DNA of 64,000 bases, taken from positions 124,001 through 188,000 of IMG/VR virus record IMGVR_UViG_3300009430_000004, one strand, 5' to 3'. The stretch's first letter is position 1. The number at the start of each line of letters is the position of its first letter. The position numbers were made by a program, and so were the translations under genes. Of this stretch, positions 1 to 64,000 are shown piece by piece. Below the pieces are notes generated by a model. It saw nothing but the letters and a program-made list of their open reading frames with translations, had not been told where the DNA came from and ran no database searches.

Positions 1-3
1 AGA

Positions 4-2085
4 ATGCTCAATGGACTACCTGATATTGAAGATTTTGATTATATCTTCGTTGATGAAATAACCTGCACTGAGCTAAGTCTTAATCCTAATACCCCAATAC
101 ATGAGTATACTAAGGAGGAGATAATAAGACTTGAAAGCTATGGCATATTAGAATCAATAAAGAAAGAATATCTAACTAAGAAGTATTTAAATTATCTTGG
201 ACCTAATAGTATAGATATAGTTAGGGCAAGGAGTGCCAGAAACTTCAGTATTTTGAGAATGTCTCAGAGTATGTCAGAGAGTTTTTATGAAGAGTTTAAT
301 AACATATATGAACAGTGTAGAGAATACTTTATGTCTGTTCTATATATAAAAGAGTATGGTAAGGAGTATGACTTATATGATAACTTCATGGCAATGATGA
401 TATTCATAATGTCAATACAAAGACTTATCACAAATACTTTTAAATATGGTATTGAGCGAGATTTCTACGACCTAGGATCAATAGAAATGATGTTCAATGC
501 TTACAATGTTCCGTTCATAGCGGAACTGCCTATAGAATATCAACGTATTCTCCTTCGTAACCTAAATAACCTTCTAAGGTATAAATCTACTGATAAGGTT
601 CTATATGATGTTTGTACTCTATTGGGTTTTGAACGTATAAGAATATTTAAGTATTATCTTATGAAGGAACATGCTCTCGATGTCAATGAGAACCCATTGT
701 TTGTTTATAAAACTATTAAGGATGAGCATGGTAATGACATAGTGGTTGAAGATAAAGAGCAGATGTACCGATTCTATTTCCAGACAGTTGACCTTAAGGA
801 AAGAAATGTTGCACTTGCACTCACCGACTCGACAGCTAAACTTGATTATAATCAAGTAACTGTAGAAGACCCATATTGGTGGGAAGACGAAGATCTTAGG
901 GAAGCACTGTACAATACTGAGTTCAATTATGTTGAAACTAAATTCTTGAATATGAATATAATGTACAAATTGACAGAAATGTTATTTGAGGTTATATATA
1001 CATTCAGAATGTTGGTTGATAAAAAAACAGAAGTTGATCGTATTACAATACAACTTCCGAAGATATTCGATAAGAAGGAGATTAAATTATTTGATTTGGC
1101 TATCTTCTTATCTGCTTTACTATGTAAGAAGAATAAGATGAGTGGGAACATCCTACACACCCCATCTAAGATTCTATCAGTAATGGGATTTAATTTCAGT
1201 GCTGATATGAATAAGGTGAGAGAATATATTGATAAAAACCCTCGTCTATTTGACAGAGAAACGCTGAAAAGATATCTTGAGAGATTGAATATTTATAATC
1301 CTCAGGATGTAAATGCGGTATTTACTAATGTTAAGAAGTTTAACGATTTCATTGTAGACAAGATGGCTAAGAGCCAGAATATTGAAGAGTATAGAGCATA
1401 TCAACAATTACACAAGACTCTCATGATAACAAATGAGACAACAGACTTATTCAAAAAAGATGATGGTACTATTGCTGAAACATTCCTTGATTATCTTGAG
1501 TATAGCGACTTTGACCTATATACTTTCGTAACAACATGCGATGAGTCTAAAATTTCTGAGTATATTGAACACGGCTTATTTAAACTAAATGAGCTCATGA
1601 CAACCTTAAAATATACTTATATACTTAATGACTCAAACAATGCATTGCTTAATGCTGTAATAACATTAATTCGTTTCTTCAAGTCATATACAACAGACTT
1701 GAGTAACTTCAATATCTTATATCTAATGGATAGTCGATATTACAATATGATAAAGTTAATCAATGACATCCATTTTATAGATAAATGCAACTGTATTAAA
1801 GAGCCAATGAAGGCTATAAAATTAAAAGAAAAACTTACTCCAAAGAGTAAAATATGGCATAATGATTTGGAGCAATTCAAATACAAGGTTAAATCTGTTA
1901 GTGTTGATGCAACTATTAGTGATGAGAAGCATTTCGAAAATGTTATTTCATCAATTAATGCAAATTATAAAATTTACTCCAAATTGATGCTAGATTATAT
2001 GGATACCTTAGGTATATTTAAGACGAATATGGTAACTGATAGGCTACCAATGACGGATAAAATCCGTCTCATTTATGAAGAATAG
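4..2085 (+). CDS. Large conserved jumbo-phage protein, probably virion/baseplate (may extend 5' beyond the window)
   Basis: 693-aa ORF at the window edge; no enzyme motif; lies next to late-class genes. Confidence 0.45.
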   Translation: MLNGLPDIEDFDYIFVDEITCTELSLNPNTPIHEYTKEEIIRLESYGILESIKKEYLTKKYLNYLGPNSIDIVRARSARNFSILRMSQSMSESFYEEFNNIYEQCREYFMSVLYIKEYGKEYDLYDNFMAMMIFIMSIQRLITNTFKYGIERDFYDLGSIEMMFNAYNVPFIAELPIEYQRILLRNLNNLLRYKSTDKVLYDVCTLLGFERIRIFKYYLMKEHALDVNENPLFVYKTIKDEHGNDIVVEDKEQMYRFYFQTVDLKERNVALALTDSTAKLDYNQVTVEDPYWWEDEDLREALYNTEFNYVETKFLNMNIMYKLTEMLFEVIYTFRMLVDKKTEVDRITIQLPKIFDKKEIKLFDLAIFLSALLCKKNKMSGNILHTPSKILSVMGFNFSADMNKVREYIDKNPRLFDRETLKRYLERLNIYNPQDVNAVFTNVKKFNDFIVDKMAKSQNIEEYRAYQQLHKTLMITNETTDLFKKDDGTIAETFLDYLEYSDFDLYTFVTTCDESKISEYIEHGLFKLNELMTTLKYTYILNDSNNALLNAVITLIRFFKSYTTDLSNFNILYLMDSRYYNMIKLINDIHFIDKCNCIKEPMKAIKLKEKLTPKSKIWHNDLEQFKYKVKSVSVDATISDEKHFENVISSINANYKIYSKLMLDYMDTLGIFKTNMVTDRLPMTDKIRLIYEE

Positions 2086-2089
2086 CAAA

Positions 2090-2102
2090 AACATAAATAT
2101 AA
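2090..2102 (+). promoter_or_regulatory. Late-class promoter motif AACA-N6-TAA
   Basis: AACATAAATATAA just upstream of the RBS of 2123..2995; one of 16 exact intergenic copies. Confidence 0.7.
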
Positions 2103-2122
2103 TTAAATAGAATTCAGAAAGG

Positions 2123-2995
2123 GTGAAAAAGATGAGCGATATTTTAAAATTACACGATAAAATCAATAGTAATGACACCTTATCATTTGAGTATAAGCCA
2201 TCTGTTCTTACAAGAACCCGAGTAATCGGCGGTTACGTCCATTTTACAGATAAGAATGGTATAAGCCAGTTAGGAGAAGTGCTCTTCGATGAAGAGAATC
2301 AGATAGTTCTTGGTGGTGCATTATTCGTTTTGGAAAAAGTATTCGGGGTGCAATCACCTCTTACAGTAGACTATCTGAATAATGTTATGGGTATAGCCAA
2401 TACTGGTACGCCAATTACAGACATTTATCCAAAAGATAACGTTGTTTGTTTATTTGGTGTAGGAACAGGAGGCTGTGGAGACTCAATTAATTCGGTAAGG
2501 GATGTTAAATTCTATGAAAGAGAAATCTTCGATATGGTTCCTTTCAGAGTAACAGACATAGCTTTATCTGAAACTGACCAACAGAAATATTGGTTCAAGA
2601 AAGTGTTAGGTAACGGAAAAACTGCTTACTACCTGAAAAATTTCGAAGCTTCACCTCAAATAAAGGTACTCTGGAAAGATGCACAGGGAGATGAAGATGG
2701 TACAGAAGTAGAAGCAGGAGTTCATAATACCACAAGAACGGAACCAATTGAATCATTTGTTGAAATGATTCTTAAGGTAACAAAGAAGGATATTAGAGAA
2801 TGGTTTGAAATGAATGGTCATATCGAACAAACTAGGGTTAATTCTATAGGCTTATTTACAGGTGTTAAAGGTCAATTGGCTAACATGAGCACAGATTACA
2901 AACAAGTAAAAATGTTCTCAAAACTTAACATCAATAACGAAATGTTAACCCTGTCAAAAGATTTAACAATTATTTATAGAATATACACATCTTAA
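2123..2995 (+). CDS. Putative virion structural (baseplate-like) protein
   Basis: 290 aa; late-class promoter; FGVGTGG motif and a C-terminal 'LTIIYRIY' strand typical of tail/baseplate proteins. Confidence 0.45.
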   Translation: MKKMSDILKLHDKINSNDTLSFEYKPSVLTRTRVIGGYVHFTDKNGISQLGEVLFDEENQIVLGGALFVLEKVFGVQSPLTVDYLNNVMGIANTGTPITDIYPKDNVVCLFGVGTGGCGDSINSVRDVKFYEREIFDMVPFRVTDIALSETDQQKYWFKKVLGNGKTAYYLKNFEASPQIKVLWKDAQGDEDGTEVEAGVHNTTRTEPIESFVEMILKVTKKDIREWFEMNGHIEQTRVNSIGLFTGVKGQLANMSTDYKQVKMFSKLNINNEMLTLSKDLTIIYRIYTS

Positions 2996-3009
2996 CAAAT
3001 AAAAGATAG

Positions 3010-3054
3010 ATATAATAGAGTAGCTTATGTTACTCTATTATATTTCTCTTTTTT
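3010..3054 (+). terminator. Intrinsic terminator
   Basis: ATATAATAGAGTA-loop-TACTCTATTATAT followed by a T-rich tract. Confidence 0.75.
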
Positions 3055-3067
3055 AACATCTATATAA
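3055..3067 (+). promoter_or_regulatory. Late-class promoter AACA-N6-TAA
   Basis: AACATCTATATAA upstream of the RNAP beta'-C gene. Confidence 0.7.
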
Positions 3068-3092
3068 GAAATTTATAGAAAGGGGAGATACG

Positions 3093-4301
3093 ATGAGTAA
3101 GTTACCTGATAAGGAGAAAGCTTATCTATTAAGCTTGAAACCTGAAGATATAACATTTGATTTATTAGTGGACTTATTTGCAGATACTGCAAAGGTTGTT
3201 GATGGAAAAGCAAAGACTATTCCTAGCAGGATTAAAACTCATGACGAGTTTGATTTAAATCCTGGTGAGTATTTCAACAAAGAAAAGGTTCATACAAATG
3301 CTGGTCTTTTCATATATAATAAACTTATTGTGGAAAGAAGATTATCTGGAGTGTTAGGCTATGTCAATACTCCACTAAATAAGGGAGCCGTTGAAAAAAT
3401 AGAGGATAAACTATCAAATGCATTACTTAATGATGAAATTACAGTTAATGATATGGTTGAATATCTGGACAGAACTCAATGGTTAGCAATGCAATTTCAT
3501 GCTGTTGTGAGTGGTTCATTCACGATGAATACCTTAAAACCAAATACTAAGGTAGTTAATGAAAGAAAGCGTTTATTAAAAGAAAACCGAGAAAAACTCC
3601 AGAATGGAGATGTTGATGCTGCGGTTAAGATTGAAAAACAATTATTGGCTGTTGCAGATAAGGAGCTTGCTGGTGACCCAGGTCTAGATTTATACAAGTC
3701 TGGGGCAAGAGGTTCATTCGGTAATAACTTTAAGAATATTAGTGTTATGAAAGGTCCCGTATTTAATCCAGTAACAGGTCAATTCGATATAGTTGAATCT
3801 AATTTTATGGAAGGTATCAATAAGGAAGAGCTTCCTATTTACGGCAATGCTATCATTACTGGAGCATATCCTAAAGCAATCGGTACTGCCGTTTCAGGAT
3901 ATTTCAGTAAACAGATTATAGCAGCTCTTCAAGCCGTTGTACTTGATAAAATAGGTTCAGATTGTGGTACTAAGGGGTATCAGAAAATAACAATACATCC
4001 AGGTTCAGAGAAAGATTTCTTATATCGTTTCGTCATAGAGGGAAGTAAGTTAGTTGAATTAACTGACAAGAATATTTCTAGCTATGTCGGTAAGGAAGTT
4101 AAGATGAGGTCACCTATGTATTGCATCGGCAAGAAGTTATGTAGAGCATGTGCTGGACGAATGTATGAAAAACTTGAAATTGATAATATTGGACTTACAG
4201 CAGCAAGAGTTTCCTCAACGCTGCTGAACTTATCAATGAAAAAGTTCCATGACTCCAGTGCAAAAATAACTCAAATAAAGATTAATGATTTAGTGTTATA
4301 A
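3093..4301 (+). CDS. rpoC: Split multisubunit RNA polymerase beta' subunit, C-terminal part (probably virion RNAP)
   Basis: SGARGS, SNFMEG, TAVSGY (bridge helix), DCGT, RSPMYC..LCRACAG zinc site, IGLTAA...LSMKKFH (trigger loop). Confidence 0.9.
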   Translation: MSKLPDKEKAYLLSLKPEDITFDLLVDLFADTAKVVDGKAKTIPSRIKTHDEFDLNPGEYFNKEKVHTNAGLFIYNKLIVERRLSGVLGYVNTPLNKGAVEKIEDKLSNALLNDEITVNDMVEYLDRTQWLAMQFHAVVSGSFTMNTLKPNTKVVNERKRLLKENREKLQNGDVDAAVKIEKQLLAVADKELAGDPGLDLYKSGARGSFGNNFKNISVMKGPVFNPVTGQFDIVESNFMEGINKEELPIYGNAIITGAYPKAIGTAVSGYFSKQIIAALQAVVLDKIGSDCGTKGYQKITIHPGSEKDFLYRFVIEGSKLVELTDKNISSYVGKEVKMRSPMYCIGKKLCRACAGRMYEKLEIDNIGLTAARVSSTLLNLSMKKFHDSSAKITQIKINDLVL

Positions 4302-4303
4302 TA

Positions 4304-4335
4304 AGAGAGCATACCGTTTTGGTATGCTCTTTTTT
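4304..4335 (+). terminator. Intrinsic terminator
   Basis: AGAGCATACC-GTTTT-GGTATGCTCT followed by a T tract. Confidence 0.8.
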
Positions 4336-4338
4336 ATT

Positions 4339-4348
4339 TATATATTAT
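4339..4348 (+). promoter_or_regulatory. Early-class promoter motif TATATATTAT
   Basis: Exact recurrent 10-mer right after the terminator, upstream of 4382 and the beta'-N gene. Confidence 0.65.
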
Positions 4349-4381
4349 AGATTGGTAATAAAAAGTATAGGAGGTAAATAT

Positions 4382-4549
4382 ATGGAACCTGAAGAGTTTA
4401 AAAAGAGAATGTCTGAGATAAATTCTCATGATAATGACGAAGAGACTGACCATAAAAAGGCGGATATGTTAATGTGTGAAGTATTAGAAAGTTTAGGCTA
4501 TGGGGAAGGAGTTGAAATATTCAAAAATATGCCAAAATACTATGCTTAG
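4382..4549 (+). CDS. Small hypothetical phage protein (55 aa)
   Basis: AGGAGG RBS before ATG 4382 (MEPEEFKKRM...); the track's longer start at 4319 runs through the terminator. Confidence 0.7.
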   Translation: MEPEEFKKRMSEINSHDNDEETDHKKADMLMCEVLESLGYGEGVEIFKNMPKYYA

Positions 4550-4615
4550 CACACCAAATAAAAAGTTATAAAGGATATAACTATACAATAGGTAACATGT
4601 TAAGGAGGCGGGGAA

Positions 4616-6028
4616 ATGAAGCGAAACAATGTTCGACTCATCAAATTAAATTGGAATGAGGAGTGTGAAAAAGATTTTATTATAGGTAAGGGTTTTGAAA
4701 TAACCCAACCCGCATTTAAGGGTGAAGAAAAATGTATGTATGGAACCCACTCCCCCCTATATGCAACTGACTGGGAAGATGAAGATGCTTTCTCTGAAAG
4801 ATATTCCTGTCAGTGTAAAAATCTTAGGGGTAGGGTGTATGAGGACGAGATATGTCCTGTATGTAATACAAAGGTTAGATTTAGAGATGTTGATTTAAAG
4901 ATGTTTGGATGGATAAAACTGTACAATCAGAATGTAATTCATCCAATATTTTATAAGATGATTAAATCGGTAATTGGAGATAAGCAATTTACTGAGATTA
5001 TAGAATTCGATAAAGACATGACCAAGAACGGAATAATTATAAATAAGAAAAGTAAGAATCCGTTTAAAGGTATAGGTCTTATCGAGTTTGAAGAAAGATT
5101 CGATGAGATTATGGCTTATTTCAGAGAGAAGAAAAAGAATAAGATTGACATTATAGATGAAATAATGAATGAAAGAGAAAAGGTATTCACATCATGTATA
5201 CCTGTTTACTCAGCAGTATTAAGACCTGTTTCATTCAGAGGTGAAACTTACTTCTATAATTCTATAGATAAGAAGTATAACTCAATCTTTTCATTGTCTC
5301 GTTTACTGAATAATACAGGTCCAGTATCCAGTAAAAAGAAGGTTAAGAAGAAAAAGATGGATGAACCTACAATACTACAAACACTTCAAAAGAAGTTGAT
5401 AGAACTGTGGGAATTAATATTCATGCAGATAAACCAGAAGGATGGTCATATAAAAGACCAAATACTAGGTGGAAGAATAAACTTCTCTGCAAGAAATGTT
5501 ATCATACCTGATCCTGACCTTAGAGCCGATGAAATTAGATTGTGTTACTTATCTTTCCTTGAATTATTCAAGTATCAAGTAATATCTCATCTAGTTAAGA
5601 TGAATGACATAACAGAAAACGAAGCTTATGAGCAGTGGTACAAAGCCACTATTATATATAACCCGAAGATATATGAATTAATGATGCACTTGGTTAAGAA
5701 GAGAAAACCTAAAGTGCTTATAAACAGAAACCCGACAATCAACTACGGGTCAATGTTATTGATGAAAGTTGTTGATATCAAGAATGAATATAAAGAAGAT
5801 TATACAATGAGTCTACCAATACAAATACTTGGTGTACTTAATGCAGACTTCGATGGAGACATTCTCAATATTATAGCAATGATGACCAAGAAAACTGCTA
5901 AGGCATTTGATAAGATATTCAATCCTAGAAAGAATATGTTTATTTCTAGAAATGATGGATTATTTAATGATGACTTTAATCTATTCAAAGACCAGTTAAC
6001 AGGTTTGAGGGAATTCAATTGTATCTAA
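4616..6028 (+). CDS. rpoC: Split RNA polymerase beta' subunit, N-terminal/catalytic part (probably non-virion RNAP)
   Basis: Zinc finger CQC...CPVC, LGGRINFSARNVI, INRNPTI and the catalytic NADFDGD motif. Confidence 0.93.
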   Translation: MKRNNVRLIKLNWNEECEKDFIIGKGFEITQPAFKGEEKCMYGTHSPLYATDWEDEDAFSERYSCQCKNLRGRVYEDEICPVCNTKVRFRDVDLKMFGWIKLYNQNVIHPIFYKMIKSVIGDKQFTEIIEFDKDMTKNGIIINKKSKNPFKGIGLIEFEERFDEIMAYFREKKKNKIDIIDEIMNEREKVFTSCIPVYSAVLRPVSFRGETYFYNSIDKKYNSIFSLSRLLNNTGPVSSKKKVKKKKMDEPTILQTLQKKLIELWELIFMQINQKDGHIKDQILGGRINFSARNVIIPDPDLRADEIRLCYLSFLELFKYQVISHLVKMNDITENEAYEQWYKATIIYNPKIYELMMHLVKKRKPKVLINRNPTINYGSMLLMKVVDIKNEYKEDYTMSLPIQILGVLNADFDGDILNIIAMMTKKTAKAFDKIFNPRKNMFISRNDGLFNDDFNLFKDQLTGLREFNCI

Positions 6029-6060
6029 GAGGTAGGCTTATCCTACCTCTATTTTATTTT
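6028..6060 (+). terminator. Intrinsic terminator
   Basis: AGAGGTAGG-CTTAT-CCTACCTCT followed by an AT/T tract. Confidence 0.75.
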
Positions 6061-6158
6061 CGGAAAGGAAGTGTAACTAACCGTTTCCGATTTTAATCCA
6101 ATAAGATAAACAATATATTGGTATCAAGGGGAGAATTGATGAAACGGGAGGTATACGA

Positions 6159-6371
6159 ATGAAGAAAAATTTATCAATTTCTTTCAATACAATAAATGAT
6201 TCCTTTATGGTATTAAAAGTAATGGGAGGCTCATTGCATCTCCCAGTAAATCAAGATGATAAAGTTTCAGATATGTGTGAAAATGTTAATGACTTTCTTA
6301 CAGAGTTATTTAATATCCAAGGTGTAGAAGAAATATTTGAAAAATATGGTGCTAAATTTGAGAAAGTTTAA
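6159..6371 (+). CDS. Hypothetical protein
   Basis: 70 aa; GGGAGG RBS; followed by a hairpin at about 6371-6412. Confidence 0.7.
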   Translation: MKKNLSISFNTINDSFMVLKVMGGSLHLPVNQDDKVSDMCENVNDFLTELFNIQGVEEIFEKYGAKFEKV

Positions 6372-6455
6372 ATTAATTATTCCTGTGAAATATCAGGAAT
6401 AATTAATTTTTTATTTTCTCTAAAACTGTTAATTAATTAATGGAGGTGTATAAAA

Positions 6456-6959
6456 ATGAGTGATAATCAAAACCAACAAGGAACTGACATATTTGATAAG
6501 ATATTCGGTTCTTATTTAGGAATTGACGAAGAGTCTCTGAAGAAAAGAGCAAAGGAATTCATTGACAACAAAGAAATTGAAGTGACTCAATTTGCTTTTA
6601 ATGAATTAGTCACTAGAATATTAGTAGAACAGGGTTTAATAACCAAGGGAGAATTTAATAGTCGATATAACCAAATAATTGCTGGATATTTGACTATAGT
6701 GTTAGATTCAGCACAAAAGGAGAAAGAGACATTAGTAAATACTCAAGATAATGAAGTTCCCTTTAAGAAACAGGACATTCGATTTAGGGAAATACTGATT
6801 GAAACTATTAAGGAGAAGATAATTAACCTTCTTGATAAAAAACAAGAGGTTGAAATAAAAAATGGTGATGAGGAGGATGAAGTACATGGCACAACACAAA
6901 TCAGGATCGACCCAGGGCATAATAGCTCCATCGGGAATGAGAATGCCGACGGAAAATGA
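6456..6959 (+). CDS. Hypothetical protein
   Basis: 167 aa; GGAGG RBS. Confidence 0.7.
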   Translation: MSDNQNQQGTDIFDKIFGSYLGIDEESLKKRAKEFIDNKEIEVTQFAFNELVTRILVEQGLITKGEFNSRYNQIIAGYLTIVLDSAQKEKETLVNTQDNEVPFKKQDIRFREILIETIKEKIINLLDKKQEVEIKNGDEEDEVHGTTQIRIDPGHNSSIGNENADGK

Positions 6960-7278
6960 TTTAAGAAATATGGCTGCACAAGCAGTAATGGAGCAGGTTG
7001 GTGCTAATATAATATTAGACCATATTGACGCCATTGAAAATGCATTAGTTGAATGCGGGTTAGTTTCCGAGGAGAAATTTAAGGAAATACTTACAAAATC
7101 TAGAATAGACTCTCTGGAAAAAAATATAAAGGATTTAGAGACTTATATAGCTGAGGCTGAAAAAGGAAACGGTCCTATGAAGATTTATGACATCAAGTTA
7201 AGACGATATATAATTGAAGAATACAGAAGACATATAGACGAAATTAAAAAAGTTAAGGTTAGTAAAATTCTTGAGTAG
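6886..7278 (+). CDS. Hypothetical protein
   Basis: GAGGAGG RBS before ATG 6886 (MAQHKSG...); overlaps the upstream ORF. Confidence 0.65.
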   Translation: MAQHKSGSTQGIIAPSGMRMPTENDLRNMAAQAVMEQVGANIILDHIDAIENALVECGLVSEEKFKEILTKSRIDSLEKNIKDLETYIAEAEKGNGPMKIYDIKLRRYIIEEYRRHIDEIKKVKVSKILE

Positions 7279-7297
7279 GTAATAGGGGGTCGGGGTA

Positions 7298-7801
7298 ATG
7301 TATAAATGGAATGGTGAGGAATGGTATAAAGCCGCACCTTTACACAAGAGAATACGCAAATGGTTCTTTTGGTTAGGTGGCTGGGAGAAACCTAATTGCT
7401 TAGGTTGGAGGGTATTCGATAAAGATTATCTTCCAAGTAAAAAGATGACAAGGGAAGAACTCGATAAACATGTTGAAATCATAAATAATATGAAGACAAG
7501 TGAAGAACGAGATGAATATAAAAGAAAACATTTCAAGAGAATTAAAAGGAAGCTTAGGGAAATTACTCCTTGCTCCTTCTTTGGAAATACTTTAACAATA
7601 CAAAACTTTGGTGTGTATATTTCAGTGAGAAGCGGATATTTAGTAATAAACTGGAATAAGCATATGGGAAGAAAATGTTATATATCCCCAAATGGCACTC
7701 CAGGAAGTGCACATACATGGTATTGGGGTACACCATCAGATATAAAGAAATTCTCTGATGAGAAGAGAGCAAGACAGGCTGAATTTTATAGATACAAGTA
7801 G
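7298..7801 (+). CDS. Hypothetical Trp/Lys-rich protein
   Basis: 167 aa; G-rich RBS; ends in the terminator hairpin ATACAAGTAGGG-GTTTT-CCCTACTTGTAT. Confidence 0.7.
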   Translation: MYKWNGEEWYKAAPLHKRIRKWFFWLGGWEKPNCLGWRVFDKDYLPSKKMTREELDKHVEIINNMKTSEERDEYKRKHFKRIKRKLREITPCSFFGNTLTIQNFGVYISVRSGYLVINWNKHMGRKCYISPNGTPGSAHTWYWGTPSDIKKFSDEKRARQAEFYRYK

Positions 7802-7827
7802 GGGTTTTCCCTACTTGTATTTTTTTC

Positions 7828-7858
7828 CGTATTTTTGGAGCAAACACATATATATTAT
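7828..7858 (+). promoter_or_regulatory. Bipartite motif CGTA-N17-TATATATTAT
   Basis: CGTA TTTTTGGAGCAAACACA TATATATTAT; one of six copies with identical spacing. Confidence 0.75.
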
Positions 7859-7929
7859 TAATATAAGATGTAAATATATAATGCATCTAATCTATCCACT
7901 ATATAGTGGTATTCTATGGAGGGACAACC

Positions 7930-8601
7930 ATGATAAAATTTGAAAACTTAGACCTGCACGTTGATGCAAACATATTTCCAGAAAGATATAGAAAGGAAGC
8001 AATAGATTTCTTAACCCAGTTGGATAGAGAAGACTATGATACTCTATATTATGCTTGGAATGGTGAAAACTCTTTCGACACAATAGCAATGCTTAAAGGA
8101 ACACATTTCACAACTATGAAAACATTCATATTTGCTGAATTATACAGACTTCATACTAAAAAGGAGGGTATCACCGTTCAGTTTATAAAGAGTGTTTTCT
8201 TGAATGATCTTGGTGCAAAAGACATTATGACATGTCAGTTAAAAAGATACATTTCTTGTTACGAAACATATAATGATGCAAAGGATATGTTTGTAAACTG
8301 TGACGAAACTGATGTAATTAATGCCTTTAGAAGCCTAGCAATGGGTGCAGGTGTTCGATTACAAGAAATGGGTATGTCACCTTTTAACGGAAATAAAGTT
8401 CATTTAGGATTCTCACCAGATGGTTTATTTGAACTGATGGAGCTTGTTTGTGATGAAAGTCATGGACTTGATATGGGAGGATGTAATTGTAAAACCCATG
8501 AGACATATAATATCAAAATTATATCAGCTCTTGCTGCAATTGCGTTACTTAAGGGGCATCTTGAGAAAGGTTTAACAATGAAGGAGGTTGCTTGTGAATA
8601 G
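7930..8601 (+). CDS. Hypothetical protein
   Basis: GGAGGG RBS before ATG 7930 (MIKFENL...). Confidence 0.7.
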   Translation: MIKFENLDLHVDANIFPERYRKEAIDFLTQLDREDYDTLYYAWNGENSFDTIAMLKGTHFTTMKTFIFAELYRLHTKKEGITVQFIKSVFLNDLGAKDIMTCQLKRYISCYETYNDAKDMFVNCDETDVINAFRSLAMGAGVRLQEMGMSPFNGNKVHLGFSPDGLFELMELVCDESHGLDMGGCNCKTHETYNIKIISALAAIALLKGHLEKGLTMKEVACE

Positions 8602-8671
8602 GGTAAAGATGTTTGGCTTATGGATACAAAAGTTGATTACAGTACCTGGAAGGGTAATAGAACGACATAAG

Positions 8672-8705
8672 AAATAAGGACTCATCGTGAGTCCTTATTT
8701 TTTTT
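8672..8705 (+). terminator. Intrinsic terminator (possibly bidirectional)
   Basis: AAATAAGGACTCA-TCG-TGAGTCCTTATTT followed by a T tract. Confidence 0.8.
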
Positions 8706-8768
8706 CTATGCTCCGTTATATTTTTTTCTTTTCATCAACATTTAATTAATTAAATAAACAGTAAAGAG

Positions 8769-10022
8769 GTGAGAGATATGAATTACGCAATGGCGTCAAC
8801 ATCGTTAGCTCATACGTATGGAAATATAACTGCATTTATGACTGAGTTCGTAAAAGGGTTATTCCCTAAGAATTATTTCAAAACAGTCCACATAAGTTCT
8901 TCTATTGCTTATAGGCAGTTTAACGTTTTCCAAAATACTAATAAAGAGTTTATAAAGAAAAATAAGCCTATGCTTATAATACGACCAAGAATAGATATAA
9001 GTGATAATGATACATTCCTAAATAATACTTTCCTTACAACAAGGATAGATGATACTGTAACGGATTTGGATTTTAGTAATCTTCAACCGTTTATAGAAGA
9101 CAAAGAAAAGGGTGTATTCATACGATATCTTTTAAACAGATTGAAGATGAGTTTTGACATCACTATTATCACAGAAACACAGATGGAGCAAATCAACCAG
9201 GCACATTTTATAAAGAATAGAATTAGACAGGATAGACCTTTTTTCTTGTCAACATCTCTCGAAAGTTATGTGCCTAAGGAGTTCATGCAAATGCTCTCCA
9301 AGAATATAAATGTACCAATGTACGATGAAAATAATAACATAAAACCATTCTTGGATTATGTAAACGGTACATCGGTATATCCAATAACGTATAAGATGAA
9401 AAACTCTTCAGGTAATGATGAGTTCTTTAGATTTTATCCAGCTAATTTGGATACAATTTTAACTGGTTTATCAACAGACGATGGGTCTAAAAAAGGTTTT
9501 GTTTCTGACGCATTCGCTGTTAATTTCAGTTTAACTACGGAATTTTATACCGCTGGTTTATATTATTATTTGACCACCAACAAGAAGATAATAGAGGATG
9601 TTGAAATTTCAATTTTGAATGATGATACAAGTATTATTCCTGTATTTACTGTAAGTAATATCTATGATGTGAATTTACCTCATGGGTGGAATATGTACAC
9701 AGCTCCAATGTATAAAGTAGAGGTTGATAAAGTACCTGACACAATGAATATAAGTTCTTTATTCAACCAAAGCCTAGTAAAGACTATAGCTTATCATCTT
9801 GAAAAGGGGATACCTCTATCAACCTTCATTCACACCACTGTGATGAAGGACAATACAATTTTAGACCCCACTAAAGGGGAGTATAAAATAGACTTCGAAA
9901 AAATGGAATTAATTACTTATAACACAAATAAAGTATCCACATATAGACTAATAATTCATGTGAATACTTTGTATATCAATAATTTATTGGTTGATATCTT
10001 GAGACTAGACGAAGAGAGGTGA
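8769..10022 (+). CDS. Putative virion structural protein
   Basis: 417 aa; late promoter AACATTTAATTAA at 8737-8749; no enzyme motif. Confidence 0.45.
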   Translation: MRDMNYAMASTSLAHTYGNITAFMTEFVKGLFPKNYFKTVHISSSIAYRQFNVFQNTNKEFIKKNKPMLIIRPRIDISDNDTFLNNTFLTTRIDDTVTDLDFSNLQPFIEDKEKGVFIRYLLNRLKMSFDITIITETQMEQINQAHFIKNRIRQDRPFFLSTSLESYVPKEFMQMLSKNINVPMYDENNNIKPFLDYVNGTSVYPITYKMKNSSGNDEFFRFYPANLDTILTGLSTDDGSKKGFVSDAFAVNFSLTTEFYTAGLYYYLTTNKKIIEDVEISILNDDTSIIPVFTVSNIYDVNLPHGWNMYTAPMYKVEVDKVPDTMNISSLFNQSLVKTIAYHLEKGIPLSTFIHTTVMKDNTILDPTKGEYKIDFEKMELITYNTNKVSTYRLIIHVNTLYINNLLVDILRLDEER

Positions 10023-10029
10023 TAACCTC

Positions 10030-10581
10030 ATGGAGGGATTCAGGATTAAAATTATGGGCAATCAAAATATATACACTAATGAGGTAAATAACTTTTATTT
10101 ACCAAGGTACACCACCGTAGTACCTATAAATAGTGCTACTGCCGATATGGCAGAAAAAATACAATTTTTAGGGTTCACCATTGAAGATTTCGATGATGAA
10201 CAAATGAGAGTAACACTTCCATATCATTGGACTCACTTTGAGGTGAGTGATGAGCAGGAAGTAATAGTTGATGTGTTAGGTAGAATACGGGTTGTTATTG
10301 ATCCACATCGAAATAAAATGGAATTACTGCGAAGATTTGGATATGCAATTAATCATGTCAATATACCTGATAAAAAGGTATCTGGAATGCAGTGTTTCAT
10401 AACCGATATGAATAAGCCTGTGACTCAAATAGATATAAACCCACAACAATATCAACAATATTTAGATGAAGCTGGAGGCTCTGTTGACAATCTATTGAAT
10501 ATTTGCATAACTCAATGTCAAAATATACTAGATAAAGAGTTTCCAGACTGGAGAAATGAATTAGCTTATTGGAATGAATAA
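10030..10581 (+). CDS. Hypothetical protein
   Basis: 183 aa; GAGGTG RBS; terminator hairpin at about 10577-10613. Confidence 0.7.
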   Translation: MEGFRIKIMGNQNIYTNEVNNFYLPRYTTVVPINSATADMAEKIQFLGFTIEDFDDEQMRVTLPYHWTHFEVSDEQEVIVDVLGRIRVVIDPHRNKMELLRRFGYAINHVNIPDKKVSGMQCFITDMNKPVTQIDINPQQYQQYLDEAGGSVDNLLNICITQCQNILDKEFPDWRNELAYWNE

Positions 10582-10618
10582 TTAGATGGCATCCCAGCCA
10601 TCTAATTATTTTTATATT

Positions 10619-10628
10619 TATATATTAT
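10619..10628 (+). promoter_or_regulatory. Early-class promoter TATATATTAT
   Basis: Exact 10-mer upstream of ppk1. Confidence 0.65.
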
Positions 10629-10673
10629 TACAACAGATAAAAATACAGCGTACGTTATAAGGAGGGTAAAAAA

Positions 10674-12833
10674 ATGTCACATAGTGTTGCTATAACAGAT
10701 GTTTATAGAAGAGAGCTTTCAGAGTTTAATTCTAAATTCAACGACCCAAAGTTTTATATAAATAGAGAGTTAAGTTGGATAGAGTTTAACAAGAGAGTTT
10801 TACACCAAGCACTAAGAAAAGATATTCCTCTATTGGAAAGATTAAAGTTTCTAGGTATAACTAATTCAAATCTTGATGAATTCATAATGGTGAGATTTTC
10901 ATCTGTAATGAATAGAGTTATCAATGATTCTGAGGATGAAGATATATCAGGACTTAAACCCATAGATGAGTATCAGGAATTATTGGACCAAATCATGGAA
11001 TTTAAAAGTGTTCAAGCAGACTGTTATGATAGATTATCTAAAAAGTTAATTAAGACTAATATAATAATTAGTCAATATCAACAACTGAGCAAGAAGGAAA
11101 AGGAGCATGCAGAGAAGCTATTCTATAAAAATATCTTCCCATTACTAACTCCTATCACCTATGACACGACTAAAGATTTTCCATTGATAAGGTCTAAGCA
11201 ACTTAATATAGTTGTAGCATTAGAAGACAGAAAAAATGCTAATCTAAATGTAATCTCGATAATTCCCATTGATAGTGGATTGGATAGATTATATAAGATT
11301 GAAACCGACAATAAAGACGAGGATATTAAGTATATTTTATTAGAAGAGATAATTCATGCGTTCCTAAATAAGATATTCGTTAATAAGAATATCATATATA
11401 GTGGATGTATGAGAATTCTAAGGGAGGCTAATATTGAATTAGAACACAATAAAGACGTCTATATAATAGATAGGATGAAGCAAACCCTTATTCAAAGAGA
11501 GTTTAGTCGTCCGATATTCATGGATGTTCATGAGTCAATTCCTAGACATGTCCTAAAGATATTGACTAAGATATTTGATGTTGATAAGAAGCATGTCTTC
11601 AAATCAAAAGGTTTAGTAGACCCATCATTCTTAGCATCAATGCCTATAAAGAGCCATGCTTTGGAATACGAACACTTTGAACCACAATACCCTCAAGAGT
11701 TAATAGGTGAACATGATATGTTTACAGCCATAGATACAAATGACATAATCCTACATCATCCATATGAAAGCTTTGGACCTGTTATAAAATTCCTGGAACA
11801 TGCTGCTCAAGATGATAGTGTTTTAGTAATAAAACAAACTCTTTATAGAGTATCATCATATGAGTCACCAATAGTTGAAGCTTTATGTAAAGCTGCACAG
11901 AATGGTAAACAGGTTAGTGTTCTATTAGAGATTAAGGCTAGATTTGATGAAGATAGGAATATGTCCCTGATTGAGAAATTGAAATTATCTGGTTGTAAAA
12001 TAATCTATGGAGTTGAAGAGTTAAAAACTCACTGTAAGTTAATTCTTGTGGTTAGAAAAACAAGTAAAGGATTAAAGACATATTGTCATATAGGAACTGG
12101 TAATTATAATGATAAGACAGCAAAGATTTATACAGACTTATCTTATTTCACTTCAAATAATAAGATAGGTGAAGACCTGTTGTCAATATTTAATATATTA
12201 TCAGGATTTTCAGAACCTGCGAGTGAAGGAAACAAAATATTCTTCTCTCCATTCAATCTTAGAAGCAAATTATATACTCTGATTGATAGAGAGATAGAAA
12301 ATGCACGAAAGGGAAAGAAAGCATTTATAACTCTTAAATTAAATTCTCTATCTGATAAAGGAATGATACGGAAATTATACCAAGCTGCTTCATTCGGTGT
12401 TAAGATAACAATATTCTGTCGAGGAGTTTGTTCAATGAAACCTATCAATAAGAATATAACAATTAAAAGTCTTATAGGTAGATACCTTGAGCATAGTAGA
12501 ATATATTACTTTTACAATAATGATAAGTCTGAGATTTATATATCAAGTGCAGACTTGTTAACAAGAAACTTGGACAGAAGAGTAGAACTCTTAGTACCAT
12601 TAACAGATAGTGAAGTTAGGACAAAATTATTTGGCATTATAAGTGCTTATTTCAAAGACACTTGTAATACCTATATCATGAATTATAAGGGAGAGTATCA
12701 GCTATTAGCCAAGGAAGAATGTTTTAATCTGCATGAGTTCTTTATGGATGAAGCTATTAATAACTATAAGCTGAGAAATATTCCCAAGATAACATTTAAA
12801 AATAAAAAGAAATATGGGGATAGCAATGTTTAA
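10674..12833 (+). CDS. ppk1: Polyphosphate kinase 1
   Basis: NRELSWIEFNKRVL, SNLDEFIMVR, LHHPYESF, IKQTLYR, EIKARFDE, KTHCK (phospho-His motif), HIGTGNYN, GRYLEHSRIY, SSADLLTRNLDRRVE; full length. Confidence 0.96.
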   Translation: MSHSVAITDVYRRELSEFNSKFNDPKFYINRELSWIEFNKRVLHQALRKDIPLLERLKFLGITNSNLDEFIMVRFSSVMNRVINDSEDEDISGLKPIDEYQELLDQIMEFKSVQADCYDRLSKKLIKTNIIISQYQQLSKKEKEHAEKLFYKNIFPLLTPITYDTTKDFPLIRSKQLNIVVALEDRKNANLNVISIIPIDSGLDRLYKIETDNKDEDIKYILLEEIIHAFLNKIFVNKNIIYSGCMRILREANIELEHNKDVYIIDRMKQTLIQREFSRPIFMDVHESIPRHVLKILTKIFDVDKKHVFKSKGLVDPSFLASMPIKSHALEYEHFEPQYPQELIGEHDMFTAIDTNDIILHHPYESFGPVIKFLEHAAQDDSVLVIKQTLYRVSSYESPIVEALCKAAQNGKQVSVLLEIKARFDEDRNMSLIEKLKLSGCKIIYGVEELKTHCKLILVVRKTSKGLKTYCHIGTGNYNDKTAKIYTDLSYFTSNNKIGEDLLSIFNILSGFSEPASEGNKIFFSPFNLRSKLYTLIDREIENARKGKKAFITLKLNSLSDKGMIRKLYQAASFGVKITIFCRGVCSMKPINKNITIKSLIGRYLEHSRIYYFYNNDKSEIYISSADLLTRNLDRRVELLVPLTDSEVRTKLFGIISAYFKDTCNTYIMNYKGEYQLLAKEECFNLHEFFMDEAINNYKLRNIPKITFKNKKKYGDSNV

Positions 12834-13161
12834 AAAGATTCAATTATTACTACTGAAATTTAAACTGAGAATGTATGAGAGTGAAGCTAAATGGTATGAG
12901 GAGAGAGGTTGTTATGATGACTGGTATCATGAACATGGAATACCGAATCTAAAAAGGGATATTAAGGAGCTTGAAATAACTATCAAGAATCCTCAGCAAA
13001 GGACATTTTGTTATTGCCCTAATGAAGAATGTAATAATGAATTAATTAGTAGTGATAGTTTTGTAAGTGACGATGAGGTCGTCACTTACATATGCACAAA
13101 ATGTGGCACTGTATCTAAATGGTATTTTGATGCACCGTGTCCAATACTAATAAAGGAATAA
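12826..13161 (+). CDS. Small zinc-ribbon protein
   Basis: CPNEEC...CTKCG; likely start ATG 12826 overlapping the ppk1 stop region. Confidence 0.6.
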   Translation: MFKKIQLLLLKFKLRMYESEAKWYEERGCYDDWYHEHGIPNLKRDIKELEITIKNPQQRTFCYCPNEECNNELISSDSFVSDDEVVTYICTKCGTVSKWYFDAPCPILIKE

Positions 13162-13164
13162 AAA

Positions 13165-13199
13165 GATGAGATGTGTATATTACACATCTCATTTTTTTT
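13165..13199. terminator. Bidirectional terminator between convergent genes
   Basis: ATGAGATGTGTA-TAT-TACACATCTCAT flanked by A and T tracts. Confidence 0.75.
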
Positions 13200-13599
13200 C
13201 CTCTTTGTCGTCTTTTTTCTCAGTAGGGGAATCTTGGTCTGAAATACTCGAAAAATCTATCTTAATACCCTTTTTGATTTTTATAGCAGTCTCAACGAGC
13301 TTGATACACTTTGCTAACGTTGTAACATTTCCAAATAATTCAAATCCAAGTATACCGCTTATGAAAGCAAAGAATATTATTGTACTTACGTTTAATTTTG
13401 ATAACCACGTCGACTCCAAAAATATGAAGAGGAACGCAGTCCAGATTGCCCCTATTAACATTCTACATAGTCTCATCCTAGGTTCCTTATTGGTCATAGT
13501 GTCATATAGGTCCTTTATAAATGCACCAAAGAAACCGATCATGAAGTAGAATAACAGATTAATAGCAATTGTCATTAAATCTGCATAATTTAATTGCAT
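13189..13599 (-). CDS. Small 3-TM membrane protein, holin-like
   Basis: Three hydrophobic segments and a highly charged C-tail (EKKDDKEEKK); last gene of the late virion block. Confidence 0.5.
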   Translation of the reverse strand: MQLNYADLMTIAINLLFYFMIGFFGAFIKDLYDTMTNKEPRMRLCRMLIGAIWTAFLFIFLESTWLSKLNVSTIIFFAFISGILGFELFGNVTTLAKCIKLVETAIKIKKGIKIDFSSISDQDSPTEKKDDKEEKK

Positions 13600-13730
13600 A
13601 TTACTCAGAACCCCTTCCCTTTAAGAAAAAACCTATTATTCTTTGTATTAACACAAGAGGGTAAAAAGTTTTTCCTAAAAAAGTGTTATTTCTAATCATT
13701 TATACAAACCACAGTAAAAAGATATCCTTG

Positions 13731-14717
13731 TTAATCCTTTTTATTTTGCAAAATATATAAGTCATAAAGCTTATTATAAATAAATATCAGAGCGATTATT
13801 GCCAGTAGCATCAGAGCACTCATTGTCACAACTGTTATGTCCTTTATTAAAAGTCTTGTAGTGTAGTATCTGATAATTTCTGATTTTCGCTCATCTAGAT
13901 ATTTAAAATTATTGATATGTGATTTCTTTATTTGGTCATATAAATTAAAACCCTGGGTAATGATAATTTTATCATTCTCATTCTTTATACCACCAGATCC
14001 TATATCAGGTATACCAAATATGTCACCTCTACGTGTTATATATGAAGGAGTAAGAAATTCATAGGTTTTCAATCCTTCTATTCCCTCACTGTCAAACACC
14101 TCTTTTAATGCATCTAGTGTCATACTCGTTATCATTTTATGTTTAGGATTTTCCGACGGTAAGAATTCCCAGAAAATTATCTTATCTGACATTATAAGTA
14201 TTTCATCTACAGCAGCTTTAGCTAGTTTTTTATTAGCATGCATGTCATATTCAATATCCCAGGTTCTCTTATCACCAAACTTACTACAATTAGGTGAGAA
14301 ATCACCATTTATACCCCACGGCAAAGCAGCCCATGGGTCATTATTGTCATTTTCTATACCATTTAAATACACCCCTGTAAAATTAGCCCTGATTATTTCA
14401 GAGAATTTAGTATTCGGTATATTATTATCCAACTCATATTTGAGTTTATCCAAATCAGGATATGCCTGACGGAGTTGTTTTTCGATGTTAGTGGCTAATT
14501 CTTTACTCTGCATTAAAGATTTCTGACGATTTTCTTCAATAAGAGTAGTAACTAATTTCCACTCCATTTCTCGAACAACTTCAAGCCGTCTTTGACGATC
14601 CATCATCTCACTATTAACATCCACCTTATACAAATAGAAATTTGTTGATAGAAGTATCAACAAAATTAGAATTGTTGGCAGAATCGCATTAACGATTTTC
14701 TTCATCATATTACTCAT
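13731..14717 (-). CDS. Membrane protein with two TM helices flanking a large extracytoplasmic domain
   Basis: AAGGGAGG RBS before ATG 14717 (MSNMMKK...); N- and C-terminal TM segments; late promoter at 14777-14789. Confidence 0.65.
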   Translation of the reverse strand: MSNMMKKIVNAILPTILILLILLSTNFYLYKVDVNSEMMDRQRRLEVVREMEWKLVTTLIEENRQKSLMQSKELATNIEKQLRQAYPDLDKLKYELDNNIPNTKFSEIIRANFTGVYLNGIENDNNDPWAALPWGINGDFSPNCSKFGDKRTWDIEYDMHANKKLAKAAVDEILIMSDKIIFWEFLPSENPKHKMITSMTLDALKEVFDSEGIEGLKTYEFLTPSYITRRGDIFGIPDIGSGGIKNENDKIIITQGFNLYDQIKKSHINNFKYLDERKSEIIRYYTTRLLIKDITVVTMSALMLLAIIALIFIYNKLYDLYILQNKKD

Positions 14718-14800
14718 TTCCTCCCTTAGACAAAGGATAAGAAAACTTGCGGTTTGTAGTTTTGTATTTCTATCTTTTACTTTAATGTTGACAAAAGATA

Positions 14801-14836
14801 ATGACTGGATATCATTTAGATATCCAGTCATTTTTT
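14801..14836. terminator. Intrinsic terminator
   Basis: ATGACTGGATATC-ATTTA-GATATCCAGTCAT. Confidence 0.75.
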
Positions 14837-15518
14837 ATACATGTGCTATATATATTTCCCCGAGCTCAGCACCAGCAATATAGTCAAATTTAGTTAGGAT
14901 AAATCTGACTTTAATACCCCAATTTGCTGAGGTTTTATTAACATTAGAGAATCTATACATTGTTTTATTGTTAAATGCTACAGTCATATCTTCCCATGTT
15001 GGAGCAGCATCAAAAGCATTATTGCATACTAAAACTTGTACTCCAACTAAACCAGGGTTAATTTTTTTTATCCTAGCATCAACTTTAACTCTAGTTGGCA
15101 TTATTGAAGTCTGTATAGCATTCTTAGTGTCAACATTTATTGACGTTATAGTCGATATTAACACTGGTGAAGATTGATATATAACTCCACCTTCATTAAT
15201 TGTGACTCTTACAAATTTCACTGAATTTTCAGCAGGGTATTGAAATGTTACCCTAAAACTTTTATTCAAATCCGCTGGTAGTATATTAGGAGCACTATGA
15301 CTTGCAGCCCAAGCACCATTAAAAACTTCCAACCCTGTTATAGCTACAGGAAAAGGATTATTAAATTCACTATTATCAGCCATTAGAATACCCACTGATG
15401 CCGAAGCAACCTGTTGTGTTAAATGACGCAAAGTAAATTCCACTTGTACAGGACCATTAGGTACTACTCTCAATATACCATCAATTGGTTTTAAAATTTC
15501 TAATTTAGGCATATACAT
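14835..15518 (-). CDS. Putative tail/baseplate-associated structural protein
   Basis: C-terminal 'VLVCNNAFDAAPTWEDMT...WGIKVRF' domain of the kind seen in Firmicute phage tail proteins. Confidence 0.55.
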   Translation of the reverse strand: MYMPKLEILKPIDGILRVVPNGPVQVEFTLRHLTQQVASASVGILMADNSEFNNPFPVAITGLEVFNGAWAASHSAPNILPADLNKSFRVTFQYPAENSVKFVRVTINEGGVIYQSSPVLISTITSINVDTKNAIQTSIMPTRVKVDARIKKINPGLVGVQVLVCNNAFDAAPTWEDMTVAFNNKTMYRFSNVNKTSANWGIKVRFILTKFDYIAGAELGEIYIAHV

Positions 15519-15526
15519 TCACCTCC

Positions 15527-16207
15527 CTACATAATTATTTTCCCAGGCATAAATGCTCCTGAGTATATAGTAACGTTATCCGCCGTTATCAAATCGTCAA
15601 CGTATAAATGATTCAACTTGATAGGCTTTGGGAAATAAGAAGATAATTGATATACTATACTCAATACATCTTCAACTACAGAGTCTTTATTAGCCTCTAT
15701 ATTGATACCCATAGTCATCAAGTGATTGGTAAGTGTTGACCTTGAGTTGTAATCAGTAAATACTTCATCAGTTGTTGTTATAGGTAATACAACTGCGTAT
15801 GATCCGTTTTCTAATTTAACCTTTTGGAATGCCGCATACTTTCCATCACCTTTATCCTGATATTGTTCATACCATATAATATTGGCAGGTTCATCAGGTT
15901 GTGTTGTTTTAAGTTGCACCATCTTTTTATTAACTTTTTTACCTGTAATATATTCACTTACAGTATCCTCCACCCATCTGGTATGGTTGAATACTCCTGT
16001 TACACCATCCTCCTGACATCTAAATAATTCAAACCTATGAGTTGAATTATTATAAACCATTGTCAGGTCAGTTCTATTATATATTTTATTCTGATTGTAA
16101 GGTTTAACCTCTAAATCTCCAAATATATAAGAATTTAATAGTTGGATTAGATTAGGGTTAGTATTCTGTAAATTCTTTATAAGTCTTAAACTAGGCATTT
16201 CTCCCAC
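15527..16207 (-). CDS. Putative virion protein
   Basis: 226 aa in the late operon; short module YNRTDL...FRCQEDGVTGVFN..W shared with 39784..40272. Confidence 0.5.
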   Translation of the reverse strand: MGEMPSLRLIKNLQNTNPNLIQLLNSYIFGDLEVKPYNQNKIYNRTDLTMVYNNSTHRFELFRCQEDGVTGVFNHTRWVEDTVSEYITGKKVNKKMVQLKTTQPDEPANIIWYEQYQDKGDGKYAAFQKVKLENGSYAVVLPITTTDEVFTDYNSRSTLTNHLMTMGINIEANKDSVVEDVLSIVYQLSSYFPKPIKLNHLYVDDLITADNVTIYSGAFMPGKIIM

Positions 16208-16212
16208 CCCCT

Positions 16213-16830
16213 TTATTCTACGACTATTAAGATACTATGGAGAATATTCCTGATAGGCAAATCTCCATTTCTTGCATCTTTTGTTATATTTATAGCTTCG
16301 ATTGAAACCTGATATAGTAGAGCTGTATCTGCACTATAATAATCGAATGGAGTAATTATCATACCGTTCAATTCACTGATGGGTTTAGTTATTGTAAAAA
16401 CTTGTTCAAACGCCCCATTTTTAAATTTGACATCTATCGAAATAGTTGGTTCATACTCTACTAAAGTATCAGAATCTGTTAATACAAGTGAGTCCATATC
16501 TATGGACACTAACATTTTTCTCACATTGTTAGGTTTAATCATAATAGGCGTATTCATTATAGGAGAGTATGTTCCTATAACCTCAGGTAATTCCACACCA
16601 TCAAGTTGTAGTGAGAACATCTCACCATAAATATTTAGATTATATGACATTAGAGTCACATGGTCTATATGCTGATTTAACCTAGCCAAACTATCATATG
16701 AGATTACATCACCAGTATTTGTTTTAATTGATATTTGTCCTGTTTCTTTATGAATCATAACTTCTTGCGGTAATGCTTCTGCCTTATGTCTTCTTGATAA
16801 CATAGACACTGCGAAACGGTTTAAAAGCAT
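16213..16830 (-). CDS. Putative virion protein
   Basis: 205 aa; GAGGTG RBS; late promoter at 16862-16874. Confidence 0.5.
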   Translation of the reverse strand: MLLNRFAVSMLSRRHKAEALPQEVMIHKETGQISIKTNTGDVISYDSLARLNQHIDHVTLMSYNLNIYGEMFSLQLDGVELPEVIGTYSPIMNTPIMIKPNNVRKMLVSIDMDSLVLTDSDTLVEYEPTISIDVKFKNGAFEQVFTITKPISELNGMIITPFDYYSADTALLYQVSIEAINITKDARNGDLPIRNILHSILIVVE

Positions 16831-16929
16831 AGTTTTTCACCTCTTTTTCACTAACTTATTTTTATTATAATGTTTTAATATACAAAATAAAGTCTCCATA
16901 CTAACGTTTCATTAGTATGGAGAATATTA

Positions 16930-19578
16930 TTATTGGTCTGGCATGTCAGGGTTAATAGGTAAGTAGTCCTTAACATTAACTTGGTCATCAGGGTTGAATA
17001 ACAATCTTGCCATCCCATCAAATAGAACGGGATACGTTATAACATCTACATTATCTATCTGAGATTCATCTGGATTGATAAAAGCAAATCTCATGCAAAT
17101 TTCGTAGAATTTTGTTAAATCCTGAGACAAACCACCTATAACCTGACTCATAATATCTTCAAGACTATCTTCGAGCACTGTATGTGTGTCTATAATCTTA
17201 TTACGTAAGTCTTCAACAGCTCCCCACAGATAATCATTTATAGAATTCATATTAGCAATCAATGAGAAATATTCATTATCTCTATCTTTCTCAACAATCA
17301 CTAGATTTTTTCTTGTTTTAATATTCTTAATAAATATCTTAGTAGGGGATATTATATCAATATTTTTCTTATTGAGTTTTAAACCATTCAGGTACACATC
17401 GTACCATTTTAAATCTAGAGGTTTGTCGATTGTATTAGAAAGATCCACAAATCCTCTTTCATCAATTGTTGGCTGATAATGAACCTGTTTGTATTTACAT
17501 GGCGTACATTCAATTATAAATTTATCACCAACATGTTTAACCATATTGAAACCAACAGAGAACTTATCTGTTAATTGGTCACTGAAATCTATATTATAGA
17601 TATCCATCGGTAAGAAACAACCATCTTTGAACACCCTATAATACCTTGAATCATTCTTTGAATCTAAATCGAATATAGCAACATCACCAGTTTTTCTTAT
17701 TGAATCAATCTTCCATCTATAGAAGAATGAGTGTTTCTTAACATATAGTGTTAATGGAACACCAACTAGGTCAGGTTTAACTATTTTTATATAACAATCA
17801 CCAGTTATCTCTTTAAATGACCTAGGGTTTATCTCAACCTCATGTAGATGCTCATCATACATAATCATAGTAAAATTAGACATATCTACATATTGCTTAC
17901 CAACCGATGTTGTGAAGAACAAGTCATTTACACTAACTTTTGTCGCCTTATTATCGAATCTGACAAGTTTCCTTTCGCCAAGATATCCAAAGGACATTTC
18001 CCTCTCTGATTTGTATTGACCAAATTTCTCTATTTCGATAACACTATCAGGTTTAATAAGGTTTGTTGGTATATAATAATAAGCATATTTAGAGCTTGTA
18101 TATACCTTGTCAGCAACCCACAGTTTACCATCTATAAAGAACCTCATTTCATATAAATCAGTGTTAAATTCCCACTTGAATATGAATACGTACCTTGGTT
18201 CTGTAAAGACTTCTCTCTGACTTACATCAGTAATCTCTGTATAATTATCGGTCCTATACTTAGCATTTAAATCCATTTTAGATATATCTAAGTAAAAACC
18301 ATTTGAAGTTATCTGTTTATTAAGATAAGCCCTGAATACCTCATTATCATTTCTTATCATTTCCTTGAGCTCATTTATTTTATAATTGAGTGTATCCCTT
18401 GTTTGTCCATAACTAGACTTATTAAAATCTGCAATATCATATGTGAATTCAGCAGGTTTAAAGTTCTTAATTATGACTGGAATAGTGTTATTTTTGTACT
18501 TATCAAGGATATTGGATGTGAAGTTGTAGTACAATGATAATTCATTCATATACTTCAATCCAACAGTTCTTGTGTCATCGAAATAAAGTACATAAACAGA
18601 AAGTTCCTCATTGCCATAGTTATTCTCAACTTCATACATGTTAGGGTAATATAACTTAGCTCTAATATCATGAGCAAAGTATTTCTTCCCATTAACATTC
18701 CTAAAAAATATAAGATTTTCCTTAGGTATTGGCATATCTTGTACAGGAATCGAGAAATATTTCTCACCTGCTGGTATTGTAATTACATCAAGAAGATGTC
18801 TCAAACCAAATACATTCAAATGAATATATTTATCATTGAAACTCTGGAAATTGTTGTTATAAAACTTCAATAATCCCTCTGATGTCGTGGTGTCAGTAAT
18901 TACAGAACCGAATAATAACTGGTTGTTGTTTATGAATGTGATATACTGGCTTTCGGTCTTTAAATTATTTGCAAAGTTGAATCTCTGTAAAGCCAAATTA
19001 TCATAATACTTTTCCAATACATAAGGATTGGTATTGTATATACCATATGAACAGTTTGGCACAAGAAATATTGTTATACTGGCATCTTTATTTAGTAATT
19101 CTTTGAAGTATGCTTCAGGAATTCCAGTGGCATTAGTTTCATCCTGTATATCAAATACAAAATAAGTTACATCTTCCTTACATACAACTGAAATGGTATC
19201 AAAGAACTTACCATCAATAAATACCATATACACGTAACTAAATAGTTCAGGATGATTAGCAACATCAAACAGATTCAACTCTTTATTATAATACTGAGAA
19301 CGCTTAAATTCTAATCTATTTTGATTTGTTATAAAGCTTCCCTGAACAAAACCAACATATTTCTTACCGTAATATTTCATATCTGTTAGAATTCTATTCA
19401 TCTGAATTAGAGAACTCATTTTAAGGTCATATCTCCTATAATCTACCATGTCTAACTGAAGACTATATAGAAAGGAGAATGAGTTATGTTTAATATCTTC
19501 GAGCGTTTTCTCTACTACCTTTAAATCAAATGTATTATTTGAAAAGGCTTCATTGTTATACTCATATATCGTAGGCAT
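16930..19578 (-). CDS. Large virion structural (baseplate-like) protein
   Basis: 882 aa; repeated 'VFIDGK/FFIDGK/VFKDG/VYLNG' beta-modules; late-like AACT-N6-TAA upstream. Confidence 0.55.
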   Translation of the reverse strand: MPTIYEYNNEAFSNNTFDLKVVEKTLEDIKHNSFSFLYSLQLDMVDYRRYDLKMSSLIQMNRILTDMKYYGKKYVGFVQGSFITNQNRLEFKRSQYYNKELNLFDVANHPELFSYVYMVFIDGKFFDTISVVCKEDVTYFVFDIQDETNATGIPEAYFKELLNKDASITIFLVPNCSYGIYNTNPYVLEKYYDNLALQRFNFANNLKTESQYITFINNNQLLFGSVITDTTTSEGLLKFYNNNFQSFNDKYIHLNVFGLRHLLDVITIPAGEKYFSIPVQDMPIPKENLIFFRNVNGKKYFAHDIRAKLYYPNMYEVENNYGNEELSVYVLYFDDTRTVGLKYMNELSLYYNFTSNILDKYKNNTIPVIIKNFKPAEFTYDIADFNKSSYGQTRDTLNYKINELKEMIRNDNEVFRAYLNKQITSNGFYLDISKMDLNAKYRTDNYTEITDVSQREVFTEPRYVFIFKWEFNTDLYEMRFFIDGKLWVADKVYTSSKYAYYYIPTNLIKPDSVIEIEKFGQYKSEREMSFGYLGERKLVRFDNKATKVSVNDLFFTTSVGKQYVDMSNFTMIMYDEHLHEVEINPRSFKEITGDCYIKIVKPDLVGVPLTLYVKKHSFFYRWKIDSIRKTGDVAIFDLDSKNDSRYYRVFKDGCFLPMDIYNIDFSDQLTDKFSVGFNMVKHVGDKFIIECTPCKYKQVHYQPTIDERGFVDLSNTIDKPLDLKWYDVYLNGLKLNKKNIDIISPTKIFIKNIKTRKNLVIVEKDRDNEYFSLIANMNSINDYLWGAVEDLRNKIIDTHTVLEDSLEDIMSQVIGGLSQDLTKFYEICMRFAFINPDESQIDNVDVITYPVLFDGMARLLFNPDDQVNVKDYLPINPDMPDQ

Positions 19579-19634
19579 TTATCTCACCCCTCTATAATTT
19601 ACTATTAATATAAAGTTTAAATAAAATAAAATAA

Positions 19635-19662
19635 ATAGTGGTGACTCATCGTCACCACTATT
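19635..19662 (-). terminator. Intrinsic terminator
   Basis: ATAGTGGTGAC-TCATC-GTCACCACTAT with an A tract on the + strand (T tract on -). Confidence 0.75.
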
Positions 19663-19663
19663 A

Positions 19664-19849
19664 TTATGCCTCTTCTGTTTTTTCAGCAGTTGCCGCAGTC
19701 GCAAGTATAGGGTTCTGCGGTGTTGCAATTATAGTTTCATACTCAGCCTGAGTTATCAGACCTTTTGTAACAGCATTCTGAAGCTGTTCTTGTGTTACTG
19801 AACGGTTCTTCCAGCAATTTAAGAAATATGTGTAATATCTACTAGCCAT
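19664..19849 (-). CDS. xkdX: XkdX-family small phage tail-region protein
   Basis: 'W....VTQEQLQNAVTKGLITQAEYETI' signature, downstream of the fibre genes. Confidence 0.75.
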   Translation of the reverse strand: MASRYYTYFLNCWKNRSVTQEQLQNAVTKGLITQAEYETIIATPQNPILATAATAEKTEEA

Positions 19850-19865
19850 TTAAAACCATCCTCCT

Positions 19866-20192
19866 TTATAAGCCGAATACGACTTCATTAATAATCATCT
19901 GGGTATCACGCAATTGTTCTTCCAGCATCTTTATTCTTTGGTCTGAAGAATAATATGGTACGTAATTAGGATTGCGGAAGAATCCTTCGCTCTTTGTATA
20001 ACAATATTCGTGAGGAACAACACCTTCTGGAATTAGACTAACTTCAATGGCTTCTAGCCTTTCCTGAGGATCAACTACAAACCTTTTTGTATCTTGATTA
20101 TTCTTATCTACCAAAAGACCATGTTGTACTCTTTCTACTGTTATAGCAGTAGCCATAAATTCTTTTGTTGCCTTATCAACCACAATAAGCAT
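19866..20192 (-). CDS. Putative tail-fibre assembly/chaperone protein
   Basis: 'PEGVVPHEYCY...FFRNPNY' followed by a coiled coil; lies between the RBP and xkdX. Confidence 0.55.
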   Translation of the reverse strand: MLIVVDKATKEFMATAITVERVQHGLLVDKNNQDTKRFVVDPQERLEAIEVSLIPEGVVPHEYCYTKSEGFFRNPNYVPYYSSDQRIKMLEEQLRDTQMIINEVVFGL

Positions 20193-20232
20193 ATTATTAC
20201 CTCCAATCTAATTTTATTACTAATCTGTTCTA

Positions 20233-22188
20233 CTAATAAGTTGACAATTTATCTATCATGGCAACGTTAGGATTTATATATGGAGTATACTTTACTATGC
20301 CGTTTCCTACGATGGAACCAATTGGTTTTCGAGATCCATCATTTGCTGCGGATAGATTACCTGCTCCACCATCCCCACCGTTCCTATATACAGCACCTAC
20401 ACCAGATGTTACTGAATTAGGGGCTTTCATAGCTCCCGATAGTAGTATTTTACTTGATGAAATTGCAACACCTATAACTCTAGGTAGTTTTACAGTGCAG
20501 AAATAGTTAGTAATTATATGTATACCTCGTGCTGAATCATATGTGGATGAGTAGTAGCTAAACACTAAGAAAGAACCATTAATTATAAAGTACCCTGCAT
20601 TACCACCACCGAAACCTCCCCATCCTGTTGTAGGCATAAACGCAACCCAATGGACAGCATTATTATCCCAATCGACTGAAAATAACGCCAAATAGGTCTT
20701 TGAGCTAACACTGACAACAAAGTAACTTCCACCTTCCCACATCTGTTGTATACGTTTCTTATTCTGTTGATAGTTTCTTGAATTATATGACCAGTTTGTA
20801 TAAAGTTCCCCTATGGTTTCCCATGATGATGCTGTTGGTGATGTATTACCAAATATTCTTGCTGTTACACCATCACCATAAACAACGACAGCCTTTGTAT
20901 CAGATACCTTAGCTGCACTTATATCTGGTGTTCCATCTGCAAATCTATAGTCAAACTTATATTGCAAATCAGTATTACCATTGGCATAGAAAAATGCTGC
21001 CTGACATATATTAGGTCCAGATTCGTCCCAGTTATAAGTTACACATAGACGCCCGCCACCTAGGTGGGTTATTGCACCGTTATAGTCCATATTCTTACCA
21101 GGCATCATGACGACGGTCATTCCATGGTAGAAATAAGTACCACTGGTATACATTAAGGACACCTTAAGACCATCACCACTACTACCCAGTATTGCAAATC
21201 TATTACTATCAATACCTTCAATATCCCTAATACTATATCCACTTCCCCCATCCAATGTAACCGCATTGTTTGACCATATGGTCATTATACCAGAATCTAC
21301 GTTAATAGCTATACGTGTGAAATTGTATGTTGGGTTCGAATCGTATGTTACTAAAACGACATAAGCCGTAGCATTCTTATAATTCCCATCAATTTTTGCA
21401 CACGCACAAAATGAACCTGCACTTATTGAATATACTGCTGGGTTACCATGAGGTTCCAAAGCCCCAGTTGTGGGGTGTATTCCCATTGTCTGAAGGTAAA
21501 AAGTTGAAAGGTTGTTATACGGGCATGTTATAACCAAAACCTTATCATCAGATATCTTTTCAACACACATTATCAGGTAATCAGGACCTAAATAGTTACT
21601 TGAAAATGTCTTTGCTATATAGCTACCTGCTGCATATGAGGTTATAGGAGCAAATACTGCTGGGTCACCTGGATTAGGCCCGCTAGCAACTACAGTAGCA
21701 AGTTTTCCAGGAACTAAATTTGTTGCGTTAGTTTCTAATATCACAGGTTCAGTTGAACTAAATGTTGTTCCATAAAAGAAGAAACTATTTGGACCTAGAG
21801 CAACTCCGATAGGATGCATATTCCCTATATGTGTGTATAAAGGATATGTCAATACTGATGTAGCTGTATAAGGATAATATTCTGCACCAGTAACAAGATT
21901 TGCCCACCCATAATACATTCCCTGAACACATACATCACATGCAACACCAGGACCTGCTGGTCCACCTATAGCTATTCCTATAGGAATTTCATCCATATTA
22001 TATACAAATGGAATTATTTTACCGTCTTCTCTAAGTGATACTAAATTACCTGGGTTTACAGTTGTTTCACCAACTAAAAATGTTTTTATTATTGATTGTG
22101 GTCTTTTATTGTACATTTTGGAGAGGGAGTCTCCACCGACTCCCCCTAACATTCCATGTGCACTTAAGACATTATTAATATTAGGCAT
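20233..22188 (-). CDS. Tail-associated receptor-binding protein (beta-propeller-like repeats)
   Basis: 651 aa; 'IGIA/IGVA' flanking modules and repeated 'KISDDKVLV/KVSDTKAVV' blades. Confidence 0.55.
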   Translation of the reverse strand: MPNINNVLSAHGMLGGVGGDSLSKMYNKRPQSIIKTFLVGETTVNPGNLVSLREDGKIIPFVYNMDEIPIGIAIGGPAGPGVACDVCVQGMYYGWANLVTGAEYYPYTATSVLTYPLYTHIGNMHPIGVALGPNSFFFYGTTFSSTEPVILETNATNLVPGKLATVVASGPNPGDPAVFAPITSYAAGSYIAKTFSSNYLGPDYLIMCVEKISDDKVLVITCPYNNLSTFYLQTMGIHPTTGALEPHGNPAVYSISAGSFCACAKIDGNYKNATAYVVLVTYDSNPTYNFTRIAINVDSGIMTIWSNNAVTLDGGSGYSIRDIEGIDSNRFAILGSSGDGLKVSLMYTSGTYFYHGMTVVMMPGKNMDYNGAITHLGGGRLCVTYNWDESGPNICQAAFFYANGNTDLQYKFDYRFADGTPDISAAKVSDTKAVVVYGDGVTARIFGNTSPTASSWETIGELYTNWSYNSRNYQQNKKRIQQMWEGGSYFVVSVSSKTYLALFSVDWDNNAVHWVAFMPTTGWGGFGGGNAGYFIINGSFLVFSYYSSTYDSARGIHIITNYFCTVKLPRVIGVAISSSKILLSGAMKAPNSVTSGVGAVYRNGGDGGAGNLSAANDGSRKPIGSIVGNGIVKYTPYINPNVAMIDKLSTY

Positions 22189-22189
22189 A

Positions 22190-24694
22190 CTATGACACCA
22201 CCTTACTTAATATATTTCCGTTACCATCATATGACATTGTCCATGTCTTAGTGAGTATAACGGTCACTCCATCAGCAGCAAAATACTGCCAAGTGTCAGT
22301 TGTATAGTTAGGACTCGCTCCACCCGATAGTGTACTCTTCATATATAGAGTACCATCGGCAGGTCTCTTGTATTCAACAACAGTTGCTACCCCATTTGAA
22401 TCATGATTACTCATATATTGATTGTAAAAATCTAATTCTTTAAAATTGTCTATATCAATTATTTTCTTCCACGGTCCCCAAACTCCACCAGCCATTGCCC
22501 TATACCAAGAATTTATACCGCTGAAATCTGTTAGATATTGTACAGCGTGAATTTCATTATGTCTTAATACAGTTAAATACTTCCAAGGATGCCCGTCATT
22601 TGGTACATTAGACATATTGTAGCCCATATAGAAACCTGTGGTTATTACATCATTGGCGTTCCCGTATGTTACATCGGTACATGTTCCTCCCAATCCATAC
22701 CCACTTGGAGCAAATGATGAAGCATGTTTACCATCTAGTAAGTCAGCATCCATTCCCGTTCCAGAACCTTGATATCCACCATTCCATATAACATTACCGT
22801 TAATCATAACAGCGGCATTGTAAACACCTGCACTATTAACTCCTGTCATAAAGTTAATTGTATCAGGAGAATCGTTACCAACATATATTCTTAATTCAGT
22901 AGCTTCAGCACCGTCCTTACTTATTAATTTAATACCAGCACAGTCTCCTCCACCACCAAATGCATCATTTGGGAATCCTATTCCGTTACCATCCCCAGCG
23001 GCGAGCCATAGTTTTCCTGACATTGAACCACCAGACAGATTTAATTTTGTACCAGGGTCAAAGTTACCAGTATGCCATAATTCATGCCACGCTCCCCATG
23101 AACCATTACTCTTTAGACGGAAAAACTTACGAGCACTACCTGAACCAACAAACTCTTGAACTAACCAGTTAGGATTGGTATCACCATTATATCTCCACAC
23201 CCATAAATGTCCCCATAACCCTCCAGGGACATTTGTTGTTACCGTTGGATTAACATGGTAAAATCCTGGGTATATTGCATCATTTAGGTCAGCAACCTGA
23301 CCACCCCCAGCATTGCTTCTATAATCCCCATCGTGTAAGAAATACTGTCTATTAGAACCTGCTAATTGTGAAATACCATGTACACCATCAAGAGTGTCAG
23401 CATCTAAACCCGAACCGTCCCCATCATTTCCAGAAGACCATACTTTTTCTGGAGTTAATGCAACTTCTTTGGATATATCAGCAGGTTTAGCAACGTCATC
23501 AATTGCAACAACCCTATTAACCCTAGTTCCTTCTGCACTTGTATCACAAGCAAATACAGAGAAACCTTGCCAATAATCTTGTCTTGGGAACCACATGCAT
23601 AGGTGGTTATTATAATTGAATAATCTTATCTCAGGTATATATCTACCAGTACATATACCACCAAAGTTGATGATGGTGTTATTATAGATATATCCCTGTA
23701 CTTTGATATTGAATGGTATACACCCACCATAGGAGTTACCAACAATTTCAAACAGGAAAGACGCACCTGCCCAGTCAGCAGACCATATATCGGTGCGGAT
23801 TAACGTACCATTTATGAAATCTCTTTTTGAGCTAATATATTCCAAATCGGAAGCATGTAATCCATCTAGTATATCAGCATCTAACCCAGAACCAGATCCA
23901 TCATTGCCTGCGTTCCATACAACAAATTGACCCTCATTAGCATAATATTCTCCATTAGTGATGAAATGTAATTTACTATCTTTTTCGTAGAATGCACACT
24001 CACCACCATTAGAACCTACACCTCCAAGATAATTCCACCCCTCAGCGGCACTCCTCGGTCTCCATGAACTACTACCATCGGGAAATTTATCATGGGTATC
24101 AAGTCTTCTCCACGATGACCAATTACTCCCACTTCTAAAAACTCTTGTCCATACCCCAACACCATCAAAGTCATATGCTGTTTGGGCTATCCAGTTATCG
24201 TCATGACGCATTACTAAATAGTGACAGTGATTGGCTGAACCAAGAGGGGGTCTATTAGGATTATTATGACCCCTATAAAATCCTGTAACTTTTAATGTAT
24301 TAAGGTCTTGCTGGTCAATCCATGTAGCAGCAGTACCCAATCCATAACCAGATGGGGCATAATTCGCAGGATTTAAATTACCAGCGTGCCACACCGTATT
24401 TCCATTTACTCTAATATTTGCATCAGTATCTATAAAACCATTTTCACTATGCCATATATTCTGCTGAGTGAATCCTGGTCTATGAAATGATAATGCTGCA
24501 ATATTAGAACCATTTGATTTTATTTCTAGTGTGCAATTATTCCACATAGGTGTTCCTTCAACACCATGTTGCACCGTTAGTTTTCCCATTGTATCGCCTG
24601 TTTTATTAACTTTGCCATCGAGGCTTTGATCTACATAATCGGTCGTAGCTATATATTTATTACCTACACGGCTACCACCTCTCATATCTGACAT
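22190..24694 (-). CDS. Tail fibre protein (pair 3)
   Basis: Three GxDADxLDG linkers, APSGYGLG motifs and knob repeats (DLN...TGFY...W..W). Confidence 0.85.
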   Translation of the reverse strand: MSDMRGGSRVGNKYIATTDYVDQSLDGKVNKTGDTMGKLTVQHGVEGTPMWNNCTLEIKSNGSNIAALSFHRPGFTQQNIWHSENGFIDTDANIRVNGNTVWHAGNLNPANYAPSGYGLGTAATWIDQQDLNTLKVTGFYRGHNNPNRPPLGSANHCHYLVMRHDDNWIAQTAYDFDGVGVWTRVFRSGSNWSSWRRLDTHDKFPDGSSSWRPRSAAEGWNYLGGVGSNGGECAFYEKDSKLHFITNGEYYANEGQFVVWNAGNDGSGSGLDADILDGLHASDLEYISSKRDFINGTLIRTDIWSADWAGASFLFEIVGNSYGGCIPFNIKVQGYIYNNTIINFGGICTGRYIPEIRLFNYNNHLCMWFPRQDYWQGFSVFACDTSAEGTRVNRVVAIDDVAKPADISKEVALTPEKVWSSGNDGDGSGLDADTLDGVHGISQLAGSNRQYFLHDGDYRSNAGGGQVADLNDAIYPGFYHVNPTVTTNVPGGLWGHLWVWRYNGDTNPNWLVQEFVGSGSARKFFRLKSNGSWGAWHELWHTGNFDPGTKLNLSGGSMSGKLWLAAGDGNGIGFPNDAFGGGGDCAGIKLISKDGAEATELRIYVGNDSPDTINFMTGVNSAGVYNAAVMINGNVIWNGGYQGSGTGMDADLLDGKHASSFAPSGYGLGGTCTDVTYGNANDVITTGFYMGYNMSNVPNDGHPWKYLTVLRHNEIHAVQYLTDFSGINSWYRAMAGGVWGPWKKIIDIDNFKELDFYNQYMSNHDSNGVATVVEYKRPADGTLYMKSTLSGGASPNYTTDTWQYFAADGVTVILTKTWTMSYDGNGNILSKVVS

Positions 24695-24707
24695 AATAAC
24701 CCCTCCC

Positions 24708-27700
24708 TTACAAATTCATTTTTTCTTTTATATTTCCATTAATTATTAGTTTGTCTTTTACTTCTTGCATTTGAGTTCTACACATTTTGTCAAACTCTGC
24801 ATCTGTAAGAGCATATTTGCAAACTATTAAATCCTGATAGAAGGTATAACATAAGCCTTCCAACCACCACCCACCTAACTTAAGGTCATGTCCCCAGTTG
24901 TTAACATAGTGATTTGCTGGTACTGTACCAAGAGTTTTAGAGGCAAAAGCCTTTTGCCCGTTCATGAAGTATGCATTGACTGTTATGGTTGACCCACTCT
25001 TTATAATTCCCATAATAACAGGTCTACCACTATAGTAATAATCTCTGTTTATGGCACCATTTGTAAACCCAAAGGTTCCCATTGTATTATCATGTGCTAC
25101 CATATGATCTCCATTGAATTCTTTACCCCAGTAGAAATATCCAGCACCCTCTCCACCTAGTGAATCTATATTGTATCCTGTATATGTGTAGTCGTGCCCA
25201 AACATAGGATATTTCTTATATACTATTGACCAATCACCATTCCAGTCTAGTCCTAAATCCCTGTGTAGATTATAATGCAGTTTACCATAACCCCTATCCC
25301 CTACAAAGAATGGTGGTTTAAATGGTAAATTTACAACCATAGGGAATGCTACAAAGATGTCAAATGATATATCAGTCCATGTGGACCATCCACCGATGTG
25401 AAGTGTATTACCCGCTGGTTGAGTAGCTATATCCCCAGTAACAATATATTCTTTCCATTGGGTTGTTAATTGCAGTTGTTGAATTATTGCCTGACCTGCA
25501 CTATTATTTCCGATTATAAGAGGAACACTACATGGTTTAGTAGCTTTCAACCATATCGAACAAGTGAATCTTCCAGGAAATAATCTATTTTGTCTACACC
25601 CAAAGTAACTATCTATACTGCTATGAGGGTGTACTCTAACAGCTTTTTTTCCACCAAATGGATCTATTTGATTAAATGTAAGAGTTACGTTTTCTTTAGC
25701 ATCCCAAGCACTAAAATCCAATGGTGTTGAAACATAATTTGTCATTGCTTTACCAACAAATGCTTTTCCTCCCTCAAATAATACATTACTACCATCTGGG
25801 TTATCAGCATCTTTGTGATAGTATTGATCTTTTAAATTATCTGATAATGGGAAATAATACGCATTTTTAGGTATATAAGCAAATTTCTCCATTATTTCAG
25901 TATTAAATATATTTCCCTCTGATGTAAGAGAGAATCTTCTTTGTGATAATTTATTTATCTCATCAGCAGACAATCCCCAATTATATATTGTAACATCTCT
26001 AAATATCGCATTGGCACAACTGAGGTAAGGTTCATAACCTCTGGCACCCAATGTCCAATAAGGAATTTGTGTTAATTTATCAGGTTGATAATAACCCTGA
26101 TTAGATCCCCATTTCACATTGTTTATATATACATCAACCTGAGATGTATTTTTATATACAAATGTAATTTGACAATCGTCTTGATAAGGTGGCATATCAG
26201 CACGAGCTATTTGACATATATGACCACAGTAATTATCCCCTATATATTTCCATAGTGAACCCATATAAATTATATTACGCTCACTACCCTCAGAAGCAAA
26301 TCTTCCACCTTTAGTTAGTAAATTTGCTCTAAATGATACTGAAAATGGGAATGTTTTGGGCCATGGAAGTCCAATTCCATTAAACCCAGACCAGCTTCCA
26401 CTACTCTTAGAGCCTCTAATGAATGCTGTGGAATATTCTCTTCCTTCTTCAAGCTGCATACATGTCCAGTCTATTATGATAGGTTCACCGACTTGAGCTG
26501 AAGGTGAAAAGAAGCTAGTGTAAATTGCATCGTATCTTTCAGCAGGGTCATCTCCCGTTCTATAACCACAGGTACGCTTCCATCCATCTCCAACATCTTC
26601 TGTATATAGATCATACCATCGTGCTATATTACTTGCATATACTGATACCACAACATCGTCTTTATTAAGACAACGCCAGTAAATACTAAACGCATAAGCA
26701 GTATTTGCTTTGAAAGTGTGTACAGAACTGTGTATTCCATGAGACCAACGTTCTGTTCTAAATCCATTAACTGAACTCTCTGTTGGAGTCATTGATACTC
26801 TGTAAATAGGTTGGTCCATATACTTTTCTTTTATGACTTCTATTGAAGCTGGCACACCATAGTTATTATAAACACTAATTCCAGCATCAAGATTGTAAAT
26901 ATTTGTTGTAGAATCATCTACAGCTATACCATTTTGAGTCAATCTATGGTTTGTAAATAGCTCAATATCATGACCTGTTGACGTTTCAGCATAAATTCCA
27001 TCAATAGCCGAATCAAATACTGGATACCAATCCCTTCCGTTATCACTAACCTCAGTTTTAGTATTATAATATGAACGCCCATCACCCCAATAATGGAATA
27101 TTTTTAATTTTCGTACGTCATACACAGTCAACATATCAACTGTAATATACTTTGGAGCCCCATCAGCAAGCAACTCGAAATATTTTGCACAGTCAGTAGT
27201 ACCATCTGTCATTGAGAATAAATGTTGTGTCAAATGTGCGACAGGGCTTGTTTCTATCATAGGCTTTCCTTTAGCAACATTATTGCCTCTGAAATCAAAT
27301 GCCTGTATTTGCACCCAGTGATTACCTCCATTTGCTGTACTACCGTTAATCCAGTCCCTTATATATCTTATCTTCTTAGGGCAATAATATAATGGTTTTA
27401 ACCCTTGTATTGAAACTGCTGTATCATCAAATGGGAAATGTATTATTCCCTTTGGGATTGTAGTTTTAAAGTATATCCCTGTATCAGCAGTTTCACCACT
27501 TCTATAATCTTCAAATATTGCACTACCAGTGCCTTTTTGGATTATACCAGCCCATGCAGAACGGTAATTCCAATTTAGATATCTAAATCCTAATTTCTTT
27601 AATACTGGATATAATTTAGCATTTCCACTACTAGATGGATCATCATATGTTGTAAATATCAAAGTGTATCCATCTGGTGTATTAGTTATAAAATCTGCTA

Positions 27701-27986
27701 ATCTATCCGACTCTTCGGCTTGGTAGCTACCAAGTCCACCATGAGTGTCATATGATGTTGTATCAACAAAATCACCCCACTCATTTAATCTTACGAGGAT
27801 TATCCCTCTTGTATAATCGGCTCTTCTCACACCATCAATATTCGTATAAACAGAAATGTCAGCAGGACCTCCGATACCTGCTGACCTAATTTCTATTGTC
27901 GTTGTTTTACAAACAGCGGGAAGGCGTTCATTCACCTCCCCAGCTATTAGTAGGTCATTTTCTACTAATCTTCCCACTACTGGCAT
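24708..27986 (-). CDS. Multi-lectin receptor-binding protein (ILEI-like, F5/8 discoidin-like, LamG-like domains)
   Basis: RGI...SYDTH...YRSAWA (ILEI-like); RYIRDWING...TEVSDNG.DW (discoidin-like); HFPFD and RDVTIYNWGLSADEI (LamG-like). Confidence 0.7.
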   Translation of the reverse strand: MPVVGRLVENDLLIAGEVNERLPAVCKTTTIEIRSAGIGGPADISVYTNIDGVRRADYTRGIILVRLNEWGDFVDTTSYDTHGGLGSYQAEESDRLADFITNTPDGYTLIFTTYDDPSSSGNAKLYPVLKKLGFRYLNWNYRSAWAGIIQKGTGSAIFEDYRSGETADTGIYFKTTIPKGIIHFPFDDTAVSIQGLKPLYYCPKKIRYIRDWINGSTANGGNHWVQIQAFDFRGNNVAKGKPMIETSPVAHLTQHLFSMTDGTTDCAKYFELLADGAPKYITVDMLTVYDVRKLKIFHYWGDGRSYYNTKTEVSDNGRDWYPVFDSAIDGIYAETSTGHDIELFTNHRLTQNGIAVDDSTTNIYNLDAGISVYNNYGVPASIEVIKEKYMDQPIYRVSMTPTESSVNGFRTERWSHGIHSSVHTFKANTAYAFSIYWRCLNKDDVVVSVYASNIARWYDLYTEDVGDGWKRTCGYRTGDDPAERYDAIYTSFFSPSAQVGEPIIIDWTCMQLEEGREYSTAFIRGSKSSGSWSGFNGIGLPWPKTFPFSVSFRANLLTKGGRFASEGSERNIIYMGSLWKYIGDNYCGHICQIARADMPPYQDDCQITFVYKNTSQVDVYINNVKWGSNQGYYQPDKLTQIPYWTLGARGYEPYLSCANAIFRDVTIYNWGLSADEINKLSQRRFSLTSEGNIFNTEIMEKFAYIPKNAYYFPLSDNLKDQYYHKDADNPDGSNVLFEGGKAFVGKAMTNYVSTPLDFSAWDAKENVTLTFNQIDPFGGKKAVRVHPHSSIDSYFGCRQNRLFPGRFTCSIWLKATKPCSVPLIIGNNSAGQAIIQQLQLTTQWKEYIVTGDIATQPAGNTLHIGGWSTWTDISFDIFVAFPMVVNLPFKPPFFVGDRGYGKLHYNLHRDLGLDWNGDWSIVYKKYPMFGHDYTYTGYNIDSLGGEGAGYFYWGKEFNGDHMVAHDNTMGTFGFTNGAINRDYYYSGRPVIMGIIKSGSTITVNAYFMNGQKAFASKTLGTVPANHYVNNWGHDLKLGGWWLEGLCYTFYQDLIVCKYALTDAEFDKMCRTQMQEVKDKLIINGNIKEKMNL

Positions 27987-27998
27987 TTTACATCACTC

Positions 27999-30650
27999 CT
28001 AACCTGTATATACAAAGTCTAGGGAATTTAATGTTGAATTATACTGCAATTCAAATTTTCTCTTAATTGAGATATCACCTAATGCCATTAATTTAGGTGC
28101 ATCAACTATTACTGCTCCCGCTGAAGCTAATGCTATAACATCACTCGCATAATGTATATCATCGTTACCAACGCCTATTACAAGAGCACCATTTTCAACA
28201 GCATCACCCCAGAATGCATAGGTATTATTATCATCATACCATCTTATCCACGCTGAGTCTGAACCATTATTGATATTAGAATTAAATACTATACCAACAT
28301 TTCCACCAGGTGCTGCTGGACAGAATCCTATATCTGCTGACCTTGATGGTGCTGACATGTTAGCCCATATTTCACTAAAATGGAATCCATCAAGCTTATC
28401 AGCATTAACTGTAGCTGGATTAAAGTTACCTGCGTGCCATACTGTATTACCTTGTACTTTAAGTATAGCATATGGTGTAGCTTCATTTGTTGGTCTGAAT
28501 ATATTGATAGAGTCATGGTCCGAATATATATACATCGAACTGACTCCCTCTTTAAGGAAACCTATACCTGGGTTTTTTGACCCATTGGATCTAACTTCGA
28601 ATGCAATAGTTATACCCTCAGCCCCCCCAGTAGTATTGATATTGTCTGTTGGGCTTGAACTACTACCAGCTATGAATTTACCTGATGTGTTAAAGTAGTT
28701 ACCAGTTATAGTATCCCCAGTATCATTAATCTTTGAATTTGGATCGAAGTTTTTACTCGTCCATACACAATGCCAAGATGTCCAACCATTTGCATCATTC
28801 CATCCACCTCTTTGCCACATATCACCATAATGTGACGTATAAATTTGTTGTATACCATAAGTCCCATTATTATGAGACCTATAAACAAGTAATGTACCAT
28901 ATTGATATACTTGGTCTGCTGGTGGACAATTCGTTGATGCACCAAAATCACCGATAGCATACACCCCAGGATTTACATATTGATTCCAATTAGTGTCACG
29001 AATATCAGCATTTGTTGTATACATAAGATCCCAAAGATGTCTTCCATCGAGAGTATCGGCATCTAATCCTGAATTATGACCATCGTTACCTGAATGCCAA
29101 ACTGTATTTCCATCGAAAAGCATATTTGCACCAATTCTTGGAATTACAAGATTGTGAACACCAGTTTTTAATATTATGCCAAAGTGCCCAGCTAATTGGA
29201 CAGCACCTGCAATCTCAGACTCTTCAACTTTGACAGATGTTCTGGATAAGCCATACCAAGGTGCACCCGCAGCATCATTGTCCCCAACACTATCAACATA
29301 GAATTTTGCTTGAACTGCTGGTGCATATAATGTACCTGTCATAGTGTCTCCACCTTTACCCACTTTACTACCAATTTGGTTAGCAATAGATGTAGCAAAG
29401 TTAGGGTCATTACCCAATGCTGTTGCCAGTTCATTAAGAGTATTTAATGTATCAGGTGATGAACTGATAAGATTAGCTATTTTTGTATCAGTGTAACTAT
29501 TAGCTGCGGTTAAAGCTGAATCAGCTCTAGTTTGAGCACCCGATGTAGTTTCAAAACCACTGTCATTAACTAATTGGCTAGTGTGTGAAACGTCTAATCT
29601 CCTCCATTCAGTCCATACACTGTTGGATAGAGTTCTAACGTAAGTTCCACTATTGTTAAAGTCCACACATATCTGTGTTAACCATGCATTATGGTGTTGC
29701 ATTACTATGAAATACTTATGATTATGTGAACCAGGAGGGCAGTTAGCCATTGCATAACCCTGGTAAAAACCAGTGCTTCTTACAGTATTCATATCTGCAC
29801 TTTCAACCCATTGTGCAGTTGTTCCTAATCCATATCCTGCTGGTGCAAATGAAGCTGCATGATAACCATCTAATGTATCAGCATCTAATCCTGAGTTATG
29901 ACCATCATTGGCAGCATTCCAATAAGGTACTGTATTATCACTACTCTTATATAGCTGACCAGTGTTATCCATTTTAGCAACTGTTGCCTGAGCACCATTA
30001 CCGAAATGAACACCGTTACCTCTATAGTGATTTAGATGCAGCCAACATTCAACCTTAGGATCTAAGTGTAAGTTTCCGTCAGTGGCTGCAACACCAGCTT
30101 TACTACTGTCAATCCATGTTTTTCCACCTATCTGAAGGGACTCCTCCCACCCAGAGTTTGGGAAAATTAATGCACCATCAGCGTCTAGGGTATCCCCTGA
30201 TTTACTAAGTTTTCTAGCTGGGTCAAAATTATTATTTGACCATAATCTAGACCATGCTTTCCAATCTGTCCCAGTTGAATACCCACCTCTAACCCAAGTA
30301 TCAGAATTACCAGATGAATGTGATATATACATCTGTCCGATAAAATCACTTGAGCCTACATGAGTACCATATACTACAAGAACACCCCATTGATAACACC
30401 CAGCAGGGTAGTTAGAGTTTCCTCCACCATAAATATTGTCTATACTATATATACCAGGGGTTGTCAAGCTATTCCAATCGCCGACAAATTTCCCCATAGC
30501 TCGAAGCATACTAGATACTTCAAATCCATCGAGCAGGTCAGCATTTATGCCAGACCCATGCCCATGGACTAATTTTATTAAGTCAAGAAGATTTCCATGG
30601 TGGGCTGTTATATACCCACCAGTTTTACTTCCACCTCTATTACTTGCCAT
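27999..30650 (-). CDS. Tail fibre protein (pair 2)
   Basis: SPDTLNTLNELATALGNDPNFA shaft motif, four DAD/NAD-xLDG linkers, knob repeats, C-terminal YNSTLNSLDF. Confidence 0.88.
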   Translation of the reverse strand: MASNRGGSKTGGYITAHHGNLLDLIKLVHGHGSGINADLLDGFEVSSMLRAMGKFVGDWNSLTTPGIYSIDNIYGGGNSNYPAGCYQWGVLVVYGTHVGSSDFIGQMYISHSSGNSDTWVRGGYSTGTDWKAWSRLWSNNNFDPARKLSKSGDTLDADGALIFPNSGWEESLQIGGKTWIDSSKAGVAATDGNLHLDPKVECWLHLNHYRGNGVHFGNGAQATVAKMDNTGQLYKSSDNTVPYWNAANDGHNSGLDADTLDGYHAASFAPAGYGLGTTAQWVESADMNTVRSTGFYQGYAMANCPPGSHNHKYFIVMQHHNAWLTQICVDFNNSGTYVRTLSNSVWTEWRRLDVSHTSQLVNDSGFETTSGAQTRADSALTAANSYTDTKIANLISSSPDTLNTLNELATALGNDPNFATSIANQIGSKVGKGGDTMTGTLYAPAVQAKFYVDSVGDNDAAGAPWYGLSRTSVKVEESEIAGAVQLAGHFGIILKTGVHNLVIPRIGANMLFDGNTVWHSGNDGHNSGLDADTLDGRHLWDLMYTTNADIRDTNWNQYVNPGVYAIGDFGASTNCPPADQVYQYGTLLVYRSHNNGTYGIQQIYTSHYGDMWQRGGWNDANGWTSWHCVWTSKNFDPNSKINDTGDTITGNYFNTSGKFIAGSSSSPTDNINTTGGAEGITIAFEVRSNGSKNPGIGFLKEGVSSMYIYSDHDSINIFRPTNEATPYAILKVQGNTVWHAGNFNPATVNADKLDGFHFSEIWANMSAPSRSADIGFCPAAPGGNVGIVFNSNINNGSDSAWIRWYDDNNTYAFWGDAVENGALVIGVGNDDIHYASDVIALASAGAVIVDAPKLMALGDISIKRKFELQYNSTLNSLDFVYTG

Positions 30651-30687
30651 GATTATTCAACTCCTTTCATAAATAGTAAGGATTCTA

Positions 30688-33600
30688 TTAAGTTAATGTT
30701 GAAACCTCTACAATTCTATTTTGAGGTTGCACCAATCTATTAGTAAATTTAGCCCTGTTCTTAAATAAGTTATCAAGTTCTGTATCTGTCATACCCCTCT
30801 TACAAACAATCAAATCACGAAAGAATGAGTTACATGGAGTTGTCGGACTATTCTCACTATCCCATCCCCAACCCCCTAGGTTTAAATCGTAACCAAACTT
30901 AGTTACATAACCATTAGGAGCCATGGAATATCCCGAAATAACTCTTGTGTATACACCCTCTGTGTATGACCATTCTTTTATTGTCAAAGTTGAGCCTGAT
31001 TTAACAAGACTAATCATTCTTGGATTATTATAATATTTAGCTGGGTCTATATCTGTTGGTGAAGCTTCAGAAATCTTATTTACCTGATGAGTTTTCCCCC
31101 ACCAAATGTAGTTACCACCAACAGTGTTATCTCCACACCCCAAGGAATCTAAATTAAAACTACCAAACTTATCATCTGATGTACCAACAGGTATCTTGAA
31201 ATAAACTATCGACCAATCACCATTCCAATTTAAACCTAAGTCTCGATGAAGATTAAAGGCTAATAATGATCTTTCTCGGATTCCATCAACAAATGGTGTG
31301 ATAAAAGGTCGTTTTTCCCATTGTACTCCACTAACATAGATAAGCCCTTTATCAGGAGAATATCCCCATACTAATGCATCAGCCGCTATACCCCAGTCAC
31401 AACTGTCAAAGAACTTTGTTGTTAGAGATATCCTATGCCAAATATCATCCTCTATCAAATGAGCATTGTACTTATCACTTGAAGAAACCCATGTAGCCCA
31501 GTCGGTTTTTAAAATAGCAAATGAATAAGGATTAATTCCTGCTTTATTTATTACTTTAACATATGCTGATGAAGTGATATAATCACCTATATTACCACTG
31601 AAAGCACCATTATAGACACCTTCCCATCCATGCCACTGTTCACTATCACCAGTCTTTTCAAATTCCCATGTTGTTGGACCTATATACGGTCTTATTGTAT
31701 TCTTTCGTATAATCCCTCTAACTGTCCAGGGGTCGGTATGTCCACCAACAGTAGCCCATAGGTTCTCTGTTCTTCCACCAACCCATGCATACCCATCTTC
31801 AAATACTACATTTTCCTCTATTGCTGCTTTAAATTGTCCAGTTGTATCCTTAGTATTAATACTAAGAGGGAAATATACAGCGTCAGAAGGTATATATGGA
31901 GGTAGTTCTTTTACCTTCGTTCTTAATTCACCAGTGCTAGTTATAGGCATCATGCTACCAGTTAGACTTTGGATTTCACTCAGAGTTAAACATCTGTTAT
32001 ACACATGCATATCCCTAACACTACAATTAGATTTTTCATTGAAGTAAATTTTATTAGCTGAGAATTCTATTGGAATTTCAGCGGTCATATATAATACTTG
32101 TGGTGCTGAAGTTAATGGTGTTCCATCAACTAAACCGAATGCTCCTGCCAATCCACCATCTATATACCACATTTCAACTAGATTCCATCCTTTAACTAAT
32201 GGTATATCTACAACGGGGTTTGACGGCACATTCCAACCACCAACCCAAACTACTGGTCCATTATTAATTCTCATAGCACCCCAGTCATCAGCAATATATT
32301 TATGCTGAACTGTTACTGCTTCTGAGCAATACACAAATGTTCTCCATACAATCCCAGCATTATACTGAGATATATTCATATTAAAATCAGGGGTATCATC
32401 ATCTAAATCCTTAAATGATGGGTCAGTGTATTCACTTATTTCATACCCTCCCCTGCCGATACCAACCCCTTTTACTGTATATCGAGTCCATTTATTTTTA
32501 TACTCAGTTGTTTCTAGACCATTCTTATAAATTTTAAACTCATTGCCTGTCTTTGTTAGAATAAGTTTATTGAACTTATTGTCAAGGATATGCTTCTTCT
32601 CTGACACTAAGGTGAAATCACCATAGAAATCAAATCTTGATGTTATTTCTAGCTTAGCATCTCCTCGTTCACCATTTATTCTAGCTGTCGGACAATTTCT
32701 TTTCTCAAGTTGTATATCAGCGAAATCAACGGTTGTATGTGAAAGCTGACTATTCATGAATACCCCACTGAATCGTCTATGAGGACCTTCAACGAACGTA
32801 TATGGGGCATATGCCTGTTTCCACCCATCTTCTAGATCCTCAGTATAAATTGGGAGGGTACAACGCCAAGCCCCATTATCAAGGAACCACCACCCTATAG
32901 AAAATGGTATACCATTCCCCTTGATAACTTTAAATTTGAATGACCAAACCCATGTTTCACCAGTATTATATGTGATTTCTGGTCCTTCATATGATATGGG
33001 CCAATCTCCTCCATTACCGTCTTTTCTAATACACCTAATTCCATTTCCATAAGGTGTTTTGATGTATTCATGAAAAGTCTGACCATCTCCAGTACCAACA
33101 ACCCAATTTTTATATCCATTAGAAAAATTCCCATTTTCAATGTAATTCTTACTAGCCTCATGAATGGAAATAAAATCCTGTCCCAATGGGAATACACAGT
33201 TTGTAGCTTTTACATTAGGGTTATCTAGCATTATATAATTGATATCCCTAAATTCGATTTTATAACTCTCCCAACGACCAAAATCCTCTATTTGAAACCA
33301 CGCTCTCAAGGAATGTACAAAGTCACTAGGTAATGTAAATTTAATAGCGAAATCCACCCACTGACCATTAATATCTCCAGTTCTCCAAGTTTTAGCGATT
33401 ACCCATCTATGAGGATTGGGTTCTACACTCATATAGTGGAATCCTATACTGGTCAAGGATTCATCATCTGGTGTTTTCCAGCATTTTATTTTTCCAGTTA
33501 TCAGAAATGTTGAACCATCATAATCATAGTAATCTGTGAATGTTGGTCCATGTACATCTCTTGTACTTGTAATAACTTTATCTATATAATATTCTGTAAG

Positions 33601-33723
33601 TCTATCGTGACAATTCCCATCAAACGGGAAATGGTGTATTAAACCATTTGTTACAAGGGGAAGTCGTTCTTCGACTTCCCCAGCAATTAATAAATCTCCA
33701 TCCTTAAAACGCCCTGCAATCAT
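30688..33723 (-). CDS. Multi-lectin receptor-binding protein, paralog of 24708..27986
   Basis: Shares N-terminal DLLIAGEVxERLP and C-terminal LHRDLGLxWNGDWSIVY; internal CBM4/9-like (NYIENGNF) and PA14-like (ADDWG...LVKGWN) modules. Confidence 0.7.
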   Translation of the reverse strand: MIAGRFKDGDLLIAGEVEERLPLVTNGLIHHFPFDGNCHDRLTEYYIDKVITSTRDVHGPTFTDYYDYDGSTFLITGKIKCWKTPDDESLTSIGFHYMSVEPNPHRWVIAKTWRTGDINGQWVDFAIKFTLPSDFVHSLRAWFQIEDFGRWESYKIEFRDINYIMLDNPNVKATNCVFPLGQDFISIHEASKNYIENGNFSNGYKNWVVGTGDGQTFHEYIKTPYGNGIRCIRKDGNGGDWPISYEGPEITYNTGETWVWSFKFKVIKGNGIPFSIGWWFLDNGAWRCTLPIYTEDLEDGWKQAYAPYTFVEGPHRRFSGVFMNSQLSHTTVDFADIQLEKRNCPTARINGERGDAKLEITSRFDFYGDFTLVSEKKHILDNKFNKLILTKTGNEFKIYKNGLETTEYKNKWTRYTVKGVGIGRGGYEISEYTDPSFKDLDDDTPDFNMNISQYNAGIVWRTFVYCSEAVTVQHKYIADDWGAMRINNGPVVWVGGWNVPSNPVVDIPLVKGWNLVEMWYIDGGLAGAFGLVDGTPLTSAPQVLYMTAEIPIEFSANKIYFNEKSNCSVRDMHVYNRCLTLSEIQSLTGSMMPITSTGELRTKVKELPPYIPSDAVYFPLSINTKDTTGQFKAAIEENVVFEDGYAWVGGRTENLWATVGGHTDPWTVRGIIRKNTIRPYIGPTTWEFEKTGDSEQWHGWEGVYNGAFSGNIGDYITSSAYVKVINKAGINPYSFAILKTDWATWVSSSDKYNAHLIEDDIWHRISLTTKFFDSCDWGIAADALVWGYSPDKGLIYVSGVQWEKRPFITPFVDGIRERSLLAFNLHRDLGLNWNGDWSIVYFKIPVGTSDDKFGSFNLDSLGCGDNTVGGNYIWWGKTHQVNKISEASPTDIDPAKYYNNPRMISLVKSGSTLTIKEWSYTEGVYTRVISGYSMAPNGYVTKFGYDLNLGGWGWDSENSPTTPCNSFFRDLIVCKRGMTDTELDNLFKNRAKFTNRLVQPQNRIVEVSTLT

Positions 33724-33735
33724 ATATATCCCTCC

Positions 33736-36700
33736 TTAAATGAATACAATGTCTAATGCATTTTCTGAGGAATTGTGTCTTAGCTCTATTTTGTTATTAA
33801 TAGCTATAACACCTGCACTTAATCTATTATTGGTTACATTATCAGCATCACTTCTTAGGAATTGACTAGCATGTAAACCATCTACTGTATCTGAGTTACC
33901 GCCATTAGCTGGTAATGTAGTCGGAATATCTTCCATTCTAGCAACCCTTTTCCAAGCTTCCCAAGTACCAGATTCTTTATTTCTAAACCACATATTACCA
34001 GACCTCCACGATATTGCAATCTGTGTTGCCCATTGATGTTGAGGTCCACTAAATTGATTATGGATTACAGATTTATCTGATTCACCATCTTCTGTTGGCA
34101 CATTTACATCACAATGATAGAACCCACTATGATCTAATGTATTGGCATCTCGAGATGTTATATGAGATAATGCTAAGTTAGAAACATGATAACCATCAAT
34201 GGTATCTGCATTACCTCCATTAGCTGGTAATGTAGTAGGAAGATCCTGCATTGTAGCCATCCTAGTCCATGGTTGCCAATCATCATCCCATCCACCTCTG
34301 AAGTAAATATCCTTGTTTTGATGAGACATATACATCTGATTTACGGCATTTCCAGCACTTTTAAGACCCTTGAATACAACAAGAGTACCATATTGATATG
34401 CATTAGCTGGAGGTGTATTTACACAACCAGTAAATTCAGAAATCGTATACATGCCAGGCTTTCTTAATGTATTAAAATCGCCTTTAAATATAGTGCCATC
34501 ACCAACAGCTCTCATGAAATCTTCAGACTCAATTCCGTCAAACTTATCAGCATCAAGCCCTGAACCAGCACCGTCATTACCTGAGTTCCAATTAGTTACC
34601 CATGGACACCATGTACCGTGAGTCTTTTCTCTTATATACATTGTATTACCATTGTTAGTCGTTGAAAATGCTAATTGTGTAACATAATCTTTATCGGCTG
34701 AACATATTACCAAAATCTTATGCCAGTCGAGTCCTGCAACACCATATGCAGGATTTGGTACATCATACCATCCATTATCTAACAACGTATTTAAATCATA
34801 ACCTGCTGGTAATCTTTTTGCACCATTACCTAAGCCATATCCAGAAGGTGCGAAGTAGTCACGAATGTTTTTACCACTCATTATTATATCTTTAAGAGTC
34901 ATTGTACCAACAGGTGACATTCGGGCCCCTTCATGCCAACCGTTTCCATCGTCCCATCCCCATGTAAAGTAATCTTGGTTTTCAATTCCATCATCACTTA
35001 TACCAAATCTCATTTCTGAGAAATTGTTATTCTCAATGTGCTTAATATATCCAGGGTCATTTGCTTGTGATGGGAAGTAAATTATTGAGTCTGTTCCTTG
35101 TTTACTAACAATCAAGGTTTTACTAACTGTCATATTACCAGCAGTTGTAGTATCGGTATCTGACCTCATAAACTGAGATGCGTGAATTCCATCCACTGTA
35201 TCTGCGTCAATATTTGAGTTGTGACCAGTATTAAGGTCAGTTAAATCAAAAATCGTTGAAGCCGCTATATGCCAAACTAGATGTGCTCCTGCTGTTGGTG
35301 CAGGTCCCCCGTCAACTGCTAGGAAACCACCATCATTAAATATACCAGTTTCACCGCAAATATGGACCCTAATATACGTCTCCCACTTACCAGTACCAAC
35401 ATTAGTTGATAACCAATAGTGTAATGTATTATCACCACTATCGTTAGAATAATAATTCAGATGATAACCCACTGGAAGTTTTGCTTTAAAAACCATTATG
35501 AATACGCCATTAATTCTACTATAGAAACGCTGAACCACACCTCCATAATGAGGGGATGTTGGGTTACCATTATGTCTAATTTCTAATACTTTTTTGGTCT
35601 TATTTGGAGCAGTATTCATATCAATTCTATTTATTGCAACACCATCACTACCTGCTGAGTTATTATAAATAAAATATCCATTTAAACCACTAGCAAATTC
35701 TTCATCTAATAATAGTTTTTTACCTTGTCTAACAGCATATGCTATAGGATTGATTGCACCCATGCCGTTATTACCAAGTATAACTTGCAGAAGTTTATAT
35801 CCCTCTGAGTTAAAACTATTAGCATCAAGAGGTCCTTCAACTGTTAAATAGTTATTGATGGTGTCACCATTTTTATTAACAGCATCAGTTATTCCAATAT
35901 CAGCTATTGTGGATGGATTGTCAGCGGAAGTCACTCTACCTTTACCATCAACAGTCACTCTCTTATATGTGCCAGGATTAACACCAGTATTTTCTAATGT
36001 TAACTCAAGATAAGCTTCACTTTCACCGAGAGTTGCAGTTCCAGTAGCATCACCATAGATACTTAATCCATGGGTATGTGTTTTCATTGATCTAAGATTT
36101 AATTCATTGGCAAGCCCATCAATTGTAGAAATTGAGGGTCTTCCGTAGTTTATATAATCTCCTGGACGAAGAGTATGTCCAGTACATAATTTAAGAGTTC
36201 CTTCTTCAGCATTTCTAACTGCTATCAATAGATGATTGGAGTCTAAACCTCCAACAACCATGGTTGAATAGTCAGCTACAAAAAGGGTTACATCAGAAGC
36301 ATTACCACCAGGAGTATGCTTAGCATATAATGCTATCCAACCACCCGCAGGTCCACTCATTAAAATACCACCATCATCTACAGTTACAGGTGGACACCCA
36401 GCTAATCCTGCAATAACAGTACCAACTGGAGGCATAAAAATATCTATATATGCCGATACATTATTTTCTTTATCCATCGGTATAACTATAAATCTATTTG
36501 TCCATTTTACTTTTGAGTTGTTCCATGATATAACACCCCCACCAGTTATGGCAAAGTGTGCTTGCATGTAGTCAACAATCTTTTGGTCTCTGGCATCAAC
36601 TTCATCTTTTCTATAAGCATCGGCTATACCATAACCTGCTATAGTAGTAGGACTAGAAGCACCAGTGATACGACCTTGAGCATTGACTGTGAACATAGTA

Positions 36701-37521
36701 TAGGTTCCAGGGGTAACCCCTGTGTCGGTAAGATATAATGTATTACCGTTTTTAGATAATCCTGTGCCAGGAATAATCTGACCAGCACCACTAAATTGAA
36801 CGAAATTAAGGTTTGTTACACCAACTTGAATTCCATCATCAGTAGTTAATACCCAACCAGAATCTTTATTCCAAGTACCATCTTCAACAAATACGAACAT
36901 ACCTTTCTTTATAGTAGCCGTACTGTTACAATCAGTTGCTCTTTCCCAAGCACCTGCATGAGCAATCCATATACCATTTTGATTAGGTGTTGCTTGGTCT
37001 TTTACAAGAACTCTATCATTTTCATTAAGTTGTATATCATCAATTACATGAAGTCCAGCTAACGATATATCTCCTCTTGTTGCAATTCTAACAGAGTCTT
37101 TAACATCCAAACCAAGTATTACATTATCAACATAGTTCTTTGTTGCGGGATGCATAGGCTGAGTAGGGTCAGCGTGAAGTATTAAGTATCCACGCATAGA
37201 GTCCCCGTCTTTATTAACAGGGTCATAGCCTCTTACTGTATCTGCGTCCAAACCGCTATTTAATCCATCAACTGTTTTCAATAATGCCAATATATTTGCG
37301 GCATTGAAATCAACTGCTGGAAGCTTTGTTGCCAAAGCGGCAGCTACTGTTTGAGCAAATGTTGGGTCGTTGTTAATTGAGGCGTATAAGTCCTTTAATG
37401 ATATAACATTATCGAACCATTGATATCCTTTTATATCTGCTATTGTGCTAGTAACCAATCCTAACCATTCTATTATACTGACTGGTCTTTGGGGATGCAT
37501 TACTAAATTTTTATCAGCCAT
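33736..37521 (-). CDS. Long tail fibre protein (pair 1)
   Basis: DVKDSVRIAT...DRVLVKDQ..NGIW, two TGVxPGTY...GR repeats, five DAD/NAD/NSD linkers, knob repeats, C-terminal HNSSENALDI; late promoter at 37550-37562. Confidence 0.9.
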   Translation of the reverse strand: MADKNLVMHPQRPVSIIEWLGLVTSTIADIKGYQWFDNVISLKDLYASINNDPTFAQTVAAALATKLPAVDFNAANILALLKTVDGLNSGLDADTVRGYDPVNKDGDSMRGYLILHADPTQPMHPATKNYVDNVILGLDVKDSVRIATRGDISLAGLHVIDDIQLNENDRVLVKDQATPNQNGIWIAHAGAWERATDCNSTATIKKGMFVFVEDGTWNKDSGWVLTTDDGIQVGVTNLNFVQFSGAGQIIPGTGLSKNGNTLYLTDTGVTPGTYTMFTVNAQGRITGASSPTTIAGYGIADAYRKDEVDARDQKIVDYMQAHFAITGGGVISWNNSKVKWTNRFIVIPMDKENNVSAYIDIFMPPVGTVIAGLAGCPPVTVDDGGILMSGPAGGWIALYAKHTPGGNASDVTLFVADYSTMVVGGLDSNHLLIAVRNAEEGTLKLCTGHTLRPGDYINYGRPSISTIDGLANELNLRSMKTHTHGLSIYGDATGTATLGESEAYLELTLENTGVNPGTYKRVTVDGKGRVTSADNPSTIADIGITDAVNKNGDTINNYLTVEGPLDANSFNSEGYKLLQVILGNNGMGAINPIAYAVRQGKKLLLDEEFASGLNGYFIYNNSAGSDGVAINRIDMNTAPNKTKKVLEIRHNGNPTSPHYGGVVQRFYSRINGVFIMVFKAKLPVGYHLNYYSNDSGDNTLHYWLSTNVGTGKWETYIRVHICGETGIFNDGGFLAVDGGPAPTAGAHLVWHIAASTIFDLTDLNTGHNSNIDADTVDGIHASQFMRSDTDTTTAGNMTVSKTLIVSKQGTDSIIYFPSQANDPGYIKHIENNNFSEMRFGISDDGIENQDYFTWGWDDGNGWHEGARMSPVGTMTLKDIIMSGKNIRDYFAPSGYGLGNGAKRLPAGYDLNTLLDNGWYDVPNPAYGVAGLDWHKILVICSADKDYVTQLAFSTTNNGNTMYIREKTHGTWCPWVTNWNSGNDGAGSGLDADKFDGIESEDFMRAVGDGTIFKGDFNTLRKPGMYTISEFTGCVNTPPANAYQYGTLVVFKGLKSAGNAVNQMYMSHQNKDIYFRGGWDDDWQPWTRMATMQDLPTTLPANGGNADTIDGYHVSNLALSHITSRDANTLDHSGFYHCDVNVPTEDGESDKSVIHNQFSGPQHQWATQIAISWRSGNMWFRNKESGTWEAWKRVARMEDIPTTLPANGGNSDTVDGLHASQFLRSDADNVTNNRLSAGVIAINNKIELRHNSSENALDIVFI

Positions 37522-37600
37522 AAAAAATCACTCCTTTCTAGCTATTTCTTTATTAAATTGTTTTTAATAACCAAAATTATTCCGAGTTAAAGGGCAAATG

Positions 37601-37641
37601 TGGGATGTAAGCAAGCTTAAAAGCAATTGCTTACATCCCAT
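37601..37641 (-). terminator. Terminator hairpin
   Basis: TGGGATGTAAGCAA...TTGCTTACATCCCA. Confidence 0.65.
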
Positions 37642-37651
37642 ATTTAGCATT

Positions 37652-38440
37652 TTATAACTTTCGTATATAAGTTGCACTCACAAATCCTATACCTGACGAA
37701 ATAACTGTTGTAGGCACAGGAATTGACCACCAACCATTTTGGAGGTTCATTAATTTAACTCTAGTATTCATTTCTAATTCACAGATAACAGGGTAATTTG
37801 TGCCCCTACCTGATCTCACATTAAGCATTTTAGCAGTTGTTACTCCATATACTTCATTTGATGGAACTGCTGCTTCAGGTAATATAGCAATTCCTAAGTG
37901 GTCAAGGATACCATAAGCAATCGCAATACCCATCTTCTGTTGTTCTGGGATAGTATCCACTATCTGTTTGTCAACATCATTGTCGATGAAGGCTCCTTCA
38001 ACGATAATTGCAGTCATATCAGTTTGTCTGATTACACCGTAGTAATCTGTTTTCCCATTTGTGCTTTTTTTTGAGAATGTTGGGTTAGGTCTAAAGTTTT
38101 GACCTGTTACAGTATGAACTCTTTCAACAACTTTTTTAGCTAAATCAGTGCCTTTTCCGTAGAAAATGCTATGGATAGCCTCAGCTCCGTCTCCACCACC
38201 AGCATTGTAATGGATTGAAACAAAATAGTCAGCTCCCCATTTATTAGCCATGTCGCATCTTTCTGTAAGTCCAACATACCTATCATCGCTTCGTGTTAAT
38301 CCCACTGTTAACCCATGCCGAACAAGTACCTCTTTACATTTTAGTGTTGTAACAAGATTCATGTTCTTTTCAACAAGACCATTTGCTACAGCACCAGGTT
38401 CATTTCCACCATGTCCAGCGTCTAACCATACCTTTGGCAT
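37652..38440 (-). CDS. N-acetylmuramoyl-L-alanine amidase (Amidase_3) with C-terminal SH3b domain
   Basis: LDAGHGG, EK, FVSIHYNA, IIVEGAFID; LNVRSGRGTNY...GWW...GFVSATYI. Confidence 0.92.
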   Translation of the reverse strand: MPKVWLDAGHGGNEPGAVANGLVEKNMNLVTTLKCKEVLVRHGLTVGLTRSDDRYVGLTERCDMANKWGADYFVSIHYNAGGGDGAEAIHSIFYGKGTDLAKKVVERVHTVTGQNFRPNPTFSKKSTNGKTDYYGVIRQTDMTAIIVEGAFIDNDVDKQIVDTIPEQQKMGIAIAYGILDHLGIAILPEAAVPSNEVYGVTTAKMLNVRSGRGTNYPVICELEMNTRVKLMNLQNGWWSIPVPTTVISSGIGFVSATYIRKL

Positions 38441-38537
38441 ATTATCAGCCCCTTTCTTTTTATTAATTTAATGTTTGTGATATGAAAAAAATACATAAAA
38501 AATAAGGAATCGTGATATAAAACACGATTCCTCACCT

Positions 38538-39692
38538 TTAACCTTCTACCAATACTCTGTAGGTATTTGGTCCTACAACGCTATCATCAGCAATGTGATG
38601 ATTCCATTGATATTCTTTAATTTTTCCTGCTGTAAGCGGTCCGAAACATCCATCTGGATCTGCCCCAACAGCAGTTTGAACCCATCTAACAGCCTCTCCC
38701 CTACTACCAATTCTAAGAACTGGCATCTTAGCATAGGTACTCTTTGTTAAAGCACCAACACTACCATCAACATCAAGAAGATTTCCATTCTTGTCTGTTA
38801 TTCCAAGAGCTCTTGTTAACTCTTGGTATGCTCTAACTTTACTAGAGCCACCAGGAACAGGTTTATTTAGTTCTGCAATAGCTTCATTAAGCTTTCCTAA
38901 TGTCTTAGGACCTGCAACACCATCATCTTCTCCTGCACCAAGATACTTTAATTGGAATGCTTTAACAGCAGCTTCTGTTCTTGGACCAAAATCTCCATCA
39001 GCAGATAGTTGATATCCAAGTTTAACGAGCTTTAATTGCATTTCCATAACTGTTGTACTCTTATCTCCTCTTCTGAGGCAAGTTATTCCAGGGTTTGCTT
39101 TTGGCTTCTGTACAGGAATTACTGGTGCACCATTTTGAGTAGGCATTCCAGCGGCATCCAATATGCCATGAGCTATAGCAATCCCAAATCTTTGTTGTTC
39201 TTCAACAGTATCCACTATTTTACTATCGGCACTATCAACAAATGCTCCTTCAACAATTACAGGAGGTGCATTGTTACCTCTAATAACGCCATAATAGTCA
39301 GTTCCTCTTGAATTTAATCTTGTGTAGGTTGGCTTTGGTCTAGTATTTTGTCCTAATTCGGACACGATTCTGTTAACGATACGTGATGCTAAAATATCAT
39401 CTGTCATTCCGTGGAAGATACTATGGATGGCTTCCACCCCATCCCCACCACCAGCATTGTAGTGAATGGACACAAAGAAATCAGGTCCCCAAGCATTTGA
39501 CAAAGCACATCTTTCATCAAGATCGAGATAAATGTCAGTTGTTCGGGACATTCCAACAATAACACCATGTCTCTCAAGTTCTACCTTACAAGCAATTGCT
39601 GTTGTGAGATTCATGTGTTTTTCAATTAAGTTACCAGAAACGGCACCAGGATCAGAGCCACCATGACCAGGGTCTAACCATACTTTTAGCAT
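38538..39692 (-). CDS. N-acetylmuramoyl-L-alanine amidase (Amidase_3) with peptidoglycan-binding repeats
   Basis: LDPGHGG, FVSIHYNA, VIVEGAFVD; DGDFGPRTEAAVKAFQ, DGSVGALT, DGCFGPLT repeats. Confidence 0.92.
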   Translation of the reverse strand: MLKVWLDPGHGGSDPGAVSGNLIEKHMNLTTAIACKVELERHGVIVGMSRTTDIYLDLDERCALSNAWGPDFFVSIHYNAGGGDGVEAIHSIFHGMTDDILASRIVNRIVSELGQNTRPKPTYTRLNSRGTDYYGVIRGNNAPPVIVEGAFVDSADSKIVDTVEEQQRFGIAIAHGILDAAGMPTQNGAPVIPVQKPKANPGITCLRRGDKSTTVMEMQLKLVKLGYQLSADGDFGPRTEAAVKAFQLKYLGAGEDDGVAGPKTLGKLNEAIAELNKPVPGGSSKVRAYQELTRALGITDKNGNLLDVDGSVGALTKSTYAKMPVLRIGSRGEAVRWVQTAVGADPDGCFGPLTAGKIKEYQWNHHIADDSVVGPNTYRVLVEG

Positions 39693-39783
39693 GGGTTGTC
39701 ACTCCTTCTTTGTTATAGATTCTTAATAGAATGTTAAAAAAATAAAAGTTAAATGGTGATTAACACCATTTAACCTTATTTTC

Positions 39784-40272
39784 TTATTTGTGGACTTCAA
39801 ATAAAATCAACTCACCAGTATTTAACCCAAACTTTAATGTTATTGTTAATCTATCAGAGTTTAAAGTCCAATCTCTAGTCCTAAAGAGCCTACCCCTAAC
39901 ACTGTGATATATAACTAATGAATCCTTATCAACATCATACAATGGTTGATTAATAGGACATACAGTAGTTCCATCACCAGGAGATTTGAATTCTGACTCT
40001 AATATGACAGAATTTCTTTCTAATCTGAAAGTATAAATATCCCAATCATCAGGGTTGAAAACACCAGTAACTGATTCTTTTTTACATACGTGAAGTTTAT
40101 ACTTACCATCAGCAGCGTCATTTCTATATATGACATCATTACGATAGTATATTTCGTTTTCCTTAAAATCACGCACTTTGTCGATATTGTATAACACAAC
40201 ATCAGAAATTAACCTGATAATATTGTTAGAATCAATATTCCTCAGATTATCTTTCATAATTTCAATACTCAT
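39784..40272 (-). CDS. Putative virion protein
   Basis: 162 aa; YYRNDVIY...VCKKESVTGVFNPDDW module. Confidence 0.5.
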   Translation of the reverse strand: MSIEIMKDNLRNIDSNNIIRLISDVVLYNIDKVRDFKENEIYYRNDVIYRNDAADGKYKLHVCKKESVTGVFNPDDWDIYTFRLERNSVILESEFKSPGDGTTVCPINQPLYDVDKDSLVIYHSVRGRLFRTRDWTLNSDRLTITLKFGLNTGELILFEVHK

Positions 40273-40285
40273 GTTCTATCCCTCC

Positions 40286-41254
40286 TTATTTATCGAGAGT
40301 CATAAGGTCGGCATAAATCTTAGCCCCATTAACGTCTACAATATCCTCAAGGACATATTGATTGTTTATATACGCCCCATTAGTAACTGACAAAACGTTG
40401 TAAAGAAAATAGGGAAATGATTCTAATGCCAGTAATGCTGCTGCATCATACATATGAATATATGCCTCCATGTAGCTCCTTACAGTTAAATCTTTAAGTC
40501 CTAGATTCATACCCTCTTTTGTTAGAGCCTTAACAAATGTTGAGAAGTCAGTGAAATCTTCTGGAACCATCATATCATTAATCTCTTTTAAAACGAAAGG
40601 ATTACCATTTACACAATTTTTAAGTGCATAGTTAGTAACCATTTCACTATCGGTTAAACCCAGCATATTGATAAGATAGAACTTGCTTGCAAGGAATAGT
40701 ACCTTATGCATTTTGCTCTTATCAACATTTAATGCATATTTCTTATTTAATACTCTAACGAACATGTTTGAGTACACCGCAGAACCGTTTGTAATGATAA
40801 CATTACGAGTTGCTATTTGCTTACTGTAATGATAGCAGAGCTTAGCAAGATATGCAGATTCAATCATTGTATAAAGTTTCTTAGGGTCAATGTTAACATT
40901 GCCGTTTTCTTTATTCATTGTACCATACACATCAACTACAACAACAGCTACTACTTTATCAGCAGCATTTTTAGTTAAGAAGAATGGCATACATGAAGGT
41001 ATTTTAGCCCCATCTGGTGAATACATAAGCATGATATCCCCAGTTTCAACTTCATTAAGAACTTTATACTTTAATGGGAATTTAAAGTTCTTGTTTATTA
41101 TCATAAATGCCTCTTCAAGGTTGTTCTTCTTGAGAACAGTTCCATTTTGTAATATTTTGGCTATATTGTTTGTAACTGCCCCGCTTTGATTAAGATTCCT
41201 ATATATGAAGGTATCTTGAAGCGTTTTGAATGACATATTACCACATCCTTTCAC
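40286..41254 (-). CDS. Conserved hypothetical (probably virion) protein
   Basis: 322 aa, true start may be ATG 41236 (MSFKTLQ); late promoter at 41266-41278. Confidence 0.55.
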   Translation of the reverse strand: MKGCGNMSFKTLQDTFIYRNLNQSGAVTNNIAKILQNGTVLKKNNLEEAFMIINKNFKFPLKYKVLNEVETGDIMLMYSPDGAKIPSCMPFFLTKNAADKVVAVVVVDVYGTMNKENGNVNIDPKKLYTMIESAYLAKLCYHYSKQIATRNVIITNGSAVYSNMFVRVLNKKYALNVDKSKMHKVLFLASKFYLINMLGLTDSEMVTNYALKNCVNGNPFVLKEINDMMVPEDFTDFSTFVKALTKEGMNLGLKDLTVRSYMEAYIHMYDAAALLALESFPYFLYNVLSVTNGAYINNQYVLEDIVDVNGAKIYADLMTLDK

Positions 41255-41356
41255 ACTTTTTAATATTATTAGTATGTTTCCATAGTATGTAAGAAAAAAT
41301 AGTCTCTGATTATTAAAATATTTTTTGACAAACTTTAATATAAAACAAATTAAGAG

Positions 41357-41366
41357 TATATATTAT
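41357..41366 (+). promoter_or_regulatory. Early-class promoter TATATATTAT
   Basis: Exact 10-mer upstream of the nuclease/helicase operon. Confidence 0.6.
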
Positions 41367-41380
41367 ATAACCGAGGAGGG

Positions 41381-42043
41381 GTGAAAATGTATAATAGTGG
41401 GCATACTCAGTATTTTAATAGTGATAATATAGAAGTGCCTAGTGCAACGACCGTATTAAAGATTTTAAATAAACCTGCCCTTGTTAAATGGGCTAATTAT
41501 TTAGGCTTCAAGAGACAAAATGTCGATGAAGTGTTAGATGCATCAGCTACTATTGGCACATTAGTGCATCAATTGATATATAGTTACTTAATGGATAAGT
41601 ATGTTATATGGATTGGGACAAGAAAATGTGGTAAAGCTACTGCAATGATGTATATGAACAGCTTCCTTGAATGGAAAAGGACACATGAAGTGAAACCTAC
41701 ATTCATGGAAAAACAATTTACCAGCAAAAGATTTGGTGGTACAATAGATTTTTACGGTGAAGTCGATGGTAAAAAGACAGTATTAGACTTCAAAACATCA
41801 AAGAAACCTTATTCGTCTATGTTCCTTCAGTTAGCAGCTTACTGTATAATGTTAGAAGAGGCTGGATATGAAGTAGAACAATTGGCGATTATAATTATTA
41901 ATAACTCAGGTTATAATGAAAAGTTTATAACAAGGGAGGAGATACAAAGGTATATTGACGTATTCATAAAACTCGTGGAAGTATTTCATAACTGGTACGA
42001 CTTGAATATAGAGCATGGATGGGGGGATATACTTGCAAAATAA
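41381..42043 (+). CDS. PD-(D/E)XK-family exonuclease
   Basis: PSATTVL, GTLVH, E..., GGTID, LDFKTS, QLAAY. Confidence 0.85.
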   Translation: MKMYNSGHTQYFNSDNIEVPSATTVLKILNKPALVKWANYLGFKRQNVDEVLDASATIGTLVHQLIYSYLMDKYVIWIGTRKCGKATAMMYMNSFLEWKRTHEVKPTFMEKQFTSKRFGGTIDFYGEVDGKKTVLDFKTSKKPYSSMFLQLAAYCIMLEEAGYEVEQLAIIIINNSGYNEKFITREEIQRYIDVFIKLVEVFHNWYDLNIEHGWGDILAK

Positions 42044-43220
42044 TCCGTATGTTGGAGCCATTTTCGCTGACGTTCATACAGGTGCGTTTAAACCTGTTAT
42101 ACTATACAATGAGTTTAAGGAAGAGGCTCTAGAATATCTAGAAGGACTAGCAATCCTTGATTTTATAGTTATTTGTGGAGATTTCTTCCACACTAAGTTA
42201 TCAATGAATTCAGACCACGCTAAGTATGCATTTCAAATACTGATGAGATTATTAGACATCTGTGAGAAGAAAAATGCTAAACTTAGGATAGTTAAAGGTA
42301 CTGAAAGTCATGACAATAAACAATTAGAAATATTTGAGTCTATAATCAAAATGAGCAAGTATGACTTTAAGATTATAGACACAGTTGGAACAGAAATGTT
42401 ATTTGACGATATGAAGGTTCTATATATACCAGAGGAATATGTAGAAGACAAGGATGAATATTATAAGGACTATTTTGACCAAGAATATGATATGATATTC
42501 GGACATGGTTTAGTGTCAGAAGTTGTATTCGTAGCTTCAAGGCAGGAGAGTGAAGAAACTATGGCTAAAGCTCCTGTATTTAAATCAGAAGAATTGCTCA
42601 GAATATGCAAAGGACCTGTATTCTTTGGACATATTCATACACCTCAGGTCATTAATGATAGATTTATTTATGTTGGTTCATTTTCAAGATGGAGTTTTGG
42701 TGAAGAAGAAGATAAAGGGTTTTATACCGTATCATATGAAACTGACAGCAGTAATTTCATGACAGAGTTTATTGTCAATAAGAAAGCGAGGAAATATGAT
42801 ACTATTACTATAGACTATACTTCGCCAATATTTGATAAATCTGAAACTGAACAAGTAGATTATCTAATTAAGTTAGCAAATTCTCTTGTAATTGATTATT
42901 TGAGACTTGAGATAAATATACCTGAGGAATACGACAAATCGCCATTATTGGTGAATATGATTAATGATGTCTTTAATAAATATCCAAATATAAAGACAAA
43001 GATTAATAACAACAAGAAGCTTCGACAAAAGAAAGAAACAGAAGAAAAGATAAATCTATTATTAACACGATATGGATTTATATTCGATAAAACGCTGAGC
43101 CATGAGGAGAAACTTTCATTGTTTATTAAAGAAAAATACAACAGAAACATTCCTGTAAATAAGATGAGACAATATCTTTATGAGCAGTTAAGAGTTAGGG
43201 GGTCTCAGCATGGTGTCTAG
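42015..43220 (+). CDS. SbcD/Mre11-like metallophosphoesterase nuclease
   Basis: ADVH, CGDFFH, GTESHD, FGHG, FGHIH, YVGS motifs; true start may be a few codons downstream. Confidence 0.85.
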   Translation: MDGGIYLQNNPYVGAIFADVHTGAFKPVILYNEFKEEALEYLEGLAILDFIVICGDFFHTKLSMNSDHAKYAFQILMRLLDICEKKNAKLRIVKGTESHDNKQLEIFESIIKMSKYDFKIIDTVGTEMLFDDMKVLYIPEEYVEDKDEYYKDYFDQEYDMIFGHGLVSEVVFVASRQESEETMAKAPVFKSEELLRICKGPVFFGHIHTPQVINDRFIYVGSFSRWSFGEEEDKGFYTVSYETDSSNFMTEFIVNKKARKYDTITIDYTSPIFDKSETEQVDYLIKLANSLVIDYLRLEINIPEEYDKSPLLVNMINDVFNKYPNIKTKINNNKKLRQKKETEEKINLLLTRYGFIFDKTLSHEEKLSLFIKEKYNRNIPVNKMRQYLYEQLRVRGSQHGV

Positions 43221-44868
43221 AAATAATAAATTCAAGCTAGTTGAATATGAGCAAAAGAAAATACCACTAAAATTCGATATTACAATGCTAAATATGTTAG
43301 TAGGATACTTGTTTAAGAAGTCAGCACAGATTACTAGAAAGTCCTTAACAAGTATGAATAAGTTATTTACAATAATAGATGAAAGGGTATATGAAGGCAA
43401 TGAGCAACTAGAGGCTAGACTTAATTTTATAAATAGAGCATTGAAAGCAAGACTTGAGCTCGGCATGGAGAATGAAAATGTAATAATTAACTTTTGTCGA
43501 ACTGACAACTATAATAAAGAGAATGACGAAATAATAAAGAACCTTGAAATATATAAGAGAATTAATTTCGAGGAAATAAAGTTTATAAATAAGGCAGTAG
43601 AAGATAGACTTCAATATGCCGACTTATTTAATTACAAAGACCACCTATATTCAACGGTGGAGAAATTAGACTCAGGTGATTATGACTCATTTCAAGAAAT
43701 AAATAATGAGTTGCTGAGTATATGTAAGGTTATAGTTAATAATAGTAGAAAGATTAAGGTTGTTGAAGAAGTTGATACATTCAGCTTAGACCCTGAAACT
43801 TTCGAAGATAATGTAACTGATATAGTTAATAGACTGAAAGACCCATCAAGAATACTCAAGACAGGACTTCAGAAGCTTAATCAAATATTAGCTCCTGGAT
43901 ACCAGTCTAAGAGACTTTATATGTATATGGGTCTTCCAGCAGGATTTAAGTCAGGTATCTTGTTGAAAACTGCAAGAGATATTAAGAAGTTCAACAAGGG
44001 TGTAATGACAAAGAAAGCAGGAAAGAGTCCATGTGTGTTATTAGTCACCATGGAAAACTCTGTGGAAGAATCAATTGAACGTCTATTTAATATGACAGTT
44101 ACCCCTGATGATATCAGAAACTTCACAGCTAAACAAGTTGTTAAGATGCTTAAGGAACAAGGGGAACTCATACTTAAAGATGACGAAGATATTGATATCA
44201 TCATTAAATACTATCCAAATAGAAGTATTGATACCAATGACCTCTATACAATTATAGAGGAATTATCAGATGACAACAAAGAAGTTATAGCTTTAATTCT
44301 TGACTATATTAAGAGAATCAGACCTGCTGAAAAAGCAAAGGATGAAAAAGAAGAATTAAAGAATGTAACAAACGAATTAAAGAATTTGGCAACAGAGTTA
44401 GATATACCAGTTATAACAGCTCATCAGTTAAATAGGGCAGGTGCTGGAGCAGTAGATGCCGCAATGCAAGCTAATAAAGAAGACTTAGCAAGATTTGTTG
44501 GTAGAGCTAATGTAGGTAGTGCTTGGGAAGTTGTAGAAAACTCAGACTGGTGCTGTATTATTAACGTTGAGAAGAAACGTGATACTGGTCAATATTATCT
44601 AACATTCAAGAGAGTTAAGATAAGGTATAGAGACCCTAATGATTTAGGTTACTTCAATCATCCATTCGTTATGGGTAATAGGATGCAGCTTATTGATGAC
44701 ATGGGTCTTGATAAACCATTATCTGAAGAAAGCTTATCATCAGACTTCGAGGGTGTTGAGCTTGGAAACAAGAAAGGTAAGAGAAATGCAACTGAACGTG
44801 AGGTCATTGATGATGACAATGATAGTGATATCTTTGAATTTGCATGTGCAATAAATTCAAGAAAATAA
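43210..44868 (+). CDS. dnaB: DnaB-like replicative helicase
   Basis: Walker A-like GLPAGFKS, VTMEN, ILDYI, PVITAHQLNR. Confidence 0.85.
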   Translation: MVSRNNKFKLVEYEQKKIPLKFDITMLNMLVGYLFKKSAQITRKSLTSMNKLFTIIDERVYEGNEQLEARLNFINRALKARLELGMENENVIINFCRTDNYNKENDEIIKNLEIYKRINFEEIKFINKAVEDRLQYADLFNYKDHLYSTVEKLDSGDYDSFQEINNELLSICKVIVNNSRKIKVVEEVDTFSLDPETFEDNVTDIVNRLKDPSRILKTGLQKLNQILAPGYQSKRLYMYMGLPAGFKSGILLKTARDIKKFNKGVMTKKAGKSPCVLLVTMENSVEESIERLFNMTVTPDDIRNFTAKQVVKMLKEQGELILKDDEDIDIIIKYYPNRSIDTNDLYTIIEELSDDNKEVIALILDYIKRIRPAEKAKDEKEELKNVTNELKNLATELDIPVITAHQLNRAGAGAVDAAMQANKEDLARFVGRANVGSAWEVVENSDWCCIINVEKKRDTGQYYLTFKRVKIRYRDPNDLGYFNHPFVMGNRMQLIDDMGLDKPLSEESLSSDFEGVELGNKKGKRNATEREVIDDDNDSDIFEFACAINSRK

Positions 44869-44886
44869 AGTGATGGGGGTTATAAA

Positions 44887-45213
44887 ATGTCTACAAATAT
44901 TACTAGATTAAAAGAGTTGATTGGCAAAGAAATGGACATGGGACTTATCTATTGGGAGGAATATGATTTCAAAAAGACACACAATCACATGAATATCGGA
45001 ACGTACAAAATCGAGTATAAAAAGATTCTGAAAGAACAGTTCGATATTGAAACTCCATACAATAAGCTAAGTGAAGAAGAAACTGCTAAAGTCTTAGATG
45101 GGTTTGAGAAAAAATTCCGTGTATCAACCGAGCTATTTAAACTCAGAAATACAGTACATCAATTCAGAGCACCACAATTACAATTGTGGATACAACTTAG
45201 TAAGAAGAAGTAA
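44887..45213 (+). CDS. Hypothetical protein
   Basis: 108 aa with a GGGGG RBS. Confidence 0.65.
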   Translation: MSTNITRLKELIGKEMDMGLIYWEEYDFKKTHNHMNIGTYKIEYKKILKEQFDIETPYNKLSEEETAKVLDGFEKKFRVSTELFKLRNTVHQFRAPQLQLWIQLSKKK

Positions 45214-45229
45214 TGGGGGTATACTGAAT

Positions 45230-45457
45230 ATGAAAAAGAAGATATTAAGATTTATTCAGTTTATTACCAATGTACACAGAATACACCATATTACGTATTC
45301 TTATGGATGGACATTTAAACCGATACCAATTGGATACTTTGATGGATATAAAGAGAAAGACTGTAAAGAAAACTGGTGGGCTCTAAAGAAAATCAAAGGA
45401 TTCCATGTTATAAAAAGAAAAGATTTTCATGATTGTACCACAACGGGTACATATTAA
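45230..45457 (+). CDS. Hypothetical protein
   Basis: GGGGGT RBS before ATG 45230 (MKKKILRF...). Confidence 0.55.
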   Translation: MKKKILRFIQFITNVHRIHHITYSYGWTFKPIPIGYFDGYKEKDCKENWWALKKIKGFHVIKRKDFHDCTTTGTY

Positions 45458-45493
45458 TATAAAAAAATAAAATCGGGGTAGCTTATGCTACCC

Positions 45494-45790
45494 TTAATTT
45501 TTTTGGCTTATTGACCTATTCTTAACCTCTATCTTCGTCCAATACCCATGAAGATGAGGGGTTGTTCGTATCATATTGAAAAATGAGCTCGGAATATCTC
45601 GTTTATATGTATTACAACTTATTATATGTTTAAGTATATCCAATGACACTATATTCTGTCGTATTAAACTGAACTCAAAATCCTCATTAAAGAATTCATA
45701 TATAACATGATAATACACTGATAATTTAACCCTTTCAGCAATAGTTAGGTCTTCTCCATTTACAGTCTTAATTATACTCTCCATACTCAT
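45494..45790 (-). CDS. Hypothetical protein
   Basis: 98 aa; AGGGG RBS; downstream of the bipartite motif at 45902-45932. Confidence 0.65.
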   Translation of the reverse strand: MSMESIIKTVNGEDLTIAERVKLSVYYHVIYEFFNEDFEFSLIRQNIVSLDILKHIISCNTYKRDIPSSFFNMIRTTPHLHGYWTKIEVKNRSISQKN

Positions 45791-45901
45791 ACCCCCTAAA
45801 ACCTTTGTCGGAACATAAAAAATATAAGTCCAAAAGATAAACTTATAATTTTTCCAATAGAATATAATAATAGATGCCGTACCTTAACGTCATCCATTAT
45901 T

Positions 45902-45932
45902 ATAATATATATTTTCTGGATTTGAATATACG
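45902..45932 (-). promoter_or_regulatory. Bipartite motif CGTA-N17-TATATATTAT
   Basis: Minus strand reads CGTA TATTCAAATCCAGAAAA TATATATTAT. Confidence 0.75.
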
Positions 45933-45933
45933 A

Positions 45934-46362
45934 TTATAGTCCAGCCTCTCTATTATTGAGTTTTAGAGCATCATCCTCTAAAATAAGTATTTCATTGATT
46001 ACATCAAATATGTCCATTGTGAACAATTTTAATGTTTTCATAGTAAACTGAGACGCACTTGTCAGATTATTTATTCTAAGAATCATAGACCATAACTCAG
46101 TTGTCCCATAAATTTCAAAACTTAATCTTTTTGGTTGAAATTTATATTTAGCGAACTCCTCTTCTGATAAAGTAACAGTTGATATTATCTTTCTAAGATG
46201 GTCATGATATTTATCTAACAACGATGTATAATTAACGATTATTCTAGTATTGTTATTATCAATAAAAGAACTTTTTAAGTGTAGCTTAGCATGGGATATG
46301 TCTTGAGTTTTACCAAACTCAATGAGGTCTTGAATAGTATTACACTTTGTTATTGTTAACAT
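45934..46362 (-). CDS. Baseplate wedge LysM-like protein (T4 gp53-like)
   Basis: 'QPKRLSFEIYGTTELWSMILRINNL' motif. Confidence 0.65.
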   Translation of the reverse strand: MLTITKCNTIQDLIEFGKTQDISHAKLHLKSSFIDNNNTRIIVNYTSLLDKYHDHLRKIISTVTLSEEEFAKYKFQPKRLSFEIYGTTELWSMILRINNLTSASQFTMKTLKLFTMDIFDVINEILILEDDALKLNNREAGL

Positions 46363-46373
46363 TTTTTCACCTC

Positions 46374-46751
46374 CTAAACGTTATCTGTAATATATACAGC
46401 CCTAATGTTTCTATCCATAAAACAACAAATAAATCTAGCACCTGAATGTATGATGCCGTTTATATCAGCTTTAAATTGTAAATCCGTATTAGCAAACCTA
46501 GGTATGGTTATCCAGTTTTGTGTGGTAACTGAATTAGTTGGTGAAGGTTTGCACTCTTCGTCGTTCAAGAATATATTGCTATTGAACACGACATTGTTAG
46601 TCGAGGGGTTACCCTTGCCTATTAATGGCATAATTTTTGGGACATTCATCTTAAATGAACCGCTACCGTGACTATGATTTCCAATCAAAAAACAATACTC
46701 CATTTGATTTATATCATATTCTTCCAGACAATCCATAATCATCTTAATCAC
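46374..46751 (-). CDS. Putative baseplate hub OB-fold-like protein
   Basis: 'FKMNVPKIMP...G.RFICCF' pattern; adjacent to the gp53-like gene; TACA-N6-TAA promoter variant upstream. Confidence 0.4.
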   Translation of the reverse strand: MIKMIMDCLEEYDINQMEYCFLIGNHSHGSGSFKMNVPKIMPLIGKGNPSTNNVVFNSNIFLNDEECKPSPTNSVTTQNWITIPRFANTDLQFKADINGIIHSGARFICCFMDRNIRAVYITDNV

Positions 46752-46814
46752 CTCTTTCTAATATATTTCCTTATATTAATGTAGAAAAAAATAAGAAGAG
46801 GTGTAACCCTCTTC

Positions 46815-47102
46815 TTAACAAGCGACAACAAACCATAAAATCAATACGGGATGTATCATATAAGATCCATAAAACTCAATCCTAAATTCATGAGAATCAA
46901 CACCAAATTTTTCCTCACAGAATAATTTGAATTTTTCAATATCTTCAGGTGTTACATCTTCATATTTTACGTCCATACCTGCTTCTTTTAAAGCCTCTGT
47001 AAATCTCTCATTAGGTGTCAACTCACGAAATGAAGGTTGGTCATACTTCGATTTGTATTCATCATCAAATTTGATAATAGCCTTTTTCTTTTCGGCTTCC
47101 AT
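46815..47102 (-). CDS. Hypothetical protein
   Basis: 95 aa; AGGAGGG RBS; terminator at about 46792-46816. Confidence 0.65.
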   Translation of the reverse strand: MEAEKKKAIIKFDDEYKSKYDQPSFRELTPNERFTEALKEAGMDVKYEDVTPEDIEKFKLFCEEKFGVDSHEFRIEFYGSYMIHPVLILWFVVAC

Positions 47103-47113
47103 TGTTATCCCTC

Positions 47114-47719
47114 CTACAGATTAATCTTGATGCAAATCTTTTCAGCTCTTAATTTAGCTTTATCAAGATGACCCATCAATATAAATAAATGTTGAGGTTT
47201 TGAAACTGAAAATCCATTAATGGAAATTGCGTGTTTACTTATCTCCAAATGCCATGATGCTAGAGTTAAATCTTCTACTATCACGGAATGTAAGTAAATT
47301 TCTTTCTCAAGTAGAATATCAATTATTGAACACATTAATACATTATCAACCTTTGTCTTACATAAGGTAAGGACATTCTTTACATCTAAAGAATCACCAT
47401 ATAGAATATTACTTCTGAGGTATGTTAACTGAAATATTGGTCCAGCATCTAATAGTTTGAAATCAAATATTGGATCAAGTCCAGTTGGCTTAGTTTGTTC
47501 ATATATGTCCAACACATTGGTTGGGAATAGCAATTCCATTATATCTGAATCAATTTTTCTAGCAGCTTTATTTACTGCTTCGATATCAATATCTTTTTCC
47601 ATTCCAGAAAGTTTTCTTAATATTTCTCCGAATTTGTCTTGGGGGTTTGATTTTAAATCAATACCTATAAACCCAATTGTTGGTTCTGTTCCATTCATCT
47701 TTGCTTTTTCATTAAACAT
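47114..47719 (-). CDS. Hypothetical protein
   Basis: 201 aa; GGGAG RBS. Confidence 0.65.
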   Translation of the reverse strand: MFNEKAKMNGTEPTIGFIGIDLKSNPQDKFGEILRKLSGMEKDIDIEAVNKAARKIDSDIMELLFPTNVLDIYEQTKPTGLDPIFDFKLLDAGPIFQLTYLRSNILYGDSLDVKNVLTLCKTKVDNVLMCSIIDILLEKEIYLHSVIVEDLTLASWHLEISKHAISINGFSVSKPQHLFILMGHLDKAKLRAEKICIKINL

Positions 47720-47832
47720 GTTTCCACATCTCCCTTTGTCATATTTTTTTAGTTTATTTGATTTTTACTATCTTTAATACATTTAAATAATATACAAATA
47801 AATCGGCGTTTGTTGATTAGAGGTGATGAAGA

Positions 47833-49005
47833 ATGGGAATAGAATTAAATTCGCAACAAACCGATACAGTTGATAGATTAGTTAAATGGTGGCATAGTAG
47901 AGATAAACAAACCTTTGAGATATCAGGACCTGCTGGTTCTGGTAAGACTACATTGGTTTATTATCTAATTGAGCGAATAGGGATAGACCCTAAAAAAGTA
48001 TTATTTATGGCTTATGTTGGCAAGGCAACAATGGCACTTGCTAGAAAAGGAAATTTTGCTAAGACTATACATAGCACTATTTATAGATTAGTTGAAGTTC
48101 CTAAACTAGATAATGAAGGAAATCCTATAAAGAAAAATAATAGGGTTGTAACAACAACTGTTTTTCAGAAGAAGGATAAGATAGATGATGATATACAGGC
48201 GTTAGTTATTGATGAGGGTTCTATGGTAAATAAACAGATAGCTGAGGATATACTTAGCTTTAATTTGCCAATAATTGTACTAGGAGACCTAAACCAGCTA
48301 CCCCCTGTATTCGGAGACTCTTATTTCTTACAAAAACCTGATAGTGTACTTACTCAAGTTATGAGACAGATGGAAAATGACCCAATAGTACATTTAAGTC
48401 AGAGAGCTATAAGAGGAGAATATCTAAACATAGGTAAATATGGACCTATGTGTTTTGTTATTGATAAGGAAGTTATCAATGATAATTTATTAATTAAGTC
48501 TGATATAGTTATCTGTGGAAAAAATAAAACAAGAGAAGATATCAATAACTATGTAAGACGACAAATTAAAGGAATTAAATCTGACATACCAGTTATGGGA
48601 GAAAAACTTATATGTAGACAGAATAACTGGAACCTATCTGTTGGAGGGGATATATTCCTCATAAACGGTTTAATAGGTTATATGGAGGGTATCTATCTTG
48701 ATACCTATAATAAGAAGTCTATTTGCATAGATTTCAGACCAGAGTTTATGGAAGATGACTACTTTGAGAAGATACCAATGGACTATGAATACTTATTCCA
48801 GACTTATGAGGAAAAAAAACGAGGCAAGAGAAGTTACTATAATAAGTTTGAATTTGCATATGCCATTACTGCACACTTAGCACAAGGTTCGCAGTATGAT
48901 AAAGTAATGATATATGACGAAAGAATAGGTGACAGAGATTACTATAGGAAATGGTTGTACACAGCCATAACTAGGGCTGTTAAAGGATTAGTAGTAGCTG
49001 TATAA
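47833..49005 (+). CDS. Dda/RecD-like SF1B helicase
   Basis: GPAGSGKT, TIHS, IDEGSMV, GDLNQLPPV, LTQVMRQ, AYAITAHLAQGSQY, LYTAITRA. Confidence 0.92.
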   Translation: MGIELNSQQTDTVDRLVKWWHSRDKQTFEISGPAGSGKTTLVYYLIERIGIDPKKVLFMAYVGKATMALARKGNFAKTIHSTIYRLVEVPKLDNEGNPIKKNNRVVTTTVFQKKDKIDDDIQALVIDEGSMVNKQIAEDILSFNLPIIVLGDLNQLPPVFGDSYFLQKPDSVLTQVMRQMENDPIVHLSQRAIRGEYLNIGKYGPMCFVIDKEVINDNLLIKSDIVICGKNKTREDINNYVRRQIKGIKSDIPVMGEKLICRQNNWNLSVGGDIFLINGLIGYMEGIYLDTYNKKSICIDFRPEFMEDDYFEKIPMDYEYLFQTYEEKKRGKRSYYNKFEFAYAITAHLAQGSQYDKVMIYDERIGDRDYYRKWLYTAITRAVKGLVVAV

Positions 49006-49120
49006 AAAAAATAATATGCGGGAGGTCTATCTATCCAGATATAACCTCCCTCTTCCTTAGGGTAATTGATAATTAGACTATATTTTTTAGTGTCTCAATT
49101 ATCATTTATGTGTATACACA
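49004..49120 (-). ncRNA. Candidate small RNA (~115 nt)
   Basis: Unit without a credible ORF, between the bipartite promoter (49124-49154) and a GGGAGGT...ACCTCCC stem + T tract; internal TGATAATT(G)AGAC/GTCTAATTATCA hairpin. Confidence 0.5.
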
Positions 49121-49123
49121 ATT

Positions 49124-49154
49124 ATAATATATATCTGTGTTGGACTACTTTACG
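49124..49154 (-). promoter_or_regulatory. Bipartite motif CGTA-N17-TATATATTAT
   Basis: Minus strand reads CGTA AAGTAGTCCAACACAGA TATATATTAT. Confidence 0.75.
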
Positions 49155-49238
49155 GTTTTCCTAAATACAGAAAAAATAATTTAGATTATATATTATATGT
49201 AGGTATCAGAACAAATTTATAAGAAGGGATGGGTTTAT

Positions 49239-49400
49239 ATGGAACCACCAAAGGTTTTAGCAGACCTTATGAAACCTTTGACTCAAAGGAACATACAATT
49301 GGCGACAGAAACGCCAGAAGAAAAAATGCAACGAATAAAAGACCAATTTGGTCTTTACCATGGTCCTGGTAAAAGGAAGAAAAAGAAGAAGAAAAAATAA
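49239..49400 (+). CDS. Small basic protein with a poly-Lys tail (53 aa, not in ORF track)
   Basis: MEPPKVLADL...GPGKRKKKKKKK*; preceded by TATATATTAT (49187) and AACA-N6-TAA (49210). Confidence 0.65.
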   Translation: MEPPKVLADLMKPLTQRNIQLATETPEEKMQRIKDQFGLYHGPGKRKKKKKKK

Positions 49401-49422
49401 ATATAAAAGGAGGGTGGGTTAA

Positions 49423-49701
49423 ATGGATTTAGAAAAATTGCAACAAATTATTGCTTACCTTGGAGGAGAGAATAAAATAGCAGGATTTGTATTTGACAAT
49501 AGTGGAAGAAGACTATTTGAGAAAGATTTCAGTCTTGCTAAATATCTCATTCCTGATACTGAAGTTTTAGTATTTGTGGAAAAGGATGGTTATGGAAACA
49601 CGTTTAAAGTGTTTAAAGCAGTTAGTGATATCCAGACTGTAATAGGAGTCGATGATGTTGCTACCATAGACCACATAGATACAAGATTTATAAGCATGTA
49701 A
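49423..49701 (+). CDS. Hypothetical protein
   Basis: 92 aa; AAGGAGGG RBS; terminator at about 49703-49748. Confidence 0.7.
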   Translation: MDLEKLQQIIAYLGGENKIAGFVFDNSGRRLFEKDFSLAKYLIPDTEVLVFVEKDGYGNTFKVFKAVSDIQTVIGVDDVATIDHIDTRFISM

Positions 49702-49773
49702 AAAGAATATGTATATAGTAGGATTTTATTCTACTATATACATATTTTTAATCTATATAAAGGAGGTGGGGTA

Positions 49774-50088
49774 GTGTTTGGTTTGAAAGATTCAAATATG
49801 CCTGTAACAGAATTTGATAGAGACCCTAGGAAACAAGAACTATTAGACAGATATAATCATGGAGACCCTATAGTAAAGAATGTAGTAGATAGACTCAATG
49901 ATTTAAAGTTTAATAAATCAGAAACAATTGATTGGGTCCGATATACTATCGTTAAAGAATTTGAGGATGTTATCTATTATTGCATGAAAGCTTATCAGGC
50001 TATATTGTCAGAGAAGGTTTCAAATGCTGGTAGTATATTTATCGTAGACAAATTATTTACGGTGGATGAGTTGACAAAAAAGGATTAG
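49774..50088 (+). CDS. Hypothetical protein
   Basis: 104 aa; AAGGAGG RBS, GTG start. Confidence 0.65.
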   Translation: MFGLKDSNMPVTEFDRDPRKQELLDRYNHGDPIVKNVVDRLNDLKFNKSETIDWVRYTIVKEFEDVIYYCMKAYQAILSEKVSNAGSIFIVDKLFTVDELTKKD

Positions 50089-50225
50089 ACCAAATAAATT
50101 ATAAATTATAATTGGGATAACAGTTAATTAAGAAATTTAACTGATATTTCAGTTATATATTATTATGCTGTAATCAGTAAATAAATAATCAAAAAAATAA
50201 TTATATTATTAGGAGGTAAACAATC

Positions 50226-50705
50226 ATGGCTAAAGGAAAAAGAAAATTCGTTGAGAAAATCGCTCGTATTAAGGAGCTTCAGAAAGAGGCTGAAAAGGAA
50301 AGAAGAAAGGCGATAATTGAGTGTGCTCACCAAAATGAAAAAGGCAAGCTCAAGATTCACCCAGTTAACGAAAAGGGTGATTATGAATGTAAATACTGTG
50401 AAGAGCAGTTCAACATGAACTCCATCAGCAGAAGTAACATTGAGGACGCAATCGAAACAATGCACAATGCTATTCAGCAAATCAGATGTTTCTCTGATCC
50501 TGAGGACGATGCTAAGCTTGTAAGATTACTTGGCGAACTTGACTTCAACATGCAGGAAGTTGGCGAGCTCTATGAGAGAATCGTTAACCTATACGGCAAG
50601 AACAAGAAGAAGAACAGGGGTGACAAGTACAAAGATCATGATAGCTTCGGTAGCTACGGTGCATCCTCATTAAGCTTCATTGGTGGCGGAAAGAAAAATA
50701 AATAG
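50226..50705 (+). CDS. Basic zinc-binding protein, probably highly expressed
   Basis: CAH...CKYC; Lys/Arg-rich termini; C-ending codon bias; two promoter motifs (50119, 50154). Confidence 0.7.
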   Translation: MAKGKRKFVEKIARIKELQKEAEKERRKAIIECAHQNEKGKLKIHPVNEKGDYECKYCEEQFNMNSISRSNIEDAIETMHNAIQQIRCFSDPEDDAKLVRLLGELDFNMQEVGELYERIVNLYGKNKKKNRGDKYKDHDSFGSYGASSLSFIGGGKKNK

Positions 50706-50892
50706 TAGAAAGCTGCATCAGTCTTTTTAGGTAGCGGATGTGTAAGATGGAGTACTCCATCTTACACATTCATTTTTGTCTGTTTTACAGACAATTATTT
50801 TTTGTATCAAAAGAAATTCCAATACGTAAGGGCGTAATAAATTACAAACTAACAAACATTATATTGGAGTATATTTAAGAAGGGGTGATATA

Positions 50893-53319
50893 ATGGAAAA
50901 GTTTGTAGATGATGTTATAGAGCATAAAGAGGATGACATCGAGAAAATACAGACTAAACCCAATATGTATATCAGCTACTCAGGTAGAAGGGGTTCTAAA
51001 CAGTTAGCTTATGAAAACATCAATAATGGTATTGATGAATGCATTAACCCTAATTCACCTGGAGATGAGATTGATATTGTAATTGATGAGACTGAAAACT
51101 CAATAAGTGTAACCGATAATGGTAGAGGAATTCAGTTTGAAAAGATGGAACTTGTCTGTACAAAGTTACAGGCTGGAAGTAAATTTACTAGAGAGGGAAG
51201 CGGTGGTTCTGCTGGTGAAAACGGTGTAGGTATGACCGCTATGAATGCTCTCTCAGACTGGTTTGAAATCATTTCATATAGATATGGTGAAAGAGCCAAG
51301 GTAAGATTTGAGTTAGGAAAGCTAGTTCAACCTCTTACTGTAAAGAAAGTATCTGGGGATAAACATGGAACAACGGTCGCATTTAGACCATCATCTATGT
51401 TCCTAGGAGAAGATTGTGCTATAGACTCTGATGAGTTATTGGCATGGACTGAAAAAATTATTTGTTTAGTACCACCTGAAATAAAGGTAAACTTTAATGT
51501 GATTAAGAAAGGAAAAGAATCAACAATCCAAAAGAAATTTAGAAATAAAAATGGTCTTTACGACTATTGCAAGAAGTTGGCTAAAAAGCCGCTTATAGAC
51601 CCAATTCATTTTATGAGAACAATGAAAATGATGGAGAGAGTGAATACAATAACACCATCTAATTTAGATGATGCTATGAAATCACCAAACTCGACATTTA
51701 AAGACGTAGAACGCTTTATTGGGCTAGAAGTGGCATTTACGTTCAATTCTGGTAGTGTAGACATGGTTGCTGATTCATTCTGTAATTTTATTAACACAGT
51801 AGAGAATGGTGTGCATGTAGATGCAGTTAAAACAGGTATATTACAATACCTAACTAAACAGACAAAAGATATGATGTCTGAGAAGGAAGCTAAGAATATT
51901 GATATAACCTTTGGTGATGCAGCTCAAGGTTTAGTATTAACAGTATACTTGAGCACTAATATGCAACCTCAGTTTGCATCTCAGACTAAAGAGAAGTTAA
52001 CAAATAACGATTTCTTCAAACCTCTAAGAGATATGTCTTATAGAGCTTTGGATGAATATTTTAAGAAGAATACAAAAGAGCTGAAGAAGCTTACTGATAT
52101 GATAAAGACTAATGCTAAGGCTAGAATAGAAGCCAACAAGGTTAGAAACTCAGTCATTAAAGGTGAGACAACTTCACTCGATGAGCATAAATTAAAGAAC
52201 TTTGCTCCTGCAAATAATAAGGGTAGAAATGAGTATAGAGAGTTATTCTTGATAGAAGGAGACTCAGCAATGGGCTCTGCTAGACAAGGAAGATTCGATA
52301 ATGACACTCAAGCACTATTTGCCCTTAAGGGAGTCCCCCTAAACTCATTTAGCTTAAAGCTTGACAAAGTATTATTAAATGATGAGTTTAGAGGATTAAC
52401 AAAAGTCTTAGGTTGTAACATAGGAGAAAGATTTGACATAACTAAGTTGAAGTATAAGAAGATTATCATCATGACTGACGCAGATATTGACGGTAATAGA
52501 ATTACATCACTTATTTGTGCATTCTTCTTAGTGCATATGCCTGAGATAGTAAAACAAGGTTATCTGTATAAAGCAGTTACGCCTTTATATAAAATAAAGG
52601 ATAATAAGAAACCTTTCATACTCAATAAACAAGAGTACATTGAAGTCTTTGAGGAAAGAGTTAGAAAGAACATCAGACTTATTAATCCTGAAACAAAGGT
52701 TGTATTCAAGGAAAAAGATATGAAGGAATTCTTGTTAAATAACAGAGAATACCTTGAAGAATTAGATAGAGTAGCAAATCATTTCGCAGTACATCCTATG
52801 ATAGTTGAATTCTTAGCTATACATATGGATGATAGCGACTTCCTCAAAAAGCTTAGAAAGAAATTCCCTGAATTGAAAGTTGATGAAGACAATGTATTGT
52901 CAGGTATATATGAAGGTAGATATCAGAATATAATACTTGATAAGATATTCAATAAAAGAGTCAACACTTTGAAGACTCTTATTAGAGAAGTCAATCAGAA
53001 TAAAGCTTATTACATTCTTCATGAAGTTAGAGGTAAGGAGTTCGAAGATAGAGGGTTAATGTCAATCGGTGAGTTGTTAACATTATGTGAAAAGTTCCAA
53101 CCTGAGATAGAAATGAGGTATAAGGGACTTGGTGAGTTAGACCCAGCTAAACTAAGAGAAACAACTCTTGACCCGAATAATAGAATACTTATCAAACTTA
53201 CTCTTGAAGACTTGGAAGCAGAGTTAACTAAGTTTAGAATATTACACGGAGATGACTCTGAAGAAAGAAAGAAGCTTATGGCACACTTCAAAATCAATAG
53301 GGAAGATCTTGATAACTAA
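50893..53319 (+). CDS. gyrB: Type IIA topoisomerase B subunit (GyrB/ParE)
   Basis: ENINNGIDE, DNGRGI, GENGVG (GHKL ATPase); EGDSA, MTDADIDG (Toprim); RYKGLGE. Confidence 0.95.
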   Translation: MEKFVDDVIEHKEDDIEKIQTKPNMYISYSGRRGSKQLAYENINNGIDECINPNSPGDEIDIVIDETENSISVTDNGRGIQFEKMELVCTKLQAGSKFTREGSGGSAGENGVGMTAMNALSDWFEIISYRYGERAKVRFELGKLVQPLTVKKVSGDKHGTTVAFRPSSMFLGEDCAIDSDELLAWTEKIICLVPPEIKVNFNVIKKGKESTIQKKFRNKNGLYDYCKKLAKKPLIDPIHFMRTMKMMERVNTITPSNLDDAMKSPNSTFKDVERFIGLEVAFTFNSGSVDMVADSFCNFINTVENGVHVDAVKTGILQYLTKQTKDMMSEKEAKNIDITFGDAAQGLVLTVYLSTNMQPQFASQTKEKLTNNDFFKPLRDMSYRALDEYFKKNTKELKKLTDMIKTNAKARIEANKVRNSVIKGETTSLDEHKLKNFAPANNKGRNEYRELFLIEGDSAMGSARQGRFDNDTQALFALKGVPLNSFSLKLDKVLLNDEFRGLTKVLGCNIGERFDITKLKYKKIIIMTDADIDGNRITSLICAFFLVHMPEIVKQGYLYKAVTPLYKIKDNKKPFILNKQEYIEVFEERVRKNIRLINPETKVVFKEKDMKEFLLNNREYLEELDRVANHFAVHPMIVEFLAIHMDDSDFLKKLRKKFPELKVDEDNVLSGIYEGRYQNIILDKIFNKRVNTLKTLIREVNQNKAYYILHEVRGKEFEDRGLMSIGELLTLCEKFQPEIEMRYKGLGELDPAKLRETTLDPNNRILIKLTLEDLEAELTKFRILHGDDSEERKKLMAHFKINREDLDN

Positions 53320-53320
53320 T

Positions 53321-53347
53321 GGGCTAGAAATCTAGCCCTATTTTTTT
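53321..53347 (+). terminator. Intrinsic terminator between gyrB and gyrA
   Basis: GGGCTAGA-AA-TCTAGCCC followed by a T tract, then TATATATTAT at 53352-53361. Confidence 0.75.
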
Positions 53348-53387
53348 AAAATATATATTATTGATATAGCAATGATGAGGGAGGTAA

Positions 53388-55793
53388 TTGTTAATGGGAA
53401 AGAAAGAAAAAAAGAAACGTAATAAAACTGCCGATTATAACGGCAATATAGAAATACGTAATATAGGAAATGAATGTACAGCACTTATGAAGATATTCGG
53501 TGCTAACAATAATCTTATGAGGCATCTTCCATTCGTAACAGATGGATTAAAGCCTGGTGAGAGAAGAATACTTTATACAATGTATGAGGAGCTTAAAGCT
53601 GTATATAATGGTAGATTTAAAAAGGTATCTGCTATTGTAGGGCAGACATTATTCTATCACCCACACGGTGAAGCTCCAGTATATGATACAATAACAAAAT
53701 TAGGTCAGCCATGGAATAACATTCAATGTCTAGTAGATGGAGGAGGAAACTTCGGTTCACCTATGGGAGATGATGCAGGAGCTTCTCGTTACATTGAGGC
53801 AAGATTGAGCTTCTATTCCCATAAGTGTTTCTTTGAAGAGTTTAGTCCTAACATAGTAGATATGAAGCTCAATTATCTTAATGATAGAAGAGAGCCTGAA
53901 TATCTTCCATCAAGATATCCAAATGTGCTGATTAATAATACCTTTGGTATAGGTTATGGAGTTGCATGTGGTCTTCCTACTTATAATCTAAAAGAAGTTT
54001 TAGCTTTAACCATAAAACTTTTGGATGACCCAGATTATGAAGATGTAACTCTTATACCTGATAGTCCAACAGGGGCTTATGTTATAGATGAAGGACAATT
54101 TAAAGAAATATCTGAGACTGGAAAAGGTAAGTTTAAAATGAGAGGTGTTATGGACATTAATGAAACTGAGAACACCTTGACTATTAGATCAGTACCTCTA
54201 CAAGTTTCAGCAATTGATGTTAAAAATGACATCATATCATTATTTGAGGAAAATAAGATACAGGGACTAAAGGATATTAGGGACGACTCTGATATCGGTT
54301 ATATCGAGTTGGTTCTATATCTTAAGAAAGAAGTAGACCCAGTATCCATAATGCATACTATATACACTAAGACAAATATGGAGAAGACATTCCCTGTAAA
54401 CTTCAAATTAATTGATGATTATGAGGATTTCGACTTCAATGTAAGGTCTTTACTTCTTAACTGGATTGACTTCAGAAGAGAAACAAAAAGAAGACTTTAC
54501 AATCATAAGCTCATTAGAGCTAGAGAAAGACAGCATATTCTCGAGATACTATTATTCATATTAAATAAGGATAATGCTGAGAAAACTCTGAAGATTGTAA
54601 AGCAGTCTGAAAATAAGAAAGAAATTATAAGTAAGCTTATGAAAGAATATGGTATATCATCATTACAAGCGGATACTATTTCGGAGATGAAAATGACTGC
54701 ATTCTCAAAGGAAGCTTATAAGAGATACGTGGAAGAGAAGAAAGATATTGACGACAAAGTTGAAAAGTTTGAGAAAATAGTACGTTCCTCAAAGAAAATA
54801 GACAAGATGATTAAAGAAGAACTTGAGGAAGGTATCAAACTATTCGGAGAGGATAGAAGAAGTAAGGTAATCACAATTGATGGTGAAACTAAGATAAGAG
54901 ATACTAATCACTTAGTTGTATTGACATTGAATGGTTTCATTAAGAAACTACCTGATAAGTCAACAACTATAGGATTTATCAATCAAGGTGACTATCCAAT
55001 TGAAATTATCGAGATTAAGAATACTTCTGATTTACTAATCTTCGATGAGACAGGAAAGATTTCTAAGTTGCCAATACATCTATTACCTAATAATGATTTG
55101 AACGGTGAGGGTGATAAGATAAGCAAGTATTGTGCAATCAATGGAAAGATTACAACAATAATTCCAAAACCTACAGATTTAGTGTTGTCTCAAGTTAAAG
55201 TACCAATATACTTCTTAATGGTTACAAAGAAAGGTGTCATCAAGAAGACTTTAGCTAATCATTATACTAACATCAAGAATGAGTTGTTAGGTATGATAGT
55301 TAAAGATGGTGATGAACTGAAATCAGTTAAGTTGTTAGCTGGAGATAAGAATGTCGTTATTTATACTAATAAAGGTTTTGGTGTAAGAATATCTTCAACT
55401 GAAATAAAAGAAACTAGCAGAATGAGTATAGGTGTTAAAGCTATTGAAATGGGACTTGATGAAGAAGTCATAGGGATGGATATAGTTAATGAGAAAGATA
55501 AATATCTATTCTGCTTAACCAATAAAGGCACAGGAAAGAAATCTTCATTGGACACTTTTGCTGTGATGGATAGGAATAGTAAACCTCTAAGATTAGTTAC
55601 TTTGGATGCTGACGAGGATTTAATGTTGGTTAGAGTGGTTAAGGGTAACGAGGTTTATAAAGCATATCTAAAGAATACAGTTGAAGAAATCAAATTGCAG
55701 GATGTAATAGAATTACCTAGATTATCTAAAGGTAAGAAACTAATTCCTGTAAGAAAAGGTGAGGTAATAATTGATATAAAAGAAGTGAAGTAG
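53388..55793 (+). CDS. gyrA: Type IIA topoisomerase A subunit (GyrA/ParC) with beta-pinwheel CTD
   Basis: DGLKPGERRILY, YHPHG, GNFGS, catalytic SRYIEARL, C-terminal 'T..G..K' blades. Confidence 0.95.
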   Translation: MLMGKKEKKKRNKTADYNGNIEIRNIGNECTALMKIFGANNNLMRHLPFVTDGLKPGERRILYTMYEELKAVYNGRFKKVSAIVGQTLFYHPHGEAPVYDTITKLGQPWNNIQCLVDGGGNFGSPMGDDAGASRYIEARLSFYSHKCFFEEFSPNIVDMKLNYLNDRREPEYLPSRYPNVLINNTFGIGYGVACGLPTYNLKEVLALTIKLLDDPDYEDVTLIPDSPTGAYVIDEGQFKEISETGKGKFKMRGVMDINETENTLTIRSVPLQVSAIDVKNDIISLFEENKIQGLKDIRDDSDIGYIELVLYLKKEVDPVSIMHTIYTKTNMEKTFPVNFKLIDDYEDFDFNVRSLLLNWIDFRRETKRRLYNHKLIRARERQHILEILLFILNKDNAEKTLKIVKQSENKKEIISKLMKEYGISSLQADTISEMKMTAFSKEAYKRYVEEKKDIDDKVEKFEKIVRSSKKIDKMIKEELEEGIKLFGEDRRSKVITIDGETKIRDTNHLVVLTLNGFIKKLPDKSTTIGFINQGDYPIEIIEIKNTSDLLIFDETGKISKLPIHLLPNNDLNGEGDKISKYCAINGKITTIIPKPTDLVLSQVKVPIYFLMVTKKGVIKKTLANHYTNIKNELLGMIVKDGDELKSVKLLAGDKNVVIYTNKGFGVRISSTEIKETSRMSIGVKAIEMGLDEEVIGMDIVNEKDKYLFCLTNKGTGKKSSLDTFAVMDRNSKPLRLVTLDADEDLMLVRVVKGNEVYKAYLKNTVEEIKLQDVIELPRLSKGKKLIPVRKGEVIIDIKEVK

Positions 55794-55827
55794 GGGTATC
55801 CCCTACTTCACTCTTATTTTAAAGGAG

Positions 55828-56466
55828 TTGAAAATAATGACAATCAATTTCTATGATGTTGTAACAAAAATGAATGAATTAAAGAATAAGGTATCATATA
55901 TAAGGATAGATTTTAATATTGAACAAATAAAACCTGAGAATCAAGATGCCCCTATAATAACACCAAGATACACGGTTGCTTTTATCGAGCCACCTAGATT
56001 TATTGTAAAGATAAAAATATATAAATCTTTGCATGATATGTTATTGAGGGAGATTGAATTTGACTTAAGTCAGTTCAATGTAGCATTTGAATATGTAAAG
56101 GCATTATGTATCACAGATGACCATGATCGTCATATTAGCACAATAGTCTATAATTATAATTCGGCTCAAATAGAACAACATATGGAGAAGGTAAAGAACT
56201 TCTACAGCTTCGTTGGTAATTTCAATATTAGGAATGGTGTCTATAGATCGGTTGAAGAAGCTTATAATTCCTTTGAAGCTTATAGTAGAAGATTCTATGC
56301 TTCATTTGCTTCCAGAATACCACCTATAGAGATGGGTAAGATAAATAATATGAAAGAAGAAATGAAGCAGTTATCAAGGATAATAATGGATGAGAAATAT
56401 ATGTATATTATAAAGGACACATTAAACTTCTCATTGTTGGATGATGAGAAACTATACTGGTTATAA
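55828..56466 (+). CDS. Hypothetical protein
   Basis: 212 aa; AAGGAG RBS; terminator at about 56465-56495. Confidence 0.65.
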   Translation: MKIMTINFYDVVTKMNELKNKVSYIRIDFNIEQIKPENQDAPIITPRYTVAFIEPPRFIVKIKIYKSLHDMLLREIEFDLSQFNVAFEYVKALCITDDHDRHISTIVYNYNSAQIEQHMEKVKNFYSFVGNFNIRNGVYRSVEEAYNSFEAYSRRFYASFASRIPPIEMGKINNMKEEMKQLSRIIMDEKYMYIIKDTLNFSLLDDEKLYWL

Positions 56467-56538
56467 AAGGAGGATTATCCTCCTTTATTTTTTTTCCAAT
56501 TAATTGGAACAAATTAGTAATTACCATAAGAAGGGGAG

Positions 56539-57063
56539 ATGGGGATGGATAGACAACCAAGGATTATAGATGAAACCTTTTTAATGGAGTTCGCTAAATC
56601 CTATAACACACTGAAAGACGATGGCATGATTCCAGTTGGCATCAAAAAGAAGCTAATGGTTGAATTTGAATGCAAAGAATCGTCTTACTACAGATATCTT
56701 CAACTAGCAAGAGATAAAGGGTATGTGTCCGACAGTTATGAGGAGAACACGACAGCTATGAGAAAAAGAGAAGCCAAACTCAGAGAAGCTCATAAAGTTA
56801 TTGAACCTGATATGGCTGCAACTCTTAGAGAGATACTGTACGGTAATGAAACAAAGGTAGAGGAGAAAGCTCCTGAAAAAGAAAGCGACATATTTATAAG
56901 TTTACATAGTGGTTATGAAGACTCTAAAGATGCTGAAAAATATTTTGTTGTAAAAGAGGAGTCAAGTATCGCTCAACCCACGCCAGAACCGCCCAGTAGG
57001 GTTAAACCTTCAATCGGTACTATCTTGATGGATTACGTCAAGAAAATTTTCACAAAAAGATAA
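56539..57063 (+). CDS. Hypothetical protein, possible N-terminal helix-turn-helix
   Basis: 'LMVEFECKESSYYRYLQLARDKGYV' is HTH-like; late promoter at 56508-56520. Confidence 0.45.
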   Translation: MGMDRQPRIIDETFLMEFAKSYNTLKDDGMIPVGIKKKLMVEFECKESSYYRYLQLARDKGYVSDSYEENTTAMRKREAKLREAHKVIEPDMAATLREILYGNETKVEEKAPEKESDIFISLHSGYEDSKDAEKYFVVKEESSIAQPTPEPPSRVKPSIGTILMDYVKKIFTKR

Positions 57064-57101
57064 GATATACGGCTAAAAACCGTATATCTTATCTTATTTT
57101 T

Positions 57102-58268
57102 TTATGCTTCTTCCTTTTCATAAAGGACATTAAATACTTCCCTTATATCCATCTTACCATCAAACATATCCTCATTGAACTTTCTTAACCAAGCTGAAAG
57201 CATTTGTTGCTTCTCATATGTTGGGTCATTGAGGTAGTTTTCATAGTAACCTTTATAAGCTGCAAGGTTATCCTTTAATTCTTCCTTCAAATCCTTCGGA
57301 AGGTTTGGATCATCCAAATCCCTTTCGAGTTTGTTAATCATATTCTTCATTCTTGTCTGATTCTTAGGATGTACACCTATGAATGTAGACATGATATTCT
57401 GCATAATTCCAGCTATGTCATCAATAACATTAAGAACTGGAACATTTCTAACTATTCTGTTGTACATTTTATTTGGGTCATTCTGCAACTTATCTAACGC
57501 TGTTGCAAGTGGCTGTGCATACCCATATGATGCAGCAAAGCTATCAGAGAATCTCTCCATACCATATCTAAATAGGTTTGATATGTCGAAATTAACAACC
57601 TGTTGAGCCATAGCAAGTGGGCTACCAAGTAATGGTCCAGAAATGTGATAAAGAAGTCTATTAAGCCCAGCACCTATATTATAGAATACTGATAGATACT
57701 TCTTAAAGAACCTTTCAACACCCATTCTGATTTCAGTTATTAACTGTACAACCCAATGCTGAACAGCCCAGCCTATAGGACTGTATAACAGAGTTGGTAT
57801 TGTGCATAGGAAGTAAAATGGAGATGTGTCAAAATTGTGTCCTATCTCATGAAGTATGATAGCCATCATTTCTTTCTCATTCAATTTAGTCTGAGAAATA
57901 AGTGCTGTGTCAAGGAACACATAGATTTTCAATCTCTCATTGATAAATTTACCTGATTCTTCCCTTTTCTCGATGTTCTTAAGATACATCATAGGGAAAG
58001 ATGATATTGGTGTGCAGGCATTAGGTACTGAATCTTGCCAGTGAATTTTAATATACTTAACTCCAAAGAAATCAGCAAGAATCTTCTGTAATTTCTGGTT
58101 AGGTTCTGATTTATCTATATCAGTCATCGCCCTGAAAATACTCTTATCGTTATCCTTTCTGATTATCTCTGCAATTTTAGCAAGTTCTGCCTCCGCTGCT
58201 TCGAATTGTTTAGGCTTACCTAGATAAGCTTCCATAACAGGGTTATTTTTTCTTGAAAAAATAGCCAC
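57102..58268 (-). CDS. Zincin (M48-like) metalloprotease-domain protein, probably virion-associated
   Basis: AIILHEIGH, ERFSDSFAASYGY..LATALDKL, HP...R; late promoter at 58304-58316. Confidence 0.7.
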   Translation of the reverse strand: MAIFSRKNNPVMEAYLGKPKQFEAAEAELAKIAEIIRKDNDKSIFRAMTDIDKSEPNQKLQKILADFFGVKYIKIHWQDSVPNACTPISSFPMMYLKNIEKREESGKFINERLKIYVFLDTALISQTKLNEKEMMAIILHEIGHNFDTSPFYFLCTIPTLLYSPIGWAVQHWVVQLITEIRMGVERFFKKYLSVFYNIGAGLNRLLYHISGPLLGSPLAMAQQVVNFDISNLFRYGMERFSDSFAASYGYAQPLATALDKLQNDPNKMYNRIVRNVPVLNVIDDIAGIMQNIMSTFIGVHPKNQTRMKNMINKLERDLDDPNLPKDLKEELKDNLAAYKGYYENYLNDPTYEKQQMLSAWLRKFNEDMFDGKMDIREVFNVLYEKEEA

Positions 58269-58303
58269 AATTTTATCATCCCTTTCATTTATTAGTTTTC
58301 CAT

Positions 58304-58333
58304 TTAATTTATTGTTTTAAAACAATTAAATAA
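58304..58333. promoter_or_regulatory. Back-to-back divergent late promoters
   Basis: Near-palindrome TTAATTTATTGTTTTAAAACAATTAAATAA gives AACA-N6-TAA on both strands. Confidence 0.7.
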
Positions 58334-58358
58334 GATAAAATAATAAAGGGGTGATATT

Positions 58359-59519
58359 ATGGCAAATGATAGAGTATTATTAAATGAATTATACCCTTTA
58401 ATAGAGAAGGGTCTATCCAAAAAAGAAAATACCCAGAAGCTTAAGCTGGCTGTAAGCCAATTCCTTGATAGGAACAATGAAAAATTAACCACTAATGGTC
58501 CAGTATATAGAATTATATTCTCAGAAGAGGATGCTAATAAACTATACGAAGCTATAGAAGTTGACCCGCTTACAATCAAGGGAATAATTAATAGGTCACC
58601 GACAATTAAGAGTCAGTGGCAGATAATGAATAATCCTTTCAACTCTGCAATAGCCTTGACTATTAGATATTATAAGGTTAACAAGAACCCTGAAATGGTT
58701 AATGCAACGCTTATATATTTAACAATGTCAATGTATCCATCATTACACTATAAGTATTTTCAATATGAACCTAATGAAAATATAATGAATTATACCATCA
58801 ATAATCTATCAAATAAGTTTAAAATCAAACAAACTGGTACAATTTATGCTGCCTTAGTAGATACTGTACAAGTTAGTGATAGGACTTATACTGACGATTT
58901 GATACGTGGTACTGATAAGGATATCGTTGACTATATCGAAGCAGTTAAGACAAGAATGAATAGTTTGCTTAGAAAAATATCAAATGAATTTTATGAGAAT
59001 GATAAAAAAAAGAATTATCTTAATACTGAAAGCGATAGCTTCGAAGAAGATAATTATCATGAAGCTGATAGCAATATCTACGCTGTGGAACGTGTTACTA
59101 ACAATGTCGTCCTAAAACTTATAGTTAATGGACCAAATATACAGCTAGTTAATATTGCGGCTAAAATGAGCCAAGTAAGTGTTAGTGAACTGAGGAATTA
59201 TGTTAATACCTTGGTTATCGGGGAGAATCGTGAACAAATTAAGACTGTTGTTGAATGTATTTTATTCTTATATTTATTTGATTCACAGAACAAAGTTGAG
59301 GATATAGGAAGCAATAAATTCCTATTCTATTGTCTTGAAGTATATAAGAAATCTAATACTACAGACGAGAATATCATAAAGATTAAGAAGATTCTTGATG
59401 AATGGTTGGAAGACTTAGGAACATACAAAAAAACTCAGAGACTTGCTACTATCAATAATTTTAGAAGGGCTTTGTTTACCTTCTTCGTTCTAAGTATTCA
59501 ACATACGGGAAATAGCTAG
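58359..59519 (+). CDS. Conserved hypothetical alpha-helical (probably virion) protein
   Basis: 386 aa; late promoter at 58321-58333. Confidence 0.55.
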   Translation: MANDRVLLNELYPLIEKGLSKKENTQKLKLAVSQFLDRNNEKLTTNGPVYRIIFSEEDANKLYEAIEVDPLTIKGIINRSPTIKSQWQIMNNPFNSAIALTIRYYKVNKNPEMVNATLIYLTMSMYPSLHYKYFQYEPNENIMNYTINNLSNKFKIKQTGTIYAALVDTVQVSDRTYTDDLIRGTDKDIVDYIEAVKTRMNSLLRKISNEFYENDKKKNYLNTESDSFEEDNYHEADSNIYAVERVTNNVVLKLIVNGPNIQLVNIAAKMSQVSVSELRNYVNTLVIGENREQIKTVVECILFLYLFDSQNKVEDIGSNKFLFYCLEVYKKSNTTDENIIKIKKILDEWLEDLGTYKKTQRLATINNFRRALFTFFVLSIQHTGNS

Positions 59520-59686
59520 AAAAAAAAGCGGGGTCAGAGATAAAAGCATAAAGCCTGGCGTATAGCCCCCCATTGACCCCCCCATCATGTGGGAAATTAA
59601 ACCATGTAAACCATGGATGATGGCTGTTTAAATAGTCACCACATTATCATTTCCCAAGGAATTGACATATTATATATACACACATG
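59520..59686 (-). ncRNA. Candidate structured non-coding RNA (~165 nt)
   Basis: GC-enriched, no credible ORF; lies downstream of the bipartite promoter (59690-59720); several complementary segments; ends in a GGGGTCA...TGACCCC stem + T8. Confidence 0.55.
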
Positions 59687-59689
59687 ATA

Positions 59690-59720
59690 ATAATATATAT
59701 TTTATTAGTGTGACTTTACG
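59690..59720 (-). promoter_or_regulatory. Bipartite motif CGTA-N17-TATATATTAT
   Basis: Minus strand reads CGTA AAGTCACACTAATAAAA TATATATTAT. Confidence 0.75.
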
Positions 59721-59760
59721 AATTATAAAAAAATAAGGAAGATGATTAATTTCATCTTCC

Positions 59761-60300
59761 TTATTTTTCTAACTCATTTATTAACTTATTCATTATAACA
59801 GTATTACTTATATATCGTAATACAGTTGGATCATTACTTAATGCCTGCCTGCATATATCTTCAGTTTGAATCTTGCAGAATTGTAATGCTCTAGGAGTTT
59901 TCTTAACAGCTTCCATGCATATTTCTTCAGTCTGTTCTTTTACAAATTGTAATGCAGTACCATTCTGCCTAACAGCTTCTATACACAGCTCATGAGTTTG
60001 GTTATCCTTTATCATATTAAGTATCCTACCATTACGCTTAACAGCTTCAAGCTTCATTTCATATGTAGGATTCATTATAAACTGATATGACAAAGGATTG
60101 TTTCTAATAGCCATTAGACATAATTCCTCAGTTTGGCTTTTAACATATTCCAAGGCATCACCATTCTGTGTAATGGCTACACGACATGCTTCCTCAGTTT
60201 GTGGACTAAAATACCTCAATAACAATCCGTCACGCCTTAAATCGTCAATAATAACAGATGGTAAATGATAGTGGTTTCCTCTCATAGCAAATTCTCCCAT
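59761..60300 (-). CDS. DUF4116-like helical repeat protein
   Basis: Tandem ~24-aa repeats 'QTEE.C..AV.QNG.ALQFVK'. Confidence 0.75.
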   Translation of the reverse strand: MGEFAMRGNHYHLPSVIIDDLRRDGLLLRYFSPQTEEACRVAITQNGDALEYVKSQTEELCLMAIRNNPLSYQFIMNPTYEMKLEAVKRNGRILNMIKDNQTHELCIEAVRQNGTALQFVKEQTEEICMEAVKKTPRALQFCKIQTEDICRQALSNDPTVLRYISNTVIMNKLINELEK

Positions 60301-60338
60301 AGATTTTATACCTCCTAATTATATTAGTATCTATATTA

Positions 60339-60369
60339 ATAATATATACTTAGCGTGTCGTAAAATACG
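60339..60369 (-). promoter_or_regulatory. Bipartite motif CGTA-N17-TATATATTAT
   Basis: Minus strand reads CGTA TTTTACGACACGCTAAG TATATATTAT. Confidence 0.75.
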
Positions 60370-60398
60370 AAAAAAATAAGGATGGTGTAAAACCATCC

Positions 60399-60542
60399 TT
60401 ATTTTCTTTTTTTCTCTCTCTTAACGAATTTGTATGTTCCGTCATCATTCGTTACAAGCATCGGTGCATTATGAATTGCATACCCCATAAACACCACAGT
60501 TACTACAACACAGGCTATAAGAATCTTTACTACTAATGGCAT
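60399..60542 (-). CDS. Small single-TM membrane protein (47 aa, not in ORF track)
   Basis: MPLVVKILIACVVVTVVFMGYAIHNAPM...KREKKRK*; own TATATATTAT (60577-60586) and terminator (about 60374-60404). Confidence 0.6.
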   Translation of the reverse strand: MPLVVKILIACVVVTVVFMGYAIHNAPMLVTNDDGTYKFVKREKKRK

Positions 60543-60599
60543 ACCCCATACCCCTAATATATTATTTCATACTGTGATAATATATAAATATAACTTCTA

Positions 60600-60938
60600 T
60601 TAGGTCAATACTATTTTATACCCAATAAACTTTTGTATTGCTTCTCTTACACTAGGCTTATAACAAGCCACACAATTATCAATCGCAGTTTCATAGAGAT
60701 TTATGGCAATTATAACGCCATTGTTGTCAAATTCTATATCCCCACGAGTTGCCCCTGGTAATCTTATTCCATAAAAATTTGGTATAGTATTATCACATAG
60801 CATATATGTGAATCCACCATAATCTATACAAGATTTATACACATCTAATAAGTGTTCATCCATAGTTCTAGTTAGATCATTTACATACCTATCATTATTA
60901 CACTTTTCATACGGCTTCGTTGATACTAACTCTTCCAT
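60600..60938 (-). CDS. Hypothetical protein
   Basis: AGGAGG RBS before ATG 60938 (MEELVSTK...). Confidence 0.65.
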   Translation of the reverse strand: MEELVSTKPYEKCNNDRYVNDLTRTMDEHLLDVYKSCIDYGGFTYMLCDNTIPNFYGIRLPGATRGDIEFDNNGVIIAINLYETAIDNCVACYKPSVREAIQKFIGYKIVLT

Positions 60939-60948
60939 AACAAACCTC

Positions 60949-61347
60949 CTAAAATGAATTAAGAATTTCGGTAAAATAGAATAGTAAATCATGTGTTCTG
61001 ACAATGTTATTATTAAGAATAACAGAATCAATATTGTCAACTATCTTTATATAATACCTCTTATCCTTTTGTACTATTAAACCTTTCTTTGGGTCCATCA
61101 TCTTGAGGATTCTCACAAATAAATCAACGGACTTTTTCTCATTATAGAAAAATATCAATGAATCCTCATAGTTTGTTTCAATTGTATTCACGACAATATC
61201 CTTAAATCCCTCTTGCTCATGATAATGTAGCATTGTCAAAGGATATATATTAACATCTGTACTCGTCTTTGTACCTAAAACCGTTCGTATTGCATTAGGT
61301 TGCTTCTCTATAAATAAAGTTTTTGGAAATGATTTAATAAAATCCAT
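60949..61347 (-). CDS. Hypothetical protein
   Basis: 132 aa; AGGAGGGG RBS. Confidence 0.65.
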   Translation of the reverse strand: MDFIKSFPKTLFIEKQPNAIRTVLGTKTSTDVNIYPLTMLHYHEQEGFKDIVVNTIETNYEDSLIFFYNEKKSVDLFVRILKMMDPKKGLIVQKDKRYYIKIVDNIDSVILNNNIVRTHDLLFYFTEILNSF

Positions 61348-61462
61348 AATATCCCCTCCTATCTATTATATAATGGTTGGGAATATTTTATATAAGAACT
61401 CAATTTTTTCTTTACGAAAAAAACAATTAAATAAGACTAACTAAATAGAAAGGGGTGAGTTT

Positions 61463-62182
61463 ATGGCTATAACAAAACAAACTAGAAAACAAATGGAAGC
61501 CTTAATATATTCCGTTTTCGATGCTCTCGACCCTTCCAAAACAAATAGTAATAAATACAAGGATTTCTTCGGGGAAATGTCGGATTCACAGTTCGATTCA
61601 TTTTTTAGAAATTTCTTTAAGGATGAAAATCAGTATTTAACTCTTGATGTTGTGGATTATGAGAGAGATTTTAAGATTGAAAATGTTGAGCAAGCAGCTA
61701 AGATACTTGGGGTTCCATTATTTGAGAAAGTAGTTATGCCATTTGTTAATAAAAATACAGATAAACCAGTCATTACTAAATATGAAGTACCTGTGGGATA
61801 TGTGCATGTTAAGAGGGTTCAGCAGATGCTCAGTAAGAAGAACACTACTTCTACTGAAATAGCTTCCCGTTCAGCATTAACAGGACAGGTTGTTGGAAAG
61901 GATAAGAATGCAAGAGACTCTGATGCTGAAAACTTCGCATTAGTTACGCTTAATGCTAATGAGACATTAAGAGAGTTTATGGGTCCAAGAGCTGACGACT
62001 TAGTAATGAAGAATGAAATGTACGCTTCAATAGCACAAAAGGGATATGTTTCCCTAGACCAATTAACTAACCATGTTGAAAATAAGACTACTTTAAATGC
62101 CCTCGATGTACATCTAATAGGTATGGGTATTAAGTCAGACCTTGTTACTCAAGGATTATTGGTTAAGAAATCACTAAAATAA
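61463..62182 (+). CDS. rpoB: Split RNA polymerase beta subunit, C-terminal fragment (probably virion RNAP)
   Basis: VPVGYVHVKRVQQMLSKK, RSALTGQV, ENFAL, LREFMGPRADD match the beta C-terminal motifs (GxxYxxKL, YSxxTQQP, EVWAL, LQExLTxKSDD); late promoter at 61422-61434. Confidence 0.8.
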   Translation: MAITKQTRKQMEALIYSVFDALDPSKTNSNKYKDFFGEMSDSQFDSFFRNFFKDENQYLTLDVVDYERDFKIENVEQAAKILGVPLFEKVVMPFVNKNTDKPVITKYEVPVGYVHVKRVQQMLSKKNTTSTEIASRSALTGQVVGKDKNARDSDAENFALVTLNANETLREFMGPRADDLVMKNEMYASIAQKGYVSLDQLTNHVENKTTLNALDVHLIGMGIKSDLVTQGLLVKKSLK

Positions 62183-62185
62183 AAA

Positions 62186-62220
62186 AAATAAGGTATGGAG
62201 AAATCCATACCTTATTTTTA
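62186..62220. terminator. Bidirectional terminator
   Basis: AAATAAGGTATGGA-GAAA-TCCATACCTTATTT. Confidence 0.8.
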
Positions 62221-62224
62221 TTTT

Positions 62225-62554
62225 TTAATATGTTACTATATACTCATCATCTTCCCCATCGAATACACGTTTTGCTTCCATAACGGATTTGTATAAATCG
62301 AATAGAGTAATCGGATGAAAAGTATTAAGATACTCAATAAAAGTTCTTCCATCATTAACTATAGCCAAGGATTTATCACGATCAAATGTAATCGTAACCT
62401 TTTGAGTATTATCAAATTCATTGACAAATATAAACTTTGGAAAAACGTTATTAACGTTTACAAACCTAGTAGTTTGACAAACCTCATGATTTATTGATGT
62501 TCTAACCTTGTTGTACATTGACTGATAATCTTTTAATTCAAACATTTCTTTCAC
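62225..62554 (-). CDS. Hypothetical protein
   Basis: 109 aa; AAGGAGG RBS, GTG start. Confidence 0.65.
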   Translation of the reverse strand: MKEMFELKDYQSMYNKVRTSINHEVCQTTRFVNVNNVFPKFIFVNEFDNTQKVTITFDRDKSLAIVNDGRTFIEYLNTFHPITLFDLYKSVMEAKRVFDGEDDEYIVTY

Positions 62555-62564
62555 CCTCCTTATA

Positions 62565-63152
62565 TTAACCGTAAACTATAATGCCTTTTTTGGTACTGAT
62601 ACATCCAGTTAACCAACCAAAGGAATCTTGTTCACCTGCAAATACTCTATAACCTGCTCCTTCGACCTTCTTAATATTGGTCCAATTACATCTTCCATTA
62701 CTGGATATCAATGCACCGCAAGCTAACCCATCTATAATACGAGCAGCATCATCCTCATTATCACTATTCATGTCAATATATAATCGACCTTCATAGTCAT
62801 ATGACTTAACTTCAGATTCACCAGATTCAACTTTCTTGAGCATGTCAAGAAGTTCTGTCAAGTAATCCTTAGTTTCTGGATGTATCTTCTCTTCAAGAGG
62901 TGAAGGGTAATTATCAAAATGTCTCCAACCGAGACTGAGTAAGTATTCAAAAGCTTCAGCATTTCTATTACTGCTGAAATCTGAAACAGTCATTGAGATT
63001 TTGCTATAATCTGTTCTAACATTGAAAGTCTTAGCTTCCTCATCCTTTTGTCCGAGTTCTTTCCTTGTTAGGTTAACTCCATCAAAAGATACAATCTCAA
63101 GAATGCTACCCATATAGGTTTTAATAAAAACTGGTTTTTCTAATCTTATCAT
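62565..63152 (-). CDS. Hypothetical protein
   Basis: 195 aa; GGGAGG RBS; C-terminal 'GEQDSFGWLTGCI' motif. Confidence 0.7.
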   Translation of the reverse strand: MIRLEKPVFIKTYMGSILEIVSFDGVNLTRKELGQKDEEAKTFNVRTDYSKISMTVSDFSSNRNAEAFEYLLSLGWRHFDNYPSPLEEKIHPETKDYLTELLDMLKKVESGESEVKSYDYEGRLYIDMNSDNEDDAARIIDGLACGALISSNGRCNWTNIKKVEGAGYRVFAGEQDSFGWLTGCISTKKGIIVYG

Positions 63153-63247
63153 GATTTAATTCCTCCCACAGAATCAAAATATTTTTCACTAGCATCTATA
63201 TTTACTAGCGGAACATACAAATATATTATCTACGTATGTACACAATA

Positions 63248-63278
63248 ATAATATATATTCATCATGTTTTAATTTACG
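63248..63278 (-). promoter_or_regulatory. Bipartite motif CGTA-N17-TATATATTAT
   Basis: Minus strand reads CGTA AATTAAAACATGATGAA TATATATTAT. Confidence 0.75.
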
Positions 63279-63333
63279 ATTTTAATATTATAGGAACATA
63301 GAAATAATCGAAAATAATTGTGAGGTGATTATA

Positions 63334-63501
63334 ATGAGTGACAAAGGAGAATTGCACATTGTAACAGAAGTTGGGACATTTGGCGATTTAAATATAACCG
63401 ACCCAACAAAGAAAAAGGTGGCTAAAAAGGACGAAGATATGGATGCCCTTATAAGAGAAGCTCACCAGGAAAACATAAAAAATCTTGGACAGAAAAAGTA
63501 A
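63334..63501 (+). CDS. Small hypothetical protein (55 aa, not in ORF track)
   Basis: GAGGTG RBS; MSDKGELHIVTEVG...; late promoter at 63295-63307. Confidence 0.6.
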   Translation: MSDKGELHIVTEVGTFGDLNITDPTKKKVAKKDEDMDALIREAHQENIKNLGQKK

Positions 63502-63555
63502 TTGGTATGGGAGTTAGTCTCCCATGCCTAATTTTTATCGTAAGGAGATGGTTAT

Positions 63556-63702
63556 ATGGAAATTCAAACAATTGGTAATGATGAGGTAAAAATAGAGCCT
63601 CTACCAATAGAAGTGATAGAACCAATCGAACCACCAGTAATTGATTGTTCTGCTGTATTTTCAGCATTAGGGGTTCCCCCTCATTTACTAGGGGTTAAAT
63701 AG
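63556..63702 (+). CDS. Small Pro/Glu-rich protein (48 aa, not in ORF track)
   Basis: AAGGAG RBS; MEIQTIGNDEVKIEPLPIEVIEPIEPP...ALGVPPHLLGVK*. Confidence 0.5.
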   Translation: MEIQTIGNDEVKIEPLPIEVIEPIEPPVIDCSAVFSALGVPPHLLGVK

Positions 63703-63783
63703 AAAGTTAATAGTTAAAATAAATATATATTATCTTTCTGTAATCAAACATAAATAATCTAAATATAAAGGAGATGTATATCA

Positions 63784-64000
63784 ATGTTAAAAGTTTGCGT
63801 AATCGGTATAGGTAATGCTGGAAACCAAATAGCTGAGTTGGCTAAAAAGGAAAGAAACATTCCTGGGATTGCACTCAATTCAAGCGAGAAAGATATATCA
63901 ACACTATGTCACGTAGATAAGTTTATCGTAGGTGACGAAAAGGGTGCTGGTAAAGATCGTAATATCGCCAAAGAGTTTATGAGACAGAATATTCAAACAC
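63784..64000 (+). CDS. Tubulin/FtsZ-family GTPase (PhuZ/TubZ-like), 5' part; truncated by the window edge
   Basis: MLKVCVIGIGNAGNQIA (T1 loop), ALNSSEKD, KGAGKDR (T3-like); AAGGAG RBS; TATATATTAT at 63724-63733. Confidence 0.85.
   Translation, partial: MLKVCVIGIGNAGNQIAELAKKERNIPGIALNSSEKDISTLCHVDKFIVGDEKGAGKDRNIAKEFMRQNIQT

What the first reader, a model, noticed from the sequence alone, without database searches (positions are those of the whole stretch)
63724..64000. Tubulin/FtsZ-family gene in a probable Firmicute jumbo phage with split RNAPs
Seen: an ORF running off the window edge with VIGIGNAGNQIA and GAGKD motifs, an RBS and an early promoter; it is absent from the ORF track. Knowledge: PhuZ spindles position the phage nucleus in phiKZ-like phages of Gram-negative hosts, and TubZ partitions Clostridium phage c-st DNA. 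Inference: a spindle, possibly with a nucleus-like compartment, in a Gram-positive host.
Basis: partly seen in the sequence, partly recalled or inferred. Interest (0 to 1): 0.6.

Follow-up and report, generated by a model that had tools for sequence, protein, structure and literature searches.

The report
New tubulin lineage in jumbo phage
The open frame at the window's edge is the start of an intact, early-expressed tubulin/FtsZ-type filament protein in an uncultured 218-kb jumbo phage related to Bacillus phage AR9; it belongs to a large, undescribed phage tubulin lineage that occurs without the 'phage nucleus' shell protein and without the DNA-adaptor protein of plasmid TubZ systems.

Summary
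Window 63784-64000 holds the first 72 codons of a 376-aa gene that continues beyond the window and carries the GGGTGSG tubulin signature. It matches Pfam Tubulin (2.7e-20), folds confidently (pLDDT 88.7), and is closest in sequence and structure to TubZ of Clostridium phage c-st, then CetZ; PhuZ is much further.

The genome is a complete 218,088-bp phage with terminal repeats, from groundwater. It has two split multisubunit RNA polymerases, and its nearest cultured relatives are AR9/PBS1, Staphylococcus S6-type and Listeria LPJP1 phages. An exact match to the AR9 early-promoter consensus lies 63 nt upstream of the gene.

The protein belongs to a monophyletic family of at least 813 metagenomic clusters. 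This family is absent from the cultured AR9-like phages and present in 8 of 15 capsid-related large contigs. No chimallin is detectable in this genome or in the 15 relatives, with working positive controls, so a phiKZ-type nucleus is not supported. TubR and centromere repeats are also absent, so it is not a canonical type III partition system.

The conserved C-terminal peptide matches that of c-st TubZ. The gene forms an early two-gene unit with a conserved helical protein of unknown fold (g189).

Most likely it is a GTP-driven filament that positions phage DNA during infection. The cargo and the host are not established.

The parts
63721..63740 (+). Early (virion-RNAP type) promoter: AAATATATATTAT, a 6-nt spacer (CTTTCT), and the predicted +1 G at 63740. 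This gives a 44-nt 5' UTR.
   Evidence: Exact match to the AR9 early consensus AAATATATATTAT-(6N)-G (PMC5312081). The core motif TATATATTAT-6N-R occurs 46 times in the genome against 1-6 in Markov simulations; 43 of 46 are intergenic (8% of the genome is intergenic) and 39 lie within 150 nt upstream of a same-strand gene. The motif is conserved 63-70 nt upstream of the tubulin gene in 4 of 5 family loci.
63768..63773 (+). Shine-Dalgarno site AAGGAG, 10 nt upstream of the ATG
   Evidence: Read directly from the sequence.
63784..64000 (+). 5' part (codons 1-72) of the 376-aa tubulin/FtsZ-superfamily GTPase gene (P0001). The gene ends at genome 188914, 914 nt beyond the window (L001:1785-2915). 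The window part holds the T1 loop GIGNAGN and the T3 loop GAGKDR. Beyond the window lie T4 GGGTGSG (residues 96-102), T7 NSIDEKD (D198 and D201 invariant), the C-terminal domain, helix H11, a disordered linker and the conserved tail peptide EVDLGDIFDSYMKK.
63504..63540 (+). Terminator-like hairpin (10 pairs, 6 G-C) plus T-run. It closes the upstream unit, so the tubulin gene starts a new transcript.
   Evidence: L023 11504-11528, which is window 63504-63528; inverted repeat I22.
63325..63501 (+). Small conserved ORF (58 aa) just upstream of the tubulin unit. It is also present upstream of the tubulin in L004 and L005. Function unknown; whether it belongs to the system is unknown.
   Evidence: No NCBIfam hit.
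61463..62182 (+). g184, a multisubunit-RNAP piece (phrog_3233 'RNA polymerase beta subunit'). It is the conserved left-hand neighbour of the tubulin module in related phages.

Best explanation
Window 63784-64000 is the start of an intact gene for a polymerising tubulin/FtsZ-superfamily GTPase. The protein belongs to a distinct, phage-specific lineage: neither PhuZ nor canonical TubZ, with c-st-type TubZ as its nearest characterised relative.

The phage is an uncultured 218-kb myovirus, distantly related to AR9/PBS1-like jumbo phages, with two split multisubunit RNAPs and no chimallin.

Shown:
- The gene, all its GTP-binding and catalytic loops, and a confident tubulin fold.
- Membership of a large monophyletic family.
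- An AR9-type early promoter upstream.
- A two-gene unit with g189: promoter, tubulin, g189, terminator.
- Location inside a replication and transcription gene block, between RNAP pieces and next to a UvsX/RecA-like recombinase.
- A C-terminal peptide of the same pattern as the c-st TubZ tail tip.

Inferred: the injected virion RNAP transcribes the gene early in infection. The protein then assembles GTP-dependent dynamic filaments. As in c-st TubZ, its flexible tail tip contacts the next subunit and recruits a partner. The filaments move or position replicating phage DNA (or an assembly site) inside the cell. This would act as an efficiency-boosting accessory function, as PhuZ does, but without a protein shell.

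The cargo adaptor is unknown. g189 and g190 are candidates only.

The confidence of 0.55 is for the whole statement including the inferred positioning role. That the gene encodes a tubulin-superfamily GTPase of a distinct lineage I hold at about 0.95.
For: Identity and fold:
- Pfam Tubulin 2.7e-20.
- The family profile against PDB sequences ranks c-st TubZ at 2.6e-21 and 1.4e-20 (the second over the full length), CetZ at 1e-18, archaeal FtsZ at 1e-13 and PhuZ at 3.7e-5.
- The AF2 model has pLDDT 88.7. Foldseek's top hits are c-st TubZ 3v3t/4xcq, TM 0.87, rmsd 2.6 A.

Active-site conservation: G8, G10, G13, G54, G56, K57, G97, G98, G100, S101, D198 and D201 are invariant in 59 family members. 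The loops are aligned against references.

Tail: EVDLGDIFDSYMKK compares with c-st EIDINDFFSKYM and Clostridia INVNDLFAQYL, while PhuZ tails differ. In c-st TubZ the tail tip binds the upper subunit, TubR-centromere and TubY (PMC5322520).

Family: at least 813 clusters, many on 200-270 kb contigs. Monophyletic at 99/99 and 100.

Phage type.

Early promoter.

Transcription unit and synteny.

No chimallin, with working controls.

Patchy, accessory-like distribution: 8 of 15 relatives. This parallels PhuZ, which is absent from a third of Chimalliviridae and is non-essential (PMC12908238).
Against: - No filament, localisation or expression data exist. The only sequencing run that holds this DNA is the probable source metagenome, and no RNA run holds it.
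- The cargo is unknown.
- The nearest characterised relative works in plasmid and prophage partition, not in lytic-cycle positioning.
- g189 and g190 persist in one complete relative (G007) that has lost the tubulin, so the neighbours do not depend on it.
- A chimallin analogue with no sequence similarity cannot be excluded. Only sequence profiles were applied genome-wide.
- The host is unknown.
Confidence: 0.55

Rival explanations
1. It is a TubZ-type partition motor. The filament segregates the phage genome as an episome during pseudolysogeny or a carrier state, as c-st TubZ does for the c-st plasmid prophage. It would use an adaptor unrelated to TubR, for instance g189 or g190.
For: c-st TubZ is the closest solved relative by profile and by structure, and it shares the C-terminal tail peptide. 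The nearest non-phage homologs are tubR-tubZ operons in Bacillota genomes. A comparative-genomics review links jumbo-phage tubulins to pseudolysogeny (PMC7824862). g189 is co-transcribed with the tubulin and occurs only in this clade.
Against: No TubR homolog lies upstream in any of 5 family loci, whereas 10 of 16 Bacillota TubZ loci have one. There are no iteron or centromere repeats near the gene. No tyrosine integrase is present. The gene has a virion-RNAP early promoter and sits in a lytic replication module. g189 is all-helical with no recognisable DNA-binding fold. Complete relatives exist without the gene.
Confidence: 0.2
2. It is a PhuZ-like spindle that centres a shell-enclosed phage nucleus. 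The shell protein would be too divergent from chimallin, or unrelated to it, to be recognised.
For: The phage shares the multisubunit-RNAP heritage of phiKZ-like phages. In one tree the family is sister to PhuZ at 94/81. PHROG 'tubulin PhuZ' matches at 1.4e-11. Several large early proteins remain unannotated, for example g122.
Against: The chimallin profile finds nothing in this genome or in 15 relatives, while it detects even Goslar chimallin at 7.8e-54. The closest cultured relatives (AR9-like) are reported to lack chimallin (PMC13282480). The grouping with PhuZ is not robust: AU p=0.17 for the alternative, and the grouping is lost when 8 PhuZ sequences are used. The tail and the T5 loop are of the c-st type, not the PhuZ type.
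Confidence: 0.08
3. It acts on the host rather than on phage DNA. As a tubulin-family protein with an FtsZ-like C-terminal peptide, it would perturb host cell division or FtsZ-partner binding, for example to enlarge the infected cell.
For: Expression is early. The tail loosely resembles the FtsZ C-terminal peptide: compare ...DALDIPTFLRNR of Robertmurraya FtsZ. This is inference only.
Against: The FtsZ equivalog model scores 46.9 bits against a cut-off of 295. The tail matches c-st TubZ far better than FtsZ. The phylogeny places the family away from FtsZ. No direct evidence exists.
Confidence: 0.07

Closest known systems
TubZ of Clostridium botulinum phage c-st (CST189; PDB 3v3t, 4xcq) and its tubR-tubZ relatives in Bacillota genomes
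   Same: It is the best solved match by family profile (2.6e-21; full-length alignment) and by structure (TM 0.87, rmsd 2.6 A). It shares T4 GGGTGSG, T3 G-x-G-K-D/E-R, the length of the T5 loop and the T7 D-x-x-D/E. It also shares the C-terminal tip motif D-x-x-D-F/I-F-x-K-Y. Both are phage-borne and linked to Bacillota.
   Different: Identity is only about 19-20%. The two form separate well-supported clades. This family has no TubR upstream, no TubY (hhalign probability 0.2%) and no centromere repeats. It is driven by a virion-RNAP early promoter in a phage without an integrase, and it is paired with the unrelated helical protein g189.
PhuZ of phiKZ-like (Chimalliviridae) phages
   Same: Both are tubulin-family GTPases of jumbo phages that carry two split multisubunit RNAPs. 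Both are accessory genes with a patchy distribution (PMC12908238). Both have an acidic C-terminal tail. PHROG 4733 matches at 1.4e-11.
   Different: Similarity is much weaker: the A1 profile scores PhuZ at 17-26 bits against 79 for c-st TubZ, and at 3.7e-5 in the PDB search. PhuZ has GGGSGS/GGASGS in T4, a 2-residue deletion in T5 and a different tail motif. There is no chimallin partner here. A sister relation to PhuZ is not robust.
CetZ of archaea (PDB 3zid, 4b45, 4b46)
   Same: Second-best solved relatives by sequence and fold. Some family members are auto-annotated 'tubulin-like protein CetZ' by JGI.
   Different: CetZ forms a separate clade with Bathyarchaeia homologs and FtsZ. It is a cellular cell-shape protein of archaea. 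The tail differs.
AR9/PBS1-like jumbo phages (Takahashivirus), Staphylococcus S6-type phages, Listeria phage LPJP1
   Same: These are the closest cultured phages: capsid about 26% and RNAP beta' 35-38% identity. They share two multisubunit RNAPs, a GroEL, and the same early-promoter consensus.
   Different: None of AR9, LPJP1, S6, phiR1-37 or JD-Fnp4 has a match to the tubulin family profile (positive controls) or to g189 and g190. The capsid divergence puts this phage in a separate, uncultured clade.

Membership tests
Tubulin/FtsZ superfamily | GTPase domain with the T1 glycine loop and the T4 signature GGGTG(S/T)G | tested here: met
   T1 GIGNAGN and T4 GGGTGSG (residues 96-102). Pfam PF00091 scores 73.9 bits against a cut-off of 33. 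The glycines are invariant in 59 homologs.
Tubulin/FtsZ superfamily | Two-domain fold (Rossmann-like GTPase domain, core helix H7, C-terminal activation domain) with T7-loop acidic residues that complete the neighbour's active site | tested here: met
   AF2 pLDDT 88.7, pTM 0.84. At least 500 PDB matches with E<=0.001; every row shown is TubZ, CetZ or FtsZ. T7 is NSIDEKD, with D198 and D201 invariant.
Tubulin/FtsZ superfamily | GTP-dependent polymerisation into protofilaments | not testable with these tools
   Needs purified protein or imaging. Only the sequence requirements are met.
TubZ / type III partition system (TubZ-TubR-tubC, with or without TubY) | TubZ-clade motor protein | tested here: inconclusive
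   c-st TubZ is the nearest solved relative and shares the tail motif. However, the family is a separate clade from the c-st/Bacillota TubZ clade (99/99 against 100/98). Grouping the two together is neither supported nor rejected (AU p=0.17).
TubZ / type III partition system (TubZ-TubR-tubC, with or without TubY) | Adjacent centromere-binding protein TubR (winged helix, about 80-110 aa) | tested here: not met
   tblastn with c-st TubR finds a homolog directly upstream of tubZ in 10 of 16 Bacillota loci and in none of the 5 family loci. The conserved upstream 58-aa ORF has no family hit.
TubZ / type III partition system (TubZ-TubR-tubC, with or without TubY) | Centromere of iterated repeats (tubC/tubS) next to the operon | tested here: not met
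   The repeat finder on 3.5 kb around the gene gives only two-copy families of the chance type and no iteron array.
TubZ / type III partition system (TubZ-TubR-tubC, with or without TubY) | TubY regulator (MerR-type HTH plus coiled coil) downstream | tested here: not met
   The g189 profile against c-st TubY gives hhalign probability 0.2%. g189 is a helical protein without an HTH match.
PhuZ / phage-nucleus system (Chimalliviridae) | Chimallin (ChmA) nuclear-shell protein in the same genome | tested here: not met
   phrog_4795 gives best E=2.6 in this complete genome and 0 of 15 in relatives. Positive control is 4 of 4, including Goslar at 7.8e-54. This is a sequence-profile test only.
PhuZ / phage-nucleus system (Chimalliviridae) | Membership of the PhuZ clade, with its T4/T5 variants and acidic 'knuckle' tail | tested here: not met
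   PhuZ is a separate 100%-supported clade on a long stem. Its T4, T5 and tail motifs differ. The PHROG 4733 match is only 45 bits over the GTPase domain.
FtsZ | Score above the curated cut-off of the FtsZ equivalog model TIGR00065 | tested here: not met
   46.9 bits against a cut-off of 295.2. The family is separate from the FtsZ clade in the trees.
AR9-like/phiKZ-like jumbo phages with two multisubunit RNAPs | Two sets of split beta/beta' RNAP genes | tested here: met
   Rpb2_6 domains in g192 and g87. Rpb1_2 domains in g135 (48.3 bits summed over two stretches, above the cut-off) and g49 (14 bits, below it). PHROG RNAP families match g24, g87, g184 and g192.
AR9-like/phiKZ-like jumbo phages with two multisubunit RNAPs | AT-rich virion-RNAP early promoter consensus upstream of early genes | tested here: met
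   The AR9 consensus is from PMC5312081. There are 46 motif copies, 43 of them intergenic and 39 correctly placed and oriented, against 1-6 expected. Transcription from these sites was not measured.

The most novel reading that the evidence does not exclude
This family is a third, independent phage cytoskeletal system. It would be a tubulin filament that organises infection in shell-less jumbo phages of probably Gram-positive (Bacillota) hosts, using new adaptor proteins (the co-transcribed helical protein g189, perhaps with g190) in place of TubR or chimallin. A stronger version holds that the tubulin was already present in the common ancestor of the multisubunit-RNAP jumbo phages, before the phage nucleus arose. 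On that view this lineage is the slowly evolving counterpart of PhuZ, and the AR9-like cultured phages lost it.
Probability: 0.3. Interest if true: 0.75.

Novelty: new variant of a known kind. Interest (0 to 1): 0.55.

Why it matters
Phage tubulins are known from two settings: PhuZ spindles that serve the chimallin nucleus in Gram-negative hosts, and TubZ-TubR partition of plasmid prophages in Clostridium and Bacillus. This gene defines a large, widespread lineage (at least 813 sequence clusters) that fits neither setting. It lies in jumbo phages related to AR9 that have no chimallin and no TubR.

If it forms filaments during infection, cytoskeleton-based organisation of phage replication would not be tied to the phage nucleus and would extend to a new host range.

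It also gives a slowly evolving, well-alignable relative for rooting the fast-evolving PhuZ clade, which bears on how the tubulin and the nucleus were assembled during jumbo-phage evolution.

On the practical side, the protein and its tail peptide are easy targets for in vitro polymerisation work even though no host is in culture.

Tried and rejected
- tblastn of the tubulin against 50,697 cultured phage records: no match at E<=1e-3. Megablast of 20 kb of the window: no match. Cultured phages therefore gave no direct homolog, and profile methods were needed.
- Complex prediction of tubulin plus g189: 'no answer', score 0.00, controls not run. This is not evidence for or against binding.
- g189 fold searches: Foldseek against PDB found nothing at E<=0.001. 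VIA-align wide gave Z<=6.2, which is generic helical-repeat resemblance below the noise level for helical proteins. The ESM Atlas gave TM<=0.44. No fold assignment was made.
- g189 and g190 against Pfam, PHROGs, NCBIfam and PDB sequence profiles: nothing.
- g122 (a large early unknown, considered as a possible shell analogue): no Pfam or PHROG hit, and the atlas gives only viral hypothetical clusters. This does not decide the question.
- The first tree with extra PhuZ sequences used a wrong-strand ORF for phage Noxifer and is discarded. One search replaces it.
- Family as sister to PhuZ: seen at 94/81, but not upheld. AU p=0.17 for the alternative, and the grouping is lost with broader PhuZ sampling.
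- g189 and g190 as obligate tubulin partners: weakened, because the complete relative G007 keeps g189 and two g190 copies while its tubulin slot holds DUF6273, DUF7448 and one unknown ORF.
- Host inference from Shine-Dalgarno usage (48% of crudely called starts have a 4-mer core; background 10%) and from tRNAs (none found): uninformative.
- No RNA run holds the sequence. The large representative-protein search was not used because the word search and family scans settled the protein's identity.

Full report
**Observation**

It starts with ATG at window 63784 and is still open at the last base of the window. The motifs VIGIGNAGNQIA (residues 6-17) and GAGKD (54-58) are present. An AAGGAG ribosome-binding site lies 10 nt upstream of the ATG.

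The 72-residue fragment alone is only suggestive (Pfam Tubulin E=0.031, below the cut-off). The window is bases 124001-188000 of a 218,088-bp IMG/VR virus record with direct terminal repeats, rated 100% complete. There the frame continues to a 376-aa protein (P0001) with the canonical signature GGGTGSG at residues 96-102. The whole protein matches Pfam Tubulin at 2.7e-20 and Tubulin_2 at 1e-6.

**What the protein is**

A word-index search finds at least 813 homologous clusters at roughly 48-65% identity among those listed. Many are on contigs of 200-270 kb. They carry only automatic names such as 'cell division GTPase FtsZ' or 'tubulin-like protein CetZ'.

In an alignment of 59 members (A1), every nucleotide-binding glycine, K57, and the T7-loop aspartates D198 and D201 are invariant. 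The T7 aspartates are the residues that complete the neighbouring subunit's active site in a protofilament.

The family profile searched against PDB sequences ranks the relatives as follows:

| Relative | E-value |
|---|---|
| TubZ of Clostridium phage c-st (4xcq; 3v3t over the full length) | 2.6e-21; 1.4e-20 |
| CetZ | 1e-18 to 1e-15 |
| Archaeal FtsZ | 1e-13 |
| pXO1-type RepX/TubZ | 6e-10 |
| PhuZ | 3.7e-5 |

An AlphaFold2 model built on the family alignment is confident (pLDDT 88.7, pTM 0.84), apart from a disordered tail at residues 352-376. Foldseek gives the same order: c-st TubZ first (TM 0.87, rmsd 2.6 A), then CetZ, Bacillus TubZ and FtsZ. Among predicted viral structures, the best matches are uncultured myovirus 'cell division' proteins, ahead of PhuZ. 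The FtsZ equivalog model scores 46.9 bits against a cut-off of 295.

**What the phage is**

PHROG and Pfam scans of the large genes show the following:

- Myovirus structural genes: terminase, major head protein, tail sheath and a block of tail-fibre genes.
- A GroEL.
- DNA polymerase, a two-subunit type II topoisomerase, ribonucleotide reductase and an NAD-dependent ligase.
- Several 'RNA polymerase beta subunit' families typical of phiKZ/AR9-type phages.

Pfam domain searches of the genome find two beta-type catalytic domains (g87, g192) and two beta'-type pieces: g135 inside the window, and a weaker hit in g49. Further RNAP pieces are g24 and g184. This indicates two split multisubunit RNAPs.

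By capsid (about 26% identity) and RNAP beta' (35-38%), the closest cultured phages are AR9/PBS1 and related Bacillus phages, Staphylococcus S6-type phages and Listeria phage LPJP1. Yersinia phiR1-37 and Fusobacterium phages are more distant. GC content is 33.5%. The only public run that holds the DNA is a groundwater metagenome, which is probably the source.

The host is not established. A Bacillota host is suggested by three things:

- The hosts of the cultured relatives.
- The nearest non-phage homologs of the tubulin (28-31% identity) lie almost entirely in Bacilli and Clostridia genomes.
- One family member (45% identity) was binned with a ruminal Bacilli MAG.

**The promoter**

The published AR9 early (virion-RNAP) promoter consensus is AAATATATATTAT-(6N)-G(+1) (PMC5312081). 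The identical string lies at window 63721-63740, which predicts a transcript start 44 nt before the ATG.

The core motif occurs 46 times in the genome, against 1-6 in composition-matched simulations. 43 of the 46 are in the 8% of the genome that is non-coding, and 39 lie within 150 nt upstream of a same-strand gene. Those genes include RNAP pieces, topoisomerase, ligase and polymerase.

The motif is conserved 63-70 nt upstream of the tubulin start in 4 of 5 family loci. Early transcription by the injected RNAP is thus a well-founded inference. It was not measured.

**Gene context**

The order g184 (RNAP piece), a variable stretch, tubulin, g189, g190, g191 (UvsX/RecA-like recombinase) and g192 (RNAP beta piece) is conserved in relatives whose tubulins are only 51-60% identical.

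A terminator-like hairpin precedes the promoter, at window 63504-63528. None lies in the 55 nt between the tubulin and g189, and g189 has its own AGGAGG site. A hairpin plus T-run follows g189, and another follows g190. Tubulin plus g189 therefore looks like a two-gene early unit.

g189 (287 aa) folds confidently (pLDDT 92.3) as an all-helical protein. It has no specific structural relative. g190 (302 aa) is unannotated.

**Tests of the two known models**

Nucleus model:

- The chimallin family profile (phrog_4795, identified with phiKZ gp54) finds nothing in this complete genome (best E=2.6).
- It also finds nothing in 15 capsid-related contigs.
- The same search recovers chimallin in phiKZ, 201phi2-1, RAY and the divergent Goslar.
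- Reviews state that AR9-like phages lack chimallin (PMC13282480).

Partition model:

- In c-st the operon is tubR-tubZ-tubY.
- A TubR homolog is detected directly upstream of tubZ in 10 of 16 Bacillota loci, and in none of the five family loci.
- g189 is not TubY-like.
- No iteron array lies near the gene.
- No tyrosine integrase is present.

The protein does share with c-st TubZ and its Clostridia relatives a conserved C-terminal tip: EVDLGDIFDSYMKK here, EIDINDFFSKYM in c-st. PhuZ tails are different. In c-st TubZ this tip contacts the next subunit and is the binding site for TubR-centromere and TubY (PMC5322520). This argues that the tail here is also a filament-regulating and partner-binding element.

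**Phylogeny**

In a maximum-likelihood tree of 48 sequences (LG+C20 PMSF), the family is monophyletic (99/99) and the c-st/Bacillota TubZ clade has 100/98 support. The family groups with PhuZ at 94/81, on a PhuZ stem 2.4 substitutions per site long.

The alternative, in which the family groups with the c-st clade and excludes PhuZ, is not rejected (delta lnL 2.0, AU p=0.17). With eight PhuZ sequences, and without the two longest branches, the family no longer pairs with PhuZ, and the deep nodes have 80-83% support. One search is discarded because it used a wrong-strand ORF.

The robust statement is that this is a distinct lineage. Its position relative to c-st-type TubZ, PhuZ and the CetZ/FtsZ group is unresolved.

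**Distribution**

The family profile finds no gene in AR9, LPJP1, S6, phiR1-37 or JD-Fnp4. It does detect c-st TubZ and three of four PhuZ genes as controls.

Relatives were then collected through the capsid protein, which is independent of the tubulin. Among them, 8 of 15 large contigs carry the gene. Two contigs rated complete (capsid 69% identical) and the more distant group (48-49%) lack it. This is the pattern of an accessory gene. PhuZ is likewise absent from a third of Chimalliviridae and is non-essential (PMC12908238).

g189 and g190 are adjacent to the tubulin in all 8 positive contigs and are missing from 6 of the 7 negative ones. In the complete contig G007, g189 and two g190 copies remain while three unrelated ORFs fill the tubulin slot. 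The three genes tend to travel together, but the neighbours do not strictly need the tubulin.

**Conclusion**

It is not a PhuZ, and there is no sign of a chimallin nucleus. It is nearest to c-st TubZ but lacks the partition apparatus. The best-supported mechanism is a GTP-driven, tail-regulated filament that positions phage DNA or an assembly site during lytic infection. An episome-partition role is the main rival.

[quoted passage not shown] I found no description of this lineage in the searchable literature. That library is incomplete, so the lineage should be treated as not known to me rather than proven new.

Noticed in passing
window 10674-12833 (+); genome 134674-136833: g142 is a complete four-domain polyphosphate kinase PPK1 (PP_kinase_N, middle, C_1 and C_2; up to 231 bits) with the AR9-type early promoter motif upstream. 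This is an unusual auxiliary gene for a phage.
   Followed up: partly
L011:8382-10355 (+); genome 52382-54358, outside the window: g59 encodes a methyl-accepting chemotaxis protein (dCache_1 plus the MCP signalling domain). A phage-borne chemoreceptor is rare and may hint at a motile host.
   Followed up: no
whole genome; for example window 63721-63740 and 45 further sites: The AR9 early-promoter core TATATATTAT-6N-R occurs 46 times, almost all intergenic and correctly oriented. The virion-RNAP promoter is therefore conserved between AR9 and this phage even though their capsids are only 26% identical.
   Followed up: yes
L130 (G007:C1:84000-94000): In the tubulin-less relative G007, the homologs of g184 (RNAP piece) and g191 (recombinase) are each split into two blocks by inserts of about 330 and 720 bp. 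These may be introns, inteins or homing-endonuclease insertions. g190 is tandemly duplicated, and the tubulin slot holds DUF6273, DUF7448 and an unknown ORF.
   Followed up: partly
L014:608-12526 (-); genome 77605-89526, outside the window: A giant ORF of 3,973 aa. It was not scanned against any family library.
   Followed up: no
window 16930-37521 (-); genome 140930-161521: A block of seven large genes (651-1,261 aa). Several have tail-fibre or tail-protein PHROG matches, and three have no match at all.
   Followed up: partly
window 50893-55793 (+): A two-subunit type II DNA topoisomerase (phrog_543 and phrog_551). The second subunit is preceded by the early promoter motif.
   Followed up: no
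L009:12785-14497 (+); genome 34785-36500: A phage-encoded GroEL-type chaperonin (phrog_5725, 1.8e-90). A comparative-genomics review (PMC7824862) reports HSP60-family chaperones as frequent in jumbo phages with multisubunit RNAPs.
   Followed up: no
L045 and L047 (Robertmurraya siralis and Alkalihalobacillus sp. genome contigs): Two Bacillaceae genomes carry tubulin-like genes that score highest of all non-family sequences against the family profile (150-157 bits). In the trees they fall outside the c-st TubZ clade. Each has a 94-134 aa ORF directly upstream. Their context (prophage, plasmid or chromosome) was not examined.
   Followed up: no
L002 (IMGVR_UViG_3300025106_000001, 103,797 bp): A second IMG/VR contig is 99-100% identical at the protein level over the 18 genes compared, g178-g195 (17 kb). 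It is presumably a fragment of the same phage from the same or a sister sample.
   Followed up: no
window 63556-63702 (+): A 48-aa ORF with its own AAGGAG site lies between the terminator-like hairpin and the tubulin promoter. It was not seen to be conserved in relatives, and whether it is a gene is unclear.
   Followed up: partly
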